Assembly (NCBI GenBank): GCA_937875245.1
Contig: CALNCH010000036.1
Coordinates: 6,093 to 70,092 of the forward strand
Length of the DNA: 64,000 bases
Direction of reading: 5' to 3'
Source: an uncultured Spirochaetaceae bacterium
Lineage (GTDB): Bacteria > Spirochaetota > Spirochaetia > Treponematales > Treponemataceae
This document shows, in pieces, positions 1-64,000 of this stretch. The notes beneath the pieces were generated by a model. It did no database searches, was not told the DNA's origin, and saw only the letters and a program-made list of their open reading frames with translations. The position numbers and the translations under genes are program-made. How positions within the stretch are numbered: position 1 is the stretch's first letter; each line of letters starts with the position of its first letter.

Positions 1-177
1 TATATTCAGGATGAACAAGAGGAAATCGAAATAGATGACACTAAGGAAAACCTTCAACTTAAAATAAAAGAATACGTTGATGATATTGCTAAATATAATA
101 AAAGACAAAAGCAATATATCCTAAATGGTAATGCTTCGGTATGGGTTAGGATGAAAATATTACAACGTCAAAGTTAG
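1..177 (+). CDS. hypothetical protein, C-terminal fragment (5' end outside window)
   Basis: Frame 1 is open from base 1 to TAG 175-177 (...NASVWVRMKILQRQS*). Same strand as the following early genes. Confidence 0.5.
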   Translation, partial: YIQDEQEEIEIDDTKENLQLKIKEYVDDIAKYNKRQKQYILNGNASVWVRMKILQRQS

Positions 178-255
178 TAAGTTTAGAACACTTTACTAGA
201 ATTAACTATTTAACTACGAATAATCATTAATAATTAATTAAATACAAATAAAAAG

Positions 256-717
256 ATGGCAAAAGATGTTTTAGCTGGAAAAGAGATTAAGGAAACAAAG
301 GTTTTAGGAAATGGTTTAACCATGTTAATCTTCACAGACGGTACATTCTCGGTAGTAAGTCAATTATCAGATAACTTAGATTTTGAAGAGCTTGGAATTG
401 AAGCTGGTGAATCATCAGATGACGATGATGACGAAGAAGAATCTGAAGAAGAGGAAGATGAAGATGATGAAGACGAGGATGAGGACAACGACGAAGAAGA
501 AGAGGACGAAGATGATGAGGAAGAAGGCGAAGAAATTACCGCTGAAGACCTATTAGCAATGGACTTCGATGACCTTGAAGACTTGGTAGACGACGAAGAA
601 TTGGATATCGATGTAGATGACTTCGATGAAGATGAAGACAAACTTCGTAAAGCAGTTGCAAAAGCAATGGGTATCAAATTACCAGCAGCAAAGGAAAAGA
701 AAGGAAAAAAGAAATAG
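256..717 (+). CDS. poly-acidic protein (possible DNA mimic)
   Basis: 153-aa ORF. Residues ~53-128 are almost pure D/E (SSDDDDDEEESEEEEDEDDEDEDEDNDEEEEDEDDEEEGEE...). Short Lys-rich tail. Confidence 0.8.
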   Translation: MAKDVLAGKEIKETKVLGNGLTMLIFTDGTFSVVSQLSDNLDFEELGIEAGESSDDDDDEEESEEEEDEDDEDEDEDNDEEEEDEDDEEEGEEITAEDLLAMDFDDLEDLVDDEELDIDVDDFDEDEDKLRKAVAKAMGIKLPAAKEKKGKKK

Positions 718-757
718 ACCCATTCCACTGGAATAAAACTATTCAAAAACTATTCTC

Positions 758-785
758 TAGTGGGGGGAATTAAAACACCCCACTA
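758..785 (+). terminator. hairpin after acidic-protein gene
   Basis: TAGTGGGG-N12-CCCCACTA, 8-bp perfect stem 40 nt after the TAG stop. Only a weak T-run follows. Confidence 0.4.
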
Positions 786-825
786 CTATTCAAATTTTTA
801 TTCATTAACACAAATCATTTAAAAG

Positions 826-1176
826 ATGGCAACACCAAAAAAAGGTAAAGAAGCAACTAAAGAAGCTCCGGCTAAAAAGGTAAGAGAAAAGAAAGCACCT
901 AAAGACTCTTATTTAAAAGATAACTACGTAGTAATCAACCCAGAATCATTCAATGGAGTTCGTACTTCAGTTCAACACATTAGAGGGGTAGGCTCAATCG
1001 TTAGAGAAGAAGCAATCAACAAGGACGGAATCGTTACTGCTATCTCTTCAATCTTTATTCCAGGAGTTAAGGTTAAAACCAAAAAGGATTTCAAATACTT
1101 AATTGTCGACAAAGGACCTAAATCGAAAAAAGGTAAAGCTGGTGCCGAAGACGAAGAAGATGAGTCTGAAGATTAA
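826..1176 (+). CDS. Lys-rich hypothetical protein with acidic C-terminus
   Basis: 116-aa ORF. N-terminus MATPKKGKEATKEAPAKKVREKKAPKD. Followed by a terminator. Confidence 0.75.
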   Translation: MATPKKGKEATKEAPAKKVREKKAPKDSYLKDNYVVINPESFNGVRTSVQHIRGVGSIVREEAINKDGIVTAISSIFIPGVKVKTKKDFKYLIVDKGPKSKKGKAGAEDEEDESED

Positions 1177-1225
1177 CAACAAACAATAAATATTAATCAT
1201 TTCGAAATTTTAACATCAAAAGCTT

Positions 1226-1249
1226 AGCCTAACCGCTAGGCTTTTTTTC
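1226..1249 (+). terminator. rho-independent terminator
   Basis: AGCCTA-accgc-TAGGCT followed by TTTTTTT. Confidence 0.7.
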
Positions 1250-1266
1250 TTTAAAGCAATTACATT

Positions 1267-1503
1267 ATGGTAGCAGAATTAACAGATCAAGAGTTATTTA
1301 TTATAGCTGAATCGGTAAACTTGTATCTTATGAGTTTAAATCAAACTAGAGAAGCCTATACTAACGTAAAGAATGAAACAAATAAAGAAAAAGAAAAGAT
1401 AGAATTACAATCCGAAATTAATATCGCAACAGAAATGATTGAGGCTGGTGCTAACCTATTAAAGAAACTTAATCTAGAGGACCATGACATTCATCAAGTA
1501 TAG
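1267..1503 (+). CDS. hypothetical protein
   Basis: 78-aa ORF starting 18 nt after the terminator. Overlaps the next ORF by 20 nt. Confidence 0.6.
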   Translation: MVAELTDQELFIIAESVNLYLMSLNQTREAYTNVKNETNKEKEKIELQSEINIATEMIEAGANLLKKLNLEDHDIHQV

Positions 1504-2188
1504 TAGATATATCAGTGGCTTAAAGGCAGATAGTAAGTTAGGTAGTTACGCTAATAGAAGAGGCAGAAGTATCATAAAGATGCATAACCTTATTAATGAT
1601 GACCCCGCTTACAGTACCGGTATCCCAGAAGAAAAGCTAATGGTAAAAAAATATTGGCCTTCTAACAGGAGAGATGTAAGTCCGGTATATTCTAGGCTGA
1701 TCTACTTAATCTCAACATATTTCAATTGTTACAGTGTATGGGTTTATAAAGTAATACCCGGAACTAATGAACCAGTAAAATCAGTATGGCATTTCGGATA
1801 TAAAGAAGAAGTAATGCTTACGGCAAAGTATGTAGCTAATGAAATAAACAATTTAGAATTGCTTAAATTCAGTAGACAACAAAAATACAGAAAGACTAAA
1901 AAGCGAAGCAGAAGGAAAAACTATAATGTTACTACAGCTGACGCTAGAACTAAAGCTATCAACTTTAGGAATGCATACCTTGAACAGATAGAAGAACATT
2001 GGGCTAAAGCTTTAGATAACAAAATACTTAACCCATTGGCTATCAAGAAATATGAGACTATCTCAGAATACATAACACAACACCTAGAACTTGAATACAA
2101 GAAATTCAAATATAAAGGAAAGCCAGTATTCAGTGGAGCATTCTGTAGAAAAGGCCACTATAAGAAAAATCAAGTAATACGAGGTTAA
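1484..2188 (+). CDS. hypothetical protein (basic)
   Basis: 234-aa ATG-initiated ORF, co-directional and tightly packed. Confidence 0.7.
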   Translation: MTFIKYSRYISGLKADSKLGSYANRRGRSIIKMHNLINDDPAYSTGIPEEKLMVKKYWPSNRRDVSPVYSRLIYLISTYFNCYSVWVYKVIPGTNEPVKSVWHFGYKEEVMLTAKYVANEINNLELLKFSRQQKYRKTKKRSRRKNYNVTTADARTKAINFRNAYLEQIEEHWAKALDNKILNPLAIKKYETISEYITQHLELEYKKFKYKGKPVFSGAFCRKGHYKKNQVIRG

Positions 2189-2190
2189 CT

Positions 2191-2216
2191 TAGTGTTCAT
2201 TAATATCATATATTTG
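2191..2216 (+). promoter_or_regulatory. early promoter cassette copy 1
   Basis: TAGTGTT (2191-2197), N11, then TATATTTG (2209-2216). The -7 box fits Bacteroidota TAnnTTTG. ATG at 2231. Confidence 0.65.
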
Positions 2217-2230
2217 TATAAATAATAAAT

Positions 2231-2395
2231 ATGAAACTAATATATTTTTTAGCAGCATTAAACGTTGTACTAGTTTTAATCATCCTAATCATTGTTTGGT
2301 TATGGAGGAGAGAAGAAGCAAAAGAATTAGAAAAAATAAAAAAGAGAAACGATGAATTGGGACAGATTAGAGAAGGTAGTAAGCAGAGCAAGTAA
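2231..2395 (+). CDS. small membrane protein (54 aa)
   Basis: Not in the ORF track (<60 aa). MKLIYFLAALNVVLVLIILIIVWLWRREEAKELEKIKKRNDELGQIREGSKQSK. ATG lies 14 nt after the promoter -7 box. One clear TM helix. Confidence 0.55.
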   Translation: MKLIYFLAALNVVLVLIILIIVWLWRREEAKELEKIKKRNDELGQIREGSKQSK

Positions 2396-2666
2396 TCAAT
2401 CTTCTAAAGAATGGATACCTTCAATTACTTTTGAAACAGCAGAAAACATTATAACAGAGTTCAATCTAAGATTTCCTGAAGAAAGGTTATATAGACAGAT
2501 TGATGATTTACAACCAGAAGGTTGGTACCATGTTACGGAAGATTGCCAGGACTTTGGGATAGTAACAAACAGATTAGGTAGGTATATTATCTACAGCACA
2601 ATCGGAGAGAATAATTTTACAGAGTTCATCAAAAGTAAAAATTTAGTTTACACTGTGTTTAATTAA
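2352..2666 (+). CDS. hypothetical protein
   Basis: 104-aa ATG ORF. Overlaps the end of the 2231-2395 ORF in another frame. Confidence 0.55.
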   Translation: MNWDRLEKVVSRASNQSSKEWIPSITFETAENIITEFNLRFPEERLYRQIDDLQPEGWYHVTEDCQDFGIVTNRLGRYIIYSTIGENNFTEFIKSKNLVYTVFN

Positions 2667-2678
2667 TATGTATATTTG
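2653..2678 (+). promoter_or_regulatory. early promoter cassette copy 2
   Basis: CTGTGTT, N11, then TATATTTG (2671-2678), followed by leader TCTTATAAATAATAAATA. ATG at 2707. Confidence 0.6.
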
Positions 2679-2706
2679 TCTTATAAATAATAAATATTAA
2701 AATCCT

Positions 2707-2919
2707 ATGAACCTATTATTCAAAATCAGCATAACATTATTCATATTAGTTATACTAATGATGCCTGCAACATTTATATTAAAGATATGGGATATAATAG
2801 ATCGTATATTGTATAATAAATTGATGGATACATATTGTGTAATATTGATGGTTTTATTCTTTCCAACTTTAGTAACATTTAGGTTATCAAGTTACTATAC
2901 GAAAATAGACAATAAGTAA
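2707..2919 (+). CDS. small membrane protein
   Basis: 70 aa with two hydrophobic helices (ISITLFILVILMMPATFIL; VILMVLFFPTLVTF). Confidence 0.65.
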   Translation: MNLLFKISITLFILVILMMPATFILKIWDIIDRILYNKLMDTYCVILMVLFFPTLVTFRLSSYYTKIDNK

Positions 2920-2921
2920 TC

Positions 2922-3317
2922 ATGAGCATCATAAACATTCTATACCTCATGGATGAGCTCAAAAGGCTCAAACAGCAATTAAGGAATTTAGATATTGAAT
3001 ATCGCAAAAAGGTAATAGGCGTAGTTTATAATCGGAAAAGAAACTTATTAGAAGATAAGGTTAAGAAACAAACCGAAAAAATACGTAAAGTTATTTCACC
3101 AGGCTCTATAGCAAAATGGGAAATAACAATAGAAACCGAAATGGGTATAGAATACAGATATGTTAATTATCCTTCTAACTATGACAAGTTAGATATTATC
3201 AAAGTTCTTAACGCAATGTTATATATCAATAAAGAACCAGAAATCAAACTAATTGATGTACAGCTAATAGGCACAGTAGAAATGGGTAAAGTCTATAATC
3301 ATTCCGGTTTAGAATAA
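2922..3317 (+). CDS. hypothetical protein
   Basis: 131-aa ORF starting 2 nt after the previous stop. Confidence 0.7.
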   Translation: MSIINILYLMDELKRLKQQLRNLDIEYRKKVIGVVYNRKRNLLEDKVKKQTEKIRKVISPGSIAKWEITIETEMGIEYRYVNYPSNYDKLDIIKVLNAMLYINKEPEIKLIDVQLIGTVEMGKVYNHSGLE

Positions 3318-3387
3318 ATCTCAAGAGTTCAGAGATATGGGGAAACCTATACTATATAATTTCGAAAACATTTAATAAATAATAGAA

Positions 3388-3996
3388 ATGGCAAAAGTAT
3401 TCAAAACGTTAGACGAGGCAATAGAAGCTCAGGAAGCTCAAGCCAAAAAGATCAAACTGGTGAAACAGGAACTTACTTCTTATTACAAAAAGCATAAGCT
3501 TAACCGATTAGAAGATTACGCAGACAATGCAAAGCATGGTCCTAAAATTAAGAAGCTTCAAACTCAAATAGATAACGAAAGCGAATTATTAACACAAATC
3601 AATAGTCAAATGGCAAAATTAGACAAAGGCGGCAAGAAGATCGCTGAAAAGAAAGCTGAGAAGGCGGAAAAGGGTCCTGCAAAAGGGGTAACCAAGTATG
3701 AGTATCCACCAGAAGTAGATACACCAGACAAAAGAAAAAAATACCGTATCGAACAACGTAAATTGGCTAACGGTGATGCCCCTAAGGCTAAGAAAGAAAA
3801 GGCTGGTAAAGAAGAAGCTAAAAGCAAAGATAAAGCTTCAACCAAAACAACTAAAGACACTGCTAAGGTGGAGGAGACAAAGACTTCTAAAAAGGTAAAG
3901 TCTAAAACAAAGACAGAACCGGTAAAAGAAGAGAAAGCTTCTAAAAGCAGCAAAAAGAAAATCGCTGGCAAAAAAACAAAAAAGGCTGACGATTAA
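3388..3996 (+). CDS. Lys-rich low-complexity protein
   Basis: 202 aa. The C-terminal half is K/E/A/T low complexity. Contains YEYPPEVDTPDKRKKYR, a motif shared with the 10500-10901 product. Confidence 0.75.
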   Translation: MAKVFKTLDEAIEAQEAQAKKIKLVKQELTSYYKKHKLNRLEDYADNAKHGPKIKKLQTQIDNESELLTQINSQMAKLDKGGKKIAEKKAEKAEKGPAKGVTKYEYPPEVDTPDKRKKYRIEQRKLANGDAPKAKKEKAGKEEAKSKDKASTKTTKDTAKVEETKTSKKVKSKTKTEPVKEEKASKSSKKKIAGKKTKKADD

Positions 3997-4017
3997 CAAT
4001 CACTTAATATAAAACAA

Positions 4018-4050
4018 AAGGACATTTCTCATCAAGGTTATGTCCTTTTC
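4018..4050 (+). terminator. rho-independent terminator
   Basis: AAGGACAT-N14-ATGTCCTT followed by a T-rich run. Confidence 0.7.
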
Positions 4051-4067
4051 TAATTTTTAGAGAGAGC

Positions 4068-4859
4068 ATGGTTAAGAAACTAAGAATACAAAAGTTAGAT
4101 GAGAATGGGGTTACTATAGAGGATAGGCTGGTGGATCAAACCAACGAATTCTATATAGGTCCTAAAGACAAACACTTAGGTCCTTTAAAGATAGAACTTT
4201 GTTTATTCAATCCAGAGGACGTAGAGTCATCTATAGCATACTTACTTAAGTTAAAAGGGGATTTACCTATAGAAACAAAAACAGTAGAAACTAGAGGTAG
4301 AAAAAGGACAGAGTCTACAGTATACTCCAATGTATCAAGAGAACAGGCTTTAAAGGAATCCTTAGAAGCAGCAAAGGACCAGGATGATTTCATTACAAAG
4401 CTTAGAGAATTGGGATTTGTATTTGTAGAGTCTGATAGGCTTCAAACATTATTACCTGAAAACTATAAAATAAAACAGAGACACCTAGAACATTACCAAT
4501 GGATGATCAAAGTTATCAAAACAGCAAAAGATCCTAGAAACGATAAATTTGATCCTTCCTTGTTAGTAGGAATACATATCATGTACAAGGACAATAGGTC
4601 AGATAAGATGGTAGTCTATTTGAATGGTGAAATGGATAGTACCATTAAAAAAGAACTACCTTCAGAAAAGAAAATGTTTGATTTCCTTAAAACCAATCTT
4701 ATCAAGTATCCTCACTATATGACTTATGAGGAAAGAGATAAATGGGGAATTGAGCACAGGCTATTACTTAATAACCCAGAAAAGCAACCATCTAAATTCT
4801 ATCAACGATGGGAGAAGGATGTTACAGTAGGAGAAGAATTACAAATCACAAAACAATAG
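4068..4859 (+). CDS. hypothetical protein
   Basis: 263-aa ORF following the terminator. Confidence 0.75.
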   Translation: MVKKLRIQKLDENGVTIEDRLVDQTNEFYIGPKDKHLGPLKIELCLFNPEDVESSIAYLLKLKGDLPIETKTVETRGRKRTESTVYSNVSREQALKESLEAAKDQDDFITKLRELGFVFVESDRLQTLLPENYKIKQRHLEHYQWMIKVIKTAKDPRNDKFDPSLLVGIHIMYKDNRSDKMVVYLNGEMDSTIKKELPSEKKMFDFLKTNLIKYPHYMTYEERDKWGIEHRLLLNNPEKQPSKFYQRWEKDVTVGEELQITKQ

Positions 4860-4863
4860 TATT

Positions 4864-5217
4864 ATGAGTAATGATGAAAACAAAATCTCAGATCAAATTG
4901 ATGGGGGTTTAAAAGCCAAAGATGAAGATCAGGCTAGAAGAGATGATATCTTGATATCAATCTGTAAAGAAAGGGAAAGACAAATTTCACTATAGGGACC
5001 AAAAGATGATAATCCTCCAGTTGCTTGGGCTTTAATAATAGGTAAGCAATTAGGACAATTAAATCATGGTGTAATGAAAGCTGCTAAAGCAGATCAGAAT
5101 GAGCTAGGTGAATTAGAGTTTACCACTAATATGGATCTCTATAAAAGAAAACTTATACAAATAGCAGCTGTATGTATAGCAGCAATAGAAGAGTTCGAAA
5201 TCAAAACAGAAAAATAA
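4864..5217 (+). pseudogene. MazG-like (all-alpha NTP pyrophosphohydrolase-like) gene interrupted by an in-frame TAG
   Basis: ATG 4864; TAG at 4993-4995; the same frame stays open to TAA 5215-5217. Conceptual product ...CKERERQISL*GPKDDNPPVAWALIIGKQLGQL...LIQIAAVCIAAIEEFE. The stop sits where related proteins have W in ERxRQxxKWG. Confidence 0.45.
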
Positions 5218-5223
5218 ATAAAA

Positions 5224-5724
5224 ATGGCAAGAAATAGGTATTCAAAAAAGACAATCGTTAACACATCAAAAGGAAACCAGCAATTGTTAACTACATTAGC
5301 CGAAAGGTATATGTCAGAGGTAATGGCAAATGATTTTAATCATGAGGCTACAGACGTTTTAAACATCTTTGAGAAATTAGATAAACAATGGAGAGAACAT
5401 GCCAGAGGAATTATCAACAGAATGCCCAAACTGTATACAGACTCTAAGAGAAGAGTTAACCTTACAACTACTTTCTTGGTAATGGTTCGTAAATTAAAGG
5501 ATAGTGGTAATAAACCAATTGGAGAAGTAATGGAAATGAATGAGCCATTCGATTGGAAAGCACAGCCCGTAGAGAAAATCATTGAAGCATTCAAGATTAC
5601 ATTACCTAAATACAATTCAAAGGCTAGAACGGTTAAAGGTTTAGAAAAAATCTATGATGAATTAGAACCTGACCAAGTATCTATCTTTACGAAGAGCCTT
5701 ATAGACTTAGTAAAAACTAACTAG
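5224..5724 (+). CDS. hypothetical protein
   Basis: 166-aa ORF, 6 nt after the preceding TAA. Confidence 0.7.
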   Translation: MARNRYSKKTIVNTSKGNQQLLTTLAERYMSEVMANDFNHEATDVLNIFEKLDKQWREHARGIINRMPKLYTDSKRRVNLTTTFLVMVRKLKDSGNKPIGEVMEMNEPFDWKAQPVEKIIEAFKITLPKYNSKARTVKGLEKIYDELEPDQVSIFTKSLIDLVKTN

Positions 5725-5757
5725 AATACTTTTTACTAATATATTAAATTAAAGGAA

Positions 5758-6150
5758 ATGGAAAACACTAGGAGTATCAACAGATTAAAATATAGAAAGG
5801 GTAAGAAATCATTTATGCGCTTAACCGAAATGCAAAAGTTCGGTATGGACCCAGCCAGAATTAAACTTCTGCCTTGGTTCAATGAAAAACAGGTTTTAGT
5901 TGGTTTACATATGGACGAGGATAAAGCCATCGGTAATCACTGGGTAGGCTGGGTTCTGTATGAAGACGGCGAAGTAATAACCCAAACATTTAGCAATAAA
6001 CTATCCGCCCATGATTGGATTATTGCTAAAGGTGAAAGGCATATACGTCGAAGAAAAATACAGAACCACCTTGTCCTTTACCAAGTCCTGGCTATAGTGA
6101 TAGTGATTGTTTTACTGGTTATATTTTCGGTTATCAAAATGTATACCTAG
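5758..6150 (+). CDS. tail-anchored membrane protein
   Basis: 130 aa. C-terminal TM helix LVLYQVLAIVIVIVLLVIFSVI. Confidence 0.7.
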   Translation: MENTRSINRLKYRKGKKSFMRLTEMQKFGMDPARIKLLPWFNEKQVLVGLHMDEDKAIGNHWVGWVLYEDGEVITQTFSNKLSAHDWIIAKGERHIRRRKIQNHLVLYQVLAIVIVIVLLVIFSVIKMYT

Positions 6151-6173
6151 TGTTTTTCTTTTTTATATATTTG
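6148..6173 (+). promoter_or_regulatory. early promoter cassette copy 3
   Basis: TAGTGTT (6148-6154), N11, then TATATTTG (6166-6173). ATG at 6213. Confidence 0.6.
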
Positions 6174-6212
6174 TAAAATAATAATTAAATAAATATAAGA
6201 TACAAAATTTAT

Positions 6213-6587
6213 ATGACTATAATCACTGATTTTACACCAGCACAAAGTGAAATTATAAAAGATATATGTTTCAAGCAATTGGACTCATTAAGAAGACTAT
6301 ACCAAAACAAACCATTAGGTAGTATTTTAATTGAGGATGAATTAAAGGAACATAACGTAAAACTTGAAGATTTCAGAGAAGAGCTCGAAAATAAACTATT
6401 TAAGTTTAAACAGTTATCAAGGAACCATAAGACCTTAGCTTCTATGACTCAGGAGGATTTATCAGCATTTCGTCATATATTAGCAAACATAGAAGACCAT
6501 TACAATAAGAAATATCCGAAGGCAGTCTCTAATTTATGGCAAAAGTTATTTTTTATAGAAGGCTTACAAACTCAAAATTTTAATTAA
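6213..6587 (+). CDS. hypothetical protein
   Basis: 124-aa ORF downstream of promoter copy 3. Confidence 0.7.
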   Translation: MTIITDFTPAQSEIIKDICFKQLDSLRRLYQNKPLGSILIEDELKEHNVKLEDFREELENKLFKFKQLSRNHKTLASMTQEDLSAFRHILANIEDHYNKKYPKAVSNLWQKLFFIEGLQTQNFN

Positions 6588-6600
6588 ACGTTGTTTCGAC

Positions 6601-6660
6601 GGGATACTGGGCAATAGCTTTTATTTAGTTGCATTTATTTCAGTTATCTAACAGTATCCC
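6601..6660 (+). repeat. 9-bp inverted repeat just upstream of the tRNA
   Basis: GGGATACTG (6601-6609) pairs with CAGTATCCC (6652-6660), enclosing 42 nt. It ends 4 nt before the tRNA 5' end. Confidence 0.5.
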
Positions 6661-6664
6661 ACCT

Positions 6665-6738
6665 GGTTCATTAGCTCAGTTGGTTAGAGCAGGTCACTCA
6701 TAATGATCAGGTCCCAAGTTCGATCCTTGGATGAACCA
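6665..6738 (+). tRNA. tRNA, anticodon CAT (elongator Met or lysidine-modified Ile2 type)
   Basis: Hand-folded cloverleaf. Acceptor GGTTCAT/ATGAACC, D-arm GCTC-AGTTGGTTA-GAGC, anticodon arm GGTCA-CTCATAA-TGATC, T-arm CCAAG-TTCGATC-CTTGG, discriminator A. No encoded CCA. 1:72 is paired, so it is not initiator-like. Confidence 0.9.
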
Positions 6739-6758
6739 CTAAACTAAAAACTTATATT

Positions 6759-6977
6759 ATGTTAAGGAATAAAGTAGTATCATCAAATATTCAATCAATT
6801 GGATATGATGAAAAAACAAAGGTACTAGAGGTAGAGTTTTATAACCAGAAGGTATTTCAATATACACCAATAGCACCAGAAGGATACCAACTATTATTAA
6901 GTGCAGAAAGCATTGGTTCATTCTTCAACCAACATATAAAAAATAACCCTCAAGTAACATGTACTCAGGTTCTTTAG
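6759..6977 (+). CDS. KTSC domain-containing protein
   Basis: 72 aa. VSSNIQSIGYDEKTKVLEVEFYNQKVFQYTPIAPEGYQLLLSAESIGSFFNQHIK matches the KTSC pattern (S..I..iGYd....L.V.F..g..Y.Y..vp...y..l..a.S.G.yfn..Ik). Confidence 0.7.
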   Translation: MLRNKVVSSNIQSIGYDEKTKVLEVEFYNQKVFQYTPIAPEGYQLLLSAESIGSFFNQHIKNNPQVTCTQVL

Positions 6978-7016
6978 TAGGGATTGCTTTTTTAGATTAT
7001 TTATTATTTTTATTTT

Positions 7017-7041
7017 ACCCGGGGTTCTTCTCCGGGTTTTC
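7017..7041 (+). terminator. rho-independent terminator
   Basis: ACCCGG-N9-CCGGGT followed by TTTT. Confidence 0.65.
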
Positions 7042-7053
7042 TTTGCGTATACT

Positions 7054-7079
7054 TAGTGTTCTAATAATTCATATATTTG
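7054..7079 (+). promoter_or_regulatory. early promoter cassette copy 4
   Basis: TAGTGTT (7054-7060), N11, then TATATTTG (7072-7079), followed by leader TATAAATAATAAAAATAAATAAAAC. ATG at 7105. Confidence 0.65.
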
Positions 7080-7104
7080 TATAAATAATAAAAATAAATA
7101 AAAC

Positions 7105-7401
7105 ATGAGCTTAGTAGGAAAAACCATTAAATACAATACAGAGAATGGGCTACAACAAGGAGTAGTAGTTGATAAGGTAATAGGTTATTATTCACCAGAT
7201 AAATTTGCCCACACTAGATATCTAGTAGAACATCCATTTGATGGTACGATTACAATAGTACCTTATCACAAAGTATATTGTATCATAAAACAAAGAGAAA
7301 TACCTAACGTACCAGAAAGCGATAGAGTTAATCTCAATAATAAATTACCCGGTATCATACCAAAATCATCTTGGCCAAAAATAGCTAAAAACCCAGAATA
7401 A
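7105..7401 (+). CDS. hypothetical small beta-rich protein
   Basis: 98 aa. The N-terminal GKTIKYNTENGLQQGVVVDK resembles GKKVWFKTTENKNEKGKVLDK of the 20408-20590 product. Confidence 0.7.
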   Translation: MSLVGKTIKYNTENGLQQGVVVDKVIGYYSPDKFAHTRYLVEHPFDGTITIVPYHKVYCIIKQREIPNVPESDRVNLNNKLPGIIPKSSWPKIAKNPE

Positions 7402-7402
7402 T

Positions 7403-7885
7403 ATGTGTATACATTGCCAATTTAACCACAACAGAAAAAAGGTAAACAAGGACATCTTAGTTAGATGTAGACAAAACCCTAATTTACTATTTTGTTCAGA
7501 TGCTCAAAATGACAAGGTCATTCAGAATCTGATATCACTAATTCCAGGATTACCAGAAAAACGTAATCTTATGGCAGAAACTATCCTAAATCTTAGGGTT
7601 GAATATTACAATCACAAATTAGGTATTCAGGAGTACAGGTTAGTAGATTACATAAAGGACTTAACGGATTACGTTAACGTATACAACCAATTAAATTTAA
7701 AACCTTTTGAGCTATTACCTTTAACCACTTTATTATATCAAGAACGTGATATTCTAGTAACTAGTAGTTATATCTTAAATAAGATTTCATTTAGGAAAAG
7801 AAACTTTACTAGGTTTAAGAAAAAATACACATACATCCACTCTTGGTTCTATATGTTACTATTAAAATTTAAACTGGTAAAATAA
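7403..7885 (+). CDS. hypothetical protein
   Basis: 160-aa ORF, 1 nt after the previous stop. Confidence 0.65.
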   Translation: MCIHCQFNHNRKKVNKDILVRCRQNPNLLFCSDAQNDKVIQNLISLIPGLPEKRNLMAETILNLRVEYYNHKLGIQEYRLVDYIKDLTDYVNVYNQLNLKPFELLPLTTLLYQERDILVTSSYILNKISFRKRNFTRFKKKYTYIHSWFYMLLLKFKLVK

Positions 7886-8208
7886 TGAGGAGAACAGAAA
7901 AAGGAGAATTTTATTCAATAGACGTTTGCACTAAATGCGAAAAAAGGTTAACTGATAACCAATTATTATATTCTAATGCTACTTGTCCCCATTGTGGTAA
8001 CACAGATAGAGGTACAGTAATAGATTACAAGAAGATAACTTTAAGAAAGGTTATTACCTATGAACTTTATAAGATAATAGGAGGTTTAAGAATAAAAAAG
8101 AACAAGTTAGTAACATTTGAAGGAGCAACACATGACGACCACCTCTGGGTAAAAAGAAATAACCCAGATGGTTGTTATGAAAAAGAAGAAAACAATGACA
8201 AGGATTAA
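7885..8208 (+). CDS. zinc-ribbon protein
   Basis: 107 aa with CTKC...CPHC (two CxxC pairs). The start overlaps the previous stop. Confidence 0.65.
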   Translation: MRRTEKGEFYSIDVCTKCEKRLTDNQLLYSNATCPHCGNTDRGTVIDYKKITLRKVITYELYKIIGGLRIKKNKLVTFEGATHDDHLWVKRNNPDGCYEKEENNDKD

Positions 8209-8569
8209 CGTAGGAGTATTACCAAAGGAATTATCAGACAAACATTTATTGGCTGAGCACAGGGAAATTAAACGTATTCCAAACATGGTAGCATCAGGTA
8301 AAGCCAAGATTGAAGGAATACCAGAAAAATTTACATTAGGTAGGGGGCATGTTAAATTCTTCTACAATAAACTTAGGTACCTCTATTTCAGATATTGCGA
8401 AATACATAAAGAATGTACCAAACGTGGTTTTAATGTAACTGATTATAGTCAAGCCTTTTTTCAGGAATTTCCTAATCATAAACAACTCTGGAAAGATTAT
8501 AAGGAAAAACCTGAGGATAGAGAGATCATTTTACAAAGAATAAATGAGAGATTAACGGGTGTTAAATAA
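8195..8569 (+). CDS. denV: pyrimidine-dimer DNA glycosylase / AP lyase (T4 endonuclease V family)
   Basis: MTRINVGVLPKELSDKHLLAEHREIKRIP...GRGHVKFFYNKLRYL...CTKRGFNV parallels T4 EndoV [28 protein letters not shown]...GAGHVTFFYDKLEFL...CLKRGFNI. The track ORF starts at 8168, but I chose the MTRIN start because the family uses the N-terminal Thr2 amine as nucleophile. Confidence 0.85.
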   Translation: MTRINVGVLPKELSDKHLLAEHREIKRIPNMVASGKAKIEGIPEKFTLGRGHVKFFYNKLRYLYFRYCEIHKECTKRGFNVTDYSQAFFQEFPNHKQLWKDYKEKPEDREIILQRINERLTGVK

Positions 8570-8582
8570 TTATGTATATTTG
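8557..8582 (+). promoter_or_regulatory. early promoter cassette copy 5 (inside denV 3' end)
   Basis: GGGTGTT, N11, then TATATTTG (8575-8582), followed by leader TTTAAATAATAAAAATAAG. ATG at 8606. Confidence 0.55.
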
Positions 8583-8605
8583 TTTAAATAATAAAAATAA
8601 GAATT

Positions 8606-8809
8606 ATGAGCAAAACACAATTAAACAAGGAAGCACAAAGCCTGATGGATTACTTAGTAAACACAGGAATGTATGACTTATCAAAAGTCAATGTATCATT
8701 AATAGAAGAATGGTTATCAGAACAGGATGCTGGTACACCAGTAAAACAAATTAAAGCTAATCTGGAGGATTACCTTCAATCACAAGGATTAGTAGAAGTA
8801 AGGCTATAA
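8606..8809 (+). CDS. hypothetical protein
   Basis: 67-aa ORF 23 nt after the -7 box. Confidence 0.65.
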   Translation: MSKTQLNKEAQSLMDYLVNTGMYDLSKVNVSLIEEWLSEQDAGTPVKQIKANLEDYLQSQGLVEVRL

Positions 8810-8810
8810 C

Positions 8811-9230
8811 ATGAAAGGAGCAAAGCTATTCTTATATATAAGCATAGGATTATTATTTACAGCCTCTGCTTATCAATTGTTCAAAGGAGACAAAGAGCCT
8901 GACTTTGAACACATACCAAATCCTGAAAAGGTAGAAGGTAAAATACCGGTAGGATATGATTACAGTAGTAAGTCATACATTTACAAAGACGACCCTAATT
9001 ATAAGAGGGAACCTAAGTTTGAATCATTCATAGATATACCGCCACCACAACCAATAAGGGCTACTAATATATCTGATGAAGAGATTAGGATGTTAAGAGA
9101 AATACGTTCATATAAAGGAGATGGTTCTTATATCTATACTCCAGGCAGAAGAGTAAAGTCTAGAGAAAGAGAAATGCAGGACTATATCGAGGATAACATT
9201 GATGAAATATTAGAAAACCATACGCCATGA
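8811..9230 (+). CDS. membrane-anchored hypothetical protein
   Basis: 139 aa. N-terminal TM helix LFLYISIGLLFTASAYQLF. Confidence 0.7.
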   Translation: MKGAKLFLYISIGLLFTASAYQLFKGDKEPDFEHIPNPEKVEGKIPVGYDYSSKSYIYKDDPNYKREPKFESFIDIPPPQPIRATNISDEEIRMLREIRSYKGDGSYIYTPGRRVKSREREMQDYIEDNIDEILENHTP

Positions 9231-9391
9231 GTAAGAAGAAGAAAAAAAGTAAATGGGATAAAATGACTACCTTACAAAGGTTATTCCATTTTCATACCTG
9301 GAAAGCTGATAACTGCGACACAATGTATAGTACAGCCAGAAAATGTATTACATGTGGTAAAAGAGAAGTTGATCATGATGTCTATTGTTAG
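9227..9391 (+). CDS. small Cys-rich protein (54 aa)
   Basis: Not in the track. ATGA overlap with the previous stop. MSKKKKKSKWDKMTTLQRLFHFHTWKADNCDTMYSTARKCITCGKREVDHDVYC. Followed directly by a terminator. Confidence 0.5.
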   Translation: MSKKKKKSKWDKMTTLQRLFHFHTWKADNCDTMYSTARKCITCGKREVDHDVYC

Positions 9392-9413
9392 GTAGTCATA
9401 AAAAAGCTTATAA

Positions 9414-9448
9414 AAAGTGAACATTGGGTATATCTTAGTGTTCACTTT
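9414..9448 (+). terminator. rho-independent terminator (stem shared with 11963 copy)
   Basis: AAAGTGAACA-N15-TGTTCACTTT followed by a T-run. Confidence 0.75.
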
Positions 9449-9462
9449 ATTTTTTATATTTG
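9436..9462 (+). promoter_or_regulatory. early promoter cassette copy 6
   Basis: TAGTGTT (9436-9442, part of the terminator 3' arm), N12, then TATATTTG (9455-9462). The 29-nt TATATTTGTATAAGAATTAAAAATAATAA is identical to 13340-13368. ATG at 9488. Confidence 0.65.
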
Positions 9463-9487
9463 TATAAGAATTAAAAATAATAATTAT

Positions 9488-9823
9488 ATGAATAAGCTAG
9501 AAACATTATCAGAAGAAGTAGAGAAACAAATAGCAATTCTAAAAGAATGCTATAGACATATAGAGGAATTACTCAATGAAAATCCTCAGATAAAAACTCT
9601 ATCATTTAAACTAGACCTAATAAATGATGACTCTGACCATATAACCTATATTTCAGAATTAGAAGTCAATGGGGATATTACCACATTTGAAGATGATGAT
9701 TTTGATGATTACATGGATGAATACGGTGATCTATCTATATCTATACCAGTAGGTATGATAGGGGATAACCTTAAAATCATATATGAAAGTCAATGTGGAA
9801 TAGAAATAACCTTAAAAGAATAG
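9488..9823 (+). CDS. hypothetical acidic protein
   Basis: 111-aa ORF downstream of promoter copy 6. Confidence 0.7.
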   Translation: MNKLETLSEEVEKQIAILKECYRHIEELLNENPQIKTLSFKLDLINDDSDHITYISELEVNGDITTFEDDDFDDYMDEYGDLSISIPVGMIGDNLKIIYESQCGIEITLKE

Positions 9824-9826
9824 ATT

Positions 9827-9994
9827 ATGATAGGAGTATTAAAAGCAGTAGAACCTCAAAGAGAAGTAACTGCAGAAGGTTTCTTTAGTTGGTATTTTGA
9901 TAAAATCCAATCACCAATAGCCGTACTACCTAACACTTATGAATTAATTTTAAATAAGTTTAACCCTAATACTAAGCAAAATGACAGTAAGTGA
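9827..9994 (+). CDS. hypothetical small protein (55 aa)
   Basis: Not in the track. ATG 3 nt after the previous stop. MIGVLKAVEPQREVTAEGFFSWYFDKIQSPIAVLPNTYELILNKFNPNTKQNDSK. Fills an otherwise empty 157-nt gap. Confidence 0.45.
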   Translation: MIGVLKAVEPQREVTAEGFFSWYFDKIQSPIAVLPNTYELILNKFNPNTKQNDSK

Positions 9995-10208
9995 AATGAT
10001 AGAATACCTATCAGATTTTGATGGGGATAAGGAAGTATTCTTCTTACATCCATCACATGATCACTGGAGAACAGAATTAGCCTCACCGGTAGAAAATGTT
10101 GAACCCGGCTATATTAAACATTCAACTTATCATCAACAGAACCAAGTAATCAGAGATGAGAATGATTACCCAGATGATGAAGATGATACAGTAATCTTAA
10201 TTTCTTAA
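9981..10208 (+). CDS. hypothetical protein
   Basis: 75-aa ATG ORF. Confidence 0.6.
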   Translation: MTVSEMIEYLSDFDGDKEVFFLHPSHDHWRTELASPVENVEPGYIKHSTYHQQNQVIRDENDYPDDEDDTVILIS

Positions 10209-10210
10209 TC

Positions 10211-10435
10211 ATGGCAAAGAAGAAACCAGAATCATCAGAAAGACATAGCACTAAGTATTTTAAATACGTAGATAGCTTAGCAGCATTCCTGGATACTAAT
10301 CCCCAATTAAAACTAATAGCCTTTTCATCAGTAGGAAAGTTTGATAATAATGGTGAAGGCTATCATGGGATATTCAAGGAAAAGAAAAAGATTAAAAAAG
10401 CTCCTATCAAGGTAAAAAAAGCTAAAAAACTGTAA
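10211..10435 (+). CDS. Lys-rich hypothetical protein
   Basis: 74 aa. C-terminus KEKKKIKKAPIKVKKAKKL. Confidence 0.65.
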   Translation: MAKKKPESSERHSTKYFKYVDSLAAFLDTNPQLKLIAFSSVGKFDNNGEGYHGIFKEKKKIKKAPIKVKKAKKL

Positions 10436-10438
10436 ACT

Positions 10439-10465
10439 TAGTGTTTACTTTTATTCATATATTTG
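10439..10465 (+). promoter_or_regulatory. early promoter cassette copy 7
   Basis: TAGTGTT (10439-10445, within the small hairpin GTAAAC-ttagt-GTTTAC), N12, then TATATTTG (10458-10465). ATG at 10500. Confidence 0.6.
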
Positions 10466-10499
10466 TAATATAAATAATTAAGTAATAAAAATAAAAATT

Positions 10500-10901
10500 A
10501 TGAACACAAAAGCAAAAAACCCAGAAAAAGCTAACGAAGAAGGTACAGTAATCGTTAAAGCTAAAAAAAGAACTCCAATCAACAAAGTTACTAAAGCAAC
10601 AGTACAGGAGCAAAAGAAATCGGTAAAATCAAAACAAACAGCCGAAAAGAAAACCACCGATGATAAGAATATCAAGGACACGGTAAAGACAATAGTAACC
10701 CAGGAAAGAGACCTATTCTATAAATACCCGGAGGATATTGATAATCCACTAGACAGAAAGAAATGGAGACAGGCAACCAGAAATAAAATGAGAGCCTTCG
10801 AAAGAAACCTTTCTAAAGTAGAAGACACTGAGTCTAAGGAATACCGTAAATTAGATAAAGAGTACAAAGCTTACCGTAAGGAGGTCCTAATGGTACCCTA
10901 A
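10500..10901 (+). CDS. Lys-rich protein
   Basis: 133 aa. Contains YKYPEDIDNPLDRKKWR, the motif shared with the 3388-3996 product. Confidence 0.75.
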   Translation: MNTKAKNPEKANEEGTVIVKAKKRTPINKVTKATVQEQKKSVKSKQTAEKKTTDDKNIKDTVKTIVTQERDLFYKYPEDIDNPLDRKKWRQATRNKMRAFERNLSKVEDTESKEYRKLDKEYKAYRKEVLMVP

Positions 10902-10917
10902 AACATTTACTCACATA

Positions 10918-10960
10918 GATAAAGCCTTTTAGCTATTATACTATCAGGCTTTATCTTTTT
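10918..10960 (+). terminator. rho-independent terminator
   Basis: GATAAAGCCT-N18-AGGCTTTATC followed by TTTTT. Confidence 0.75.
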
Positions 10961-10967
10961 AACATTA

Positions 10968-11576
10968 ATGATAATGGCAATATCAGGAACAGATAACATC
11001 TACAATGATTTCATAATCATGGCAGATCATTTAGTAGGTATCAAAATATTAGACCCTAATGAAATATCACCAATGGGTCCTGGTACTATAAATGAATGGG
11101 CTTTCATTAAGATACTTAACAAGGTAGCTGATACCTTTGTAGAATATGAAAAGCCAAGGGATAAGATCAAATATGGTATGATGTGGATGTCAGCCGATTT
11201 AAAATTTCATACAGACATATATGAAGCAAACCTAGTCCCATTAGATGAATTTAAGGTTTTAATCCTAGCACCAATTAATCCTTATGCAAAGGAGATATTC
11301 GAAGTATATAATCCAAATGGTATTCACACCAGTAATCTATTGGAAATGCTTTACACTGCATCAAATTACAATGAAGTTATCAATCGCCTGGTAAACCAAC
11401 TCAAATTACCTTTGGATGATGCAATAGAGTATGTTAGACTTACATTATTCCATCCACATCAAATGGTTACACCAAGTAGCGAATCATTGGGCTATAGTTT
11501 AGAAAATGGAATAACATTATCCATGCTATTTCTATATAGGTTAATAGATTTTAAAACATTTTTACAACATGATTAA
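10968..11576 (+). CDS. hypothetical protein
   Basis: 202-aa ORF after the terminator. Confidence 0.7.
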   Translation: MIMAISGTDNIYNDFIIMADHLVGIKILDPNEISPMGPGTINEWAFIKILNKVADTFVEYEKPRDKIKYGMMWMSADLKFHTDIYEANLVPLDEFKVLILAPINPYAKEIFEVYNPNGIHTSNLLEMLYTASNYNEVINRLVNQLKLPLDDAIEYVRLTLFHPHQMVTPSSESLGYSLENGITLSMLFLYRLIDFKTFLQHD

Positions 11577-11784
11577 ACCAACATTTACAGAACGGCTAAA
11601 AGCCATGTGGGGGATATTGATAACATTAGCGTTATCTTTATTCCTAAATGCATTTGCATTAATTATCTTTATCATTGTTCTTATTCCGGTACTATGCTCC
11701 GGGACTATTGCGAACATGTACATTAAATTTTTTATCACAATTTGGAACAGGAGAAATGGAAAAAAACAAGAAAGTGAAGCATAA
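11569..11784 (+). CDS. small membrane protein
   Basis: 71 aa with two TM helices (WGILITLALSLFLNAFALIIFIIVLIPVL...). Confidence 0.6.
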   Translation: MIKPTFTERLKAMWGILITLALSLFLNAFALIIFIIVLIPVLCSGTIANMYIKFFITIWNRRNGKKQESEA

Positions 11785-11959
11785 GTGCCATTGGTCTAAA
11801 TATGGTTTCAAGCAATTCACAGTACCTGACAAAGAGTCAGTAAAAATTTACTTTGAAGGAAATATAGAAGATATTCCTGATGAGATACTAGCACTAGCCC
11901 ATATTACACGAAAGGCTCTTCAGGATAACAACGTTAAATTTATTAATATTTGGGGATAA
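11756..11959 (+). CDS. hypothetical protein (67 aa)
   Basis: The track ORF 11675-11959 begins at a TTG. I prefer the in-frame ATG at 11756 (MEKNKKVKHKCHW...), preceded by GGAGAA. Confidence 0.55.
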   Translation: MEKNKKVKHKCHWSKYGFKQFTVPDKESVKIYFEGNIEDIPDEILALAHITRKALQDNNVKFINIWG

Positions 11960-11962
11960 ATA

Positions 11963-11998
11963 AAAAGTGAACATCAGTTAATTCTAGTGTTCACTTTT
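11963..11998 (+). terminator. rho-independent terminator (stem shared with 9414 copy)
   Basis: AAAAGTGAACA-N14-TGTTCACTTTT. Confidence 0.75.
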
Positions 11999-12011
11999 AT
12001 TATTATATTTG
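11985..12011 (+). promoter_or_regulatory. early promoter cassette copy 8
   Basis: TAGTGTT (11985-11991), N12, then TATATTTG (12004-12011), followed by leader TCTTATAAATAATAAATAAAAA. ATG at 12043. Confidence 0.65.
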
Positions 12012-12042
12012 TCTTATAAATAATAAATAAAAATTTAAAATC

Positions 12043-12876
12043 ATGAACACAGAAGAACAAACATCTAACGGCCCAAAACACAGAGGACCAGGCAGTAGAG
12101 GAGGTATGATGGTACCAAACAAATACTTAGACCCTAAAGATTACAGCCGATACTCATTCACCTCAGAATTTCTATCATCAGCAGAAGAGATTATAGAAAG
12201 TATAGAATGTTTAGAAACTTACTTTCACAGTAAAGATCAAACTGGCATCATAGAAATGTTAGTTAAAGCATCATCTAATAACAGAGAACACATGGAAATT
12301 CAATTAGTGGCTCTACTATTAGATATCGGTACTGATATGGCATTCGGATTACCTATGATCATATCCAGGCCTTCTTTAAACATTCCAATTAGGCAAGCAT
12401 TCATTGACTCTGCATTTACATTAGCTAATGGTAGTAGTACATTACACCAATATATTGAAGCTAGGTTAATAAAACAACATTTATCAATAGAGGCTACTGC
12501 TATTAGAGAAATCCTATCAAGTGGACTAAGGAGTTATATCAGGGATACACATTTTGAATATGATACTTTAGAAACATTATTAAAACATTTACAATACTTA
12601 TATGATACTGTAGATGAGGATGAATTAACAGAAGATGAAATGTCAATATACTCCGGTAATATCATAGAAAGAATTGATAAAGTTCACCCAAGATTTAACT
12701 CAGAATTTGTAGGAATGATAGAAACTACTTGGGAGTTCTATAATATAAGAAAACACATTGATTTGGGTCCTTATATGCATGGAGAAAAACTAGAAAATAG
12801 CGATAACGCTCATAATGTAATTCACGGATACTTAAGATTATGGCACAAGGAGGATACTTCACCAAAGGATATATAG
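12043..12876 (+). CDS. hypothetical protein
   Basis: 277-aa ORF downstream of promoter copy 8. Confidence 0.75.
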   Translation: MNTEEQTSNGPKHRGPGSRGGMMVPNKYLDPKDYSRYSFTSEFLSSAEEIIESIECLETYFHSKDQTGIIEMLVKASSNNREHMEIQLVALLLDIGTDMAFGLPMIISRPSLNIPIRQAFIDSAFTLANGSSTLHQYIEARLIKQHLSIEATAIREILSSGLRSYIRDTHFEYDTLETLLKHLQYLYDTVDEDELTEDEMSIYSGNIIERIDKVHPRFNSEFVGMIETTWEFYNIRKHIDLGPYMHGEKLENSDNAHNVIHGYLRLWHKEDTSPKDI

Positions 12877-13256
12877 CAGAACTAGAAGAACTGGAAAGGG
12901 GTTCAAAATGGGCCCCAACCCATGGTTTCTGCCAGAACTTCTCAAATAGATTTGAAGAGGCTCAAAGAGTACTAAATGCAATGTACCTAAAGAATGGTGC
13001 TACTGCTATAATTAATCTCAATGATGATGCACAGGAGCAATATAATATAGTTGGAATAGAACCTGTAATCATAGACCTATCATATACTTGGGCTTTGTTC
13101 AATAACTATTCAGATAATGCTAGGATGGAGGATTTCTTTGAAAAGATAGCATTACAGGAATGGGTAAAGATAAATACCTATTTACATAGTTCAGATAAAG
13201 CTGATTTAGGTATGGTAATCACAGAACTAATAGGTATCTCAGAAGCGATGGTCTAG
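12840..13256 (+). CDS. hypothetical protein
   Basis: 138-aa ATG ORF overlapping the previous gene by 37 nt. Confidence 0.65.
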   Translation: MAQGGYFTKGYIAELEELERGSKWAPTHGFCQNFSNRFEEAQRVLNAMYLKNGATAIINLNDDAQEQYNIVGIEPVIIDLSYTWALFNNYSDNARMEDFFEKIALQEWVKINTYLHSSDKADLGMVITELIGISEAMV

Positions 13257-13282
13257 TTAAAATTTAATAGATTTAATAAAGT

Positions 13283-13322
13283 TACTCCTAGAACTAAAGA
13301 AGTTTACTCTAGGAGTATTTTT
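13283..13322 (+). terminator. rho-independent terminator
   Basis: TACTCCTAG-N17-CTAGGAGTA followed by TTTTT. Confidence 0.7.
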
Positions 13323-13347
13323 GTGTACACAATTTATATTATATTTG
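13322..13347 (+). promoter_or_regulatory. early promoter cassette copy 9
   Basis: TGTGTAC, N11, then TATATTTG (13340-13347). ATG at 13373. Confidence 0.6.
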
Positions 13348-13372
13348 TATAAGAATTAAAAATAATAAAATT

Positions 13373-13567
13373 ATGATTTTACAAATACAATTATCCCCAC
13401 TGGATATAGAAAGAATTACAGATTGCATTCAGTTTGTAATAGACAATGCAAATCAGGATGAATTCGATAACATTATCCTAAATCAATTCGAAACAATTGA
13501 TCCACAGGAATTAGAAACTCTTAAAGAAGGCTTAATGGAACAAGCCGGAGATGAATACGATCAATAA
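13373..13567 (+). CDS. hypothetical acidic protein
   Basis: 64-aa ORF 25 nt after the -7 box. Confidence 0.65.
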   Translation: MILQIQLSPLDIERITDCIQFVIDNANQDEFDNIILNQFETIDPQELETLKEGLMEQAGDEYDQ

Positions 13568-13587
13568 CAAACTAAATACCAATAAGA

Positions 13588-14346
13588 ATGAAAGCTATCA
13601 GATTATCAATTGAACAAGTAGACTACATTACAATTTCAGCACAACATGCAACTGAAATGTTCGATACAAAAATAAACCTATATCTAGAAAAGGGTTGGAG
13701 AAAACACCAAGATCAACCAGATAATAAAGGTAATGGTTTCAAAGTTAACCTCTATAAACCTGGATACCAGATAATGAGGGCTTTAGCTGAAGGGGAGAAT
13801 ATAAATGAGTATGATGAATTTATTCATGCTTTCATTAAGGAAAAGCATCCGGGATTTACACCAATCCTATCAAGGTCTGAAAATAAAGAGCATTTGGAAA
13901 TAGTTCTCCTAAAAAGTTCAATAGAGGTAGGTCTTCAAATAAACTTACCTGAGGATTATGATAAATTCCAAAAGATAGTAAAACAGTCTTTTCAAAAGTT
14001 AGATAATACATATCAAAGTATGGGAATGGACTTCGGATCAAAAGATGAGGGGTTCGATTTAACCATCTCTAAGGAAGGTAATAATTATAAAGTAAAGCCT
14101 AAAGTATTTGATAAACCTGATCAGATTAAAGAGGATTTTGTATCAGAGGATAAACATCTTGAAGGTAAATCAAAATACATCTATTTTGAAGATGGGGACT
14201 CAGCAGAAGTTGCCCAATGGGCTAATCAAAGATTTAAAGAAGGTTACAGATTAATAGGTGGCATAAGCCCTAAATTATTTGCTGGAGAGTCACACATGCC
14301 TTTATTCATATATCACGCAACAATGGTTTACGATGAAACAGTTTAA
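13588..14346 (+). CDS. hypothetical protein with DUF1737-like modules at both ends
   Basis: 252 aa. N-terminus ...FDTKINLYLEKGWRKH; C-terminus ...VAQWANQRFKEGYRLIGGISP...IYHATMVY. Both fit the pattern vn..l.eGW/Y.p.GG. Confidence 0.7.
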   Translation: MKAIRLSIEQVDYITISAQHATEMFDTKINLYLEKGWRKHQDQPDNKGNGFKVNLYKPGYQIMRALAEGENINEYDEFIHAFIKEKHPGFTPILSRSENKEHLEIVLLKSSIEVGLQINLPEDYDKFQKIVKQSFQKLDNTYQSMGMDFGSKDEGFDLTISKEGNNYKVKPKVFDKPDQIKEDFVSEDKHLEGKSKYIYFEDGDSAEVAQWANQRFKEGYRLIGGISPKLFAGESHMPLFIYHATMVYDETV

Positions 14347-14353
14347 ATCAAAC

Positions 14354-14449
14354 ATGAATGATATTCTATACCTAATGAGGATATCAATGTATATACTAAT
14401 ATTACTAATCATCAGCATGGTAATCCTATTAATAACATTATTTACATAA
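14354..14449 (+). CDS. possible 31-aa hydrophobic peptide
   Basis: MNDILYLMRISMYILILLIISMVILLITLFT, between a gene end and a terminator. Very short, so weakly supported. Confidence 0.3.
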   Translation: MNDILYLMRISMYILILLIISMVILLITLFT

Positions 14450-14457
14450 ATTTTAAA

Positions 14458-14490
14458 ACTGGGTGTATAAAGTGTATACCCAGTGTTTTT
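14458..14490 (+). terminator. rho-independent terminator
   Basis: ACTGGGTGTATA-aag-TGTATACCCAGT (12 bp including 2 G-U pairs) followed by GTTTTT. Confidence 0.7.
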
Positions 14491-14506
14491 ATTATTTGTA
14501 TATTTG
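14481..14506 (+). promoter_or_regulatory. early promoter cassette copy 10
   Basis: CAGTGTT (14481-14487), N11, then TATATTTG (14499-14506). ATG at 14531. Confidence 0.6.
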
Positions 14507-14530
14507 AATATAATTAAAAAATAAAATAAT

Positions 14531-14845
14531 ATGATACTTACAGGAGAACAATATAACGTACAAGATATCCCAGAAGCAATGGATTTCCTAAATACCCTTA
14601 TAAAAACAGTACAGGATGAATGTTACATGGAACTAAAAGCTATCAGTTCTATAGATTTCAAAGAGATAGGATTTGGCCAACATATATTAATATTCGAAGA
14701 TCCTAATCCAGAACATGACGAAGCTTATACAGCAGAGAATGTAAAAGATTACATTGATGAAGAACTTAATGATGGCTTCTTTGAAACAACATCTCAACAA
14801 TTTGGACCTTCAACAATTATAATCACTTTAACATATTCTCATTAA
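14531..14845 (+). CDS. hypothetical acidic protein
   Basis: 104-aa ORF. Confidence 0.7.
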   Translation: MILTGEQYNVQDIPEAMDFLNTLIKTVQDECYMELKAISSIDFKEIGFGQHILIFEDPNPEHDEAYTAENVKDYIDEELNDGFFETTSQQFGPSTIIITLTYSH

Positions 14846-15067
14846 ATGGCAACAAAGCTCATATCATTAGCAAAGCTACGAAATTTACGTTTACATGATC
14901 CGAGAGATACACCAATCAAAACCGATCTCATCGAAACAATTTCGCAAGGCAAGGAGATTAAATCCTTAATCAGTAAAAAGACCGGAGAACCCAAGAACAA
15001 AAAGTATTCAAAACAACAACTAGAATCCTTTCTAAATCATTACGAAATCTATACTTCTAAGGATTAA
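14846..15067 (+). CDS. hypothetical protein
   Basis: 73-aa ORF. Its ATG directly abuts the previous TAA. Confidence 0.65.
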   Translation: MATKLISLAKLRNLRLHDPRDTPIKTDLIETISQGKEIKSLISKKTGEPKNKKYSKQQLESFLNHYEIYTSKD

Positions 15068-15090
15068 AAAAAGTTAAAACTAGAGAACCT

Positions 15091-15117
15091 TAGGTGTTAT
15101 ATTAATTTATATATTTG
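15091..15117 (+). promoter_or_regulatory. early promoter cassette copy 11
   Basis: TAGGTGTT (15091-15098), N11, then TATATTTG (15110-15117). ATG at 15144. Confidence 0.6.
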
Positions 15118-15143
15118 TATTATAATAATTAAATAATAAATAT

Positions 15144-15464
15144 ATGAAAACCTATCAAAAACTTTTGAACCTACCAACCGGATTTATCAAGGAAAATATT
15201 CCTCATCACATTTACGAAACCTATTTCTCCCAAACAATCGAAACACAGGAAAACGGTTACATGGAAACTCCAGAAGATATCGCTGACCTAGTACATTTTA
15301 TTAATAACCATTCTAAGGAAATACAGGTATCATTAATTGATCACATTAATGAATCATCTAAACCTTCTTCATCTATAAACTTTGAAGAAACACATTTCTA
15401 TAAACATTTCAGAGAATATTACCCGGCATTGATGGAAACATTACTAATCTGGTATAACGGCTAA
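15144..15464 (+). CDS. hypothetical protein
   Basis: 106-aa ORF. Confidence 0.7.
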   Translation: MKTYQKLLNLPTGFIKENIPHHIYETYFSQTIETQENGYMETPEDIADLVHFINNHSKEIQVSLIDHINESSKPSSSINFEETHFYKHFREYYPALMETLLIWYNG

Positions 15465-15475
15465 AACAGGAAACC

Positions 15476-15721
15476 ATGAACAGACAGCTTCAAGAAATCA
15501 TAAACTTATTCGGAGGTACCTTAATAGAAATCCTTCAGATAACCAAAGGAAACGAAAACCAATGGTTCCTAGAATTTAAAGGAAACATAACACTTTGGTA
15601 CTCAGCAATGAGGAACGCTAAACATTTAGATATCGAAACAAATGTATCACCACAAGAGTATGAACTATGTCCTTTAAGAACATTAGACAACACATCATTC
15701 ATTTGCATAGAATTTAACTAA
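15476..15721 (+). CDS. hypothetical protein
   Basis: 81-aa ORF. Confidence 0.65.
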   Translation: MNRQLQEIINLFGGTLIEILQITKGNENQWFLEFKGNITLWYSAMRNAKHLDIETNVSPQEYELCPLRTLDNTSFICIEFN

Positions 15722-15737
15722 TTACATAAACTACACA

Positions 15738-15905
15738 ATGGCAGATAACACAGAAAGAACAGGAAAAGATATCCTTACCGAACTAGAGGCTCTACAAGGA
15801 TTATTCAATGCATATGGCTTTGACTTCTCAAGGATATCGATCCTAGACGCAATAGCCCTAAATACCAAAATCCGAGAACTAGTAGAAAACTCACTAATAA
15901 AATAA
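15738..15905 (+). CDS. hypothetical small protein (55 aa)
   Basis: Not in the track. MADNTERTGKDILTELEALQGLFNAYGFDFSRISILDAIALNTKIRELVENSLIK. It fits the co-directional packing (ends 4 nt before the next ATG). I prefer it over the antisense track ORF 15731-15919. Confidence 0.55.
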   Translation: MADNTERTGKDILTELEALQGLFNAYGFDFSRISILDAIALNTKIRELVENSLIK

Positions 15906-15909
15906 TACC

Positions 15910-16332
15910 ATGAGTACATTTAAAACAGACCCTTTATCAATATTAACGTTCGATAAAATAAAGGATATCGAAATCAATGACAACCTCTTAGCATTAGTAT
16001 TACTAAGAGCAACCATCAACCTAATCCTTGAATTAGGAGAACATGAACATCAGGGAGACTGGGAGCCTTATCTAATAATCCAACTCAATGATGGATCAGA
16101 GATCAAGAGCACACCGGGATATGCCAGATTATATTTCGAATTCGATGGGGATAAAACATCACCAATGCAATTAAACCCTTTTGAAAACCATAAATTAATC
16201 ACGGGTATCGGAATAATAACTGAACATTTCTTTACAGGAATAGAAATACACTTTTTCCCTATCACTAGAGGAGGAAAACCTTATATCAAATCAATTACCC
16301 TAGCAGATAAAGAAAAGGAAACCAATGATTAA
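15910..16332 (+). CDS. hypothetical protein
   Basis: 140-aa ORF. Confidence 0.7.
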   Translation: MSTFKTDPLSILTFDKIKDIEINDNLLALVLLRATINLILELGEHEHQGDWEPYLIIQLNDGSEIKSTPGYARLYFEFDGDKTSPMQLNPFENHKLITGIGIITEHFFTGIEIHFFPITRGGKPYIKSITLADKEKETND

Positions 16333-16344
16333 TACAATAATACC

Positions 16345-16605
16345 ATGAAGAAATCCTATTTCATCGAAATGGCAGTAAACATTTTCGACCTAGAAGCCCA
16401 AGTACAAGGTTCAATCCATCAAGGATATATCCCACAAGGAGGACCTTTCATAGCAGAATCATTCATATGCCAAGCAATGATCCTAGACAACAAAGTAGAA
16501 CTACAGGTAGTATCAGCCTTAGACAAGGAACATCCTATAGAAGATTACTTCGATGAATACCCAGAAGATAATTATCCCCCAGACTATTTTCCACCACAAT
16601 CCTAA
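16345..16605 (+). CDS. DUF1737-like small protein
   Basis: 86 aa. ...DLEAQVQGSIHQGYIPQGGPFIAESFICQAMIL, with an acidic/Pro-rich tail. Confidence 0.65.
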   Translation: MKKSYFIEMAVNIFDLEAQVQGSIHQGYIPQGGPFIAESFICQAMILDNKVELQVVSALDKEHPIEDYFDEYPEDNYPPDYFPPQS

Positions 16606-16618
16606 AAACAAAGAAATC

Positions 16619-16852
16619 ATGGACCAACCTATAATCATCCACACAACCTATTTCAAAAAGGATATGATAGAAACCCTTACAGAATTATGTAACAAAGGCT
16701 ATCACATCGTAGGACCTATAACAAGAGACAAAGATAACGTCCTAATGGCCACACTAATATCACCAGAAATGAAGGCAGTACAAGAAGTAGTTCAAGAGCA
16801 CATTAAGAAGTCAATGACAATAGATATAGACAAACTCTTACCTAAAATATAA
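16619..16852 (+). CDS. DUF1737-like small protein
   Basis: The track ORF starts at 16553 inside the previous gene. I prefer the in-frame ATG 16619 (MDQPIIIHTTYFKKDMIETLTELCNKGYHIVGPI...), which removes the overlap. Confidence 0.6.
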   Translation: MDQPIIIHTTYFKKDMIETLTELCNKGYHIVGPITRDKDNVLMATLISPEMKAVQEVVQEHIKKSMTIDIDKLLPKI

Positions 16853-16869
16853 ATCTCAAACAAAACACC

Positions 16870-16909
16870 AAGGGTACCTAGAGCATCAATCCTCAAACAA
16901 GGTACCCTT
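16870..16909 (+). repeat. 9-bp inverted repeat in the intergenic region
   Basis: AAGGGTACC (16870-16878) pairs with GGTACCCTT (16901-16909), spacer 22 nt. Confidence 0.5.
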
Positions 16910-17032
16910 AATCGTAGACCTACAAGGATAACACAGAGAGCCTATCCCTTAACATCCTCGAAATAAAAGAAAGAACGAAAGTCCCCTCACCAAAACAAGC
17001 TATTAATCAACAACTTTAAACTATTATAAAAT

Positions 17033-17833
17033 ATGAATACAATAACAAGAATACCCAGACCCATAGGCACATCACAAATAAACAAAGACAATATAAAAGA
17101 ACATATAACCAAACATTATATAAATACCAACTATATGTATTGTCACAAACCTATGAACATAGAAACATTTTCACAATACACTAACATAGACATAGAGTAT
17201 ATAAATAACATGATCATAACATTGGGACAGACACAATTCAATAACATGATAGAAGGAGATCAACAAGGCTTTCTCAGGGCAATTTTAAGCGGTTCTCTAA
17301 AAAACGCTCTGAGTGACCGTAGCACTGCCCTACAGCATCAAAACATATTACTGGCAGAGCAACAAGGCCGTTACATTCCCTTCGTTTCTGCAGAGGTTAC
17401 GAAGGCCATAAAGCTGACCATGGATTCGAACACAAATGTCCTAAATATCCTATCGAAAATCACTGGCCCTAACGCTGGGATTACTATAAACAATAACCTA
17501 TCCCAAGAACAGAACCAGGCTCAAGGATTAAACGTTGTCCAGGCCCTTGAATTAATCAAATCCCAAGCTAACAGTTCTCACTCTATCCCTCTTCTCGAGG
17601 ACCCATCACAGAAGGAGGCTTTATATATAGAATATGGTATACATGATATGCCTGAGGTTAATGCTACGATGCAGACTGGCTATGATACTTCTAGAGAGGG
17701 ATTGACTATAGGTAAGATCACTGATTTAGTGTTAGAGGCTGATGCTGAGGCTTTAGCTCAAGAGCCTTCACAAGGACACATCGATCGTAGAGCAGATGCC
17801 CTTTCGATAGACCTAGACTCGGATCATATATAG
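17033..17833 (+). CDS. hypothetical protein
   Basis: 266-aa ORF. N/I/T/Q-rich N-terminus and acidic C-terminus. Followed by the TAGGGC repeat array. Confidence 0.75.
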   Translation: MNTITRIPRPIGTSQINKDNIKEHITKHYINTNYMYCHKPMNIETFSQYTNIDIEYINNMIITLGQTQFNNMIEGDQQGFLRAILSGSLKNALSDRSTALQHQNILLAEQQGRYIPFVSAEVTKAIKLTMDSNTNVLNILSKITGPNAGITINNNLSQEQNQAQGLNVVQALELIKSQANSSHSIPLLEDPSQKEALYIEYGIHDMPEVNATMQTGYDTSREGLTIGKITDLVLEADAEALAQEPSQGHIDRRADALSIDLDSDHI

Positions 17834-17966
17834 GGCATTAGCGCTTCAATGTACATTTGCCATGTAGGGTGGGCCTCTTAGGGCTCATCTCTGGTGTTTA
17901 GAGATTTCGATGTCAATGTACCCTAAGGGCAGGCTGGCATTAGCTTCCTAGGGCACTATAGGGCAC
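17831..17966. repeat. TAGGGC/TAAGGGC iteron-like array
   Basis: TA(A)GGG(C/T) at 17831, 17865, 17879, 17924, 17949 and 17959. GGCATTAGC occurs twice (17834, 17936) and TCAATGTAC twice (17846, 17913). Non-coding and noticeably GC-richer than its surroundings. Confidence 0.7.
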
Positions 17967-18007
17967 ATAATCTTTAGGAAATTAAAGAAGTTCTACCTAT
18001 AGTAAAC

Positions 18008-18034
18008 TAGGTGTTATATTTATATGTATATTTG
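18008..18034 (+). promoter_or_regulatory. early promoter cassette copy 12
   Basis: TAGGTGTT (18008-18015), N11, then TATATTTG (18027-18034), followed by leader TATAAATAAAATTAATAATAAATA. ATG at 18067. Confidence 0.6.
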
Positions 18035-18066
18035 TATAAATAAAATTAATAATAAATATATCAATT

Positions 18067-18255
18067 ATGAGAACAGTACCAGTAGAATTATCAGAAAAGG
18101 ATTTATCATTTATCTTATCGTGTATCGAATATACTAGGGAGAACCTTGAGGAATTCGAAGAGAATAATAATATCATTCTCCATGGTAAGAATTTCCTACA
18201 AAAGGACTATAATCCTCTACATGCAAAGTTAGCAATTATTGAAGAACAACTTTAA
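18067..18255 (+). CDS. hypothetical protein
   Basis: 62-aa ORF. Confidence 0.6.
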   Translation: MRTVPVELSEKDLSFILSCIEYTRENLEEFEENNNIILHGKNFLQKDYNPLHAKLAIIEEQL

Positions 18256-18267
18256 TCTCTATTCATT

Positions 18268-18510
18268 ATGAAAACATCAAACAACATCATCACAGTATTA
18301 TCATTTGCAGTATGTATTCTTATAATATGTATATTCTCTTTAGGCTCTAAGATTCAAAGGCTCGAAAAGCAGATTTCTGATCAACCTAAAATTTCGCTAC
18401 CAGAGGAATATAAGGCCATCACTGCTGAGGATAAATTATATGGCTGGTACTATAATGATACCTTACATATAGCATTTGATAATCAAGAAGCTTACAGTAA
18501 TATTCAATAA
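18268..18510 (+). CDS. membrane-anchored small protein
   Basis: 80 aa. N-terminal TM helix IITVLSFAVCILIICIFSL. Confidence 0.65.
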   Translation: MKTSNNIITVLSFAVCILIICIFSLGSKIQRLEKQISDQPKISLPEEYKAITAEDKLYGWYYNDTLHIAFDNQEAYSNIQ

Positions 18511-18587
18511 CGCTTTCAGTACTAGTAGGCTTACAGTATAGGCTTACTAGTATTAATCCAATTACCTATAACAGTTATAATATTTTC

Positions 18588-18612
18588 TAACTACAACTAC
18601 TATAACTACAAC
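18588..18612. repeat. direct repeat TAACTACAAC x2 (15-nt period)
   Basis: Copies at 18588-18597 and 18603-18612. Nearby, TAGGCTTAC occurs twice, flanked by TACTAGTA palindromes (18519-18553). Confidence 0.6.
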
Positions 18613-18683
18613 ACATAAAAAGCCAATTCTGTTTTGGTAAATTGGGTTTCATATATTGTTTTAATTCTGTTTTATTTTCGATT

Positions 18684-18714
18684 AAGGGTCCTACGATAAA
18701 TAGGATCCTTTTTC
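18684..18714 (+). terminator. rho-independent terminator-like hairpin
   Basis: AAGGGTCCTA-cgataaa-TAGGATCCTT (10 bp, one G-U) followed by TTT. A CAAC-UUCG-GUUG tetraloop hairpin plus T-run follows at 18741-18760. Confidence 0.55.
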
Positions 18715-19061
18715 TGTGTAGTAGTATTTTATATTATAGCGCAACTTCGGTTGTCCTTTTTAAAGTGATGGTTGTGTTTCAAGGTTTGCCTTTGGGGATA
18801 AATGTTTGTTGCCTTCTAGGGCCTTCCGATGTGCCCGCAACAACGTGCCTTTAAACCTTCACTCAAGGTTCTCCCAAAGGTTGGGATTTGTCTTATTTTG
18901 AATGATTTTAAATTAAAAAATTTTTAAAATAAATGTTTTTTAATTCAATAAAATTTGTACATTTGTAAAAGAAATGAACAAAGAAAAAAAACGTTTTTAT
19001 TTAGAATTAAAATAAATAAAAAAATAAAATAAAAAAGTACAAATTAATTAAATAAAATTTA

Positions 19062-19069
19062 TATATTTG
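19062..19069 (+). promoter_or_regulatory. -7 box TATATTTG (copy 13, without the upstream TAGTGTT element)
   Basis: TATATTTGTATAAGAATAATAAC, 59 nt upstream of ATG 19129. A second TAnnTTTG (TACATTTG) lies at 18958-18965. Confidence 0.45.
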
Positions 19070-19128
19070 TATAAGAATAATAACAGAAACAAAAACAGAA
19101 ATATTTAACAAATTTAAATTTAATTATT

Positions 19129-19572
19129 ATGAAAACAAATGCAACAAAAACAGAAAGAAACGAAATTAAAAATGTAATTTCAGAATCTAAAAAATTATTG
19201 TCAGATACACAAATTATAGAATTATCTGAAAATTTAGACGATTTAAATTTTAATGAATTATTAAAAAAAGCGTCTGCAAATATCAAACAAACATCTAATA
19301 CAAAAGATAAAATGTATAAGATTGAAGTTGATAAAAAGATTAGACAAACATTAAGAAAAAAAAGAAATAAATTCTTTGATAATATTATTTTCTTTGCTTC
19401 AAATGATTTAAAAACAGAATTAAAAAAAGAAATTAAATCGTTTGATACATTTTATAAAGAAACTTATTTATTAAACGATTATTCTTTAAATTCAATTTGT
19501 CAAAATAATTCAGATGATGATACAAAATTAAAATGTAAGTTAGTAATTGAAATTATTAAAAGAAATAAGTAA
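19129..19572 (+). CDS. K/N-rich hypothetical protein on an AT-rich island
   Basis: 147-aa ORF. By eye the local GC is far below the rest of the window. It has its own -7 box and its own terminator. Confidence 0.65.
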   Translation: MKTNATKTERNEIKNVISESKKLLSDTQIIELSENLDDLNFNELLKKASANIKQTSNTKDKMYKIEVDKKIRQTLRKKRNKFFDNIIFFASNDLKTELKKEIKSFDTFYKETYLLNDYSLNSICQNNSDDDTKLKCKLVIEIIKRNK

Positions 19573-19581
19573 GAAAATTTA

Positions 19582-19613
19582 AAGGGATATATAAAAAATA
19601 TCCCTTTTTTTAT
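19582..19613 (+). terminator. rho-independent terminator
   Basis: AAGGGATAT-N7-ATATCCCTT followed by TTTTTT. Confidence 0.75.
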
Positions 19614-19688
19614 TTATAAATTTTTTTAAATTATCACACACCAAGGGCGTCTAAAAATACCAGGCCTTTAGGCTCTTCGCATTAAGCT

Positions 19689-19710
19689 CTCCGTCCTCCG
19701 TCCTCCGATC
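19689..19710. repeat. tandem heptamers CTCCGTC CTCCGTC CTCCGATC
   Basis: Inside a GC-rich non-coding block (~19641-19800). Followed by CACCCACCCCC and ATCGCT ATCGCC. Confidence 0.7.
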
Positions 19711-19811
19711 TCCAGCACCCACCCCCATCGCTATCGCCCATAAGCACACATGAAAAAAGGGCTCCGGTACAAAAAATATCGAAACCCTTTTTAGTCCCCC
19801 GTGATAAGGAG

Positions 19812-20054
19812 TTATTCGTAGATAGAACCTTCCTTATATCCCACCATCCAATGTACATGGTGCTTTTCGAATTCATCTGGGCCTAACCAACTATCCGCTC
19901 TAAACCCCAAAGCCTTAGCTAATACAAAAGATCGCTTCTCCAACATATCGTATTCATAATCACTAATAATTGGTTTCTCCTCAATGTAATATAATCGCTT
20001 ATGCTTTAAAAGCTCTTTCTGTAAATTCCTAAACTCTCTTTCATTACTGCTCAT
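19812..20054 (-). CDS. stand-alone NAD-dependent DNA ligase domain-Ia-like protein
   Basis: 80 aa. FRNLQKELLKHKRLYYIEEKPIISDYEYDMLEKR parallels E. coli LigA [35 protein letters not shown], including the Y/D/Y/D residues that contact NMN. No adenylation domain follows. Confidence 0.6.
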   Translation of the reverse strand: MSSNEREFRNLQKELLKHKRLYYIEEKPIISDYEYDMLEKRSFVLAKALGFRADSWLGPDEFEKHHVHWMVGYKEGSIYE

Positions 20055-20057
20055 AGC

Positions 20058-20252
20058 CTATTCCTCTTTTAAATGTACCTTAGTAAATCCCCTACCATAT
20101 ATAACCTTGTCTACTATTAATGCTCTATCATTAATAAATTTACTACTGTGACAAAGGATGAATATATCACCTACTTTAGGGATATCCTTTACCTTATGAA
20201 ACCTAATGAACTCATCATTGATAAATACTTTAACCGTTTTCGTTTTCCCCAT
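20058..20252 (-). CDS. hypothetical protein
   Basis: 64-aa ORF in the tightly packed minus-strand operon. Confidence 0.6.
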   Translation of the reverse strand: MGKTKTVKVFINDEFIRFHKVKDIPKVGDIFILCHSSKFINDRALIVDKVIYGRGFTKVHLKEE

Positions 20253-20255
20253 AAC

Positions 20256-20405
20256 TTATCTTTTATTATAATCAGTAACGACCTCTCCAGCCATATCCTC
20301 ATTGGTAAATGTCCTACCCTTATTCCCACATACTAATTGCATAGTACCTATTGTAGAGAACTTGGTATAATGTATACATTGTTTACATCTAGTATCCTTA
20401 CACAT
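20256..20405 (-). CDS. small Cys-rich protein (49 aa)
   Basis: Not in the track. MCKDTRCKQCIHYTKFSTIGTMQLVCGNKGRTFTNEDMAGEVVTDYNKR. It exactly fills the gap between neighbouring genes. Confidence 0.5.
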   Translation of the reverse strand: MCKDTRCKQCIHYTKFSTIGTMQLVCGNKGRTFTNEDMAGEVVTDYNKR

Positions 20406-20407
20406 AA

Positions 20408-20590
20408 CTACCAAGTGATTGAGGTTACATTAGAACATCTTACATGATGTATTACACATTGCTCATCCTCTATAGCATAGAAGTCTATAGCAGTGCTACT
20501 TTCTGATGTCCTTGAACGATACTTGTCTAATACCTTTCCCTTTTCGTTTTTGTTCTCTGTGGTTTTAAACCAAACTTTCTTTCCTATCAT
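20408..20590 (-). CDS. hypothetical small beta-rich protein
   Basis: 60 aa. MIGKKVWFKTTENKNEKGKVLDK... is similar to the N-terminus of the 7105-7401 product. Confidence 0.6.
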   Translation of the reverse strand: MIGKKVWFKTTENKNEKGKVLDKYRSRTSESSTAIDFYAIEDEQCVIHHVRCSNVTSITW

Positions 20591-20760
20591 AATCCTCCGA
20601 AGTTTTTGCTTTCTATTTCTAATTGCTTTTTATATTCTGCATCCTGTTCTTTAAGATATATCTCATTAAAACCTTTCCCAGCATCCTTAGTACTATTATT
20701 AGTGATGGTAATAGTAGAACCATTCCTCATCTTAATAATATCTTTAACTTTCCTTTTCAT
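20587..20760 (-). CDS. hypothetical small protein (57 aa)
   Basis: Not in the track. MKRKVKDIIKMRNGSTITITNNSTKDAGKGFNEIYLKEQDAEYKKQLEIESKNFGGL. ATGA overlap with the downstream gene and TAATG overlap with the upstream gene. Confidence 0.55.
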   Translation of the reverse strand: MKRKVKDIIKMRNGSTITITNNSTKDAGKGFNEIYLKEQDAEYKKQLEIESKNFGGL

Positions 20761-20978
20761 TACTCTCCGCTTTCTACTTTTATAAAATTTTCTTCGAAAT
20801 CTTTAATGGTTCTTACAAAGGTATCCCCATTTTTGTGATATAAAATTCCAGGTACCCATTCTCTGGTAACTTCATCTTTAATCTTACATTCACCTAAAAC
20901 AGTATAGGTTAATAAATTACCTTTGTGTATATAATCTCCTCTCATATAATTATTTTTTAAATCCAACAGATTGATCAT
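20760..20978 (-). CDS. hypothetical protein
   Basis: 72-aa ORF. Confidence 0.6.
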   Translation of the reverse strand: MINLLDLKNNYMRGDYIHKGNLLTYTVLGECKIKDEVTREWVPGILYHKNGDTFVRTIKDFEENFIKVESGE

Positions 20979-21144
20979 CCTTGTTCTCCTGTAATTCAGC
21001 TATCCTAAGTGTAATCTTATCTACAGTTTCTTGGGCATGTTTTCTACAACCCATAAGCCATTCAATTTCCTTTACTCTATCCATATTACCTATTTCTTTT
21101 AGTATACCTTTTCGACCTGTAGTTTCTAGCTTTACCATATACAC
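20950..21144 (-). CDS. hypothetical protein
   Basis: 64-aa ORF. The start is uncertain (MYMVKL...). Confidence 0.55.
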   Translation of the reverse strand: MYMVKLETTGRKGILKEIGNMDRVKEIEWLMGCRKHAQETVDKITLRIAELQENKDDQSVGFKK

Positions 21145-21213
21145 TAGATAATATTAATAAAAATAATAACCAACCAGCTAGAGTACTACAGATTAAATAA
21201 ATTATTACCATGT

Positions 21214-21597
21214 TTATTTTTGTTGATCTCCGATTACTTTGTTGTACAATTTGATTATACCTTCCCTTTCTTCTGCAGTAAAATCCGAAGGCTTCTCAAA
21301 CATTATAGAGTTCAACCTACAACCCATTAAACGTAAACCCGATTTTTCAGGAACTGCTTTTGAATGTGAATATAACCAAGATATTAAACCGGCAGAAGCA
21401 TAAACATCTTCGACATCAACCTCTAACCATAGTCTTCTGCCTAACTTATAATGTTGATGTGGTAATACACTTTTAAGATGATCATCACCAGACATACGTT
21501 CTTTAAGGTTTTCAAAAAATTGTTCTGTATCTGCTTTTGTTATTGGGTCTATTTCTAAAACCTTACCATCTGCTAATTTAACTTGTAGTTTTTCCAT
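21214..21597 (-). CDS. hypothetical protein
   Basis: 127-aa ORF. Confidence 0.7.
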   Translation of the reverse strand: MEKLQVKLADGKVLEIDPITKADTEQFFENLKERMSGDDHLKSVLPHQHYKLGRRLWLEVDVEDVYASAGLISWLYSHSKAVPEKSGLRLMGCRLNSIMFEKPSDFTAEEREGIIKLYNKVIGDQQK

Positions 21598-21820
21598 CTT
21601 CTTTTAATTTATCAATTGCTACTTGGATGTTTGAATTTACCCAAATCTCTAATTGTTGGTCTGTTAAATGTTGTGTGTTTGCTTCTACTAAGTGGCAAAC
21701 GTTATTTACGTTGTCAATTACCTTAATCATCAACAAAACAGAAATATCAACTCTCTCATTTGAGGCTAATACTCCGATAAATACTCTTTCACCTACGTGA
21801 ACCATTCTTTCTATTATCAT
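21578..21820 (-). CDS. hypothetical protein
   Basis: 80-aa ORF overlapping the downstream gene by 20 nt. Confidence 0.6.
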   Translation of the reverse strand: MIIERMVHVGERVFIGVLASNERVDISVLLMIKVIDNVNNVCHLVEANTQHLTDQQLEIWVNSNIQVAIDKLKEDGKTTS

Positions 21821-21831
21821 CTTTATTGTTT

Positions 21832-22101
21832 TTAGAAAGGCATTTCTTCAAAAGCCTTAGTTTTTGTGTTATACCAACGTATTTCTCTCTCAAATATTTC
21901 GGCAATATATCGAATACCCAGATAATTTAATCTTTTTTTAAACCTTCTCTCTATTTCTGACATACTTGGATCGAAAGCCATACCTATTTTCACTAAATCA
22001 AATCCCTGTTTAGATGCTGATTTTGGTGCTTCTAACAAATTACCAACGAAAATAGACTCTGACTCTTCATGAAAGAAGTATGCTTCAAGGTTTGTTATCA
22101 T
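21832..22101 (-). CDS. hypothetical protein
   Basis: 89-aa ORF. Confidence 0.65.
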   Translation of the reverse strand: MITNLEAYFFHEESESIFVGNLLEAPKSASKQGFDLVKIGMAFDPSMSEIERRFKKRLNYLGIRYIAEIFEREIRWYNTKTKAFEEMPF

Positions 22102-22270
22102 TTTGTTTCTTAATTTCTAATTGTTCATACTGGCTTTTAACTGTAATCCACCAAGATCGTTGGAATTTAGTTCTTGAACTCTTGATACCGTTCTCAAATA
22201 TTTTAGAAACTTCATGTTTATCTAATTTTGGGTTATCAAATAACTGTTGGGCTTTCTTATGTGGCGTCAT
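22085..22270 (-). CDS. hypothetical basic protein
   Basis: 61-aa ORF. Confidence 0.55.
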   Translation of the reverse strand: MTPHKKAQQLFDNPKLDKHEVSKIFENGIKSSRTKFQRSWWITVKSQYEQLEIKKQNDNKP

Positions 22271-22412
22271 TGTTGCTTCTTTTATATTTTTTACCTAATA
22301 ATCTACTAATAGTGTAGTTCATTATGCTATTTTCTTCTCTTCTAGTCAACTTTTTACGTTTAACTATATTAATTGTTGTTTCTTTTGGAAAATTAAGCTC
22401 TAACTGACTCAT
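22257..22412 (-). CDS. hypothetical small basic protein (51 aa)
   Basis: Not in the track. MSQLELNFPKETTINIVKRKKLTRREENSIMNYTISRLLGKKYKRSNNDAT. First ORF after the dUTPase terminator. Confidence 0.45.
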   Translation of the reverse strand: MSQLELNFPKETTINIVKRKKLTRREENSIMNYTISRLLGKKYKRSNNDAT

Positions 22413-22460
22413 AATTAATGATTTTAGTTATGGTTTAATAGTATATTCTAGAAAAATCTA

Positions 22461-22490
22461 CAAAAAAGCCAGCATTTTAGTGTGCTGGCT
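22461..22490 (-). terminator. rho-independent terminator after dUTPase
   Basis: On the minus strand: AGCCAGCA-cactaaaa-TGCTGGCT followed by TTTTTT, 8 nt after the dUTPase stop. Confidence 0.75.
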
Positions 22491-22497
22491 AAGAGTT

Positions 22498-23037
22498 TTA
22501 CTTAATTCCGGTAGAACCAAATCCTCCTGATCCTCTTTCTGTAACTTCTTTATAAAGCTCTTCAATAGGTAATTCTAAAGGTTTTGAGTATAAAACCGGA
22601 ATTAAGATGAATTGAGCTATCTTCATACCCGGAGTTAATGAAACTAAACCTCTACCAAAATTATATACATGGATATGAATTTCGCCTTGGTAATCAGCAT
22701 CAACTATTTTAGCAGCAACTTTTAATTTGTGTTTAGTAGCTATGCCTGATTTATCATTAGCCATTAACATATAATTAGAAAGGGGTCCAGACATATTAAC
22801 ATGAATACCGGTTGGAATACAAATATCGTCATGTGTTCTTAATTTTGTTTCTTGAAAATCATTTGGAATATAGAAATCTAATCCAGCTGATAATTCAGTT
22901 CCTCTTGTAGGTGACTTAACATCTTTAGTTTTAGCAAAAGGTAAATCCGGAGTAATAAATGAAATTATACCTTGTGTTTCAAGGTAGGCTTCTCCCCATT
23001 GTTGAGTACTCTCTTCTGATTGTTGATTGTTATCCAT
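22498..23037 (-). CDS. dut: dUTP diphosphatase (trimeric dUTPase)
   Basis: Five dUTPase motifs: SAGLDFY, IPTGIHV, KIVDADYQGEIHIHVYN, GMKIAQFILIPV, ERGSGGFGSTG. The ORF extends to an ATG at 23103, adding a hydrophobic 22-aa extension. I prefer ATG 23037 (MDNNQQSEE...) but this is not proven. Confidence 0.88.
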   Translation of the reverse strand: MDNNQQSEESTQQWGEAYLETQGIISFITPDLPFAKTKDVKSPTRGTELSAGLDFYIPNDFQETKLRTHDDICIPTGIHVNMSGPLSNYMLMANDKSGIATKHKLKVAAKIVDADYQGEIHIHVYNFGRGLVSLTPGMKIAQFILIPVLYSKPLELPIEELYKEVTERGSGGFGSTGIK

Positions 23038-23247
23038 TGTAAATACATTTGTGATTTGTGAAGTTAAATAGTAGACAAAGAATATGGGAGTAAAGACCCC
23101 CATACCTTAGAAAACAAAAATAAAAATAATTACTGTAATTCAAAAACGTAAAACCAGAAACGTTGTGAAAACCGAATGTTATAATTCAATAGTAGTTTTT
23201 TCTTTCTCTAGTGTCTAATAACTATAACAATATAATATACCACTATT

Positions 23248-23286
23248 TAAATATATATATATATTAGTATATATATATTATAAATA
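23248..23286. repeat. (TA)n near-palindrome in the divergent intergenic region
   Basis: AAATATATATATATATTAGTATATATATATTATAAA, between the minus-strand cluster and the late operon. Confidence 0.7.
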
Positions 23287-23342
23287 GGTAATAAAGTAAG
23301 TATAATACAATGTATAGGTTAATTACATAATACGTAATACAC

Positions 23343-24071
23343 ATGGAAACAAAACAGATTATCGAAATTAAAGGGAAGGATCCTTTGTTCAAGGTTATGG
23401 GAATAATCATCATAGGATTATTAGGAGCAGTGTTAGTAAATGATTGTAGTGGAGGTGATGAATTACCACCAGAAGTAGTTTACAAATATAAAACAGATAC
23501 AATATACAAAGACTCAGATTACAAACAACAATATGAACTGGCTTTGAAAGAAGTTGAACGGTGGAAGAAAGCTCCACCTAAAACAGTTGTCAGATGGAAG
23601 CAACCAGACTTAGAGTATGTTACTATAACGAAGGTACCTGATAGTATACTTGTAGAATTAACTAATCTAAAGGAGAGGATAGCCATAGCAGACAACTATA
23701 TTAAGTTCTTACCAAAGAATCCTAAGTTAGTAGACTTATCATTAACAAAAGATACTCTCGGATTGAACTTACTAAACGTAGATGGTAGAGTAACAAGTTA
23801 TATCTATCCAATATATTTAGATACTTATAAATATAAATGGCTAGAAGGTAACCTAAATTATACTAGAACGAGCACTAAAACTAATAAACAGAAAAATAAT
23901 AATTTTAATAACCTATATTTAAACGGAGGTTATGATTTCTTTAAAGAATCCCCAAAATTAGAGATAGAATATTTCATGACACTAGGAAGATTTAAAATCG
24001 AAGCTAATACCGGATTTCAAATTAAAGATGTAAACGCTGAAGTGAAGTTAGGTTATAGATTACTTAAATAA
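23343..24071 (+). CDS. membrane-anchored hypothetical protein (first gene of the late operon)
   Basis: 242 aa. TM helix VMGIIIIGLLGAVLV followed by a beta-rich domain. It occupies the slot where a small terminase is usually found but shows no TerS-like features. Confidence 0.7.
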   Translation: METKQIIEIKGKDPLFKVMGIIIIGLLGAVLVNDCSGGDELPPEVVYKYKTDTIYKDSDYKQQYELALKEVERWKKAPPKTVVRWKQPDLEYVTITKVPDSILVELTNLKERIAIADNYIKFLPKNPKLVDLSLTKDTLGLNLLNVDGRVTSYIYPIYLDTYKYKWLEGNLNYTRTSTKTNKQKNNNFNNLYLNGGYDFFKESPKLEIEYFMTLGRFKIEANTGFQIKDVNAEVKLGYRLLK

Positions 24072-24075
24072 CCAC

Positions 24076-25569
24076 ATGGCAAAAGAATTAGTGAATAGGC
24101 AATTAACCACTGCCGAATTTGAAAAATTATTAAAGGTAAGGAAAGATCCTTTCTTTTTTGCGTTGTTTATCTTTGTAGTTCACCCCATTAGAGGTAAGGT
24201 ACCATTTTTACTTTACCCATATCAGAAATCAGTATTATGGGCTTTCATTACTCACCGATTCAATATAATACTTAAATTCAGACAGGCAGGAATTACAGAG
24301 TTAATATCACTCTACAGTTTATGGTTAGCAATGTATCATCCAAATAAGACAGTAGTTATTATATCCATTAAAGATATGGTAGCTAAGAAAGTTCTTAGGA
24401 AGATGAAATATATGTATAAAAACTTACCTGACTATCTTCAGGTACCAATTGTAAATGGTAGAGCATCAGAATATGGTACAGCAGATGAGATGTTATTTGC
24501 AAACGGTTCTTCAATTACATCTATTCCAACAACAGAAGAAGCTGGTCGTTCAGAAGCAGTATCATTATTAGTAATTGATGAGGCTGCAATCGTTAGATGG
24601 GCTAATCAAATTTGGGCAGCTGCCTTTCCTACATTATCAACAGGGGGTTCTGCAATAGTTAACTCTACGCCCTACGGAATTGGTAACTGGTACCACAGTA
24701 CTTGGGTAGATGCATTCTCTGGTGGTAGTGATTTTAATCCAATACGTTTACGTTGGGATATGCACCCTGAACGGAACATGGATTGGTATAACTCAATGGC
24801 TACTTCATTAGGTACAAGAAGAACAGCACAGGAGATTGATGGTGACTTCTTAACTTCTGGACATTCAGTATTCGACCTTGACTCGATTAAAGCAATTGAG
24901 GATATGTTAAATGAACACAGAATTATAGAAAAACGTTGGGGAGGTAAATTGAGATTATTTTCTAAACCAATAAAAGGTCAGTATTACTATATAGGGGCGG
25001 ACGTTGCAACAGGGAGAGCACAAGATTATTCTGCCTTCTCTATAATGGATAGGACCGGCGAAGAAGTTGGATGCTTCAAAGGTAAAATGTCAACAGATCA
25101 GTTCTCTGAACTCTTAATAGAAATGGGTTACCGATACAATACAGCTACAATAGCCCCAGAATCAAATGATATTGGTTTAGCAGTAACATCTGCTTTACAG
25201 AAAGCTAATTATCCAAGGCTGTACTATTCTACTAAAATACTTCGAAAAAAAGGGAAAAATAAACCCGAAACAGAAGATATACCAGGATGGTTAACTACTT
25301 CTAAGAATAGAAGTTTAATTATTGATGAGTTAGAAGCTGATATAAGAAATGAAGAAGTAGATATCAGGGACCCATTCTTTGTTCAGGAAGCTTATACCTT
25401 TATATATGATGCTGCCAATAGACCAGTAGCTTTAGGAAAGAATAAGAAAAACAAAGAAGATATTGAGGATGAAGGACAAACATACACGGATGACTCCATC
25501 ATGGCTAAGGCAATTACGAATTTCATAAGAAAAGGTAAAGTTAAATCAGCAATAATAGCACCAAAGTAA
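24076..25569 (+). CDS. terL: terminase large subunit
   Basis: 497 aa. ATPase motifs KFRQAGITE (Walker A-like) and LLVIDEAA (Walker B). C-terminal nuclease-type acidic motifs IGADVATG, APESNDIG, TDDSIMA. Immediately upstream of the portal gene. Confidence 0.88.
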   Translation: MAKELVNRQLTTAEFEKLLKVRKDPFFFALFIFVVHPIRGKVPFLLYPYQKSVLWAFITHRFNIILKFRQAGITELISLYSLWLAMYHPNKTVVIISIKDMVAKKVLRKMKYMYKNLPDYLQVPIVNGRASEYGTADEMLFANGSSITSIPTTEEAGRSEAVSLLVIDEAAIVRWANQIWAAAFPTLSTGGSAIVNSTPYGIGNWYHSTWVDAFSGGSDFNPIRLRWDMHPERNMDWYNSMATSLGTRRTAQEIDGDFLTSGHSVFDLDSIKAIEDMLNEHRIIEKRWGGKLRLFSKPIKGQYYYIGADVATGRAQDYSAFSIMDRTGEEVGCFKGKMSTDQFSELLIEMGYRYNTATIAPESNDIGLAVTSALQKANYPRLYYSTKILRKKGKNKPETEDIPGWLTTSKNRSLIIDELEADIRNEEVDIRDPFFVQEAYTFIYDAANRPVALGKNKKNKEDIEDEGQTYTDDSIMAKAITNFIRKGKVKSAIIAPK

Positions 25570-27083
25570 TGAGAATATTAGGATTTGAAATTAATAGGGC
25601 AAAACCACAAAACAAAGTTTTAAGGGAAAAACCCAAAGAAATAAAGGATACTGAAAGCAAGGATGCTATCAGAACCGGTAAAGTAATTACAGCACCTCCT
25701 GGCAATAGATCAACAGAACCTAATGCTGGGAGCTATGATTTTAATGTGACCAATTTGGTTAATAAATTGAATGTTGTAAAACCCGATTTTCAAATTGATG
25801 CTATCCCATTAATTAGAAAGCTTTACAAAATAAATGAGGATGTTGGTTCTGTATTATATGACTGTATTCAATTAACTAATACGGGACATCACATTAAATT
25901 TAGTCAGGATGTAAATCCAAAACAGGCTGATAAAATGAGAGAACATCTAAAAACAGTTTCAAAGCGATGGCACCATGGTACTGCTGATATAGATGGTTTA
26001 GTTAATAAATGGATAGCTCAGATTTATGTATCAGGAGCTCTTTCTGTAGAATGGATACCTAACATATACTTAACTGGGATAGCTCAGAATGCTTTAATTA
26101 ATCCAGAAACTATAAGATTTGGTTTAAATCCTGATGGTTCTTACAAATCTCTACAGAAATCTAAAAAGATACTTGGAGCTAAGGATCAGGGGATGAAAGT
26201 TTTAAATCCAAACACATATCAATATATATCATTATTCTCAGATGATGATACACCTTATGGAGTACCACCTTTTCTTACTGCTTTAAAAGCATTAGAAACT
26301 CAAGGTGATATGAAAACCAATATCAACTACATTCTTAAACAATTGGGATTACTTGGTTATTTAGAGGTAACACTTGAGAAACCTGACCAACAAGCAAATG
26401 AGGCTGAGAGTACATATATTACTAGATTAGATAGATTACTTAGTGAAAGTAAAACTAATATGTTGAAAGGCTTCAAGGATGGTATAGTAGTAGGTTTCCA
26501 AGGGGATCACTCTTTTGAATTTCACTCAACAACAAAAAACCTTACTGGAGTTGGTGATATATTTAATATGAATGAAAGGCAAATTGCTAATGGCTTAAAA
26601 ACATCACCATCATATTTGGGTGTAAGTGGGGGTTCTACCGAAACATTCATGTCAATTGTATTTACAAAAACGTTATCACAATTACGTAATACCCAACAGA
26701 TATTATCTGCTTGTCTAGAGAAAGGGTATGAAATGGAATTATTATTAGCTGGCTTTGATTATCCGGGTAAACTAGTGGTAGAATTTAATACATCTACGAT
26801 TACAGATGAAGTTAAAATCCAACAGGGTAGACAATATAAACAATTGACTCTTGGTAAATTATACAGAGACTATATTATTAGTGCTGAAACATACGCTGAA
26901 GAAATGGGTTATCAAAAACCTCATAAGGTAGTAGACCCAAAAGAGTTAGCTCAAATTGAAAGTCCAGGAAGTGGAATAGACGGAGAAGATGCTGATAAGG
27001 ATACAAAAAACAAATCAGCAAGAAAAAAAAGAGAAACCGATAAGGTTCAACCCAAACGAAAAGATACTAATACTAAACCCTAA
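25569..27083 (+). CDS. portal protein
   Basis: 504 aa. TAATG overlap with terL. Size and TerL-portal-protease-capsid order support the call. Charged C-terminal tail. Confidence 0.7.
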   Translation: MRILGFEINRAKPQNKVLREKPKEIKDTESKDAIRTGKVITAPPGNRSTEPNAGSYDFNVTNLVNKLNVVKPDFQIDAIPLIRKLYKINEDVGSVLYDCIQLTNTGHHIKFSQDVNPKQADKMREHLKTVSKRWHHGTADIDGLVNKWIAQIYVSGALSVEWIPNIYLTGIAQNALINPETIRFGLNPDGSYKSLQKSKKILGAKDQGMKVLNPNTYQYISLFSDDDTPYGVPPFLTALKALETQGDMKTNINYILKQLGLLGYLEVTLEKPDQQANEAESTYITRLDRLLSESKTNMLKGFKDGIVVGFQGDHSFEFHSTTKNLTGVGDIFNMNERQIANGLKTSPSYLGVSGGSTETFMSIVFTKTLSQLRNTQQILSACLEKGYEMELLLAGFDYPGKLVVEFNTSTITDEVKIQQGRQYKQLTLGKLYRDYIISAETYAEEMGYQKPHKVVDPKELAQIESPGSGIDGEDADKDTKNKSARKKRETDKVQPKRKDTNTKP

Positions 27084-27088
27084 TTAAG

Positions 27089-28612
27089 ATGTCAAAAATT
27101 AAAGAAGACGGTCTGATCATTAATTTAGATGGTACTGGTGAATTAAATTTAAGTTCTGCTCATTCAATGGTAATGGGCCATGTACCAAATAAGGTTACAT
27201 CAGAACAGGTGCAAAAGAAATTAAATGAAGACAGTAGCACAGTACTAGAATCATTTGGTTTATTTGAACAAGCTACACCAAACTATACTACTTACTATCC
27301 GGATGTAACAGCGGATGATTTAAACCCTAAAGATGAAGAGTTCATAGAACCTTTATTTAGGTTATTATCTGAAACGATAGTATCAAAAGGATTTAGACCA
27401 ATTGATTTCAGTAAGCCAGGAGTACTTAAGAAATCTATGCAAATGTTATTGGGTCAAACAATAAACATTGACCATGAGATAGCAGTTGGAAATGCTATTG
27501 GTGCCGTATCTGAAGTATACTGGCAACCCTCATACAAAACTAAATCGGGTATTACAGTACCAGCTGGTATAAATGGTAAGATGAAAATTGATGGTAAATC
27601 AAATCCCCGTATTGCTAGGGGTATTATGATGACACCACCATCAATACACTCAAACTCTGTAACTGTTAGGTTTAAATGGGAACCTTCACACAAATTTGAA
27701 GAGAGTTCAGAATTTTATCAGAAATTAGGAACCTATGATGATAAGGGTCAACTAGTTAGATTGGTAGTAACAGAAGTAATTGGTTACTCAGAAACATCAT
27801 TAGTATCACATGGTGCTGATATGTGGGCTCAGAAGATAAATGAAGATAGAGAAATAGTAAATCCTGAATATGCTGATAGACAATCATTCAGTGTAGACAC
27901 TAAAGCTAATTTCACTAGAAGTTGTGTAGAAATAGACTACAAAACAGAATTATCATTTACTGCTGATAATTCAATACCTGGTGTACCAAATATAAAGAAT
28001 ACAAATCCTAATAACTCAGATATGGACAAATTAATTCAAGAACTTGAAACAAGTTTTGGATTTGAGAAAGGGACATTAACTGCAGAAAACCTTTCGGCTA
28101 AAGTTGCTGAAGTACATTCTCAAAACTTGACTCAAATACAGACTCTTACTCAAGAGAACGGTACTTTAAAAACCGAAAAGGAAACTGCCGAAGGTAAAGT
28201 TACCCAATTACAAGCTGACTTAGATACAGCTAATGCTAACAAATCAGAGTTAGATAATTTCACAGCACAAACTCAAAATGAAGCTGTTAGATTATATAAA
28301 TTAGCTCTTGGGGAAAAGGCTGATGAAAACATCTTAGCATTAATTGGTAAGGCTGATTTAAAAACTTCACAATCATTCGTACAACAGTACACTCAACAAG
28401 TAGATGAAAAATTCGCACAAACTTGTACAGACTGTGGAAGTAAGAATATCAACCGAGCATCAGCTGAGGGTAGTAACGAAAATCTTAATGGTGGAGAATC
28501 TGGTAACCCAGGTGGAACAGATAAACCTAAATCAAGAGCAGAGTTAAAAGCAAGCTTGGCTTCTAAGAAGAAAAGAAATACATTGTTTAACGGTGAAACT
28601 AACGAGGGTTAA
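27089..28612 (+). CDS. prohead protease / scaffold fusion (putative)
   Basis: 507 aa. The N-terminal half has HK97-protease-like His and Ser contexts (TINIDHE; HSNSVTVRF). The C-terminal half is coiled coil (LTQIQTLTQENGTLKTEKETAEGKVTQLQADLDTANANKSELDNF). Lies between portal and capsid genes. Confidence 0.5.
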   Translation: MSKIKEDGLIINLDGTGELNLSSAHSMVMGHVPNKVTSEQVQKKLNEDSSTVLESFGLFEQATPNYTTYYPDVTADDLNPKDEEFIEPLFRLLSETIVSKGFRPIDFSKPGVLKKSMQMLLGQTINIDHEIAVGNAIGAVSEVYWQPSYKTKSGITVPAGINGKMKIDGKSNPRIARGIMMTPPSIHSNSVTVRFKWEPSHKFEESSEFYQKLGTYDDKGQLVRLVVTEVIGYSETSLVSHGADMWAQKINEDREIVNPEYADRQSFSVDTKANFTRSCVEIDYKTELSFTADNSIPGVPNIKNTNPNNSDMDKLIQELETSFGFEKGTLTAENLSAKVAEVHSQNLTQIQTLTQENGTLKTEKETAEGKVTQLQADLDTANANKSELDNFTAQTQNEAVRLYKLALGEKADENILALIGKADLKTSQSFVQQYTQQVDEKFAQTCTDCGSKNINRASAEGSNENLNGGESGNPGGTDKPKSRAELKASLASKKKRNTLFNGETNEG

Positions 28613-28636
28613 TCACCAATCTAAAAACTATATATT

Positions 28637-29074
28637 ATGTTAACAAAGTTTGGAGACGTAACTGAAACTCTTTTTTTAAAAGGGTTTGAAGCTCATAAAT
28701 TACACCACGAATTTTCAGTAGCAACGGGTGTTGGGGCTATAGCCGTTAGAAAGGCACAACCAGTTAAATTAACTGCAGAAGGTAATGTTGAACCTGCTGG
28801 ATCAGCAGAACCAGCACAAAACATTATAGGATACTCTATTCACAATGGAAATCCCGGAGAACTAGTAACTATCGCAATGAAGGCTTACGGAATCGTTTAC
28901 TGTAAACCAAATGCAGCAGTAGAAGCTGGCCCAGTACAATATGCTGGTCAGAATACGGCAGAACCAGAATACCCAGCAGTAGCAACTATTGCAGCTGGTG
29001 AACCTAATTTAATGGGTTGGGCTTTGGATGAGGCTGATGGTGCTAATGATATGATCCGTTTAGCCTTAATCTAG
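28637..29074 (+). CDS. hypothetical head protein (possible DUF2190-type decoration protein)
   Basis: 145 aa, Ala/Gly/Pro-rich, directly upstream of the capsid gene. The role is assigned from position and size only. Confidence 0.55.
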   Translation: MLTKFGDVTETLFLKGFEAHKLHHEFSVATGVGAIAVRKAQPVKLTAEGNVEPAGSAEPAQNIIGYSIHNGNPGELVTIAMKAYGIVYCKPNAAVEAGPVQYAGQNTAEPEYPAVATIAAGEPNLMGWALDEADGANDMIRLALI

Positions 29075-29103
29075 TTTATTATTAATTACACAAAAGCATT
29101 ATC

Positions 29104-30207
29104 ATGAATATAGAAAAATTCGAAGCTTCTCAATATAAAGGGAAAATTCAGAGCCTGGTAAAAGGAGCTGAATCATTCAGAGCAGACAAGGAACAACCAA
29201 TTGACGTTACCTTTGCTGAAGTAGTAAAAGAACAACATGGTATCACAGTTGGTGAATTATTCGCTGATTTAGGAATTGATCCTAACATTGATACCATTTC
29301 AAATATTATCACAGTAGGTGATATGGATATTCGCTGGATCATTCCAGAAATTATCCGTGAAGCAATCTATCTGGGATTAAGAGATGCACCTATCTGGGGG
29401 AGCTTAACTGCTTCTGAACAAGATATCTCTCAACAATCGGTAACTATGCCATATATTAATATGTCAGATGCTGTACCTCATAAAGTTGGTGAAGGTGAAA
29501 CTATTCCATTAGGTTCTATCTCTTATGGACAAAAAACAGTTAAAACCTTTAAAATCGGTCGAGGTATTAAAATTACATACGAAATTAAACAATATGTTTC
29601 GTTAGATGTAATCTCAATTTTCTTCAGAGATTTTGGTATCAAACTTGGACAAGCTTTAGATACATTGGCAATAGATGTACTTATCAATGGAGATCAAGCT
29701 GACGGTTCTGAGTCTGCACCAGTATTAGGGGTAACAACTCCTGGAACAAAGGTTTACAAGGATTTCTTAAGAATTTGGATTAGAGCAGCTCGTATGGGTC
29801 GTAAATTTGGTACGATTATAGGTTCTGAGGATTCTGCTTTGGAGACTTTAGATTTACCGGAATTTAAAGATCGTAAGAGTGGTACAACAGAGGCTAAATT
29901 AAACCTTAAGACGCCGGTACCAAACGAAGCTAGTTACTTCATTCACGGTAACGTACCAGAAAATCAGGAAATCTTAGTTGACCCTCGTTATGCATTGATC
30001 AAATACAATGTTATCCCTTTAATGATTGAAAGCGATAAAATCGTTTCAAATCAAACTGAGGAGTTCTATGCTTCTTTAACTACTGGTTTTGGTAAAATCT
30101 TCAAAGACTCAGTAATTATCTTAGATAGTTCATTGGATTTCGCTACAAATGGTTTCCCAACTTACATGGATGTTGATGCATTCCAAAATGTAGTATTCGG
30201 AAGTTAA
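29104..30207 (+). CDS. major capsid protein (HK97-fold, putative)
   Basis: 367 aa. Position after the protease and decoration genes. Followed by the strongest terminator in the late region. Confidence 0.7.
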   Translation: MNIEKFEASQYKGKIQSLVKGAESFRADKEQPIDVTFAEVVKEQHGITVGELFADLGIDPNIDTISNIITVGDMDIRWIIPEIIREAIYLGLRDAPIWGSLTASEQDISQQSVTMPYINMSDAVPHKVGEGETIPLGSISYGQKTVKTFKIGRGIKITYEIKQYVSLDVISIFFRDFGIKLGQALDTLAIDVLINGDQADGSESAPVLGVTTPGTKVYKDFLRIWIRAARMGRKFGTIIGSEDSALETLDLPEFKDRKSGTTEAKLNLKTPVPNEASYFIHGNVPENQEILVDPRYALIKYNVIPLMIESDKIVSNQTEEFYASLTTGFGKIFKDSVIILDSSLDFATNGFPTYMDVDAFQNVVFGS

Positions 30208-30227
30208 TAAAATATTACAAACAATTT

Positions 30228-30266
30228 AAGAGAGTTGGCTACTTCTAGTTAACTCTCTTATTTTAT
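30228..30266 (+). terminator. rho-independent terminator after capsid gene
   Basis: AAGAGAGTT-N14-AACTCTCTT followed by ATTTTATT. Confidence 0.7.
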
Positions 30267-30302
30267 TAAATAAAGATTAAGTAATTATTAAAATTTACCA
30301 CT

Positions 30303-30740
30303 ATGGCAAAGTATATTAAACTTGGTGAAAAAGCAGAAATCTTCTTTGATCCTACAACCAGAACAAAGGTTTTAAAAGGTCAGATCATTAAATTGGAAGA
30401 CAAACAAAAATTCTCTAAAAAAATCTCTGCAGCAATCGGTGGAGGTCATTTAGTATATTCAACTAAAGAAGCCTACAATGATTACATGGAAGACTTAGCT
30501 TCTAAAGATGATACTAAGGTATTTCAAAAAGAGGAAGACAACTGGTTAGAAGCTTGGGTTGAAGCTAATGAGTTAAGTGAAAAAACACTTAAACCATTGA
30601 AGCACGAGAAATTGGTTGAATTAGCTAAACACTTTGAAAGTGAATTTAGTGATGAGGATTTAAAAGACTCAACAAAAGCGGAATTAATCGAAGAAATCCT
30701 AGACTTAAACTCTGAAGAAGAGGATGAAGAAGAGGAATAA
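30303..30740 (+). CDS. hypothetical protein with acidic tail
   Basis: 145 aa. Helix-extension-helix-like repeats (LKHEKLVELAKHF; TKAELIEEILDL). C-terminus SEEEDEEEE. Confidence 0.7.
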   Translation: MAKYIKLGEKAEIFFDPTTRTKVLKGQIIKLEDKQKFSKKISAAIGGGHLVYSTKEAYNDYMEDLASKDDTKVFQKEEDNWLEAWVEANELSEKTLKPLKHEKLVELAKHFESEFSDEDLKDSTKAELIEEILDLNSEEEDEEEE

Positions 30741-30752
30741 CAAATAACAACT

Positions 30753-31616
30753 ATGGATAAACCAATTGCATATTTCGGATATAGCAAGAAAGGTTTAACA
30801 ATAGAATTTGTAGATAATTCTCTAAACTCTCCAACAGCATGGGCTTGGGATTTTGGAGATGGCAATCAATCTACTACAAAGAACCCAACCCACACATATC
30901 TGGCGTTGGGTTCTTACGTTGTTAAACTTACTGCAACAAATGCTGAAGGTACTTCTGAACCATTTGAAATGAATATTTCAGTAGGCCTAGTAGACGGTAA
31001 AATAGATATTACTCTATTAGAACTCATAGATAAGTACATGCCTTCTGCATTGCGAGGTGAAGCTGATATGAGAGAAAAAATAGCTCTAATCCAAAACTAT
31101 CAATTATATCTACAACCTTTAGTAGAGATACCTTTCAAAGTAAATGAACAGGATACTCACAATGAAAGAGCTTGGCCGGGTATGGTAAATATGTTATTAG
31201 CACAGATGGTAACAATGGATATCATAGTTCAAGGGGCTAATCAGTTTATATCAAATGCAGTTATTGGGGCTATAGACACTGAAGAAGATAATGAAGAGGA
31301 AACACCAGAAAAAGAGAACCAAGATTTAAAAAGCATTGAAACCGGTCCTACAAAAACTGAGTGGTATGAAAATGATTATGGTGTAAAGAAATCAGAAGCT
31401 ATAAAGAATATTGCTCAGGCTTATAGTAATGCTACTAAAGCCGGTGGAGCAATAGATCAATTAAAGGTTATCATTTGTCAACAAGCTTCTAGATTAAGGA
31501 TTTATTTACCTATGTGTGGACAATTAGAACACAATACAGTAGTACCTAGAGTAGGTAAAATCAAAACATCAGGACATAATGCTAACCCATTTGGTATAAC
31601 TAAAAGGATGACATAG
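30753..31616 (+). CDS. PKD domain-containing virion protein
   Basis: 287 aa. The N-terminus FVDNSLNSPTAWAWDFGDGNQSTTKNPTHTYLALGSYVVKLTATNAEGTS is a canonical PKD (Ig-like) domain (WxWDFGDG...HxY...G.Y.V.L.v.N). Confidence 0.85.
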   Translation: MDKPIAYFGYSKKGLTIEFVDNSLNSPTAWAWDFGDGNQSTTKNPTHTYLALGSYVVKLTATNAEGTSEPFEMNISVGLVDGKIDITLLELIDKYMPSALRGEADMREKIALIQNYQLYLQPLVEIPFKVNEQDTHNERAWPGMVNMLLAQMVTMDIIVQGANQFISNAVIGAIDTEEDNEEETPEKENQDLKSIETGPTKTEWYENDYGVKKSEAIKNIAQAYSNATKAGGAIDQLKVIICQQASRLRIYLPMCGQLEHNTVVPRVGKIKTSGHNANPFGITKRMT

Positions 31617-31617
31617 T

Positions 31618-32079
31618 ATGAAACGGATGACAGCTAAACAATGGAAGATGCATAATGATGCAGTAAATGATTACCATGATGATGCATTCCAACAACAAGT
31701 AATATGGCAAAAGAATGTTGTAAGAACAAACCTATTTAATGAAGACTCTGGACAAAAATACCAGGATATCATATTATTAGGTTTAGTACAATACAACCAA
31801 TTCAGAGCTTGGCCAATTACTAGAATGACAGATGCTGGTGAGATAGATAAACAAAATTGTTTATTATACATGAACAATAAATATCTCAGTGAAAATAACC
31901 TTTTAAATTCAGAAGGTCAATTTATATATGATGCTGGAAAAGATTTCTTTGTTTTGAATGGGGTAAGATATAAATCAATGGGAGACTCACAAGCAGCTCA
32001 GGTTGAAAATAGTAATCCCCAATTATTCTTTATCATACTCAAGAGGGAAGATTTATTAACCGGGGATAATACTTACTAA
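31618..32079 (+). CDS. hypothetical head-tail connector protein
   Basis: 153-aa ORF in the neck region between the head and tail modules. Role from position only. Confidence 0.55.
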   Translation: MKRMTAKQWKMHNDAVNDYHDDAFQQQVIWQKNVVRTNLFNEDSGQKYQDIILLGLVQYNQFRAWPITRMTDAGEIDKQNCLLYMNNKYLSENNLLNSEGQFIYDAGKDFFVLNGVRYKSMGDSQAAQVENSNPQLFFIILKREDLLTGDNTY

Positions 32080-32086
32080 AAAACTT

Positions 32087-32650
32087 ATGGCTATAACTAG
32101 AAGGTTACCTAACTTAGTCCCAAAGGTAGAATTATTCGGGGATTGGGACAAAACACATAGAGCTTTTGTTAATTTACCAACAGCAATTGCTTTGGGTTCT
32201 AAATTAGGAAAAGATGCAGCTCTGAGACAGTTAGAGAAAAACATCAAACAAAATATCAGAGCCAATGGTGGATCATTAGGTTGGAAAGAATTATCTAAAA
32301 GAACATTAGCAAATAAGCGAGATAGTAAATATCCAACATCAATATTACGAATGACGGGACTATATTATAGAAGTATAATGATATGGTCAGATACTATAAC
32401 TGGAGCTACATATTTGGGAATTAAACCAAGAACTTATTATCCTACTAAAGGAGCTAGTGGTTTAACAGTTAACCAAGTAGCAAAGGTTTTAGAAAATGGT
32501 TCTCCAGATAGAAATATCCCAGCTAGACCTTTATGGAAACCAACATTTAAACAATTTGGAGGTGGAGCTAGAGTAAAAGGTTATATCATTTGGCACGTAA
32601 GAAATCAGATAATGATACAATGTGGGGTAAGAGCTAAAGTAACATTTTAA
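32087..32650 (+). CDS. virion morphogenesis / tail completion protein (P2 gpS / Mu G-like, putative)
   Basis: 187 aa. WKELSKRTLANKRDSKYPTSILRMTGLYYRSI resembles the pLs..T...K......iL..sG.L..si signature of that family. Confidence 0.45.
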   Translation: MAITRRLPNLVPKVELFGDWDKTHRAFVNLPTAIALGSKLGKDAALRQLEKNIKQNIRANGGSLGWKELSKRTLANKRDSKYPTSILRMTGLYYRSIMIWSDTITGATYLGIKPRTYYPTKGASGLTVNQVAKVLENGSPDRNIPARPLWKPTFKQFGGGARVKGYIIWHVRNQIMIQCGVRAKVTF

Positions 32651-32661
32651 AATAAAACGCT

Positions 32662-33351
32662 ATGTTTAGTAATATAGAAGAAGATTTAGAAAGAAGCATA
32701 TATCATAGAATAAGGATGAAAGCCGTAGAATATGGATATGCTCTTGATATAAGGAATTACCAACTGGACCCAGAAGGTAGTCTCATTGACGAAGCAGAAC
32801 AAAAGAAATATGATGCAGATTTAAAAGCCCTTCAACAAGAAAAGGGCTTTGCCGTTGAAATATTCGGATATTCTAATAATCAAAACATTGGTAAGAAAAA
32901 ATCAGCTTCTATAGTAATAGATATAGAGTCATTCTTACCGGGGTTAACAGGTTTAGATACTACAGCAAAATATGAAAGTAATGGTAATGGGGGATTTGCT
33001 AAATATCAAGGACCTAGTTTAACATCAGATTTATTCTTTGGGATTAAATTAATTTGTAATCATGTAAAACAATTAAGAGTAATACACCAGATAATGGTTA
33101 ATGCTATACCGAGATTAGGTTACATACCTTGGTACTTTAACAATGGATTACAAACTGACAAAAATATCATGGTGAAGTATGACTCAATGGCAGATGTAAG
33201 TTGGCTTGATGAGGGTATCATAGAGAAGGTTTACAGATATGAAATTTTAGATGCTCATGAAACATTAGATGACATTATAAATGGTAATATTTCTGCAATC
33301 AAAGAAATCAACGTAGAAATTAATGATAATAATGAACTAAACATAAAATAA
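32662..33351 (+). CDS. hypothetical neck/structural protein
   Basis: 229-aa ORF in the late operon. Confidence 0.65.
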   Translation: MFSNIEEDLERSIYHRIRMKAVEYGYALDIRNYQLDPEGSLIDEAEQKKYDADLKALQQEKGFAVEIFGYSNNQNIGKKKSASIVIDIESFLPGLTGLDTTAKYESNGNGGFAKYQGPSLTSDLFFGIKLICNHVKQLRVIHQIMVNAIPRLGYIPWYFNNGLQTDKNIMVKYDSMADVSWLDEGIIEKVYRYEILDAHETLDDIINGNISAIKEINVEINDNNELNIK

Positions 33352-33353
33352 TT

Positions 33354-33695
33354 ATGCTAGAAGAATGGAAAACATACATAGATGAAACCTTTCCTGATGA
33401 TAGTAGATTAAGAGTAGTAATATTCAGAGAGTTCTTCTATCAATTAATCTCTTTCATCATTTCAGTAGCCAATGGAGGAGGATCAAGTCAAGCAGTATTA
33501 TACGTTGCACAATATTTAAACAATCAACAGAAATCTACTGCCAGAAATAATATAGATGCTCTCTCTAGTAAACCAAATGGTTTTAATCCATTACTTACTA
33601 ATGCGGGTATAATAGACATACTATACCTGCCAGAAGGAAACTATGGGCCAGTACCTAATTATGCCCAACAACTAAACAACCAAACAAACTTTTAA
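33354..33695 (+). CDS. hypothetical structural protein
   Basis: 113-aa ORF, 2 nt after the previous stop. Confidence 0.6.
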   Translation: MLEEWKTYIDETFPDDSRLRVVIFREFFYQLISFIISVANGGGSSQAVLYVAQYLNNQQKSTARNNIDALSSKPNGFNPLLTNAGIIDILYLPEGNYGPVPNYAQQLNNQTNF

Positions 33696-33697
33696 GA

Positions 33698-36052
33698 ATG
33701 GCTTGGATAACAGATCTCTATAACCGAATGGACTCCTTTAAGGATGTCATCGGTGTAAAACTAAATTACCTAAATGCTCAATTAGCAACTAAGGTAAATC
33801 TTAATGGGGGTAATGCAACAGGGAATTTAGCATCAGCAATTTCAAGGCAACATGATGCAGTAACATTAGGCTCTAATTCTACTGGATTATTCCTAGCAGC
33901 TCAAGTAATTTCACTAGCAGCTGGATATGCTATCCCAACAGTAGCACAAATAAATAATTGGAATGACCCATACACATCTGGAGAAAATATAACCATACAA
34001 TCCGATAAAAAGGTTGACATGAGATTTGAAAATAATTCATGGATACGAAGTAAGGATGGAAAACCAAGGATTTATTTCGGAACTGGAGGTTCAACAACAG
34101 ATGATACTTATTTCAAGAGAGGTTATCTTGGAGGAGAGTTCTGGTTCTTAGATGCTGATGATAGCCCTTTAATGAAAATAGGGGCTGGTGGTGTAATGAG
34201 GATTTATCAACTTGCTGGTTCGGGTGGGAGATTATTACAAGCTGATACGAGTGGTAGTATATTCGCTACTAATATTGACGTAAATGATATTGCTACAGTA
34301 AATTGGGTAAGTTTATATTATGCACAAAGTGATGGTGGAAATTTAACTAATATTCCTAATTGGCAAAATGTATTAGGGATAAGTGGTGCTTTATCTTTAA
34401 ATTTACAACAAATCACAAACAATGGAAACACAACATCAAAGCCTTTAATCGTAGGAAATGTTACTTATGGTACAGGTTCTATTTTTAAAGATACTGATTT
34501 GAGTTTCTTAACCAATGGTGGTTCTGCATTAAGAATTTTAACTGGAGGTCTGTTAGTATCAAGTGATTATGTTGATGCAAATTTAATTCCTACAAGCGGT
34601 ATTTACTCAAAAGGAGCAATAGCAACTGAAAACCATTATACATCTGCTGAATGGGCAACAGCTTACAACATAGCAACAACTTTACAGAATAATATAGGTA
34701 ATTATGTGAATAAGGCAGGTGACACGATGAGTGGTTTGTTAAAATTACCAAGATTACAAGTTTATAACAGCGGAAACGGTAATGAAAGAAATTATTTTAT
34801 AGAAACTAACGTAAACACATTCGGAGATTTAGGGATAATTTCTAAAAACGCAACAGAAACAGATAGCTTTAGATACGATGTTGTAATTTATGGAAATGGT
34901 AATGTTGGAATTGGGGAAACTAACCCACAAGCAAAATTACACGTTAATGGTAATATAATCACAGATAACGCAACCGCATCAAATCACGCAGTAGCTTTTG
35001 GGCAGTTAGGTAATTATGCTTTAACAAACGGTTCTAATACAATTGGAGGAAATTGGAGTATAGATTCAATACATTCACCATCCTTAGGGTCTTCAATAAG
35101 TAATCCACAGATTTTTTCAACAAACGTTGGAGATATTTACTTTGGAAACCCAAGTGCATCAAGAATAATATTGGAATCTGTCAATACTGAACTTTTTCAT
35201 TATAGAGCAGGTTTAGGAAATGGTATTGTTTTTACAACGCATAATTTCAACCCTGCTGACTACGCATTAAACGACGGTTCAAATTTAACCAATATAGCCA
35301 ACTGGAGAGCTGTTTTAAGTGTACCAACAAATAACAATCAGCTTGCAAATGGTGCGGGCTATACAACATTGCCAATAGTTCAATCGTGGATAGGTAAACA
35401 AGGTTATTTAACCTCTTTTACAGAAACCGATCCTACTGTACCATCACACGTAAAAGGTATAAGTACTTCTGATATAGCTTATTGGAATGCTAAATTTACT
35501 TTTCCTGGAGGTGGTTCACCAAATCAATATATAAATTATCAAGGAGTTTGGACTAACTTACCAGGAGGTGGCTGTGGAGGAATTGTAAATATCAGTACAG
35601 ATTACTCACCAAATCCCGGACCAACATCTTCACAGGTACCAATATATTTCGCTTCTCATGAAGCTTATGGTAAACCAACTGCTAATGTTGTAGATGGCGA
35701 AGAGGGTAATGGTGTTATGGAAGTAACTTCTGGAGATTACATTAAATTCTGGATGTCCCATGATACAATAAAAACAGATATAGTAAACGGAAATAGTCAT
35801 AGCATTGATATTGACGGAGAGAGGAAACATATATACAATGTATTATTTATGAATAATGGTGGAACACTAACTTTTCCTAATGGTATATATACAGGAGATC
35901 AAATTAAAGTGACTACACAAACTGGTGGGCAATTAAATTTAGGAGGTAATAATATTATTTCTCCAGTAGGTTTAGAGTTCTTTACATTTGTAAATTTAAT
36001 ATGGGATGTTAAGTTGGGTTCTTGGGTAACTACTAGTTATGGCCAACAATAA
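33698..36052 (+). CDS. fibre protein (long paralogue)
   Basis: 784 aa, G/N/T/S-rich. Fibre-type motif GNVGIGETNPQAKLHVNGNI. Internal repeat YAQSDGGNLTNIPNWQNVLGI / YALNDGSNLTNIANWRAVLSV. The N-terminus is shared with the next gene. Confidence 0.75.
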   Translation: MAWITDLYNRMDSFKDVIGVKLNYLNAQLATKVNLNGGNATGNLASAISRQHDAVTLGSNSTGLFLAAQVISLAAGYAIPTVAQINNWNDPYTSGENITIQSDKKVDMRFENNSWIRSKDGKPRIYFGTGGSTTDDTYFKRGYLGGEFWFLDADDSPLMKIGAGGVMRIYQLAGSGGRLLQADTSGSIFATNIDVNDIATVNWVSLYYAQSDGGNLTNIPNWQNVLGISGALSLNLQQITNNGNTTSKPLIVGNVTYGTGSIFKDTDLSFLTNGGSALRILTGGLLVSSDYVDANLIPTSGIYSKGAIATENHYTSAEWATAYNIATTLQNNIGNYVNKAGDTMSGLLKLPRLQVYNSGNGNERNYFIETNVNTFGDLGIISKNATETDSFRYDVVIYGNGNVGIGETNPQAKLHVNGNIITDNATASNHAVAFGQLGNYALTNGSNTIGGNWSIDSIHSPSLGSSISNPQIFSTNVGDIYFGNPSASRIILESVNTELFHYRAGLGNGIVFTTHNFNPADYALNDGSNLTNIANWRAVLSVPTNNNQLANGAGYTTLPIVQSWIGKQGYLTSFTETDPTVPSHVKGISTSDIAYWNAKFTFPGGGSPNQYINYQGVWTNLPGGGCGGIVNISTDYSPNPGPTSSQVPIYFASHEAYGKPTANVVDGEEGNGVMEVTSGDYIKFWMSHDTIKTDIVNGNSHSIDIDGERKHIYNVLFMNNGGTLTFPNGIYTGDQIKVTTQTGGQLNLGGNNIISPVGLEFFTFVNLIWDVKLGSWVTTSYGQQ

Positions 36053-36079
36053 TAAATTAATAATTAAAAAATATAAACT

Positions 36080-37084
36080 ATGGCATGGATAGATGATTTA
36101 TATAGTAGGATAGCTGACTTCAGACAAGTAGTTGGTGTAAAGCTTAACTTCTTATATGACACTAAAGAAGATAAGAGTAATAAAAAAACAAACCTACTAT
36201 CCGCAGACCCAGCACATTATCCAAATGTACCTGCAGTAAGAGATGGGATAAATATTGCTATTATAGATGCTATAAATGCATTGAATATAGATTTAGATAC
36301 TAAGTTCATTAAGATCAGTGAAAAGGGTATACCCAATGGTGTAGTACCTTTAAATAATCAAGGTTTAATAGATGTACAATACATTCCAGGATTTATAGAT
36401 GATGTAGTTGATTTAGTAGATATATTAACAACATATCCTACTTCTGGTATGATAGTTGGACAAAAATGGTATAATACAGCAACCAAGAAAATATTCACAG
36501 CTACATCTGCAACTACAGGTACTACCTCTGATCCTATATCAGATGTAATATATGTTAATACTCAAGATAACACAACTTGGAGATGGACAGGTACTACAAT
36601 GGTACAGTTAAATGGTGGATTGGTATTAGGTATAACATCAACAACAGCATTCAGGGGAGATCATGGTAAAATAGCTTATGATCATACATTTATTGTGGGT
36701 AATCCTCATAATACTCAAATGACTGATATTCCTGGATTAACTGCAGAGTTTGCATTGAAAGCTAACATACGTTTAGATAATTTACCTTCAAACCTTTCAC
36801 CAGCAGAACAAAGTAGCATTAGAAGTAAACTAAATGTTGGTACTGGTAATGGTACAATAAATACAGTTGGATTAGCAATGCCTAATTTCTTCAATGTGAG
36901 TAATTCACCTCTAACAGGAACCGGTGGAACTATAACAGTAACGTTAGCAGTAGGATATGTAATGCCTACAGCAGCCATAGCAGCACAATGGGATTTAGCT
37001 TATCAACACTCAGTAGATATGGGCGATGCTACACAACCAGTACCAGATTGGGCAGCACAATTAACAGCAATATTAAACTTCTAA
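36080..37084 (+). CDS. fibre protein (short paralogue)
   Basis: 334 aa. N-terminus MAWIDDLYSRIADFRQVVGVKLNFL versus MAWITDLYNRMDSFKDVIGVKLNYL of the preceding gene. Confidence 0.7.
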   Translation: MAWIDDLYSRIADFRQVVGVKLNFLYDTKEDKSNKKTNLLSADPAHYPNVPAVRDGINIAIIDAINALNIDLDTKFIKISEKGIPNGVVPLNNQGLIDVQYIPGFIDDVVDLVDILTTYPTSGMIVGQKWYNTATKKIFTATSATTGTTSDPISDVIYVNTQDNTTWRWTGTTMVQLNGGLVLGITSTTAFRGDHGKIAYDHTFIVGNPHNTQMTDIPGLTAEFALKANIRLDNLPSNLSPAEQSSIRSKLNVGTGNGTINTVGLAMPNFFNVSNSPLTGTGGTITVTLAVGYVMPTAAIAAQWDLAYQHSVDMGDATQPVPDWAAQLTAILNF

Positions 37085-37088
37085 AACG

Positions 37089-37116
37089 TACACTAACAAT
37101 ACCAAAGTGTATTTTA
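37089..37116 (+). terminator. weak terminator-like hairpin
   Basis: TACACT-N11-AGTGTA followed by TTTTATT. Confidence 0.4.
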
Positions 37117-37147
37117 TTAATTATTTAAAAACTTAAAAATCTCGGAT

Positions 37148-38998
37148 ATGTCAGGAGCAGCAAAAGTAAATTTCAATGTACACAATCTTACCGATACAGT
37201 GGTAAATGCTGTGGATGGTGTAAATTTTGTACAAGGTCGTTCTGTAAGAGGACCATTCGGAGATCCTAAAGAGATCTTCACAAGCTGGCCAGCATTCGTT
37301 AGAACTTATGGGGGATTAGACCCTACACTGGAAACTCCAACACTAATAAAACGTATTTTAGAGAAAGGTGGTTCAGTAAGATTTAACCGAATAGGTCATT
37401 ATACAGATATAGAAGATAAATCAACATTGACTGCAACTAAAGCAACAATTTTAGCTTCTAAATTAATAACAATTACAGGATTAACAGAAGGTGATGTTAT
37501 TAATATATCATCAACAGTATTAGGGGAACCAATAACTAATTTAAATGTTACGATGGTTGCTTCTACGACTACTAACCTAAATAATATTGCTGGTGCAATA
37601 GAAAATTTGGAAGTAGGTACAGCAATAGCAACTTTAACTGATGAACCAACTGGGGCCGGAACAATTGATTTCAAACCAATAGATAATGACACAGATGTAG
37701 TTATTACTAAAACTTCAGGAACTGGTACACCAACATTTACACCAAGTACAGTAACAGCAGAATTACCTTTCGAAATTACAATGAAGAATCCTGGTAAGGA
37801 TGGTAATAATATGGTAGTAGTTATTTCACAAGGTTCAAATGGACAAGCCAATAGTTATAATTTAAATGTATCACATAGAACAGATAGTTCTGTAAGTGAA
37901 AGCTATACCAATATTACAATTCCAAATGCGGCATACCTTGATCCTAGTTTTAACAACAAAACCTATTTAAAGGATATTGTAAATAACTCTATACATATTA
38001 ATGTAGGTTATAAAGATTTATATGGTGAAGTACCTATTGTATATGAAGCACCTTTATTATTAAACTACAGTGGGGGTACTGATGGTACTGTACCTACTGC
38101 AATTGATTTTATTGGTAGCAGTAATTCTAATCTTGGTTTCTATGCCTTCGATAACTACACGGATAGTTATTATTTAGTATCATTCGATATAGATGATGAA
38201 TCCGTTGATGTGGCTGGCGCTAGTTATGCTTTTATTAGACAGGATATATTTTATGCTATTTGGTTAACTAGTGAAACTAAGCAAGCCTTAATAACCGAAA
38301 GGGACAACCTTAATATTGATAATAAGTTTGTTTTCTTTGTTGGTGCGGGATTATTAACTAAGAACCAAGCAACAAACGAAATAGAGGATATAACGCCATT
38401 AGCAGATATCTTGGCTGCAGCAAACAGGAGTGATGCCGAGTTCGGACCATGGTATTCTTTTGCAGGACCTAATAGAGGGATTATCACAGACGTACTTGGG
38501 GTAAATGTTAACTTCGGTACACCAGCTAAGGCTAAGGACTTAGATGAATTAGCTAACAGAGGAATTAACATGGTAGTTAATAAAAACAACTCTGTAAAAC
38601 TATGGGGTAATTTCACTGGCCAAATAGCTTCAGATCAAGAAAGATATATTAGCATAGTGAAATTAATAATCTTTATTAAAAAATCACTACGACCTACATT
38701 AGAAACATTCTTAGAAGAGCCCAATGATATACCAACTTGGAAAAGAATTTATTATGTGGTAAAACCTTTCCTAGACTCATTAGTAACTAGAAGAGCCCTT
38801 TACTCATATCAATGGTTAGGTGACCAGGATGCAAAAGGTATGAACGACTTAGCAATTAATAATCCAACTGATGTTCAGGATGGAAAATACAAAGTTAGGT
38901 TAAACATCAAAGCAATCAACTCAATCCAAGATATTACAATTGATATCACCCTTACACCTACTGGGTTGGATTTTGAATTAGTAACAAACTTAATATAA
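37148..38998 (+). CDS. contractile tail sheath protein
   Basis: 616 aa, immediately upstream of the tube gene. The C-terminal region (GPWYSFAGPNRGII...LDELANRGINMVVNKNNSVKLWGNFT) fits the sheath C-terminal signature (aG..rG......l...giN.i.......vwG.rT). Confidence 0.8.
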   Translation: MSGAAKVNFNVHNLTDTVVNAVDGVNFVQGRSVRGPFGDPKEIFTSWPAFVRTYGGLDPTLETPTLIKRILEKGGSVRFNRIGHYTDIEDKSTLTATKATILASKLITITGLTEGDVINISSTVLGEPITNLNVTMVASTTTNLNNIAGAIENLEVGTAIATLTDEPTGAGTIDFKPIDNDTDVVITKTSGTGTPTFTPSTVTAELPFEITMKNPGKDGNNMVVVISQGSNGQANSYNLNVSHRTDSSVSESYTNITIPNAAYLDPSFNNKTYLKDIVNNSIHINVGYKDLYGEVPIVYEAPLLLNYSGGTDGTVPTAIDFIGSSNSNLGFYAFDNYTDSYYLVSFDIDDESVDVAGASYAFIRQDIFYAIWLTSETKQALITERDNLNIDNKFVFFVGAGLLTKNQATNEIEDITPLADILAAANRSDAEFGPWYSFAGPNRGIITDVLGVNVNFGTPAKAKDLDELANRGINMVVNKNNSVKLWGNFTGQIASDQERYISIVKLIIFIKKSLRPTLETFLEEPNDIPTWKRIYYVVKPFLDSLVTRRALYSYQWLGDQDAKGMNDLAINNPTDVQDGKYKVRLNIKAINSIQDITIDITLTPTGLDFELVTNLI

Positions 38999-39006
38999 AG
39001 AAAGAT

Positions 39007-39468
39007 ATGGCTAACGTAAGTAATCCAAGGAAACAGTTTAATTTTAGTATTCAGATTGCTGAAGCTCCAATCCAACCTTTCCTATGTCAAGAAGTTGACT
39101 TACCAGAGATCAACATAGAATCAACATCACATGGTGATACTAATCATGATATTAAAACTGGTGGTAGAGTAATAGTTGGTAATACAACTATCCAAAAGAT
39201 AATGACAACATCAGGGGCAGATAACTACTTCTATGATTGGGCTTTATTAGTAGCAGATACAGTACTGGGTGGAGGATTAACTCCTGACCAATATAAAAGG
39301 ACAGTTATAATCTCGGAATTAGCTGAAGATGGTATCTCAGTAATTAATACATGGGTTTTAGCGGGATGCTGGCCTACAAGAATTAACGGACAAAAATTAA
39401 ACAGATTATCTTCAGATAACTCTATAGAAAGTGTAGAACTATCAGTTGATAAACCTGAGAAACTTTAA
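39007..39468 (+). CDS. tail tube protein
   Basis: 153 aa. MANVSNPRKQFNFSIQI... resembles the N-terminus of T4 gp19/CIS tube proteins. Sheath-tube order, followed by a terminator. Confidence 0.72.
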   Translation: MANVSNPRKQFNFSIQIAEAPIQPFLCQEVDLPEINIESTSHGDTNHDIKTGGRVIVGNTTIQKIMTTSGADNYFYDWALLVADTVLGGGLTPDQYKRTVIISELAEDGISVINTWVLAGCWPTRINGQKLNRLSSDNSIESVELSVDKPEKL

Positions 39469-39486
39469 TAATTAATGTTACGTAGA

Positions 39487-39519
39487 AAAGGGAGGCTGAA
39501 TTAACAAGCCTCCTTTTTT
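39487..39519 (+). terminator. rho-independent terminator after tube gene
   Basis: AAAAGGGAGGCT-N9-AGCCTCCTTTT followed by TTG. Confidence 0.75.
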
Positions 39520-39549
39520 GTTTATAGTAACATTAAAACAAAAATTATT

Positions 39550-40359
39550 ATGCAAGTAGCAACAGAAAAAGTAGAGGCAAAAGAATTAGTTTACGGTAAC
39601 ACTGAAACCTTTTTATTACCTTCTGGATTTGAGGTAACTATTAGAGAACAAAATGGTAATGATGATGATATCCTTACTAATAAAGCAACAGCTCAGGATA
39701 TGAGTAACTTTGATATTTTCATTGCTGGTATAGTTGTTAAAACAGACTTACCTTTCAACGTTAATGGAAGACTTACAGTAGACGGAGCTAAAAGGTTATT
39801 ATTAAGAGATAAATACTTCATCTTATTTAAAAGCCGTATCCACTCTATAGGAAAAGAAATTAGCTTCGATTACAGTTGGTCTAAAAAAGAAAAAGCAGAT
39901 AACTATACAGAAGATTTAACAAATTACATCTGGGATTACAACGAAACATTTCCGGTTGAAGGTGATGATAACTATTTCTCTGAAAGAATTAAACCTTATC
40001 AAAAAGAATGTTATAATCCAGTAGTAATTACTACTCCTAGTGGAAAAGAAATCCGATTAAATCTACTTAATGGTATTGGGGAAAAATTCTTACTACAACT
40101 ACCAGAAAGTGAGCAAACAAAAAATAAAGAATTAGAAGCTAGGAATATTGAGTTGAAGAACGACAAAGGTGTTTGGGAAAAGATAAAGAACTTTACTATG
40201 TTCAATCTAAAAGATATGGGATATATCAGAAAGGTTGTTGCAGAAATTGATCCGAGTCTTACATTAACCACTAAGGTGGAAAATCCAAAAGACCAAAGCC
40301 AATCAGATAACTTCCCTATCCTTGCTTTGAAGAGTTTTTTCTTTCCGGAGGAGATTTAG
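39550..40359 (+). CDS. tail assembly chaperone (zero-frame product, gpG/P2 gpE analogue)
   Basis: 269 aa, directly upstream of the tape measure gene. Carries a slippery heptamer near its 3' end. Confidence 0.7.
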   Translation: MQVATEKVEAKELVYGNTETFLLPSGFEVTIREQNGNDDDILTNKATAQDMSNFDIFIAGIVVKTDLPFNVNGRLTVDGAKRLLLRDKYFILFKSRIHSIGKEISFDYSWSKKEKADNYTEDLTNYIWDYNETFPVEGDDNYFSERIKPYQKECYNPVVITTPSGKEIRLNLLNGIGEKFLLQLPESEQTKNKELEARNIELKNDKGVWEKIKNFTMFNLKDMGYIRKVVAEIDPSLTLTTKVENPKDQSQSDNFPILALKSFFFPEEI

Positions 40360-40499
40360 AGGTAGAGTACTTTTATTTCTCACAGTCTAAGCTACACATA
40401 ACTTGGTCTGAATTTTTAGAATTTCCGGTTTCAAGAAGACGAAAGTTTTTAAATTTAATACAAACCTATAACCCGGAAACGGGTCAATTTGATAAATAG
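39550..40499 (+). CDS. tail assembly chaperone, -1 frameshifted long form (gpGT/P2 gpE+E' analogue)
   Basis: 264 aa of frame 0 plus 52 aa of the -1 frame (LSGGDLEVEYFYFSQSKLHITWSEFLEFPVSRRRKFLNLIQTYNPETGQFDK). This explains the otherwise empty 140-nt gap. Confidence 0.6.
40335..40341 (+). other. -1 programmed ribosomal frameshift slippery heptamer T_TTT_TTC
   Basis: Zero frame reads AGT TTT TTC, so X_XXY_YYZ is in the correct phase. I read the -1 frame codon by codon. It is open from here to TAG 40497-40499, one base before the tape measure ATG. Confidence 0.7.
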
Positions 40500-42671
40500 A
40501 TGGTAGGATTAACAGGAAATAACTTAGCGATAGGTATAGCTCTTATCTTAAGGGATCAGTTTTCTGCTGGTGCTCGCCAGGCTACACAATCATTAACCCA
40601 ATTACAAAGCAAGGCCGATAAAGCGGCTATGGAATCAGCCAGAAACATGAACGCCGTTGGAGCAGGAATGGGTCTGGCTGTTCTGTCTGGTATGAGAGAA
40701 TGGCTTAGAGCTGGATTAGAGTTCGATAAGCAGATGACTTATATGTATAATGTCACTGATGATAAGAACAAGATAGCATCTAAGAAAATGAGGGACCGAG
40801 CTAAAGATGTCGGTGTCCAAACATTATTCTCTGCTCAAGAAGTATCAGAGGCTATGGTAGTAATGGCTCAAGCTGGTCAGAACACCCAGCAGATATATGA
40901 GAATATATATGCAACAGCAGTACTAGGTGCTGCTACAATGTCAGGAATTAGAGAATCAGCTTCTGTGATGAATGATATTATGATTGGTTTTGATGTACCA
41001 GCCACACAAGCAAATGCTATGAGAGTAGCAGACATTATTACCAAAACAATCAATGACTCGAATATAGCATTGGACTCTTATGCAGAGACAATGAAATATA
41101 CAATCCCTACTGCTAAAACATTAGGAGTAACCTTAGAAGAATTATCAGCAATTACATCAGTACTTGGTAATGCCGGATTAAAGGGATCTATGGCTGGTAC
41201 AGGTACAGAGAATATGATTAGGCTTTTAGCAATAGCTGCAGGTAAAGAAGAAGGTACCAAACAAATGGACGCTCTTCAAATGATGGGCTTAGGAAGAGAA
41301 GATATCGTAACTGCAGAAGGTAATCTTAGATCACTATCAGAAGTATTCCCTAAGATAGGTCAAGGATTACAGGGAATTGGTAATGCCGATAGGATTAAGG
41401 TAATGGCAGATCTTTTCAATATTCGGGGAGCTAGGCCAGGACAAATCTTAACATTCGCTACGGGATTAGAGAAATATGCAACAGCATTAGAAAGAATAAA
41501 TAATGCCGATGGTACCGCCGATCAAGTATCACGGGCTATGATGGAATCTGCATGGGGTCAAGTTGAACAATTAACTGAGTCTATAGGTAATTTAAAGATT
41601 GCCTTTGCTGAAGCACTAGGACCAGCCATACAAGTAATAGCCCCAATATTAACTACTATATTCACATTGCTTCAAAAAGTAATGGGTAGTAATTTAGGTA
41701 AATTGATGGTAACAATAGGAACTGGATTTGTACTATGGAAGACAGCTTCTATGGGATACAGAACTATCCTACTTTCAATTAATCTATTAAGTGGACAATT
41801 AGGAACAGCATTCGGAAGAACTGCAACAACCACAGTAGCTGGGTACAATAGTATGACAAGTGCTGCTTTGAGATATAGAGCAGCGGCTGGTGGTGCAGCA
41901 GGGGCAGCTGGAATGGGCGGAGCCGGAGGGATGATGGGAGGACCCGGTGGAGGCTGGGCTGGTGGAACCATTAACACACCAATGGGAAAAGTTTATCAGA
42001 ATGCTAAAGGTAGATGGGTTCAAGTAATGCCTTCAGGTGGACATAAATTCTTAAGCAATTCATCATCTGCCGTTAAAATGGCGAAAGCCAGTAATGTTGT
42101 AGGAAAGGCTTCACCTTATGCAATGATTGGGGGATTAGCAATGGGTGCAGCCCAATCCTACACAGAAGAAGGTTCTGGATTAAATAGGAGTTTAGGTGTA
42201 GGTTCAACAGTACTTGGAGGCGCATCAATGGGTGCTGCATTAGGTACAGTAATTCCTGGAGTTGGTAATGTTGTTGGTGCTATTGTTGGGGGAGTAGGAG
42301 GATTATTATGGGGATTATATGATGATGCTAAAGCTGAGGAAGAAAGAGTAAAAGCTGCTAAAGAAGCTTATGAAATGGACAAGGCTGGAAGATCGGGTAG
42401 TTTCGATCCTGAAACATGGAAACAAAATGCTCAAACATACATCAAAATGAAAGAAGGTGAAGGTATGCATGTATATGGGACTGGAAAAGAAATGCATAAA
42501 ACTTCTCCAGAACATATTATGCAATTACTTCAATCACAAGGTACGTACACTAATGGGCAACAACCACCAATACCTAAAACACAAATAGTAATCAACATCG
42601 ACGGTAAACAGATGATGATGGAAGAGATACAAAAAGAAAGGTACAGAACATTTATTGATTTAGGAGGATAA
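40500..42671 (+). CDS. tail tape measure protein
   Basis: 723 aa, Ala/Gly/Met-rich helical protein with hydrophobic segments and a Gly tract (AAGGAAGAAGMGGAGGMMGGPGGGWAGG). Located after the chaperone pair. Confidence 0.85.
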   Translation: MVGLTGNNLAIGIALILRDQFSAGARQATQSLTQLQSKADKAAMESARNMNAVGAGMGLAVLSGMREWLRAGLEFDKQMTYMYNVTDDKNKIASKKMRDRAKDVGVQTLFSAQEVSEAMVVMAQAGQNTQQIYENIYATAVLGAATMSGIRESASVMNDIMIGFDVPATQANAMRVADIITKTINDSNIALDSYAETMKYTIPTAKTLGVTLEELSAITSVLGNAGLKGSMAGTGTENMIRLLAIAAGKEEGTKQMDALQMMGLGREDIVTAEGNLRSLSEVFPKIGQGLQGIGNADRIKVMADLFNIRGARPGQILTFATGLEKYATALERINNADGTADQVSRAMMESAWGQVEQLTESIGNLKIAFAEALGPAIQVIAPILTTIFTLLQKVMGSNLGKLMVTIGTGFVLWKTASMGYRTILLSINLLSGQLGTAFGRTATTTVAGYNSMTSAALRYRAAAGGAAGAAGMGGAGGMMGGPGGGWAGGTINTPMGKVYQNAKGRWVQVMPSGGHKFLSNSSSAVKMAKASNVVGKASPYAMIGGLAMGAAQSYTEEGSGLNRSLGVGSTVLGGASMGAALGTVIPGVGNVVGAIVGGVGGLLWGLYDDAKAEEERVKAAKEAYEMDKAGRSGSFDPETWKQNAQTYIKMKEGEGMHVYGTGKEMHKTSPEHIMQLLQSQGTYTNGQQPPIPKTQIVINIDGKQMMMEEIQKERYRTFIDLGG

Positions 42672-42673
42672 TC

Positions 42674-43543
42674 ATGGCTAAATATATTCCAAAACTAATA
42701 GAACCTTTACTAACATATGTACCTGATCAAACAGTACAAGATGCAGTAGAGATAGCAGGTAAGTTAGCAAGAGCTAAAATACTTTTCGACCAATTATATC
42801 CTAATAGGCCAAAGGTTGATAGGAATGGTCCACCAGATGCTTATGAAAATGAACAAGCAATAACAGAATATCCTTCACCTCTAAAGAAACACAGAACATA
42901 TTCAAGGATAGCACCTGATGGTTATGTTAGTGAACCACCAAGACAAAAATCAAGGTTAGATGGCGATACAAATCAAGGTTCATTTAATAACGTACTCTTG
43001 GAACAAGAAGTTATAACGTTTGTAGATTTAGATTTCGATGAGGATAAACATGTAGACTCTAGAAGGACAAATAGATTAACCATACCTTTCATACCAAAAG
43101 AATTAGACTATACACCACAGTCTAATTTTGTTGGGATAGCAAGTTTCGGAAGGAATAACCCTTTCTACCAATACACTGGATCAGAAGATACATTAACTTT
43201 CGAAATAGATTGGTTTTCAAATACATTTAACAGAGAAGATGTTATTACCAATTGTAGATGGATAGAAGCTTTAAGTAAAGCAGATGGATATGATGATGTA
43301 CCACACAGGGTAATGTTAAATTGGGGATCAGAAAACAAACTATTCTTAGATGAAGTTTGGTTAGTGGTAGCAGCACCATATAGGTTAAGCCAATTTCAAA
43401 GAGCGTATAGAGACCCGGATGGAGAAGTTAAATCATTACATTTATTACCCCAACAGGCTTATCAAACAGTTACATTAAAAAGGGTAACTAAAGAAAACCG
43501 AACTATCAAACAAATAATTGGAAACTTAGGCTATGTTAGATAA
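42674..43543 (+). CDS. tail/baseplate-associated protein (positional analogue of Mu gp43)
   Basis: 289-aa ORF between the tape measure and LysM genes. Role from position only. Confidence 0.5.
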   Translation: MAKYIPKLIEPLLTYVPDQTVQDAVEIAGKLARAKILFDQLYPNRPKVDRNGPPDAYENEQAITEYPSPLKKHRTYSRIAPDGYVSEPPRQKSRLDGDTNQGSFNNVLLEQEVITFVDLDFDEDKHVDSRRTNRLTIPFIPKELDYTPQSNFVGIASFGRNNPFYQYTGSEDTLTFEIDWFSNTFNREDVITNCRWIEALSKADGYDDVPHRVMLNWGSENKLFLDEVWLVVAAPYRLSQFQRAYRDPDGEVKSLHLLPQQAYQTVTLKRVTKENRTIKQIIGNLGYVR

Positions 43544-43808
43544 CGATTTATATACCGGAGGTAAGATCATTAACTATGAAGAAGGTGATCAAAGTTTACA
43601 AAGAGATAGGATAGTCCACAGGGAGGATTTAGAAGATCAATTACATACCATTAAGCAAGGGGAAACTCTAACTAGTATAGCATTCAGATATTACAAAAAA
43701 AGTAAACTCTGGTTCTTAATAGCTGATGTTAATAATATAGAAAATCCCACCTGTTTAAAAATTGGAATGGACTTAATTATACCTAACTACAAAAAGTATA
43801 ATCTATGA
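43533..43808 (+). CDS. LysM domain tail protein (P2 gpX-like)
   Basis: 91 aa. HTIKQGETLTSIAFRYYKKSKLWFLIADVNNIENPTCLKIGMDLIIP is a LysM motif. Confidence 0.8.
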   Translation: MLDNDLYTGGKIINYEEGDQSLQRDRIVHREDLEDQLHTIKQGETLTSIAFRYYKKSKLWFLIADVNNIENPTCLKIGMDLIIPNYKKYNL

Positions 43809-45658
43809 GCGATATCAAAACAATTTTACCAGAAGGTTATGGTATGCCACTTGCCTGGCTATACACACCTTCTGGTGACGTTTTAAGGGATTTCGATAAT
43901 ACCCCTATAACAAAATACATTGAATCATTTGAATATGAATATGCAGAGGAAGAAGATGATACATGTGACATAAAATTAAAGGTACCTACCGTGGCTACTC
44001 TAGACTTATCCTATTTTCAACAGGATGTAGTACTACATGTTCAATGGGGATTTCTATTAAATAATGGAAAGGTAATTAAATCCCCAATACGTAAAGTTGC
44101 GATTAGGGATTTAGATACAAGTTATTCTACTAACGGTATAGAACTTAGCTTAGAATGTACTGATTTAGTATCATACATGAAAGGCTTTAGGTCTAAAACT
44201 GTAAGAAGTGATAGTAGAGAACTTAGGATAGCAAGAGCAGTTGATAGGTCTGAAGATAATTTCATGGATTGGCTTAAGGAAGTTAATGATGGAAGGTACA
44301 CAGCAACATATACTAAAGGTAAGGATGTAATCAGATTGGACTTAAATGGTAGGATGCAAAATGCTCAACAGGATCCAAAAACTGGAACATACAAAATTGC
44401 CATAGATAATGCAAGGGTACAGAAGGATTTTATGCCACAGTTAAAAGTAGGAAAGATCATTAAAGGTAAATCTAAAACTATCACTCAAGCTATAGAGGAT
44501 CAATTAAAACTTCAGGCTGATTTAGAGAATGGTGGTACTGGTAAACCTATAGCAGATACTACTGATAACAATATACATATTAAACATCGTAACTTTAATC
44601 AACCCATATTCAAAACATATATTTGGGCTAATGGTAATGGCGAAGTAATTAAGTTTGACTCTAACACATCAACAAGAGCAACTAAGGAAGACTCAGCAAC
44701 ATCAACTGGAGTAGACCCTTTCAAAAAAGAAATAAGAAGCACAACAGTTGAAACTGCAGATACATCTAAGAATGATTACAAAAAAATCCAGGAAGCAGAT
44801 TTCAGTAAGTTAGATTTCAGTAATTCTAATAATGCAAGAACTGCTTTAGTAGATAAACCCGATAAACCAACTGATGAAACATTAAATGCTTGGCTAGAAG
44901 ATGCAAGAAATGTATTTAAGTACAACATTGAAAATCCATTAAACCAAAAGGAATTACCAGATTTAAGGTATGTAATAAATAAGCAATTTGTTAATGACCC
45001 AGTAATGGGAACCAGAACATCACCAATCTTTGTAAAGGTACCTTCTAGACAAATCCTAAACAGTCCTGACTTCATTGCCCTTAATTCAAAAGTAAGTAAA
45101 GATATTAGAGCTCAATACAGAAAGGCTGCTAGTATAGGGGGGGCTATCATTGATAAGATACAGAGAAAATATGAAGCCACCATGGAAGTAATTGGTGACC
45201 CATCTCTTATCAAAGGTAAAATAATAAACATGACTGGGTTGAGTAGATTAGACAATGGTAAGTGGTATATCACTAGATGTAGACATACTATCAAGATAGC
45301 CGAAGGTTATATGGTAAGCATGGATTTAATGAAGAACCCAAAAACAATTACATTATCTGCTAAGAGTATGGCTACAAACCCTAAATATGATGAAGAAGCA
45401 GATAAGATGTATTGGCCATTAACTACACAAGAAGATATTTATAAAGTGTTTGAACCCTCAAAAGAAGAAACCCAAAACTCAGAAAAATTAAATGACGTTG
45501 AAGTAAATAATCAATATAAAACTGAGGAAGATGACATCAGGGAGATAGAACAAAGATTGGATTACCTTAAAGCTGAAGAGGATTATGTACTACATAAAGA
45601 CATATCTTTCCAACCTACAAAAAGAACAGATAATATAACTAATACCGATATGAACTAA
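43805..45658 (+). CDS. baseplate hub protein (P2 gpD / Mu gp44-like, putative)
   Basis: 617 aa, between the LysM protein and the spike gene as in P2/Mu-type tails. Confidence 0.5.
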   Translation: MSDIKTILPEGYGMPLAWLYTPSGDVLRDFDNTPITKYIESFEYEYAEEEDDTCDIKLKVPTVATLDLSYFQQDVVLHVQWGFLLNNGKVIKSPIRKVAIRDLDTSYSTNGIELSLECTDLVSYMKGFRSKTVRSDSRELRIARAVDRSEDNFMDWLKEVNDGRYTATYTKGKDVIRLDLNGRMQNAQQDPKTGTYKIAIDNARVQKDFMPQLKVGKIIKGKSKTITQAIEDQLKLQADLENGGTGKPIADTTDNNIHIKHRNFNQPIFKTYIWANGNGEVIKFDSNTSTRATKEDSATSTGVDPFKKEIRSTTVETADTSKNDYKKIQEADFSKLDFSNSNNARTALVDKPDKPTDETLNAWLEDARNVFKYNIENPLNQKELPDLRYVINKQFVNDPVMGTRTSPIFVKVPSRQILNSPDFIALNSKVSKDIRAQYRKAASIGGAIIDKIQRKYEATMEVIGDPSLIKGKIINMTGLSRLDNGKWYITRCRHTIKIAEGYMVSMDLMKNPKTITLSAKSMATNPKYDEEADKMYWPLTTQEDIYKVFEPSKEETQNSEKLNDVEVNNQYKTEEDDIREIEQRLDYLKAEEDYVLHKDISFQPTKRTDNITNTDMN

Positions 45659-46392
45659 TGAAAGGGGATAGGTTTAATATTTGGACAAGTATATTACAAT
45701 ATGGACTAGAGTTCATAGGTTTACACTATGGAACATATAGGGCATTTGTAATAGATAATGATGACCCAGAAAATATGAGTCGTCTACAATTACGTATACC
45801 ACAAATAAATGAATTAACAGATGACTCTACTTGGGCATGGCCGAAAGGTTTACATGGTGCTAATGGTAATGGCTCACAACTATTGCCTCAGAAAGGGGAT
45901 ATGGTTTGGGTACAGTTTGAATATGGTAATCCTGATTATCCGGTATGGAGTTTTGCTGGTTATGGGGAAAACGAAAAACCGACAGAATTTAAAACACCAA
46001 AACACTATGGATTTAAAACTCCAAAAGGAAGTATAGTATTAATTAATGATAATAAGGACGAAGAGGAAATACTAGTTAAGTTAAATTCTAATTTAGATTA
46101 TATTAGAATAAATAAAGATTTATTAGAACTAGAAGCTAAATTAATTAAGCTTGGGAAAGATGGGGATGAACAAGCAGTATTAGGTAATACCTTAGAAGAT
46201 AAATTAGATAAAATCCTAGAACAACTTAATGATTTACAAATAGCTTTAATAAATCATACACATACAAGTAATGTAGGACCCACTGGTACACCCATTAACT
46301 TCATGGATATAGTTCAGACACGTTCTGCTTTAAATGAAATCAAATCCTCAATACCTGAAATACTTAGTAATAAGGTTAAATTAGATAAATAA
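45658..46392 (+). CDS. baseplate central spike (gpV / gp5 OB-fold family)
   Basis: 244 aa. GTYRAFVIDNDDPENMSRLQLRIPQI...WAWP...GDMVWVQFEYGNPDYPVW fits the gpV/VgrG N-terminal pattern. Confidence 0.7.
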   Translation: MKGDRFNIWTSILQYGLEFIGLHYGTYRAFVIDNDDPENMSRLQLRIPQINELTDDSTWAWPKGLHGANGNGSQLLPQKGDMVWVQFEYGNPDYPVWSFAGYGENEKPTEFKTPKHYGFKTPKGSIVLINDNKDEEEILVKLNSNLDYIRINKDLLELEAKLIKLGKDGDEQAVLGNTLEDKLDKILEQLNDLQIALINHTHTSNVGPTGTPINFMDIVQTRSALNEIKSSIPEILSNKVKLDK

Positions 46393-46393
46393 T

Positions 46394-46606
46394 ATGGGAG
46401 CACCAGGACAAGGCTTAGATAAGATTTTATTGAAATCAGATATCAAGGATATACTAAGCGACCTTAGAAATATGACTGATACTGAATTCGCTAATCATCA
46501 GGAAATATTTGCAGAAAGATTATCAGCAGCAATAGATCTATATGTTAGAAGTGGTAAAGTTATAACAGTAGGTTCTGCCACAACACAACAAGGAGCAATC
46601 ACATGA
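46394..46606 (+). CDS. hypothetical baseplate-region protein
   Basis: 70-aa ORF. ATGA overlap with the next gene. Confidence 0.55.
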   Translation: MGAPGQGLDKILLKSDIKDILSDLRNMTDTEFANHQEIFAERLSAAIDLYVRSGKVITVGSATTQQGAIT

Positions 46607-47004
46607 CAAATACAGAAAAGTTTTTAGGATCAGGCTTAGCATTTCCACTACTCTTAGATGATAGTGGAAAAGTTGTTGTTAGTACAGGTATAGATTTAAT
46701 AAAATCATCAATCTACAACATAATCAATTGGCCATACAAACATCGTTTCTTTTTAGAAGAATATGGTTGTAGAATAGAGGAATTACTTGAAGAGCCTAAT
46801 GATAACATCTCTTTTAACCTAGCAAGGAGGTATATAACAGATGCTTTAAATGATTGGGAAAAAAGGATATCTATTATACCTTCAGATATAGCAGTGGAAA
46901 GAGTTGATGACAAAGCAGTATATCTTAAATTAAAATACACAATAGTTTCAACCAAGAAAGAAGAAACTTTCATATACCCATTTTACAAACAAATAAACTA
47001 CTAA
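46603..47004 (+). CDS. baseplate wedge protein (gpW / T4 gp25-like)
   Basis: 133 aa. LGSGLAFPLLLDDSGKVVVSTGIDLIKSSIYNIINWPYKHRFFLEEYGCRIEELLEEPND fits the GPW_gp25 pattern. Confidence 0.75.
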   Translation: MTNTEKFLGSGLAFPLLLDDSGKVVVSTGIDLIKSSIYNIINWPYKHRFFLEEYGCRIEELLEEPNDNISFNLARRYITDALNDWEKRISIIPSDIAVERVDDKAVYLKLKYTIVSTKKEETFIYPFYKQINY

Positions 47005-47007
47005 ATT

Positions 47008-48684
47008 ATGAAACTAACTAATCCTTGGGTAGGCTATGCAAATAGAAGTTATTTAAGTATAAAAAATTCTTTACTTAACAGATTAGGTGAAAAGATGCCA
47101 GAAGTATCGGATCACTCTGAAAGTAATATATTAGTAATAATCTTATCAATGTTTGCTGGAGTTGCAGAGATGTTAAATTATTACATTGATAATACGGCCA
47201 GAGAAGCCTTCTTACCTACAGCAAGAAGGTACTCTAGTGTAGTAAGACATACCAGGTTAATAGATTATAGAATTAAAGCTATAATCCCTGCTACAGTAGA
47301 CCTACAAATTAAATTTGTACAACAAGGTATTATTACTCCAACAACTAACCCTTTCAATATACCCATAGGAACAATATTCACTACTGCAAACGGTATTCAA
47401 TTTGTAAGTAGCATAGAAGTAAATGTACCTTTAGGATCAACCATAATTACTGTACCTGTAATGCAAATGACCTATATGCCTGATATGTTTATAGGAACAA
47501 TAGAAACATTAGATGATCCGGTATTTTCTTTAGGTAGTGACTATGTTAATAACAGTTTAAGCCTTACAGTAGGGGGAGAACCCTGGGAAAGAGTTGAAAC
47601 ATTAGGATTATCTGGGCCAACAGATAAACACTATATAGTTGATATATCCGTTGATAGGATAGCCTATATCAGATTTGGAGATAACATCAATGGTTTAGTA
47701 CCTACAATGGGTGCAGAATTAGTAGGAGATTATTATGTATCTGAAGGAGCAAACGGAAATGTTCTAGAGAATAATATAACAACTACAGAGTTCAATTTAG
47801 CTCAAGGTGGTACTAACTTTGAAATCACAAACTTAACACAAGCAGTGGGTGGAACTGATTATGAAGATATCAAAAGATTAAAGAGATCAGCTCCTTTACA
47901 TTTAAGAACATTAAATAGAGCAGTAACAGAGCAGGATCATGTTGATATCTCTTTACTAGCACCGGGAGTTGATAAAGCAGATATAGAATACAACTGTGGT
48001 AAAACAATAGATATCTATATATCACCAAATGGGGGTGGGGTTGCTAGTAGTAATTTACTTCAATCAACAGAAAATTATTTTGAAGATAAAAAAATGGTAG
48101 GTACATTTATAAAAGCTAAGCCAGCGGGTATCTCAGAAATATATTTAGAATTAAGGGTAACGGCTAAATTCAGGAGAAGTGCAATACAAACTAGTGAGGA
48201 TGTAAAGAATGCTTTACTTAATGCATACTCTTACGAAAACTCTGATATAAATAAAAAAATAAGGCTATCGGATGTAATTGCTTTAGTAGATAACTTAGAG
48301 AAGGTTGATTACTTAGACTTACTAAAGATATACCTTATTCCTTATATCAGACCAGTGGGACACAATGAAATATTAGTAGGAGATATACAAATCTTACCAG
48401 GCTCTAACACAAGGTTAAATTGGAAATTACAATATGATGGAAGTACAATGAGGTTGTATAAAGCAAACATACATATTGGAAACATTACAATCAACACACC
48501 TTACACAGACCCAGAAGGTATCATATCACTATTAATAGAACCGGGTAATTATATAACCGGACAAGAATGGGAATTTACTACAGAACCAACTGGAGTAAAT
48601 ATAGAAACGAATGATTTCTCTGTACCAGTATTAACAGAGGATAATCTTATTATAACAGTAATAGAACAAATAACTGCAGGATAA
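47008..48684 (+). CDS. baseplate J-like protein (gpJ / T4 gp6 family)
   Basis: 558 aa, downstream of the gpW-like gene. Order and size as in P2/Mu. Confidence 0.65.
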   Translation: MKLTNPWVGYANRSYLSIKNSLLNRLGEKMPEVSDHSESNILVIILSMFAGVAEMLNYYIDNTAREAFLPTARRYSSVVRHTRLIDYRIKAIIPATVDLQIKFVQQGIITPTTNPFNIPIGTIFTTANGIQFVSSIEVNVPLGSTIITVPVMQMTYMPDMFIGTIETLDDPVFSLGSDYVNNSLSLTVGGEPWERVETLGLSGPTDKHYIVDISVDRIAYIRFGDNINGLVPTMGAELVGDYYVSEGANGNVLENNITTTEFNLAQGGTNFEITNLTQAVGGTDYEDIKRLKRSAPLHLRTLNRAVTEQDHVDISLLAPGVDKADIEYNCGKTIDIYISPNGGGVASSNLLQSTENYFEDKKMVGTFIKAKPAGISEIYLELRVTAKFRRSAIQTSEDVKNALLNAYSYENSDINKKIRLSDVIALVDNLEKVDYLDLLKIYLIPYIRPVGHNEILVGDIQILPGSNTRLNWKLQYDGSTMRLYKANIHIGNITINTPYTDPEGIISLLIEPGNYITGQEWEFTTEPTGVNIETNDFSVPVLTEDNLIITVIEQITAG

Positions 48685-49874
48685 TGGGTTGTTGTAATGA
48701 AAACCAAGTACCTCAAATCATTGATTTCGAGGGAGCAGATTTTAACTGGAACGATTTCCTAACTGGTATACCTAGTATACTGTTTAGGAACTTTCTGTTT
48801 AGTAGATTACCAGATTACTTTAAAGCTAATGATAGTTATAAAGATGCTGATGATAAAGGTTTACTAGAAAGGTTCATGGATATAATGGGACAAGAACTTG
48901 ATGAAGGAGTTTATCCCTATATTTATAATTACCTTGATATAATAGATGCACAGAAAGCTAACTCTGTATATTTAAATCACATATCGGATATGTTAGGTAA
49001 TCCTCCTGATATTTTTGGCTCTAATCAAGCATACAGGAATATGCTTAGTTATATCACATCTATCTATAAGATAAAAGGAACAAAGAAGGCTTATCAATTA
49101 TTTTTTTCAATTTTAGGATATGATGTAGAAATAAATGAGATAGTACCTATATCAACCGAGTCAACTTATGATAGTGGGGGAATTTATGATAATGATAATG
49201 TATTTGAAAATAACACTACAAGCTATGATGGAACATCTTGTCCAGCCTGTGTATATTATGACATATCATTATTTCCTAGAGAGAACGTTGTAGTTGATAT
49301 AAAATATGATGATGATTTCTATAGAAGGTTACTAGAAGCTATAAAATTCAATGAACCTATTAATTCAAAGGTAAGAAACATATATATTGGTTTAGCATTA
49401 AGTGATACAATGGATATTAATATAAATGATGTAACAGATGTAACATTAAGGATATCTCCAACTTATGATGCTACTAATGAGTATGATGATAACTTAGAAT
49501 ATGATCTATATGGAGGTCAGAATATAGGTGTAATCATAAATGGTATCATCATAACAGTTATAGAAACAGGCGGTGGATATTATATAACAATGAGTATACC
49601 AGTAAGTAATTCACCTTTAGATCAAGTGATACCTTTAAGTCTAAAGGCATACGATTCCAATAATGATGAAATATATAATATTGATGGTTTCTTAGAAGAT
49701 ATTTTAATCGATAGTGGTTTCCTAGTAGGGGTAGTGATACAGCCATTGATATTCATTCCGACCTACAATGAATTAAGACTGGAAGGTGAAATAAAAACAG
49801 TAGATGGATTATCATCTGTCTTCAATATACCCCTAACACTGGGTGATAATACACTAACCTTAACACTCCAATAA
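48684..49874 (+). CDS. baseplate/tail protein I-like (P2 gpI family, putative)
   Basis: 396 aa. N-terminal region ...LLERFMDIMGQELDE...YLNHISDMLGNPPD...YITSIYKIKGTKKAYQLFFSILGY resembles the tail_P2_I signature. Confidence 0.5.
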   Translation: MGCCNENQVPQIIDFEGADFNWNDFLTGIPSILFRNFLFSRLPDYFKANDSYKDADDKGLLERFMDIMGQELDEGVYPYIYNYLDIIDAQKANSVYLNHISDMLGNPPDIFGSNQAYRNMLSYITSIYKIKGTKKAYQLFFSILGYDVEINEIVPISTESTYDSGGIYDNDNVFENNTTSYDGTSCPACVYYDISLFPRENVVVDIKYDDDFYRRLLEAIKFNEPINSKVRNIYIGLALSDTMDININDVTDVTLRISPTYDATNEYDDNLEYDLYGGQNIGVIINGIIITVIETGGGYYITMSIPVSNSPLDQVIPLSLKAYDSNNDEIYNIDGFLEDILIDSGFLVGVVIQPLIFIPTYNELRLEGEIKTVDGLSSVFNIPLTLGDNTLTLTLQ

Positions 49875-49876
49875 TT

Positions 49877-50476
49877 ATGATTAAAGCAGCCATACCAATA
49901 ATCTTTTCATACCTTGTTAAAATTCTCACTATTAAAGAAGGTACATTTAAAGTAGTGGGAATACTAACTGCTGCACCAACAACATTCGGTTTATACAAAT
50001 ATATCGAAATAATGTTAGATGGAGCAGACCTAAAGAAAATATTTATTACAATCACTATAGAAATAGGAATGTTAATAATATTCGGAATATTTTCTACAAT
50101 TGATATGGCCATAGGTATACAGGCATCCTTACACGAGAACGCTTTACAACCTGAACCATTACCTGCTAATGTTGTAATAAAGAGTAGTAAACTTTGGTCT
50201 ACTTTCTGGAAGTTCTTTGGAGTAGTGGTACTAACAATAATGCTAACATTCCTAGCAATCATAGCTATAGCACTTGAAGCCAGTGTTACAACCTGGATTA
50301 TTATGTGGGCATTAATAGGATTTTGGTTTATGGCATGTTGTTATGAGTTCTATTCAATGGGGGAAAATATAGCTAGGAAAAACAATGGTAAGAAACCAAG
50401 AGTCTTCGAATTTTTCGATAAAGTTCTAGAAGCTCTTCAACAAAAAGCAATCGATAAAATAAACGATAAACTATAA
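49877..50476 (+). CDS. holin-like multi-pass membrane protein
   Basis: 199 aa with about 5 hydrophobic helices. FSTIDMAIGIQAS...VIKSSKLWSTFWK resembles the holin_4 family core. Directly upstream of the endolysin. Confidence 0.6.
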   Translation: MIKAAIPIIFSYLVKILTIKEGTFKVVGILTAAPTTFGLYKYIEIMLDGADLKKIFITITIEIGMLIIFGIFSTIDMAIGIQASLHENALQPEPLPANVVIKSSKLWSTFWKFFGVVVLTIMLTFLAIIAIALEASVTTWIIMWALIGFWFMACCYEFYSMGENIARKNNGKKPRVFEFFDKVLEALQQKAIDKINDKL

Positions 50477-50480
50477 TATT

Positions 50481-51005
50481 ATGCAAGAACAATATAGTTG
50501 GTTAAAAAAAGTACAAAGTCCTAAGGTTATAGCAGAAGCTATGGCCTTTTATGGTGTTACAGAAATAGTTGGACCAAAACACAATGCAACTATTATGGGT
50601 TGGGCTAAAACTCTTAATATGGAAAATACATACAATGCAGATGAAATTGCATGGTGTGGTTTATTCGTAGCAATAGTAGTTAAGAATGCAAACTTCGAAC
50701 CAGTAAAAGCACCTTTATGGGCTAGGAACTGGGCTAGTTTTGGAACTAAACAAACTACTGCTAAACTTGGAGATATTTTGGTATTCAGTAGAGGAACAGG
50801 TGGCCATGTAGGATTCTATGTTGGGGAAGATAAAGAAGCTTACCATGTTCTAGGCGGAAATCAAAGTAATATGGTAAACGTAACAAGGATTTTAAAAACA
50901 AGGTTATTGGCAATCAGGAGATGTCCTTGGAAAATAGCAGAACCAAAAGAGGTAAAGAAGATAATGTTAGATGCTAAAGGACAAATATCTAAAAACGAAG
51001 CGTAA
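50481..51005 (+). CDS. endolysin, CHAP/NlpC-P60-like (TIGR02594-type)
   Basis: 174 aa. The AWCGLFV (Cys) and GDILVFSRGTGGHVGFYVGE (His) pairing is typical of this peptidase family. Confidence 0.6.
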   Translation: MQEQYSWLKKVQSPKVIAEAMAFYGVTEIVGPKHNATIMGWAKTLNMENTYNADEIAWCGLFVAIVVKNANFEPVKAPLWARNWASFGTKQTTAKLGDILVFSRGTGGHVGFYVGEDKEAYHVLGGNQSNMVNVTRILKTRLLAIRRCPWKIAEPKEVKKIMLDAKGQISKNEA

Positions 51006-51433
51006 TGGTTAATAATAAATTAAACATAGGAATTAAAGGGGAAATTACAGTTAAAACTATTAATCCTAGTAAAGAAGAAGAAGTAATCTTTAATTCTAGT
51101 AATAATATTACTATGGATTCTCTAGAAATAATAACTCGATGCCTTAGTCAGCAGGATTTTAATAAATCTGTTGATAGGATTAAAATCATTGGGGACTTTG
51201 GACAACAAGAAAGTACTGTTAATAACGTACACTATATTCCACAAGAAAATGCTATAGTATTTAGAGCAGTATTTCCTGAGTCACAATTCTCTGGTATGAT
51301 AACTGGATTAGAATTAATTTGTTCTGCTTTAAACAAAAAACTAGCAATCAAGGAAAACCTAACAATCTTTAAAGAAAACAGCAACCTATTATTACAGGTT
51401 GACTGGAAAATAATAATAACAAGTAATCAATAG
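51005..51433 (+). CDS. hypothetical protein
   Basis: 142-aa ORF between the endolysin and the tail fibre. Confidence 0.6.
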   Translation: MVNNKLNIGIKGEITVKTINPSKEEEVIFNSSNNITMDSLEIITRCLSQQDFNKSVDRIKIIGDFGQQESTVNNVHYIPQENAIVFRAVFPESQFSGMITGLELICSALNKKLAIKENLTIFKENSNLLLQVDWKIIITSNQ

Positions 51434-51439
51434 GAAATT

Positions 51440-52837
51440 ATGGCAACAACACTTTTCACAACATACAGAGCCCCAGTTAACTCTTTTCCTACAGGACAGA
51501 GAGACATCGGAATGCATAAAGCAGGAAGATATAGTGGCTTTGATTTATTACAATCAGGTGGAGCATTAAACCTTATTCTATCACATACAGATAAGGTAAG
51601 TAAAACGAGTTCTACTAACACAACCATGCCAGTATTCGGCTCTATCCTTTTCAAATCTGGGATAGTTGCACACGTAGAAGATAATATAAACCTCGTTATC
51701 GAAACAAACTCTGGTAATACAATGGACAGAAATGATATCATCATTGCTGAGAACATTTACCAAGAAACTCAAGGAGGAACACCTATAACATTCAGCATTG
51801 TAAAAGGTCCTATTAACTCAGCATCAATCCCAACAGTACCTAATCCCAGTACACAAATTGTATTGGGTGTTTTAAAGATAGCAGCAAACGGGTTTCAATT
51901 TAGTGATATTACATATACTCCATCATACCCAGCATTACCGGGAGATATGACTTATGAAGTATTAGCAACAATCATTAATTCAACTGTAGCGGTACCACCA
52001 GCAAGTACAACAGTAGAAGGAAAAACTAGATATGCTACACCAACAGAAGCGAAAGCTAAGGTTTTAGGAAATGCTGCATTAACACCATCATCATTAGCAG
52101 ATTACCAAGCTACAACAACATTCACTGGTTTAGTAAGAAGAGCAACAAGTGCAAACATTAATGGAGGTACATCAGATTTAAACAATGATGAGTTATATAT
52201 TACTCCAGCATTATTACAGTTATTCAAAGGGGATTTACAAACATATATCCAACAAATAATTAATAATAGTTTACCTGGCCAAGCCACTACAACTGTACCT
52301 GGAATAATGAGGATAGCTAATCCACAAGAGTTAGCTGCTAGATCATCAATGTCTGTAGCATTAGCACCAGGACACTTACCATCACTATCAGCAACTTCTG
52401 CTTCGCCGGGATTAGTAAGATCAACATTAGAGGATCTAACAACACAAGGGGTACCTACATTATTACCAGATGTGGGTACAGTAACACCAGCAGGCTTAAG
52501 GCATTTAGGATTAGGGGCAGTAAAGGTAGTAGAAGGTAGTGTTATAACAACATCACCCGATGGAACTAAAGGTCCTAATGATTGGCCATTTAATAGATTT
52601 ACAGTTAATCCACCAGTAGGATATACCATAGAAGATTTGGTATCATTTTCACCTTCTCCTTATTTTATGTCATTCAAAGCAGATACAGTTAATGGTAGCG
52701 TATTATTCATAAACTGGAGAAGATCGGGTACTGGAGCATTCGGATTTATTGAGGGTACAGCCAATTGTTCTAATAACAATGCTCAGGCAGCACAGATGAT
52801 AAAATACATAGCATTATTCATTAAAACAAGTTCATAA
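51440..52837 (+). CDS. tail fibre protein
   Basis: 465 aa. Repeated fibre motif TTVEGKTRYATPTEAKAKVLGNAALTPSSL / TTVPGIMRIANPQELAARSSMSVALAPGHL, plus shorter TGLVRRAT and PGLVRSTL copies. Confidence 0.72.
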   Translation: MATTLFTTYRAPVNSFPTGQRDIGMHKAGRYSGFDLLQSGGALNLILSHTDKVSKTSSTNTTMPVFGSILFKSGIVAHVEDNINLVIETNSGNTMDRNDIIIAENIYQETQGGTPITFSIVKGPINSASIPTVPNPSTQIVLGVLKIAANGFQFSDITYTPSYPALPGDMTYEVLATIINSTVAVPPASTTVEGKTRYATPTEAKAKVLGNAALTPSSLADYQATTTFTGLVRRATSANINGGTSDLNNDELYITPALLQLFKGDLQTYIQQIINNSLPGQATTTVPGIMRIANPQELAARSSMSVALAPGHLPSLSATSASPGLVRSTLEDLTTQGVPTLLPDVGTVTPAGLRHLGLGAVKVVEGSVITTSPDGTKGPNDWPFNRFTVNPPVGYTIEDLVSFSPSPYFMSFKADTVNGSVLFINWRRSGTGAFGFIEGTANCSNNNAQAAQMIKYIALFIKTSS

Positions 52838-52838
52838 G

Positions 52839-53231
52839 ATGATAACAGAAAATATATATTTCGAAATAGACTCAGGTAACATTGTAATCTCTGTTACCAA
52901 TGCTTTACCTAATACAGAGAATGAGGTAATAGAAAGAGTAGAAGGACAAATAAATGATCCTTATGATATGGTAGGAAGAAACATATCAGAACTAGAAATG
53001 AACCCTAGACCTAATAGACAACCAGGAACTATAATCCCTGCAGCTCCTTCTAAAAGATGGTTTGATAGACTAAGAATTGCTCAAGCAGAGTTAACCTTAG
53101 TAACATCATTAGAATTATCTTCACAGATAGAAGCCGCTAATTTAAATGTAAATAGGATAAGATCAGAATTTAATTCACAATATAATCCAAGTGATAATAT
53201 CCTTTCACCAACTGGTTTAGAGGAAGCTTAA
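52839..53231 (+). CDS. hypothetical protein (possible fibre assembly factor)
   Basis: 130-aa ORF immediately after the fibre gene. Last gene of the late operon. Confidence 0.55.
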   Translation: MITENIYFEIDSGNIVISVTNALPNTENEVIERVEGQINDPYDMVGRNISELEMNPRPNRQPGTIIPAAPSKRWFDRLRIAQAELTLVTSLELSSQIEAANLNVNRIRSEFNSQYNPSDNILSPTGLEEA

Positions 53232-53269
53232 AACATACCGTTTAATACTTGCCTATTTTTCTGTGGTTG

Positions 53270-53308
53270 ACGCCAAAGTTTATGATCTTCGGAAATATTC
53301 TTTGGCGT
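53270..53308 (+). terminator. terminator of the late operon (overlaps the 3' end of the convergent gene)
   Basis: ACGCCAAAG-N21-CTTTGGCGT followed by TTTTTT. Confidence 0.6.
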
Positions 53309-53921
53309 TTTTTATTGCTTGATTAATTTCTTTATTTAAAATCTTTATATAATTATCAGCATCATTGTAATCATCATACTCAATATTTAAGAACTCTATA
53401 ATTAATTCATTTGGTATTCTAGAGGAATTTCTTTCTAACCTACTAATTATATAGGGTGGTGGATTTAATTTTAACTGCAGAACTAAATAAGCATTGTCTG
53501 TTAAATGATTTTTCATATACTCCATCATAGTTTCATAAAATATACTATGAATTTCTTCTGGGTCATGATCTGGGATAGTATCTAATATATCGAAGTCCTC
53601 TATATCATTTGATATGATGCTATTATAAAATTCACCTTCTTTTTGATAAGCTACTCTTAATACTCGAAGTTTAAATGTTTTAAGAGAATTAATAATAAAA
53701 CCTTTTAATACATCAGGATCTTTATTATCAGCATGTTTCTGGAATACAAATATAAACTTATCATCAAACCAAGATAGAACTATATCAGGTGAAACTCCAT
53801 ATCTCCGGTGATCAATTTGAGAAGCTAATGATCTTCTTAAACCTTTGGTTTCTTTATATAACTTATTGAACAAAACTTCATCATATCCGGTTTTCATTTC
53901 TTCTAAACGGTGTATTTCCAT
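53280..53921 (-). CDS. hypothetical protein, candidate transcription regulator
   Basis: 213 aa. Lone minus-strand gene between the late and replication modules. An early-type -7 box TATATTTG lies 48 nt upstream. There is loose resemblance to sigma-factor region 2/4 spacing, which I could not verify. Confidence 0.6.
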   Translation of the reverse strand: MEIHRLEEMKTGYDEVLFNKLYKETKGLRRSLASQIDHRRYGVSPDIVLSWFDDKFIFVFQKHADNKDPDVLKGFIINSLKTFKLRVLRVAYQKEGEFYNSIISNDIEDFDILDTIPDHDPEEIHSIFYETMMEYMKNHLTDNAYLVLQLKLNPPPYIISRLERNSSRIPNELIIEFLNIEYDDYNDADNYIKILNKEINQAIKNAKEYFRRS

Positions 53922-53955
53922 GTTACTTGAGTTTACTATTAAATTATGTATTATT

Positions 53956-53992
53956 TATTTTTGTTTGACAAATATATATATAATATTATAAT
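53956..53992 (+). promoter_or_regulatory. candidate promoter(s) for the replication module
   Basis: TATTTTTG (TAnnTTTG) at 53956-53963, overlapping TTGACA (53965-53970), N16, then TATAAT (53987-53992). The background is AT-rich, so this could be a chance match. Confidence 0.4.
53969..53976 (-). promoter_or_regulatory. -7 box TATATTTG for the minus-strand gene (copy 14)
   Basis: The minus strand reads TATATTTGTCAAACAAAAATAAATAATACATAA...ATG. It has the same octamer and the same kind of A/T leader as the early cassettes. Confidence 0.5.
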
Positions 53993-54057
53993 TAATAACC
54001 CTAGTAATTAAAAAATTTTCAAATACTATTATATATGTATAAAAATCATATAATAAC

Positions 54058-55506
54058 ATGTTAAAACCAGAAAACAGATTTAAGTTCACAACTGAATACC
54101 AATGGGATTTATTAAGGTATACAGTACAGGATAAAAATGGGGAGAATGCATTAAAGAAATATGATGATGATTATTTCACTTTAATAGAACATCAGGTTTT
54201 AGCCCATGCAATAAAAACATTCTACAAAAAACAAAGGAGAATACCCGGAGAAACTATTTTAAGGGAAAATGTCTCTACATTATTAACATCTAAACAATAT
54301 TTAAACCTTGTAACCAAGGATGAACAAAGTACAATAATTGGGTTAATTAAAAATTTATACCATGTACCAGTAAAGGATGGTGATATAATATATGAGAATT
54401 GTAAAGAGTTTAGAAGGTATGTATTAGTAAGAAATCTACTTACAAATTTCGACTTAAACAATTACTCGGCTTATGAACAATTTTCAAAACAAATAGGAGT
54501 AGCATTGGCTGATGAAGATAAAATGCAAAACTATGAAAAAGCCTTCTTATTAGAAAACATTAAAGAACGTCAATTCAGAAGACAGGATAGGAAAACAATA
54601 TTTCCAACACCTTTCAAACAAATAAACTACTTAACCAATGCCGGTGGATATGAAGCTGGTTCTATTCTAGTTGTATTAGATAAACAGAAAAAGGGTAAAA
54701 CTACAATGTTAGCCAATGCGGCTAGGGGGTATCTTAGAATGGGACTTAAAGTTGTCATAGTCGATTTAGAAAATGGTGATGATAATATCTTTGCCAGATT
54801 AGAACAATCCATTATGGACATAGATAAGAAAACATTATTATCTGGTGATAAGGATACCGAGATACAAAGGAGGTTTAGAAAATACAAAAGGATTGGTGGA
54901 GAAGTAGTGGTATTAAGGAGGCCAGCGTTGGTAACAGATACTAATGATATTCAAAATGATCTGGATATATTGTATAGAGATTTCGGATTTAGAGCAGATA
55001 TATTAATTATAGATTATGCTGCTAAAATGAAATCTTCAACATACGGTGGAGATGAAGATAGAACAAGGATATCAAACGTATATTTGGAATTAGGGAACTT
55101 AGCTTTAAAAAATGATATCCTTCATATATGGACTGCTAATCACGTTACAAGGGAAGCTGCTAAGATAAGACAGAAAACTAAATACGTCGGAGAGGATATT
55201 GCAAACTGTGTTGATATAGTAAGACATGCTCAGGCAATCTTCGGATTAAATAGATCAGAACCTGAAGAAGAAGCGGGATTCTTTAGAATGGAGATAGTAG
55301 AACAACGTGATGGACAACCAGACGGTAGAGCAGTATTTAAGGCTAATTTAAATACCCAAAGGGTTAATGAGTTAACTACAACTGAAAGGCATACTTATGA
55401 TACAGAATTTTATAAACCTTTCGTAGAACAACAGAATGAGTCTAATAATGTAGTATCTAAGAAAGAACGTAAAGATAGAAAAGATGATTTCAGGGACGCA
55501 TCTTAA
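54058..55506 (+). CDS. replicative DNA helicase (DnaB / T7 gp4 helicase-domain family)
   Basis: 482 aa. Walker A VLDKQKKGKTT; Walker B ILIIDYAAKM; RecA-type C-terminal domain. Adjacent to the primase. Confidence 0.75.
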   Translation: MLKPENRFKFTTEYQWDLLRYTVQDKNGENALKKYDDDYFTLIEHQVLAHAIKTFYKKQRRIPGETILRENVSTLLTSKQYLNLVTKDEQSTIIGLIKNLYHVPVKDGDIIYENCKEFRRYVLVRNLLTNFDLNNYSAYEQFSKQIGVALADEDKMQNYEKAFLLENIKERQFRRQDRKTIFPTPFKQINYLTNAGGYEAGSILVVLDKQKKGKTTMLANAARGYLRMGLKVVIVDLENGDDNIFARLEQSIMDIDKKTLLSGDKDTEIQRRFRKYKRIGGEVVVLRRPALVTDTNDIQNDLDILYRDFGFRADILIIDYAAKMKSSTYGGDEDRTRISNVYLELGNLALKNDILHIWTANHVTREAAKIRQKTKYVGEDIANCVDIVRHAQAIFGLNRSEPEEEAGFFRMEIVEQRDGQPDGRAVFKANLNTQRVNELTTTERHTYDTEFYKPFVEQQNESNNVVSKKERKDRKDDFRDAS

Positions 55507-56422
55507 ACGGAAATTATACCAGTACTTCACACAAAGAGCTGGATTACAGAAATACCGAAGAGGTTGGTTAAAAGGTGATTGCCCATCATGTGGAGAAAAC
55601 AAATGGGGAGTCAATCTAACGTTAATGAGAACCAATTGTTTCAGATGTAAATATAATGACAAACCAATAGATGCTATAATGCTATTAGAAAACCTTGTTA
55701 CTAATAATGAGGTTTTTAAAGTGTTAAAGGCCTTTGAGGGAATTGATTTTTATGAAGAGGCAGTTGAATTATACCAATTAAAAGAAAATGTTACATTACC
55801 AGAAGGTTACAAGAATATAAGTAGAGGGGACTCACTATTAGCATGTTCTGCAAGAAACTATTTAATTAAAAGAGGATTTGATATCAAAGAATTAGCTAAG
55901 GCTGGTTGGGGATATTGTAACAAAGACAAATACTTTGGATATATCATAATGCCTTTTTATAGGAATGGTAGATTGGTATATTTCAATGCAAGGAGATTTC
56001 TAGGAGATGGGCCACGTTTTAATAACCCTTTAGTAGAAGATTTTGGATTAGGTAAAAGTATGTTAATGTATAACTCTGATGCTCTACTAATGTATGATAG
56101 AGTATTTATAGTTGAAGGATTAATGAATGCCAGAACCATCGGGGATAATGCAGTATCTATGGGTGGTAAGAAAGTATCAAATTACCAAATAAACCTTTTA
56201 ATAAAAGCCCCTGTAAAAAAATACATTATAGGATTTGATCACGATGGATATGAGGATGCCTTAGAATTAGCTATAAAATTAGAACCTTTTAAAAGAGTAA
56301 AGATTATGCCTTTCAAGGATTCCAGAGATATAAATGACTTAGGTAGGAAGAAATCTTTATTGATTACAGCAAAACAAAGATATTTGAATTACAACGAATT
56401 AATATTATTGAAAAATGGATAA
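55484..56422 (+). CDS. DNA primase (zinc finger + TOPRIM)
   Basis: 312 aa. CPSCGENKWGVNLTLMRTNCFRCKY zinc ribbon. TOPRIM motifs FIVEGLMNA and GFDHDG. Confidence 0.75.
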   Translation: MISGTHLKRKLYQYFTQRAGLQKYRRGWLKGDCPSCGENKWGVNLTLMRTNCFRCKYNDKPIDAIMLLENLVTNNEVFKVLKAFEGIDFYEEAVELYQLKENVTLPEGYKNISRGDSLLACSARNYLIKRGFDIKELAKAGWGYCNKDKYFGYIIMPFYRNGRLVYFNARRFLGDGPRFNNPLVEDFGLGKSMLMYNSDALLMYDRVFIVEGLMNARTIGDNAVSMGGKKVSNYQINLLIKAPVKKYIIGFDHDGYEDALELAIKLEPFKRVKIMPFKDSRDINDLGRKKSLLITAKQRYLNYNELILLKNG

Positions 56423-57290
56423 GAGAGAACCCTCAATACACATTACAGAAAGTAAATTAGCCAAGATTTTATTTGAGATCATGGATGTGGAAGGTTCACC
56501 CGTAAATTGGAATTATAAAAAACTGGCTACTGAAATAGTAAAAAAAGCTCAGAAGCATACTTTAAATAACAGAAGCCTTTCTATAAGTAATGATAAATTG
56601 GATAAGAAGGTAAAACAATTAGTGAAAGCTTCTGAGTCTGATGCTATGATGTTATCTAATTTAATCTATCATATTCGTAGAAGTAAAACCAAACTTTACA
56701 CAAAAACTAAAGTAGAACCTGACTCTAAAGAATACGGTGCACTTAAGGAATTAACTGCTATATGTATAGAATTTTGTAATACCTTTGAACTGGAGAAAAA
56801 AGAAGGATTTATGAAGTATTTGAATATAGCAATCCCAAAAATATCATCTTCATTAAATTTCATTGGCAAGTTAGTTAATCTAGCAGAAAAAGTATATTCT
56901 ATAATGGAAGCTGAAAAATTTATACTAGAAGATGAAAATAGCAGCGAAACAAAAGAGATATTTAATATTTATTCTAAACTAATTACAGAACAAAATGGAT
57001 TAGTTATAAATTATGATAAGGACCCAACTATATACAGGCACTTCATAGAAGTTAGAAGGTTAACTGATGAAATGGACATACCATCAGATATTTACATCAA
57101 AGCCCAATTCCACGGATTAATGTGGACTGACTCATATCCTGAACCACAACATCTAGTTGGGGATAAAGCAATGAGTAGGCTAAGTAAGTATATGTATGAA
57201 AATAAAATCAGAGTTAGTACACATAAGACAGCAACAGAAAGCTTTGCAGATAAACTTAAAAAATTAAAAGATGGTAATACAGGTAACTAA
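56415..57290 (+). CDS. hypothetical protein
   Basis: 291-aa ORF overlapping both neighbours in the replication operon. Confidence 0.7.
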   Translation: MDKREPSIHITESKLAKILFEIMDVEGSPVNWNYKKLATEIVKKAQKHTLNNRSLSISNDKLDKKVKQLVKASESDAMMLSNLIYHIRRSKTKLYTKTKVEPDSKEYGALKELTAICIEFCNTFELEKKEGFMKYLNIAIPKISSSLNFIGKLVNLAEKVYSIMEAEKFILEDENSSETKEIFNIYSKLITEQNGLVINYDKDPTIYRHFIEVRRLTDEMDIPSDIYIKAQFHGLMWTDSYPEPQHLVGDKAMSRLSKYMYENKIRVSTHKTATESFADKLKKLKDGNTGN

Positions 57291-58713
57291 TCAGAAATGT
57301 AAACTTGTAGGAGATATCAAAATTATTGAGAGGCTCAAAAAACAGTTTAACATTAAAAACCCAAATGCTTTTCACATTCGAAGGAGAGGAAATATTGGAG
57401 ACAACTGGGATGGTAAAATCAATTACATTACAAATGCAGATTTCTTTAAGACTGGCCTATTACCTCAGGTAGTAGATTTCATAGAGAAAGTACTAAAGAA
57501 AAAGGTAGTATTAGAAGATTATAGGAAAGAGTGGGATATTAAACCCAAGAAAATAAGATATGTAGGGGAGCATACCTTAAAAGGCGATAGACAATATCAG
57601 GCTGATGCAATCCATTCTGTAACACATAACAAAGTAGGAGATATTAATTTTCCTATCGGTGCTATCAATGCTGCAACTAATGCTGGTAAGACAACTATCA
57701 TGGCCGGTATTCATGAAGCATACAGGAGAAAGATACCTACATTAGTATTACTTAATGATGGTGACTTATTCGAACAGTTTAAAAGGGAGATGCCAATGTT
57801 ATTAAGAGATGAAGATATTGGCTTCATAAGGGGAAAGAAAGATAACCATTGGGGTAATATCACTATTGCTATGGTTCAAACTTTAACATCAGGAGATAAC
57901 TTAAGACAGTTTAGGAAAAAGATAGAGTCAGTTGGTATCTTATTAGTTGATGAGGGAGATTTAGCGGATAACAATTCTTATAAAAGCGTTATCAATATAG
58001 CAATCAATGCCGCAGTGAGAGTAGCACTATCCGGTTCTATATTCTTAAGTAAACTAAAAAAGGATTTACCCAAAAATCAAAACATACACTGTATATTCGG
58101 TAATGAAGTATTCAGGATAACAAAAGCTGAGATGGTAGAATTGGGACATTCAACTCCAATTATAGTAAACATCCATAGAGGTTCTAATAAACCTGGTATG
58201 AAAGGTGATTTCAAAGGAGAATATGACTCAGGTATAATGTACAATGAGGATAGAGCTTTAGAATGTGTTAGAAGATTAAAGTTTCAAGCCAAATTAAAAA
58301 GATTACCTGCATTGGTAGTTTGTCAATTCCATGATCACATTGATTTAATGTATAAGATATTCCAAAGTGAACTAGGTCACAAATATAAAATAGAAATGGT
58401 ACATGGGGATACTAAGAACAGAAAAGATATATTTGAAAGGTATAGAGTTGGTAAAGTAGATATCCTTATTTCATCATTTATTGTAAAGAGAGGTAAGAAT
58501 ATGCCTTTAGTGAGATATATTCAAAATGCAGCAGGCTCTGACTCACAAGAAACAATTTGGCAAATAATGGGTAGGGGTGAAAGAAAGGATCAATCTAAGA
58601 AAAAGGTATACATGGATGATTTTATGGATGAGGGAGTTTATCTAATGAGACACTCAAAACATCGCATAAGATACTACAAGGAGTCCGGTATGAAGGTAAT
58701 AATGAAATGTTAA
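57271..58713 (+). CDS. superfamily 2 DNA helicase (DEAD/DExH-like)
   Basis: 480 aa. Motif I NAATNAGKTT; motif II LLVDEGD; motif III ALSGS; motif VI QIMGRGER. Confidence 0.8.
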   Translation: MVIQVTNQKCKLVGDIKIIERLKKQFNIKNPNAFHIRRRGNIGDNWDGKINYITNADFFKTGLLPQVVDFIEKVLKKKVVLEDYRKEWDIKPKKIRYVGEHTLKGDRQYQADAIHSVTHNKVGDINFPIGAINAATNAGKTTIMAGIHEAYRRKIPTLVLLNDGDLFEQFKREMPMLLRDEDIGFIRGKKDNHWGNITIAMVQTLTSGDNLRQFRKKIESVGILLVDEGDLADNNSYKSVINIAINAAVRVALSGSIFLSKLKKDLPKNQNIHCIFGNEVFRITKAEMVELGHSTPIIVNIHRGSNKPGMKGDFKGEYDSGIMYNEDRALECVRRLKFQAKLKRLPALVVCQFHDHIDLMYKIFQSELGHKYKIEMVHGDTKNRKDIFERYRVGKVDILISSFIVKRGKNMPLVRYIQNAAGSDSQETIWQIMGRGERKDQSKKKVYMDDFMDEGVYLMRHSKHRIRYYKESGMKVIMKC

Positions 58714-58746
58714 TCTGAGTACTATTAATACAAAATACTAATTGAA

Positions 58747-59151
58747 ATGGCAAAACGAGAAGCAAAGAAAAAAAGTAGAATTAAAGAAGAGGAATTTCTA
58801 AAACCAATAGACATCACTAAATTCGGTACAGATGATGATCCATGTTTTGGTAAACATTATAACTTAGCAGAATCAGAATGTAGAAGATGTGGGGATCAAT
58901 CTTTATGTGCTATAGTATTCGGTCAGAAATTACACTTAGAAAGGGGTAAGATTGAAAAAGATAGTAAATTTAAAGATTTAGAAATTGATAAACTAGACAA
59001 GAAAAAACCTACAGAAAATAAAGCTTTAGAGAAATGGGTTAAAACTAAAATGAAAGAAGGTTTAACACGATCTGAAATTATCACTAAAGCTAAATCAACC
59101 TATGGTAGTACCAGGGATGAAATCAAAGAAATATACAAAAAGCTTAAATAA
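58747..59151 (+). CDS. Lys-rich Cys-cluster protein
   Basis: 134 aa. CFGKHYNLAESECRRCGDQSLC. Confidence 0.65.
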   Translation: MAKREAKKKSRIKEEEFLKPIDITKFGTDDDPCFGKHYNLAESECRRCGDQSLCAIVFGQKLHLERGKIEKDSKFKDLEIDKLDKKKPTENKALEKWVKTKMKEGLTRSEIITKAKSTYGSTRDEIKEIYKKLK

Positions 59152-59771
59152 TGGACACAGTTACAGAAAGATTTAATAACGCTGGAAAGAATAGGCCTAT
59201 CATAAAGGACTATTCCGAGTTTATAGACCATTGTGATACTCTAAACAATAACATTGTTAATTATTATGAAAAGGTAATAGTAATGATAGAGTCTCAAAAA
59301 CTAACCGAAGAGATAATCCAAAAACATGATGAACAAATAAACCTACTATATGGAAATGCTTTTATATTATTAGGGTATATGGGTATTACAGAAGAAGATT
59401 TGGATATCACTGCAGATAAATACGTAACATCAATAGGACTGGCAGACTCAGCCCATTATATGGAAAGAGGATTTATCTTTGAAAGATTAAAACGTATAGC
59501 AGTAAAAGAGTTGATAAGCTTTGGATTAATACCAAACCCAAACTATCAAAAGTTCTTTGGTAATAGAACTATATTTTATAGTGATGCATACAGAGCCTGG
59601 ATAAAAGGTGAAATCTTAGATGTATTCACTAACATACAATATATCAGACAAAGTTTATTCCAGGAAAAAGATGAGGATCTATTGGGATTTGTTTTTGGGC
59701 TAATGATAACAATCAATATTTTATTAACAACAACAGAAACAAAGTTAGAGATACCATGGTCAGATATTTAG
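59151..59771 (+). CDS. hypothetical protein
   Basis: 206-aa ORF, first of four mutually overlapping genes leading into polA. Confidence 0.65.
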   Translation: MDTVTERFNNAGKNRPIIKDYSEFIDHCDTLNNNIVNYYEKVIVMIESQKLTEEIIQKHDEQINLLYGNAFILLGYMGITEEDLDITADKYVTSIGLADSAHYMERGFIFERLKRIAVKELISFGLIPNPNYQKFFGNRTIFYSDAYRAWIKGEILDVFTNIQYIRQSLFQEKDEDLLGFVFGLMITINILLTTTETKLEIPWSDI

Positions 59772-60622
59772 AGTTCGGAAACTCACAAGAAGCTTGGGAA
59801 GGTTTAAATGAATACTTCTTAAACAATGAAGAAGAGATATTAAGTAAAGGCTGCAGAAATGGCAGTCAACTTATTGCTTTCGATAATTTCATTAAAATAC
59901 GTAAAGCCTGGGTATTACCAGAAATGGATTTCGGAAACACATTTGGTTACAGATTACAGAAATGGACTGGATTAATAAATAACTACGTAAATCTTAATTA
60001 CCTAGATATCCTTAAATCACAAATCTTAGCTAAAGAAGGAGGTAGAAATCCAAATTACAATATATCAATGCAATTTGATAACAGTCATGGGCATGGTAAG
60101 AATTGCTTATTATCTCTAACATTCAGTAGAACACAAGAAACTGATATACCAATCGCTACATTCCATCTTAGATCATCTGAGATAACTAAAAGGCTCTTAT
60201 TGGATTTATTATTGGTACAACGTATAGCAGAATATATATATGGTGAAGATCAACACATAATGATAAAGATGTTATGTACTAATGTTTATCAAAGTGCTGA
60301 ATCATTCTGTATGTATGATATCTATAAACCCTTGAAAAGTGTATTAGAGGTAAAAGGTAAGAAAATGACTAACTGGCAAGAAAGGGTTTTAAGGATTACA
60401 GAAGAGTTTAAAACAATTGATCCTAAAAAAGTAACCTATAAAGTATTCCTTAGATCAGTTAATCAACTACAAGGACTTAAGGGTGACAAGCCAATGTATG
60501 CAAAAGATCTTCTACTATTTAAGAATGATATAGATTACCCAGAAGATTGCATAACAATAGCACAACGAAAAAAATATAAAAGAGCCTATAACAAAAAATT
60601 AAAGAAAGATGGTAAGATATAA
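59756..60622 (+). CDS. thymidylate synthase superfamily protein (divergent paralogue A)
   Basis: 288 aa. KNCLLSLTFSR...ATFHLRSSEITKRLLLDLLLVQRIAEYI lines up with the ThyA core PCHAFFQFY...[27 protein letters not shown]. The Cys and RS.(D/E) elements are retained. Confidence 0.5.
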   Translation: MVRYLEFGNSQEAWEGLNEYFLNNEEEILSKGCRNGSQLIAFDNFIKIRKAWVLPEMDFGNTFGYRLQKWTGLINNYVNLNYLDILKSQILAKEGGRNPNYNISMQFDNSHGHGKNCLLSLTFSRTQETDIPIATFHLRSSEITKRLLLDLLLVQRIAEYIYGEDQHIMIKMLCTNVYQSAESFCMYDIYKPLKSVLEVKGKKMTNWQERVLRITEEFKTIDPKKVTYKVFLRSVNQLQGLKGDKPMYAKDLLLFKNDIDYPEDCITIAQRKKYKRAYNKKLKKDGKI

Positions 60623-61463
60623 TGAAACCAAACCTAAGTTCTTAGGATTAAAAGATACTATAGCAGAAACAGTAAAATTATTTGAAGATAACTTTAAAGC
60701 TGAACCCATAAATGATTGGCAAGGTAATGAGGACTTTAATAACTTTACTATGGGTGTTATAAGAGACATTACATTAAAATTTAGTCCGGGATTTTATGCT
60801 AATGACCTAAACCAATTGGCATTAGTATGTGGGGCAGATATACCTTGGGCTGATGACCATTTCCAAGAACGTATATCAGGAACACCAACAAATCCTGGCG
60901 ACACTTATAAAAACTGGCCTTACCATTCAAACCTTGACAATAGTAATTACAAGGATGAAAAATTCTCTCATACATATCAGGAAAGGTTTTGGCCTAAAAT
61001 GGCTGGTAATGAGAATATACCACCAGGTTTTACAGTAGACCCAAATCACGGTATCCGTTATCAATATGGGGATTTAAATGATCTAATATCACAATTAGAA
61101 GATAAAATCCTAACACGACAAGCTTACTTACCAATCTGGTTTCCAGAAGATACTGGGGCTAAAGGACGTAGAGTACCTTGTACTCTTGGATACTATTTTT
61201 ATATAAAACCAGAAGATTTAAGTATTCATCTAATATACACCATTAGAAGTTGTGATCTTTACCGACACTTCAGAAATGATATTTATTTAACAACTAGATT
61301 ACTTATACATATCTATGATATATTAAAAACTAGCCATCCTAACCTACAATTAGGCACAGTTAAAATGGATATCTATAATCTTCATCGTTTTTCTAATGAC
61401 AAATACATGTTTGACAAAAAAGAAAAAAAGATAAAACTATGGCAAAACAATTTAATAGAATAA
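60609..61463 (+). CDS. thymidylate synthase superfamily protein (paralogue B; dNMP C5-methyl/hydroxymethyl-transferase type)
   Basis: 284 aa. RQAYLPIWFPED...RVPCTLGYYFYI...LIYTIRSCDLYRHFRNDIYLTTRLLIHI lines up with ThyA RRIIVSAWN...APCHAFFQFYV...[25 protein letters not shown]. The N-terminal half is unlike canonical ThyA. Confidence 0.6.
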   Translation: MVRYNETKPKFLGLKDTIAETVKLFEDNFKAEPINDWQGNEDFNNFTMGVIRDITLKFSPGFYANDLNQLALVCGADIPWADDHFQERISGTPTNPGDTYKNWPYHSNLDNSNYKDEKFSHTYQERFWPKMAGNENIPPGFTVDPNHGIRYQYGDLNDLISQLEDKILTRQAYLPIWFPEDTGAKGRRVPCTLGYYFYIKPEDLSIHLIYTIRSCDLYRHFRNDIYLTTRLLIHIYDILKTSHPNLQLGTVKMDIYNLHRFSNDKYMFDKKEKKIKLWQNNLIE

Positions 61464-61873
61464 CTAGAGAACAAATGTTTATAGATATTGCCAAAACTAT
61501 TGCTAAACGGTCTACTTGCACAAGAAAACAAGTAGGCTGTGTTTTAGTAATAGATGGTAGAATAGTGGCCACAGGCTATAATGGAGTATTACCCGGAATA
61601 CCAGATGAAAATGGGATAGATGCCAATGGTAATTCAAGGACTGTACATGCAGAAGCTAATGCTATTGCCTTCTGTGCTAGAAAAGGAATATCAACAGAAA
61701 ATTGTATATTATATTGTACTTTACAACCTTGTGAAAAATGTGCCGAGCTAATCATTCAAGCTGGAATAGATGAAGTATACTATTTAGATGAGTACAGAGA
61801 TACAACCGGATTACAGGTTTTAAAACTAAGTAACGTAAAAACAGAAAAGATATGGGAAGCGTCTACAGAATAA
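61439..61873 (+). CDS. dCMP deaminase (zinc-dependent cytidine/deoxycytidylate deaminase fold)
   Basis: 144 aa. CTRKQVGCVLV..GRIVATGYNG; HAEANAI; LQPCEKCAELI (HAE...PCxxC). Confidence 0.88.
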   Translation: MAKQFNRITREQMFIDIAKTIAKRSTCTRKQVGCVLVIDGRIVATGYNGVLPGIPDENGIDANGNSRTVHAEANAIAFCARKGISTENCILYCTLQPCEKCAELIIQAGIDEVYYLDEYRDTTGLQVLKLSNVKTEKIWEASTE

Positions 61874-64000
61874 TAAAGACGGAAAAAGAATTAGATAGGC
61901 TCATACGATATTGTAAGCAAACTAAATATGTCCTGAGGTTTCAAAATCAATTGATGCATATTTAGTTTGAAACCTCAGGACATCCACATCATTCGCCACT
62001 AGGATATCCAACTATATTAGGTGTATCATTTCAACCAGGCTCATCTTGGATAATACCATTAGGACATTTCGATAGTCCATTTTATGACTTTGGGGTAAAA
62101 GAAAGTAAACAACCTTGGTTAAGAATACTTAAGAAATTTTCTAAAGAAGTATTAGAAGATAAATCTATAGTAAAGGTAGCATGGAATTTTAAATTCGAAT
62201 ACACCTGGTTAAAGAAATATGATTGTAAAATCTATGGTAGAGTATTTGATGGGATGTTGGCTAAATACCTTTTAAATGAAGAACGTCCAAATGACCTTAA
62301 ATCACAGGTATCAAAATATATACCTGAATTTGCAGGATATGAGGAGAACTACGAAGGTAGTAAATTACCGTGGGATGAAAAACCACTAGAAGGATTATCA
62401 AAATATTGTGGATTGGATACCGATAACACATTACGATTAATGATATTCTTTGAAAAACAATTAATAAGTAATAAATTTTATCACCTATTCAGAAACATGT
62501 TAATGATGGCATCATATGTATTGGGTGACTCTGAGTTTGAAGGTATTCCAATTGATGTCCCATACTTAGATGGTTTAGTTATTAAGTATCAAGGTTTAAT
62601 TCAAGAATGTGAGGATAAACTAAGAGCTAATAAATATATACGTAAGTTTGAGAAATGGCAATTTAATGAGAGATTAGAAAAGTTAATTACCAAAATTGAA
62701 CTAGAGATAGAAGAAATAGAGGAAGAGATAGAGAACTTAGATGATCCTAAAAAAATTAAAACCAAAAAGAAATCTATACAAACCAGAGAGGATAAAATTG
62801 ATAGATGGAGAGCTGGAGATTTCCTTACAACAAAAGCAGAGCAAGCTTTAAATGACCCCATTAATTTTGGATCACCCGGACAAATGGGAGCTCTATTCTT
62901 TACTTCAGAAAAAGGTTTCAATTTTCCTATTATAAAATACACCACTGATAAATGGAAAAATGAAACAGAAAATCCAAGTACAGATGAAGAGGTATTAATT
63001 GAATTAGAAAAAATTGATAAAACCGGGTTCTGTAAAGAATTATTAGAATACAGGGGATTAACTAAAATGTATTCTACTTTCGTAAAAGGTATTAGAGAAA
63101 AAGTATCATACGGTGAAAGAATACATGGACGATTTAATCTCCATCAAACTGTAACAGGTAGATTATCTTCTAATGATCCTAACTTACAACAAATTCCTCG
63201 GGATACCACATCATCCGATATCAAGAAAATGTTTGTACCACCTAAAGGGTATTTCTTATTACAGCTCGATTATTCTCAGGCTGAATTAAGGGTAATGGCT
63301 GCACAAGCTGGAGAAAAGACAATGATCAAATGGTTCAAAGAAGGAAAAGATATTCATATCATGTCAGCTTTAAAGAAATACCATGTTGAAGATGAATACG
63401 ATAGAATTAAGGAAATCTTGGATAAAGAGGATGAGAATGATCCAGAATTTAAAGTATGGAAAGTTAGGAGAAAGCAAGCTAAGACAATTAACTTCGGTAT
63501 CATCTATGGACAAGGGGCTAATAAGTTAGCTGGATCATTAGGATGTTCAGTTGATGAAGCAAAACAATTCTTAAAAGATTTCGATAAAACATTCCCTAAA
63601 GTAGCGTCATTCGTTAAGAAGCAACATGCTTTAGCAAATGAAAATGCATATGTTAAAAATGTATTCGGAAGAAAGAGAAGACTTTGGGATGTTGATTCAG
63701 ATAATAATGCCTTAGTAGCACAAGCTTTACGCCAATCTGTTAATGCTCCTATTCAAGGGGCAGCTTCTGATTACACATTATTTTCATCTATCTTAATATG
63801 GGAAAAATCATTACATGCTAAAGGCATAAAGTTTGATAAATTAACTAATGATATGTTAAATATTTATTCTAATGATCCTGATGTATTACTTATAGATTTA
63901 CCTCAGGCCTACACTGTACATGATTCACTTGGTTTCTTTATAAAACCAGAAGCAATTCACAACACAGTACCTAAATTATTAAAAATATGTAGTAACCCTG
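61852..64000 (+). CDS. DNA polymerase, family A (3'-5' exo + pol domains), interrupted by in-frame TAG 61963-61965; 3' end outside window
   Basis: Absent from the ORF track because it runs off the window. One frame reads MGSVYRIIKTEKELDRLIRYCKQTKYVLRFQNQLMHI*FETSGHPHH... It continues through WNFKFE (ExoII-like), YCGLD (ExoIII), DYSQAELRV (motif A), RRKQAKTINFGIIYG (motif B) and TVHDS (motif C). Confidence 0.92.
61928..61983. repeat. perfect 18-bp inverted repeat with 20-nt loop inside polA
   Basis: ATGTCCTGAGGTTTCAAA (61928-61945) is the exact reverse complement of TTTGAAACCTCAGGACAT (61966-61983). The loop ATCAATTGATGCATATTTAG contains a 10-nt palindrome and the TAG. Confidence 0.95.

What the first reader, a model, noticed from the sequence alone, without database searches (positions are those of the whole stretch)
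59756..61873. Two tandem, divergent thymidylate-synthase-superfamily genes coupled to dCMP deaminase and polA: possible non-canonical pyrimidine (5-substituted dU/dC) pathway
Four genes overlap one another: 59151-59771, 59756-60622, 60609-61463 and 61439-61873. The last runs into polA at 61852, which implies translational coupling.

Both middle genes keep the ThyA catalytic core. Paralogue B has PC(T) plus RSCD, and paralogue A has NC plus RSSE. Their N-terminal halves are unlike canonical ThyA.

A phage needs at most one ThyA. Known second members of this fold in phages are dCMP or dUMP hydroxymethylases (T4 gp42, SPO1 gp29), which start DNA hypermodification. The dCMP deaminase (HAE/PCxxC) would feed dUMP. 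A trimeric dUTPase lies at 22498-23037, and a possibly dead MazG-like gene lies at 4864-5217.

I infer that this phage may replace T or C with a 5-modified base. That is not proven here.
Basis: partly seen in the sequence, partly recalled or inferred. Interest (0 to 1): 0.7.

Follow-up and report, generated by a model that had tools for sequence, protein, structure and literature searches.

The report
Paired TS-fold cytosine-modification genes
Two adjacent genes in this uncultured phage both encode thymidylate-synthase-shaped enzymes whose active sites look built for cytosine rather than uracil nucleotides, and the same unrecognised pair recurs in about 100 deposited phage genomes (including the therapeutic mycobacteriophage Muddy), which points to a widespread, uncharacterised route to modified cytosine in phage DNA.

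Summary
Four overlapping genes lie at 59151-61873, and both middle proteins have the thymidylate synthase (TS) fold. B shows this by sequence and structure; A only by predicted structure and motif register.

Neither is a thymidylate synthase. Both keep the Cys nucleophile and carry Asp at the position (E. coli N177) that switches specificity from dUMP to dCMP. A separate ThyX lies downstream, just outside the window.

B belongs to a sharply defined clade (Q127, R143, T147, H173, D177, short C-terminus). That clade differs from T4 gp42 (5hmC), the TS of the 5mC phage PaMx74 (Xp12 group), and RB69 gp48 (5-hydroxyC).

A belongs to an unannotated TS-fold family with no Pfam, PHROG or NCBIfam match. 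It sits beside B in 74 of 75 related loci and in about 105 of 106 strong B-clade phage records. The module there is P-loop kinase, NTP pyrophosphatase, A, B, (dCMP deaminase), DNA pol I.

The best reading is T4-like synthesis of a C5-modified dCMP before replication. The deaminase would feed ThyX, not A or B. The product and A's role are unknown.

Caveats: this phage lacks the recognisable pyrophosphatase, the "MazG-like" gene is unsupported, and polA is interrupted in this assembly.

The parts
57271..58713 (+). SF2 (ResIII/Helicase_C) helicase, the conserved left flank of the module
   Evidence: Pfam ResIII 7.8e-13 and Helicase_C 2.7e-11; phrog_16. A helicase precedes the kinase/PPase/A/B block in related loci and in Muddy, Zuko and Amok.
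58747..59151 (+). 134-aa Cys-rich protein of unknown function. It is a conserved upstream neighbour and is not shown to be part of the pathway.
   Evidence: Detected upstream of A in essentially all related loci. No significant family match.
59151..59771 (+). 206-aa ORF in the slot that holds an all-alpha NTP pyrophosphohydrolase in most relatives. It may be a degenerate homologue.
   Evidence: Only 4 close homologues and no library match. hhalign to the relatives' PPase family gives probability 19%, E 1.2e-3, and the acidic metal-binding motifs are lost. The relatives' gene matches phrog_12184 at 1.7e-18, phrog_173 at 5.6e-9 and Pfam dUTPase_2 at 22.8 bits against a 22.9 cutoff.
59756..60622 (+). 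Protein A: a divergent TS-fold protein from an unannotated family. It has Cys117, Arg139 and Asp150 (equivalent to C146, R166 and N177D), lacks the E58/W80/W83 segment and the R126'/R127' pair, and ends in a basic tail.
   Evidence: AF2 pLDDT 92. Foldseek PDB and BFVD hits. Register from hhalign. Cys, Arg and Asp invariant in 48 of 48 A-like sequences across four groups. 193 clusters at 50% identity in 1.84e9 proteins. AT-hook-like tails in long homologues.
60609..61463 (+). Protein B: a TS homologue of a distinct cytosine-type clade (Y94, R126, Q127, R143, C146, T147, R166, S167, D169, H173, N176, D177, H207, F209; short C-terminus).
   Evidence: for family and fold. for residues against E. 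coli ThyA, T4 gp42, RB69 gp48 and PaMx74 gp52; far below the NCBIfam TS equivalog cutoffs; 25 residues after the H207 equivalent, against 57 in E. coli.
61439..61873 (+). dCMP/cytidine deaminase-family zinc enzyme (HAE, PCxxC)
   Evidence: PF00383 1.2e-26 and phrog_174 2.1e-53. Present in 10 of 75 related loci, 7 of which lack the PPase.
61852..64000 (+). Family A DNA polymerase. It starts inside the deaminase gene, is interrupted in this assembly, and runs off the window end.
   Evidence: Intact 737-aa orthologue in L096.
61930..61981 (.). Perfect 16-bp inverted repeat (arms 61930-45 and 61966-81) created by a 24-nt net insertion. TAG at 61963-65 replaces the ExoI Asp codon of polA.
22498..23103 (-). 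Trimeric dUTPase. In many relatives it lies just upstream of the PPase/A/B block.
   Evidence: PF00692 6e-21 and phrog_135 1.8e-34. Position in relatives.

Best explanation
The block is the nucleotide-pool arm of the phage's replication module. It most likely makes a C5-modified deoxycytidylate before replication, following the T4 logic.

B is a dCMP-specific TS-family enzyme. It would attack C6 of dCMP with Cys191 and add a one-carbon unit at C5. It lacks the TS C-terminal closing segment and has a charged residue at position 143, so I infer non-reductive, hydroxymethyl-type chemistry rather than reductive methylation.

A is a second, near-obligate TS-fold partner that keeps the Cys, Arg and Asp needed for covalent catalysis on a cytosine nucleotide. 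It has lost the folate-binding N-terminal elements and the two Args that TS donates across the dimer. I infer that it either processes B's product through the same exocyclic-methylene chemistry or works with B in a complex.

The P-loop kinase downstream (outside the window) would phosphorylate the modified dCMP, and polA would incorporate it. The deaminase plus ThyX would supply dTMP.

Shown: the folds, the active-site residues, the conserved synteny and the co-occurrence. Inferred: substrate, product, A's role, and whether the virion DNA is modified at all.
For: Fold and residues:
- TS fold for both proteins.
- B has D224 at N177, T192 at H147, N223 at F176 and D216 at D169, like T4 gp42. This holds in all 49 family members.
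- The best PDB sequence hits of B's profile are 1njc (which I recall to be the L. casei N229D mutant) and the CMP hydroxymethylase MilA.
- A has Cys117, Arg139 and Asp150 in the TS register. They are invariant in 48 of 48 A-like proteins from gut, remote, proteobacterial and actinobacterial phages.

B is not the thymidylate synthase:
- ThyX is present here and in the close relative L096.
- Canonical ThyA gp68 sits next to the A/B pair in Huwbert, and a ThyX in ctfzr933.
- B scores 28.7 bits against the NCBIfam TS equivalog cutoff of 174.55.

Context:
- 67 of 75 related loci have an NTP-PPase directly upstream of A-B.
- 59 of 61 have the P-loop kinase.
- The order kinase, PPase, A-like, B-like, (deaminase), pol I recurs in PMBT14, Amok, Huwbert, Strzyga, Muddy and Zuko.
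- Per-genus record counts for A-like and B-like are identical for Gordonia, Mycobacterium, Streptomyces and Microbacterium.

Literature:
- N177D and position 147 are the residues most associated with modified-cytosine contigs (PMC8670742).
- A TS homologue within 3 kb of a deaminase occurs in 70% of modified contigs and 6% of unmodified ones (bioRxiv 10.1101/2024.12.05.627091).

Short C-terminus: B-clade proteins have 9-37 residues after the H207 equivalent. T4 gp42 has 30 and RB69 gp48 has 14. E. coli ThyA has 57 and PaMx74 gp52 has 63.
Against: - There are no data on the DNA itself.
- This phage lacks the recognisable NTP-PPase. Its 206-aa substitute has lost the acidic motifs, so there is no evident way to exclude dCTP. 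Replacement could be partial or absent.
- No glycosyl- or other transferase was recognised among 10 large early genes.
- Position 143 is Arg. This is neither the acidic residue of known hydroxymethylases nor a hydrophobic one. PaMx74 gp52 has a polar Asn there, and that phage is reported to carry 5mC, so the 143 rule is not strict.
- A's assignment to the TS fold rests on one AF2 model with moderate TM-scores (0.46 and 0.58) and on profile alignments that are not significant on their own (probability 1-2%).
- Actinophage A-like proteins have Tyr instead of Glu at the D169-equivalent position.
- polA is interrupted in this assembly.
Confidence: 0.55

Rival explanations
1. Ordinary thymidylate-synthesis operon. 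B is a true dTMP synthase fed by the deaminase, with the dUTPase and thymidylate kinase completing the route. A is an unrelated hypothetical protein. This is how actinophage genome announcements annotate the block.
For: The GenBank annotations of the homologous blocks call these genes thymidylate synthase, deaminase, dUTPase and thymidylate kinase. The Azira announcement calls them 'thymine synthesis' genes (PMC10353413). B's homologues pass Pfam PF00303.
Against: - Asp177 and Thr147 are invariant. From the literature, N177D converts TS to a dCMP enzyme (cited in PMC8670742 and PMC13326640).
- Q127, R143 and H173 differ from canonical TS, and the C-terminal closing segment is missing.
- Genuine ThyX or ThyA genes coexist with the pair.
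- B scores far below the NCBIfam TS cutoffs.
- Most relatives have no deaminase.
- A is TS-fold and strictly linked to B.
Confidence: 0.08
2. A 5-methylcytosine pathway of the Xp12/PaMx74 type. B makes 5mdCMP. The adjacent deaminase converts part of the 5mdC nucleotide pool to thymidine nucleotides. A is an accessory factor.
For: N177D TS homologues found with a deaminase, a PPase and pol A mostly made 5mdCMP when tested (5 of 7). One linked deaminase converts 5mdCTP to dTTP (bioRxiv 10.1101/2024.12.05.627091). The gene order B, deaminase, polA is the same here.
Against: - B's clade differs from PaMx74 gp52 at positions 127, 143, 147, 173, 176 and 209, and lacks its long C-terminus.
- Pamexvirus modules have a DHFR and no A-like gene (PMC9206674).
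- Neither A nor B recovered Xp12-group phages by tblastn.
- This phage keeps a ThyX, so a deaminase bypass is unnecessary.
- Most relatives lack the deaminase.
Confidence: 0.2
3. A and B form a heterodimeric enzyme that is a single catalytic unit. One TS-fold subunit is catalytic and the other mainly structural or regulatory, exploiting the obligate dimer and half-sites behaviour of TS.
For: Co-occurrence and adjacency are near-perfect and the two ORFs often overlap. A lacks conserved equivalents of R126'/R127', while B keeps R126 but has Q127. That asymmetry is what a heterodimer would allow.
Against: - No A-B fusion appears among the 150 best family representatives.
- Cys, Arg and Asp are invariant in A, which argues against a purely structural role.
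- A and B are separated by 200-500 nt, or by a dUTPase gene, in many relatives.
- No complex modelling was possible.
Confidence: 0.15
4. A acts on polynucleotide DNA rather than on a free mononucleotide. It would use TS-type Cys chemistry on cytosine or on B's product after incorporation, or be tethered to DNA at the replication fork.
For: A has a basic C-terminal tail. Longer homologues carry AT-hook-like GRP motifs. The Args that clamp a free 5'-phosphate in TS are lost.
Against: The tails are absent from the proteobacterial and actinophage A-like proteins, e.g. PMBT14 at 262 aa. No TS-fold enzyme is known to act on DNA. A basic tail could equally serve replisome tethering or have no specific role.
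Confidence: 0.08

Closest known systems
Phage T4 dC-replacement pathway: gp56 dCTPase, gp42 dCMP hydroxymethylase, gp1 dNMP kinase, with cd and td supplying dTMP
   Same: It has the same logic and parts list: NTP pyrophosphatase (in relatives), a cytosine-specific TS homologue, a P-loop dNMP kinase, a dCMP deaminase and a separate thymidylate synthase. B shares gp42's T147, N176-D177 and D169 residues and its short C-terminus.
   Different: B has Arg rather than Asp at position 143, His at 173 and Gln at 127. A second TS-fold protein (A) is near-obligatory. No glucosyltransferase was recognised. This phage's own pyrophosphatase slot holds a degenerate protein. The thymidylate synthase is ThyX, not ThyA.
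Xp12/PaMx74 (Pamexvirus) 5mC module and the MetaGPA TS-plus-deaminase modules (mSCD-B5)
   Same: An N177D TS homologue is clustered with a PF00383 deaminase, a pyrophosphatase and DNA pol A. This association is linked to modified-cytosine contigs.
   Different: PaMx74 gp52 has R127, N143, P147, G173, Y176 and a 63-residue C-terminus. Its module has a DHFR and no A-like gene.
5-hydroxy-dCMP synthases (RB69 gp48, DLP3 gp80, HY126 AfhB; PDB 9iqu, 9iqc)
   Same: These are TS-fold, cytosine-specific (N177D), compact enzymes. AfhB is the top solved-structure match of A.
   Different: Their diagnostic D169N substitution is absent: A has Glu and B has Asp. Whether A binds flavin is unknown. The TM-score to AfhB is only 0.46 and 0.58.
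MilA CMP 5-hydroxymethylase (PDB 5b6d, 5jnh)
   Same: It is a TS-fold enzyme with Asp at the N177 position. It is among the best sequence hits for B's profile and the best structural hits for A.
   Different: It is a bacterial antibiotic-biosynthesis enzyme acting on a ribonucleotide. It has no paired second TS-fold subunit.

Membership tests
Thymidylate synthase ThyA (dUMP to dTMP), tested for B | TS alpha/beta fold | tested here: met
   Foldseek against many TS structures, E about 1e-8, TM about 0.55
Thymidylate synthase ThyA (dUMP to dTMP), tested for B | Passes the curated family thresholds | tested here: not met
   PF00303 23.7 bits against 24.3. NCBIfam TS equivalogs 28.7 against 174.55 and 16 against 327.
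Thymidylate synthase ThyA (dUMP to dTMP), tested for B | Asn177 (uracil specificity) and His147 | tested here: not met
   Asp224 and Thr192. Asp is invariant in 49 of 49; position 147 is Thr in 44 and Ser in 5.
Thymidylate synthase ThyA (dUMP to dTMP), tested for B | C-terminal segment that closes over folate for hydride transfer | tested here: not met
   25 residues after the H207 equivalent, against 57 in E. coli ThyA and 56 in Huwbert gp68
T4 gp42-type dCMP hydroxymethylase, tested for B | Cys nucleophile, Asp at 177, Thr at 147, Asp at 169 | tested here: met
   C191, D224, T192 and D216 aligned to gp42 C148, D179, T149 and D171
T4 gp42-type dCMP hydroxymethylase, tested for B | Acidic residue at position 143 (water access) | tested here: not met
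   Invariant Arg188
T4 gp42-type dCMP hydroxymethylase, tested for B | Makes 5hmdCMP from dCMP and methylene-THF | not testable with these tools
   Needs an enzyme assay or the in vivo LC-MS assay
Xp12/PaMx74-type 5mdCMP synthase, tested for B | Active-site and C-terminal signature of PaMx74 gp52, and a DHFR in the module | tested here: not met
   Differs at positions 127, 143, 147, 173, 176 and 209. Short C-terminus. No DHFR found in the locus.
5hodCMP synthase (RB69 gp48, AfhB), tested for A and B | D169N substitution | tested here: not met
   A has E142 and B has D216
TS / dCMP hydroxymethylase superfamily, tested for A | TS fold with Cys at the start of the strand and an R-S motif at the end of the next strand, before helix J | tested here: met
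   AF2 pLDDT 92. The secondary-structure order matches. All Foldseek hits with E<=1e-3 are TS-family. C117, R139, S140 and D150 fall in register.
TS / dCMP hydroxymethylase superfamily, tested for A | Detectable sequence homology to PF00303 | tested here: not met
   No Pfam, PHROG, NCBIfam or PDB sequence hit. hhalign probability 1-2%.
TS / dCMP hydroxymethylase superfamily, tested for A | Folate-site elements (E58, W80, W83) and the phosphate-clamping R126'/R127' | tested here: not met
   Only about 15 residues lie between strand 38-50 and the Y65 motif. Positions 96-102 are not conserved as Arg.
T4-like complete dC-replacement system, tested for the locus | dCTP-destroying pyrophosphatase encoded with the TS homologue | tested here: inconclusive
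   Present in 67 of 75 relatives. In this phage the slot holds a 206-aa protein without the acidic motifs.
T4-like complete dC-replacement system, tested for the locus | Phage dNMP kinase | tested here: met
   A 214-aa P-loop kinase just beyond the window: AAA_28 28.6 bits, dNK 24.3 bits, thymidylate-kinase PHROGs about 3e-7. Present in 59 of 61 relatives.

The most novel reading that the evidence does not exclude
The A/B pair is a two-component TS-fold system that makes a cytosine C5 modification not yet described. B would generate a hydroxymethyl or exocyclic-methylene intermediate. A has no folate site but keeps the Cys, Arg and Asp triad. It would re-activate that intermediate at C6 and transfer it to a different nucleophile or reductant, or do so on DNA. 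If so, about 100 cultured phages, including the therapeutic phage Muddy, and hundreds of gut phage genomes would carry an unrecognised modified base.
Probability: 0.3. Interest if true: 0.85.

Novelty: new variant of a known kind. Interest (0 to 1): 0.66.

Why it matters
TS homologues are the entry point of nearly all known pyrimidine hypermodification pathways. Their product is currently predicted from a few active-site residues.

This locus exposes a large clade (2,850 homologues of B in the protein collection) whose signature fits none of the characterised classes (dT, 5hmdU, 5mdC, 5hmdC, 5hodC). It also exposes a near-obligate second TS-fold protein that annotation pipelines and domain-based association studies miss, because it has no Pfam domain.

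The same pair sits in cultured, easily grown phages: Gordonia CT-cluster phages, Mycobacterium phage Muddy, Pseudomonas PMBT14 and Serratia Serbin. The question is therefore directly testable.

Any modification would bear on restriction and CRISPR evasion and on sequencing-based methylation calls. It would also matter for the behaviour of a phage used clinically.

Tried and rejected
- **Direct sequence link between A and TS or B.** BLASTP E 0.038; hhalign A against B probability 0.9%; A against a reference-plus-B profile 2%. None is significant. Only the register agrees with the fold, so A's membership rests on structure.
- **A as a 5hodCMP synthase,** suggested by the top PDB hit AfhB. Rejected, because the D169N signature is absent.
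- **B as an Xp12-type 5mC enzyme.** Not supported by the residue comparison with PaMx74 gp52.
- **The 206-aa upstream ORF as a pyrophosphatase.** Only weak collinear similarity, with the motifs lost. Left as 'possibly degenerate'.
- **The 'MazG-like' gene at 4864-5217.** No Pfam match even when read through its stop.
- **A-B fusion proteins as evidence of a complex.** None among the 150 best representatives. The long forms carry basic AT-hook-like tails instead.
- **Transferases among 10 large early genes.** No matches.
- **A cultured relative of the phage itself.** None. The polymerase is 41-44% identical to three unannotated metagenomic records and at most 31% to SPO1-like phages.
- **A wrong accession recalled from memory.** MG596799 is PMBT3, not PMBT14. 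Corrected to MG596800.
- **Literature searches** for a paired TS-fold system, or for DNA modification in Muddy, Gordonia, PMBT14 or Serratia phages. Nothing found.
- **Stop-codon reassignment** as an explanation for the two in-frame TAGs. Unlikely, because the long structural ORFs are intact and the relative has GAC at the polA position.


Full report
**Observation.** They overlap by 16, 14 and 25 nt, and the quoted motifs are present. The last gene is a PF00383 deaminase (1.2e-26; phrog_174 2.1e-53).

B is recognisably TS-like, but only weakly. It matches phrog_160 at 6.7e-23, scores 23.7 bits on Pfam PF00303 against a cutoff of 24.3, and is far below the NCBIfam TS equivalog cutoffs.

A matches nothing by sequence in Pfam, PHROGs, NCBIfam or the PDB, either as a single sequence or as a 47-sequence profile. 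A against B is not significant either.

Structure prediction settles the fold question. A's model is confident (pLDDT 92, pTM 0.89). Every solved-structure match with E<=1e-3 is a TS-family protein. The list is led by the phage HY126 dCMP hydroxylase AfhB (9iqu, E 5e-6), then MilA and T4 dCMP hydroxymethylase. B's model (pLDDT 81) matches TS broadly at E about 1e-8.

**Active sites.** I fetched real reference sequences: E. coli ThyA, T4 gp42, RB69 gp48 and PaMx74 gp52. I read off the positions that recent work uses as diagnostics. These are C146 (nucleophile), N177D (dCMP specificity), L143 (methyl or hydroxymethyl product) and D169N (5-hydroxy-dCMP synthases) (PMC13326640). MetaGPA adds positions 177 and 147 as the two most associated with modified-cytosine contigs (PMC8670742).

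- **B:** C191, T192 (as in gp42 and gp48), D216, N223-D224 (as gp42 N178-D179), R170/Q171 and Y123. It has an invariant Arg188 at position 143 and His220 at position 173.
- **A:** C117, R139-S140, E142 (the D169 position) and D150 (the N177 position), placed by a profile alignment whose register agrees with the predicted strands and helix. A lacks the segment carrying E58, W80 and W83, and has no conserved equivalents of R126'/R127'.

So both proteins look cytosine-directed, and neither fits the 5-hydroxy class.

**The phage has a separate thymidylate synthase.** The source is a 77.4-kb NCBI contig. Just beyond the window it encodes polA, gp32, a RecA/UvsX homologue, a 5'-3' exonuclease, a ThyX and a P-loop dNMP-kinase-like protein. 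ThyX scores 34.4 bits on Pfam Thy1 against a 24.8 cutoff and matches phrog_85 at 3e-40. The deaminase is therefore better explained as feeding ThyX, as with T4 cd and td, than as feeding A or B.

**Conservation.** 582 viral contigs encode an A relative. In the 80 loci fetched, the order is dnaB, primase, p291, helicase, 134-aa protein, (dUTPase), X, A, B, (deaminase), polA, p140, gp32, recA, exo, kinase.

X is an all-alpha NTP pyrophosphohydrolase of about 285 aa. It is found in 71 loci overall and in 67 of the 75 loci that cover the whole cassette (phrog_12184 1.7e-18, phrog_173 5.6e-9, dUTPase_2 at the Pfam cutoff).

- B is next to A in 74 of 75 loci.
- The kinase is present in 59 of 61 loci.
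- The deaminase is present in only 10 of 75 loci, and 7 of those lack the pyrophosphatase.
- ThyX was detected only in this lineage, though it is also in the close relative L096.

In this phage the X slot holds the 206-aa ORF. It has only four close homologues, and its similarity to the pyrophosphatase family is weak and lacks the motifs.

**The pair is not confined to gut phages.** A's nearest viral structure outside its own family is an uncharacterised protein of the cultured Pseudomonas phage PMBT14. Its genome reads thymidylate kinase, pyrophosphohydrolase, that protein, 'thymidylate synthase', dCMP deaminase, DNA pol I.

The same layout occurs in Gordonia phage Amok, Microbacterium phage Huwbert, Brevundimonas phage Strzyga, a Manatee Spring virome contig, Mycobacterium phage Muddy and Streptomyces phage Zuko.

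The partner proteins are homologous to A:

- The actinophage group against A's family gives hhalign probability 81%, E 1.2e-5.
- The proteobacterial group gives 54%, E 1.3e-4.
- The Manatee Spring protein bridges the two, at 6e-6 to A's HMM and 6e-32 to PMBT14.

Cys, Arg and Asp are invariant in all 48 A-like sequences compared. Glu142 is replaced by Tyr in the actinophage group.

Per-genus record counts agree for B-like and A-like: Gordonia 68 and 68, Mycobacterium 9 and 9, Streptomyces 4 and 4, Microbacterium 2 and 2, Serratia 6 and 6, Pseudomonas 5 and 5.

All B-like proteins share one signature: Q127, R143, T/S147, H173, N/D176, D177, F209, and only 9-37 residues after the H207 equivalent. 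Huwbert gp68, next to the pair, is a textbook ThyA.

**Comparison with known systems.** The general scheme is the T4 paradigm: a phage TS homologue with N177D, plus a pyrophosphatase, a kinase, a deaminase and a polymerase. It has been tied to modified cytosine in metaviromes. In Xp12-like modules the TS homologue makes 5mdCMP, and some linked deaminases convert 5mdCTP to dTTP.

PaMx74 gp52 differs from B at six diagnostic positions and keeps a TS-length C-terminus. Its module has a DHFR and no A-like gene. B resembles gp42 more closely, but has Arg where gp42 has Asp145.

From established knowledge, the TS C-terminus is needed for the closed ternary complex and for hydride transfer. I therefore infer that B's chemistry is non-reductive. 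This is an inference, not a result.

I found no paper describing a paired TS-fold system or DNA modification in any carrier of the pair. Actinophage notes treat the block as 'thymine synthesis'.

**A's role.** A's family is small, at 193 clusters at 50% identity in 1.84 billion proteins. I found no A-B fusions. Long members carry basic, AT-hook-like C-terminal extensions, and the window's A ends in a basic tail.

Three mechanisms remain open:

- a second catalytic step on B's product;
- an A:B heterodimer;
- action on, or tethering to, DNA.

I could not model complexes.

**Verdict.** The finding is a new variant of a known kind. It is made more interesting by the near-obligate, unannotated TS-fold partner and by its presence in cultured phages, where it can be tested at once.

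Noticed in passing
window 61852-61990: polA is interrupted in this assembly. A 24-nt net insertion plus a GAC-to-TAG change creates a perfect 16-bp hairpin (arms 61930-45 and 61966-81) from the reverse complement of the downstream FETSGH codons, and removes the ExoI Asp. The 92%-identical relative L096 has an intact 737-aa polA. This could be a fold-back or template-switch mutation, or an assembly artefact.
   Followed up: partly
Read through, it matches no Pfam family. It is the second in-frame TAG seen in the window. Genome-wide recoding looks unlikely, because the long structural ORFs are intact.
   Followed up: partly
L001 16917-17564 (beyond the window end; absent from L096): A GIY-YIG/NUMOD3 homing-endonuclease gene sits between recA and the 5'-3' exonuclease in this phage but not in its close relative. 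HNH endonuclease genes are likewise inserted next to the pyrophosphatase in some relatives (e.g. L026 8569-9075).
   Followed up: partly
L014, L017, L039, L062 (polA regions): In several related loci polA appears as two separate ORF hits 700-900 nt apart. This suggests an intervening element, such as an intron, an intein or an endonuclease gene, within the polymerase gene.
   Followed up: no
related loci L003-L082: The dCMP deaminase and the all-alpha NTP pyrophosphatase tend to replace one another. 7 of the 10 loci with a deaminase lack the pyrophosphatase, against 1 of the 65 loci without a deaminase. The sample is biased toward near-identical human-gut contigs.
   Followed up: partly
L089 (Microbacterium phage Huwbert) 3806-5451: Two adjacent genes are both annotated 'thymidylate synthase', but they differ in kind. 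gp67 has the B-clade cytosine-type signature and gp68 is a canonical ThyA. An A-like gp65 lies upstream, giving three TS-fold genes in one block.
   Followed up: yes
L092 (Mycobacterium phage Muddy) 3458-5127: The therapeutic phage Muddy carries the same A-like (gp47, 'hypothetical protein') and B-like (gp46, 'thymidylate synthase') pair, between a kinase and dUTPase on one side and DNA pol I on the other. I found no report on whether its DNA is modified.
   Followed up: partly
L001 18419-19357 (ThyX, beyond the window end): ThyX is long (312 aa) and its signature reads THRKLSRNSASSR, whereas I recall the usual ThyX motif beginning RHR. It passes Pfam Thy1 but not the NCBIfam thyX equivalog cutoff (49.3 against 87.9 bits).
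   Followed up: no

What the first reader, a model, noticed from the sequence alone, without database searches (positions are those of the whole stretch)
61928..61983. Perfect 18-bp hairpin carrying an in-frame TAG sits exactly on the ExoI (DxE) motif of the family-A DNA polymerase
What the sequence shows:
- The polymerase ORF starts at ATG 61852 (MGSVYRIIKTEKELDRLIRYCKQTKYVLRFQNQLMHI) and hits TAG at 61963-61965.
- The same frame then stays open to the window end. It reads through FETSGH, ExoII-like WNFKFE, ExoIII YCGLD and pol motifs A, B and C.
- 61928-61945 is the exact reverse complement of 61966-61983. The 3' arm encodes FETSGH.
- The 20-nt loop holds the palindrome ATCAATTGAT and the stop codon.
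- The catalytic Asp expected before FET is missing in frame. A GAT does lie at 61953-61955, but it is out of frame and 10 nt upstream of TTT.
- Removing 61936-61952 (17 nt, itself the reverse complement of the downstream coding sequence) and 61956-61965 (10 nt) deletes 27 nt in frame. The result reads KYVLDFETSGH, with the same spacing as Klenow VFAFDTETDS.

So an essential gene appears to carry a 27-nt, stop-containing, hairpin-forming inverted duplication at its proofreading site.

Possible explanations:
1. Translational bypassing as in T4 gene 60 or the mitochondrial byp elements. UUU 61939 and UUU 61966 are a matched take-off/landing pair 27 nt apart and would give YVLRFETSG.
2. A small element excised at the RNA or DNA level.
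3. A quasipalindrome template-switch mutation that leaves an exo-dead or N-terminally truncated polymerase. The next in-frame ATG is near 62254.
4. A fold-back amplification or assembly artefact.
Basis: partly seen in the sequence, partly recalled or inferred. Interest (0 to 1): 0.88.

Follow-up and report, generated by a model that had tools for sequence, protein, structure and literature searches.

The report
Assembly-gap fold-back artefact in polymerase gene
The stop-carrying hairpin in this phage's DNA polymerase gene is almost certainly not a real molecule: it appears where two assembled pieces were butted together across a gap, and one piece begins with a back-to-front copy of the gene's own sequence.

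Summary
The bases are as described: an exact 18-nt inverted repeat, a 20-nt loop and an in-frame TAG in a family-A polymerase gene.

Three results overturn the reading.

1. The reverse complement of 61930-61969 encodes QTKYASIDFETSG. That is the "missing" ExoI motif, identical to the closest homologues. It differs from their DNA only at three synonymous third positions.
2. All 119 full-length homologues read ...Y[AC]S.D[FY]E... with no insert. The window carries 24 extra nt (not 27).
3. The source record (GCA_036848115.1, DAIUKR010000001.1) has a run of 10 N exactly between window 61929 and 61930. This is the only gap in the window's part of the record, and the window has it closed up. An independent MEGAHIT contig, 100% identical, ends at 61919.

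So the left arm straddles a scaffold gap. The downstream contig begins with a 40-nt fold-back copy of the true sequence, joined at a TTTG microhomology.

Best explanation: a snap-back or inverted chimera at a low-coverage contig end, plus removal of the N run. The real gene most likely reads CKQTKYASIDFETSGH.

Bypassing, an excised element and a real pseudogene are not supported. Interest is low. Read mapping or PCR would settle it.

The parts
61852..61929 (+). Genuine 5' end of the polA coding sequence (MGSVYRIIKTEKELDRLIRYCKQTKY), the last bases of the upstream contig ('contig A')
   Evidence: The ORF start overlaps the dCMP deaminase gene, as it does in L001, L002 and L003. The 26 residues are identical to P0001 and P0122. 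Record L004 runs uninterrupted up to this point.
61929..61930 (.). Position of the 10-N scaffold gap in the source record (GCA_036848115.1 DAIUKR010000001.1, L004 10492-10501). The gap is closed up in the window.
   Evidence: L004 reads ...CAAACTAAATAT NNNNNNNNNN GTCCTGAGGTTTC.... The record-to-window offset is a constant 6092 at four points, and L006, L007 and L009 contain no N, so this is the only gap. ENA MEGAHIT contig k119_126619, 100% identical, ends at 61919.
61930..61969 (-). Fold-back block: the first 40 nt of the downstream contig ('contig B'). It is the reverse complement of the true coding sequence CAAACTAAATATGCATCAATTGATTTTGAAACCTCAGGAC, which encodes QTKYASIDFETSG including the ExoI Asp-x-Glu.
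   Evidence: The minus-strand ORF 61922-62011 reads ...RFQTKYASIDFETSGHI. It matches L001 and L003 at 37 of 40 nt, and the three differences are synonymous third-codon positions in the reverse-complement frame.
61966..61969 (+). TTTG microhomology at the single novel (chimeric) junction. It is both the reverse complement of CAAA at the start of the copied block and the start of TTTGAAACC (Phe-Glu-Thr).
   Evidence: Decomposition of the sequence. The last 10 nt of the block pair 8/10 with CAAAATCAAT 8 nt upstream, which is a native quasi-palindrome (I1: 24-nt arms, 92% complementary).
61966..64000 (+). Genuine polA coding sequence from Phe31 (FETSGH...) onward. It runs off the window.
   Evidence: Open frame to 64000 with Pfam DNA_pol_A_exo1 and DNA_pol_A. 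91% amino-acid identity to P0001.
61963..61965 (+). The 'in-frame TAG'. It is an artefactual stop formed by the reverse complement of ...A CTA A... in codons ACT-AAA (Thr-Lys) of the true gene.
61928..61983 (.). Only 16 of the 18 left-arm bases belong to contig B; the first 2 (AT) come from contig A.

Best explanation
The feature is an assembly artefact, not a property of the phage genome.

The source record is a two-contig scaffold. Contig A ends at window 61929, inside polA codon 26/27. Contig B begins at 61930. The submitters placed 10 N between them, and the window was made with the N run removed, so two unrelated contig ends now abut.

Contig B itself starts with a fold-back. Its first 40 nt are the reverse complement of the true local sequence (polA codons 22-35). 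They join through a 4-nt TTTG/CAAA microhomology to the forward sequence starting at Phe31.

This is the signature of a snap-back (inverted) chimeric molecule. A bottom-strand 3' end ...ATTTAGTTTG folded back onto CAAAATCAAT 8 nt upstream (8 of 10 bases pair) and was extended on its own strand. This could have happened during amplification or end repair. A read from such a molecule was kept at a low-coverage contig end.

The real gene most likely reads ...TGTAAGCAAACTAAATATGCATCAATTGATTTTGAAACCTCAGGACAT..., giving CKQTKYASIDFETSGH. That is 24 nt shorter than the window, with no stop and no hairpin.

Shown: the N run, the contig ends, the inverted block, its coding content, and its absence from relatives.
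Inferred: the molecular origin of the fold-back and the low coverage.
For: 1. L004, the deposited record, is identical to the window over 12.5 kb except for a 10-N run exactly at 61929|61930. It is the only gap in the window's part of the record.
2. A separate MEGAHIT assembly (ERZ27283054), 100% identical, also breaks here; contig k119_126619 ends at 61919. That assembly is fragmented elsewhere too, at 43375 and 62830, which suggests low coverage.
3. The reverse complement of 61930-61969 translates to QTKYASIDFETSG, identical to residues 22-34 of P0001 and P0122. It differs from L001 and L003 DNA at 3 of 40 positions, all synonymous third positions in that frame. The block is therefore the phage's own selected coding sequence, turned around.
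4. All 119 full-length homologues have D[FY]E at about residue 30 with no insert. The DNA alignment shows a clean 24-nt excess in the window only.
5. Once junction 1 is recognised as the gap, only one novel junction remains. It has a 4-nt microhomology within an 8/10 quasi-palindrome. This matches described inverted chimeras: more than 85% are inverted and prime at 2-21 nt complementarities (PMC1855051). It also matches hairpin-primed palindromic read ends (PMC3946424).
6. A real 18-bp stem would not break de Bruijn assemblies at k of 21 or more (inference), yet two assemblies break here.
7. The 37-aa ORF that the closed-up junction creates is not on record in any public assembly.
Against: - No reads are available, so the fold-back junction's read support, the library type (amplified or not) and the true gap content are not seen directly.
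- The intact allele of this exact strain was not found elsewhere; there were 0 hits in IMG/VR and JGI contigs.
- The contig ends (position 12 of the 42-nt native stretch CAAACT...GGACAT for the NCBI contig, position 2 for the MEGAHIT contig, and 40 nt of left arm on contig B) do not fit a simple k-mer branch model for common k values. I had to invoke low coverage and read ends.
- The native sequence has no stable hairpin (-1.8 kcal/mol, z = 0.8), so the snap-back would have been transient.
- That the window was made by stripping the N run is an inference from the 10-nt length difference.
Confidence: 0.86

Rival explanations
1. This is a real in-vivo double template-switch (inverted duplication) mutation at the native quasi-palindrome. 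It leaves a polA pseudogene, or an N-terminally truncated, exonuclease-less polymerase starting at ATG 62254. It would be carried by all or part of the phage population sampled.
For: - The fold-back junction must exist in at least some reads for contig B to start as it does.
- A native 8/10 quasi-palindrome is present to nucleate strand switching.
- Closing the gap with zero bases gives a 24-nt, in-frame change with ATG and TTTG microhomologies.
- Two assemblies break here, which could reflect a mixed population.
Against: - Junction 1 coincides exactly with the only N gap in the record, so no contiguous sequence supports it.
- A clonal 56-nt hairpin would assemble without a break (inference).
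- The stop would inactivate the phage's only replicative polymerase, in an otherwise intact genome whose other genes are open.
- The truncated product would lack ExoI and ExoII.
- No relative carries it.
Confidence: 0.08
2. This is a hairpin-loop flip switch. The 20-nt loop between the 18-bp arms inverts (as small hairpin loops do in organelle genomes). That would toggle polA between an OFF state (TAG, as in the window) and an ON state encoding ...KYVLRFQTKYASIDFETSGH... with an 8-residue insert.
For: Inverting only 61946-61965 restores an open frame with the ExoI motif. Mixed orientations could in principle break assemblies.
Against: - It needs the left arm to be real, but the arm spans the N gap.
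- The ON form would carry an 8-residue insert (VLRFQTKY) that none of the 119 homologues has.
- A 20-nt segment is too short for known invertases (established knowledge).
- No recombinase family appears among the precomputed Pfam hits of the called genes.
Confidence: 0.02
3. This is programmed translational bypassing (T4 gene 60 or byp-like), or removal of a small element at the RNA or DNA level, restoring a full-length polymerase.
For: UUU 61939-61941 and UUU 61966-61968 are identical codons 27 nt apart, with a stem-loop and a stop between them.
Against: - The matched codons are a trivial consequence of the inverted repeat.
- The codon after the proposed take-off is CAA, not a stop.
- The product YVLRFETSG lacks the catalytic Asp and differs from the conserved YASIDFETSG.
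- The 'element' is the gene's own sequence reversed.
- It is not conserved in any relative.
- The DNA is not contiguous in the record.
Confidence: 0.01

Closest known systems
Inverted (fold-back) chimeras of strand-displacement amplification (Lasken & Stockwell 2007, PMC1855051)
   Same: Both show a sequence that runs into the reverse complement of nearby sequence from the same molecule. Both are joined at a short complementary stretch (here 4 nt perfect, 8/10 extended; the paper reports 2-21 nt). Both are intramolecular.
   Different: Whether this sample was amplified by MDA is unknown. Here the chimera is seen only as the first 40 nt of an assembled contig, not in reads.
Hairpin-primed interrupted palindromes at read ends from library preparation (Star et al. 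2014, PMC3946424)
   Same: In both, a single-strand 3' end folds back and is extended on its own 5' part. The result is reverse-complementary sequence separated by a short loop.
   Different: That artefact was described for degraded or ancient DNA and particular ligation protocols. The sample type here is unknown.
Scaffold gaps (runs of N) in deposited metagenome-assembled viral genomes
   Same: A 10-N run joins two contigs whose true junction was not assembled. The sequences flanking such gaps are often unreliable (my own knowledge).
   Different: Here the N run was additionally removed before the window was read. That turned a declared gap into an apparent contiguous hairpin with a stop codon.
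T4 gene 60 translational bypassing
   Same: Identical codons flank a stop-containing stretch that can form a stem-loop.
   Different: There is no stop directly after the take-off codon. The product does not restore the conserved motif. The feature is not conserved in relatives. The DNA is not contiguous.
Quasipalindrome-associated template-switch mutations (Ripley-type; my own knowledge)
   Same: A native imperfect inverted repeat (8/10, 8-nt spacer) lies at the site, and the result is a perfected, longer palindrome.
   Different: Classic events correct a few bases within the quasi-palindrome. Here 39 nt would be copied, and one of the two required junctions is an assembly gap.

Membership tests
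Fold-back / inverted chimera artefact at a contig end | The anomalous block is the exact reverse complement of genuine sequence lying immediately adjacent | tested here: met
   61930-61969 is the reverse complement of the native coding sequence. Its ends match 61918-61929 and 61966-61983 perfectly.
Fold-back / inverted chimera artefact at a contig end | A single novel junction, at a short microhomology | tested here: met
   The only non-gap junction is ...ATTTAG TTTG|AAACC..., with a 4-nt overlap inside an 8/10 quasi-palindrome. The other 'junction' is the N run.
Fold-back / inverted chimera artefact at a contig end | It lies at a contig terminus or assembly gap | tested here: met
   10 N at L004 10492-10501, equal to window 61929|61930. 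The MEGAHIT contig ends at 61919.
Fold-back / inverted chimera artefact at a contig end | It is absent from independent assemblies of close relatives | tested here: met
   L001 and L003 (91% and 88% nt identity) and 119 of 119 full-length homologues lack it.
Fold-back / inverted chimera artefact at a contig end | The junction is carried by few or aberrant reads while normal reads support the uninterrupted sequence | not testable with these tools
   No read data are available.
Programmed translational bypassing (T4 gene 60 type) | Matched take-off and landing codons | tested here: met
   UUU 61939-61941 and UUU 61966-61968. This is trivially expected inside an inverted repeat.
Programmed translational bypassing (T4 gene 60 type) | A stop codon immediately 3' of the take-off codon | tested here: not met
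   The next codon is CAA (61942-61944). TAG lies 21 nt further on.
Programmed translational bypassing (T4 gene 60 type) | The bypass restores the conserved protein sequence | tested here: not met
   The product would be YVLRFETSG. Homologues read Y[AC]S.D[FY]E, and the Asp would be lost.
Programmed translational bypassing (T4 gene 60 type) | The coding gap is a contiguous part of the gene in genomic DNA | tested here: not met
   The record has an assembly gap inside it.
Family A DNA polymerase with 3'-5' exonuclease domain (the host gene) | DNA_pol_A and DNA_pol_A_exo1 domains | tested here: met
   On the repaired protein, Pfam gives PF00476 at E = 2.4e-80 (residues 317-695) and PF01612 at E = 9.5e-15 (residues 5-196). 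The exonuclease region matches Klenow fragment at E = 1.6e-9.
Family A DNA polymerase with 3'-5' exonuclease domain (the host gene) | ExoI Asp-x-Glu motif in frame | tested here: inconclusive
   It is not in frame on the + strand of the window as given. It is present (IDFETSG) on the reverse complement of 61930-61969 and in the repaired gene.
Site-specific invertible DNA switch | An invertible segment of workable length, with a cognate recombinase | tested here: not met
   The segment is 20 nt. No recombinase or invertase family appears among the precomputed Pfam hits of called genes across the record.
Quasipalindrome template-switch mutation (in vivo) | A pre-existing imperfect inverted repeat at the site | tested here: met
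   CAAACTAAAT and ATTGATTTTG, 8/10 complementary with an 8-nt spacer in the native sequence.
Quasipalindrome template-switch mutation (in vivo) | Both switch junctions are present in contiguous genomic sequence | tested here: not met
   One junction is the 10-N gap.

The most novel reading that the evidence does not exclude
The fold-back junction might reflect real biology rather than library chemistry. A sub-population of phage genomes, or packaged replication by-products, could carry an inverted duplication at the native quasi-palindrome in the ExoI-coding region of polA. The result would be a proofreading-deficient or defective variant. It could even be a hairpin whose 20-nt loop can flip to restore the frame. 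This would explain why two assemblies break at the same spot.
Probability: 0.06. Interest if true: 0.55.

Novelty: not a real feature. Interest (0 to 1): 0.06.

Why it matters
As biology it matters little. The polymerase gene of this uncultured ~77-kb marine-type myovirus is most likely intact and ordinary.

As quality control it matters more:
- A declared 10-N scaffold gap was silently closed when the window was prepared. Together with a fold-back contig end, this created a convincing 'recoding signal' in an essential gene.
- Windows should keep or flag N runs.
- Perfect inverted repeats whose loop encodes the missing conserved motif on the opposite strand should be treated as fold-back chimeras until reads say otherwise.
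- The public annotation of this record (a 632-aa 'truncated' polymerase, P0121) is probably wrong for the same reason.

Tried and rejected
- Megablast of 61400-64000 against GenBank phages found no match.
- Exact-DNA scans of IMG/VR and JGI metagenome contigs all gave 0 hits. The queries were the closed-up junction, the predicted intact allele (degenerate at the 3 synonymous sites) and the fold-back junction. So there is neither independent confirmation of the hairpin nor an intact copy of this exact strain.
- I tried to retrieve the MEGAHIT contig covering 61920-62829, to see what lies left of the fold-back.
  - P0121 is not on record.
  - The 37-aa ORF is not on record.
  - P0127 gave only a contig starting at 62830.
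- A literature search for the accessions found nothing, so the assembler and library type remain unknown.
- I tried to explain the contig ends with a simple de Bruijn branch model (true path plus chimeric path). The observed end positions would need k of about 41 for contig B and do not fit contig A. I fell back on low coverage and read ends.
- I considered a mobile element or MITE. The arm occurs nowhere else in the window.
- I considered an intron, an intein or a large inversion. The block is the local exon sequence reversed and is followed by forward exon sequence, which none of these predicts.
- The phmmer alignment to Klenow began at residue 47, so it did not itself align the ExoI motif. 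The Pfam exonuclease domain match does cover it.

Full report
**1. The observation**

- 61928-61945 (ATGTCCTGAGGTTTCAAA) is the exact reverse complement of 61966-61983.
- The 20-nt loop 61946-61965 (ATCAATTGATGCATATTTAG) holds the palindrome ATCAATTGAT and a TAG at 61963-61965.
- That TAG closes the 37-codon ORF starting at ATG 61852. The same frame then stays open to the window end.
- A second, nested perfect repeat also exists: 61918-61930 CAAACTAAATATG and 61957-61969.
- These are the only perfect inverted repeats of 13 nt or more with loops of 80 nt or less in the whole 64 kb.
- About 4e-4 such 18-mers are expected by chance, and the arm occurs nowhere else in the window.
- As single-stranded DNA the region folds at -19 kcal/mol, z = -6.8.

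The repeat is therefore not a chance event.

**2.

The ORF list for the minus strand shows 61922-62011 reading MDILVANDVDVLRFQTKYASIDFETSGHI. The 'missing' ExoI motif I-D-F-E-T-S-G is therefore present, on the opposite strand.

Define the 42-nt native stretch O = CAAACTAAATATGCATCAATTGATTTTGAAACCTCAGGACAT. Then window 61918-61983 (66 nt) breaks down as:
- O[1..13];
- then the reverse complement of O[1..39];
- then O[29..42].

The overlaps at the two joins are ATG and TTTG. Replacing the 66 nt by O removes 24 nt (not 27). The result is MGSVYRIIKTEKELDRLIRYCKQTKYASIDFETSGHPHH..., an uninterrupted polymerase.

Pfam places DNA_pol_A_exo1 on residues 5-196 of this repaired protein (E = 9.5e-15) and DNA_pol_A on residues 317-695 (E = 2.4e-80).

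**3. Relatives**

A search with the repaired protein found thousands of homologues.
- The two closest are P0001 (91% identity; contig L001) and P0122 (contig L003, 88% nt identity to the window over 12.4 kb).
- Of the 120 homologues longer than 600 aa that I checked, 115 have DFE and 4 have DYE at about residue 30. None has an insert. The one exception is P0121, the 632-aa truncated product annotated from this very record.
- At the DNA level L001 and L003 read CAAACTAAATATGCCTCAATTGACTTTGAAACCTCTGGAC. The reverse complement of window 61930-61969 differs from this at only 3 of 40 positions.
- All three differences are synonymous third-codon positions: GCA/GCC Ala, GAT/GAC Asp, TCA/TCT Ser.

The inverted block is therefore this phage's own, selectively constrained coding sequence, turned around.

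**4. Provenance**

An exact-protein look-up of the neighbouring dCMP deaminase found the source record, NCBI GCA_036848115.1, DAIUKR010000001.1, 77,417 nt (L004).
- L004 is identical to the window over 12.5 kb except for one 10-nt insertion, which is a run of 10 N. It reads ...CAAACTAAATAT NNNNNNNNNN GTCCTGAGGTTTCAAAATC....
- The N run falls between window 61929 and 61930, inside the left arm of the 'hairpin'.
- The window contains no N, so it appears to be the record with the N run removed.
- The record-to-window offset is 6092 at window 4068, 24076, 42674 and 61439, and the other fetched stretches contain no N. This is therefore the only gap in the window's part of the record.
- A separate MEGAHIT assembly (ENA ERZ27283054) has a contig, k119_126619, that is 100% identical to the window and ends at 61919. 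Other contigs of that assembly break at window 43375 and start at 62830. That fragmentation suggests modest coverage.
- The record annotates only a 632-aa polymerase starting at the ATG at window 62254.

**5. Anatomy and mechanism**

Once 61929|61930 is recognised as a scaffold gap, only one novel junction remains, and it lies in contig B. After 40 nt of reverse-complemented gene sequence (61930-61969), the sequence turns into the forward gene at TTTG|AAACC.

The last 10 nt of the block (ATTTAGTTTG) can pair 8/10 with CAAAATCAAT, 8 nt upstream. This reflects a weak quasi-palindrome in the native gene (I1). Everything after the junction is then the complement of what precedes the loop.

This is what a snap-back event produces. 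A single-strand 3' end folds onto its own strand and is extended. Such products are well described:
- In MDA, more than 85% of chimeras are inverted, are mostly intramolecular, and prime at 2-21 nt complementarities (PMC1855051).
- In library preparation from single-stranded or damaged DNA, hairpin-primed extension gives interrupted palindromes at read ends (PMC3946424).

I infer that a read from such a molecule was retained at a low-coverage contig end. The scaffolder then linked contigs A and B with 10 N, and removing the N run created the apparent stop-carrying hairpin.

The real sequence across the gap is most likely contig A + GCATCAATTGATTTTG + AAACC..., all of which can be read from the reverse complement of 61942-61957.

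**6. Rival explanations**

*Real double template-switch mutation (confidence about 0.08).* It cannot be excluded without reads. It requires that the only assembly gap in a 77-kb record falls by chance exactly on one of its two junctions. It also requires that a 56-nt hairpin broke two assemblies, which k-mers of 21 or more would not do. Finally, it requires a phage with otherwise intact genes to carry a stop in its only replicative polymerase.

*Loop-flip switch.* Inverting 61946-61965 alone does restore a frame...KYVLRFQTKYASIDFETSGH.... But it needs the left arm to be real, it would add eight residues that no homologue has, and no recombinase is evident.

*Translational bypassing.* It fails three of its defining features:
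- there is no stop after the take-off codon;
- the product lacks the catalytic Asp;
- the feature is not conserved in relatives.

*Mobile elements, introns and large inversions.* These do not predict a reversed copy of the local exon followed by the forward exon.

**7. Limits**

- I had no reads.
- The assembler and library type are unknown.
- Neither the intact allele of this strain nor a second copy of the hairpin was found in IMG/VR or JGI contigs.
- The small MEGAHIT contig that would show what lies left of the fold-back could not be retrieved.
- The contig end positions do not fit a simple k-mer branch model, so low coverage is an inference.

**8. Verdict**

Novelty: not a real feature. 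Interest: 0.06. Its main value is as a warning about stripped N runs and fold-back contig ends.

Noticed in passing
L004 19309-19887 and L009 1-1125 (record ends, outside the window): The 77,417-nt record closes on itself. Its last gene is the first 193 residues of an SMC_N/AAA_23 (gp46/SbcC-like) protein, and its first gene continues that protein (compare the 615-aa L003 homologue). The record is therefore a two-contig scaffold of an essentially complete, circularly assembling genome, broken in this gene and at the polA gap.
   Followed up: partly
window 59756-60622 and 60609-61463: Two overlapping genes lie just upstream of the dCMP deaminase. The second has a sub-threshold thymidylate synthase match (PF00303, 23.7 bits against a cut-off of 24.3). 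The first has no Pfam match. The two are barely similar to each other (BLASTP E = 0.04). With the deaminase, a faint ThyX-like hit and a dNK-like kinase downstream, this could be a pyrimidine-modification module.
   Followed up: partly
L004 15234-15881; L001 5744-6394; absent at the same place in L002 and L003: A GIY-YIG gene sits between the recA/uvsX-like gene and the 5'-3' exonuclease gene in some relatives but not others. This is the pattern of a free-standing homing endonuclease.
   Followed up: no
Homologues P0007, P0017, P0082 (1,049-1,075 aa): Some PolA homologues of this clade carry intein (PF14890) and HNH (PF13392) domains. This polymerase family does host genuine mobile insertions, but in the polymerase domain, not at ExoI.
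   Followed up: no
window 43375 and 62830: The independent MEGAHIT assembly (ERZ27283054), 100% identical to the record, also has contig ends at these positions, where the NCBI record is continuous. This indicates generally fragile (probably low) coverage of this phage in the sample.
   Followed up: partly
window 61852-61873: The polA start codon lies 22 nt inside the 3' end of the dCMP deaminase gene. The same overlap is kept in L001, L002 and L003.
   Followed up: no
window 6665-6739: A single tRNA-Met (CAT) gene is the only tRNA in the window.
   Followed up: no
L003 10001-10435 versus window 61439-61873: The dCMP deaminase protein is 100% identical between the window and L003, although the two genomes are only about 88% identical in DNA over 12.4 kb. 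This indicates unusually strong constraint or recent exchange of this gene.
   Followed up: no
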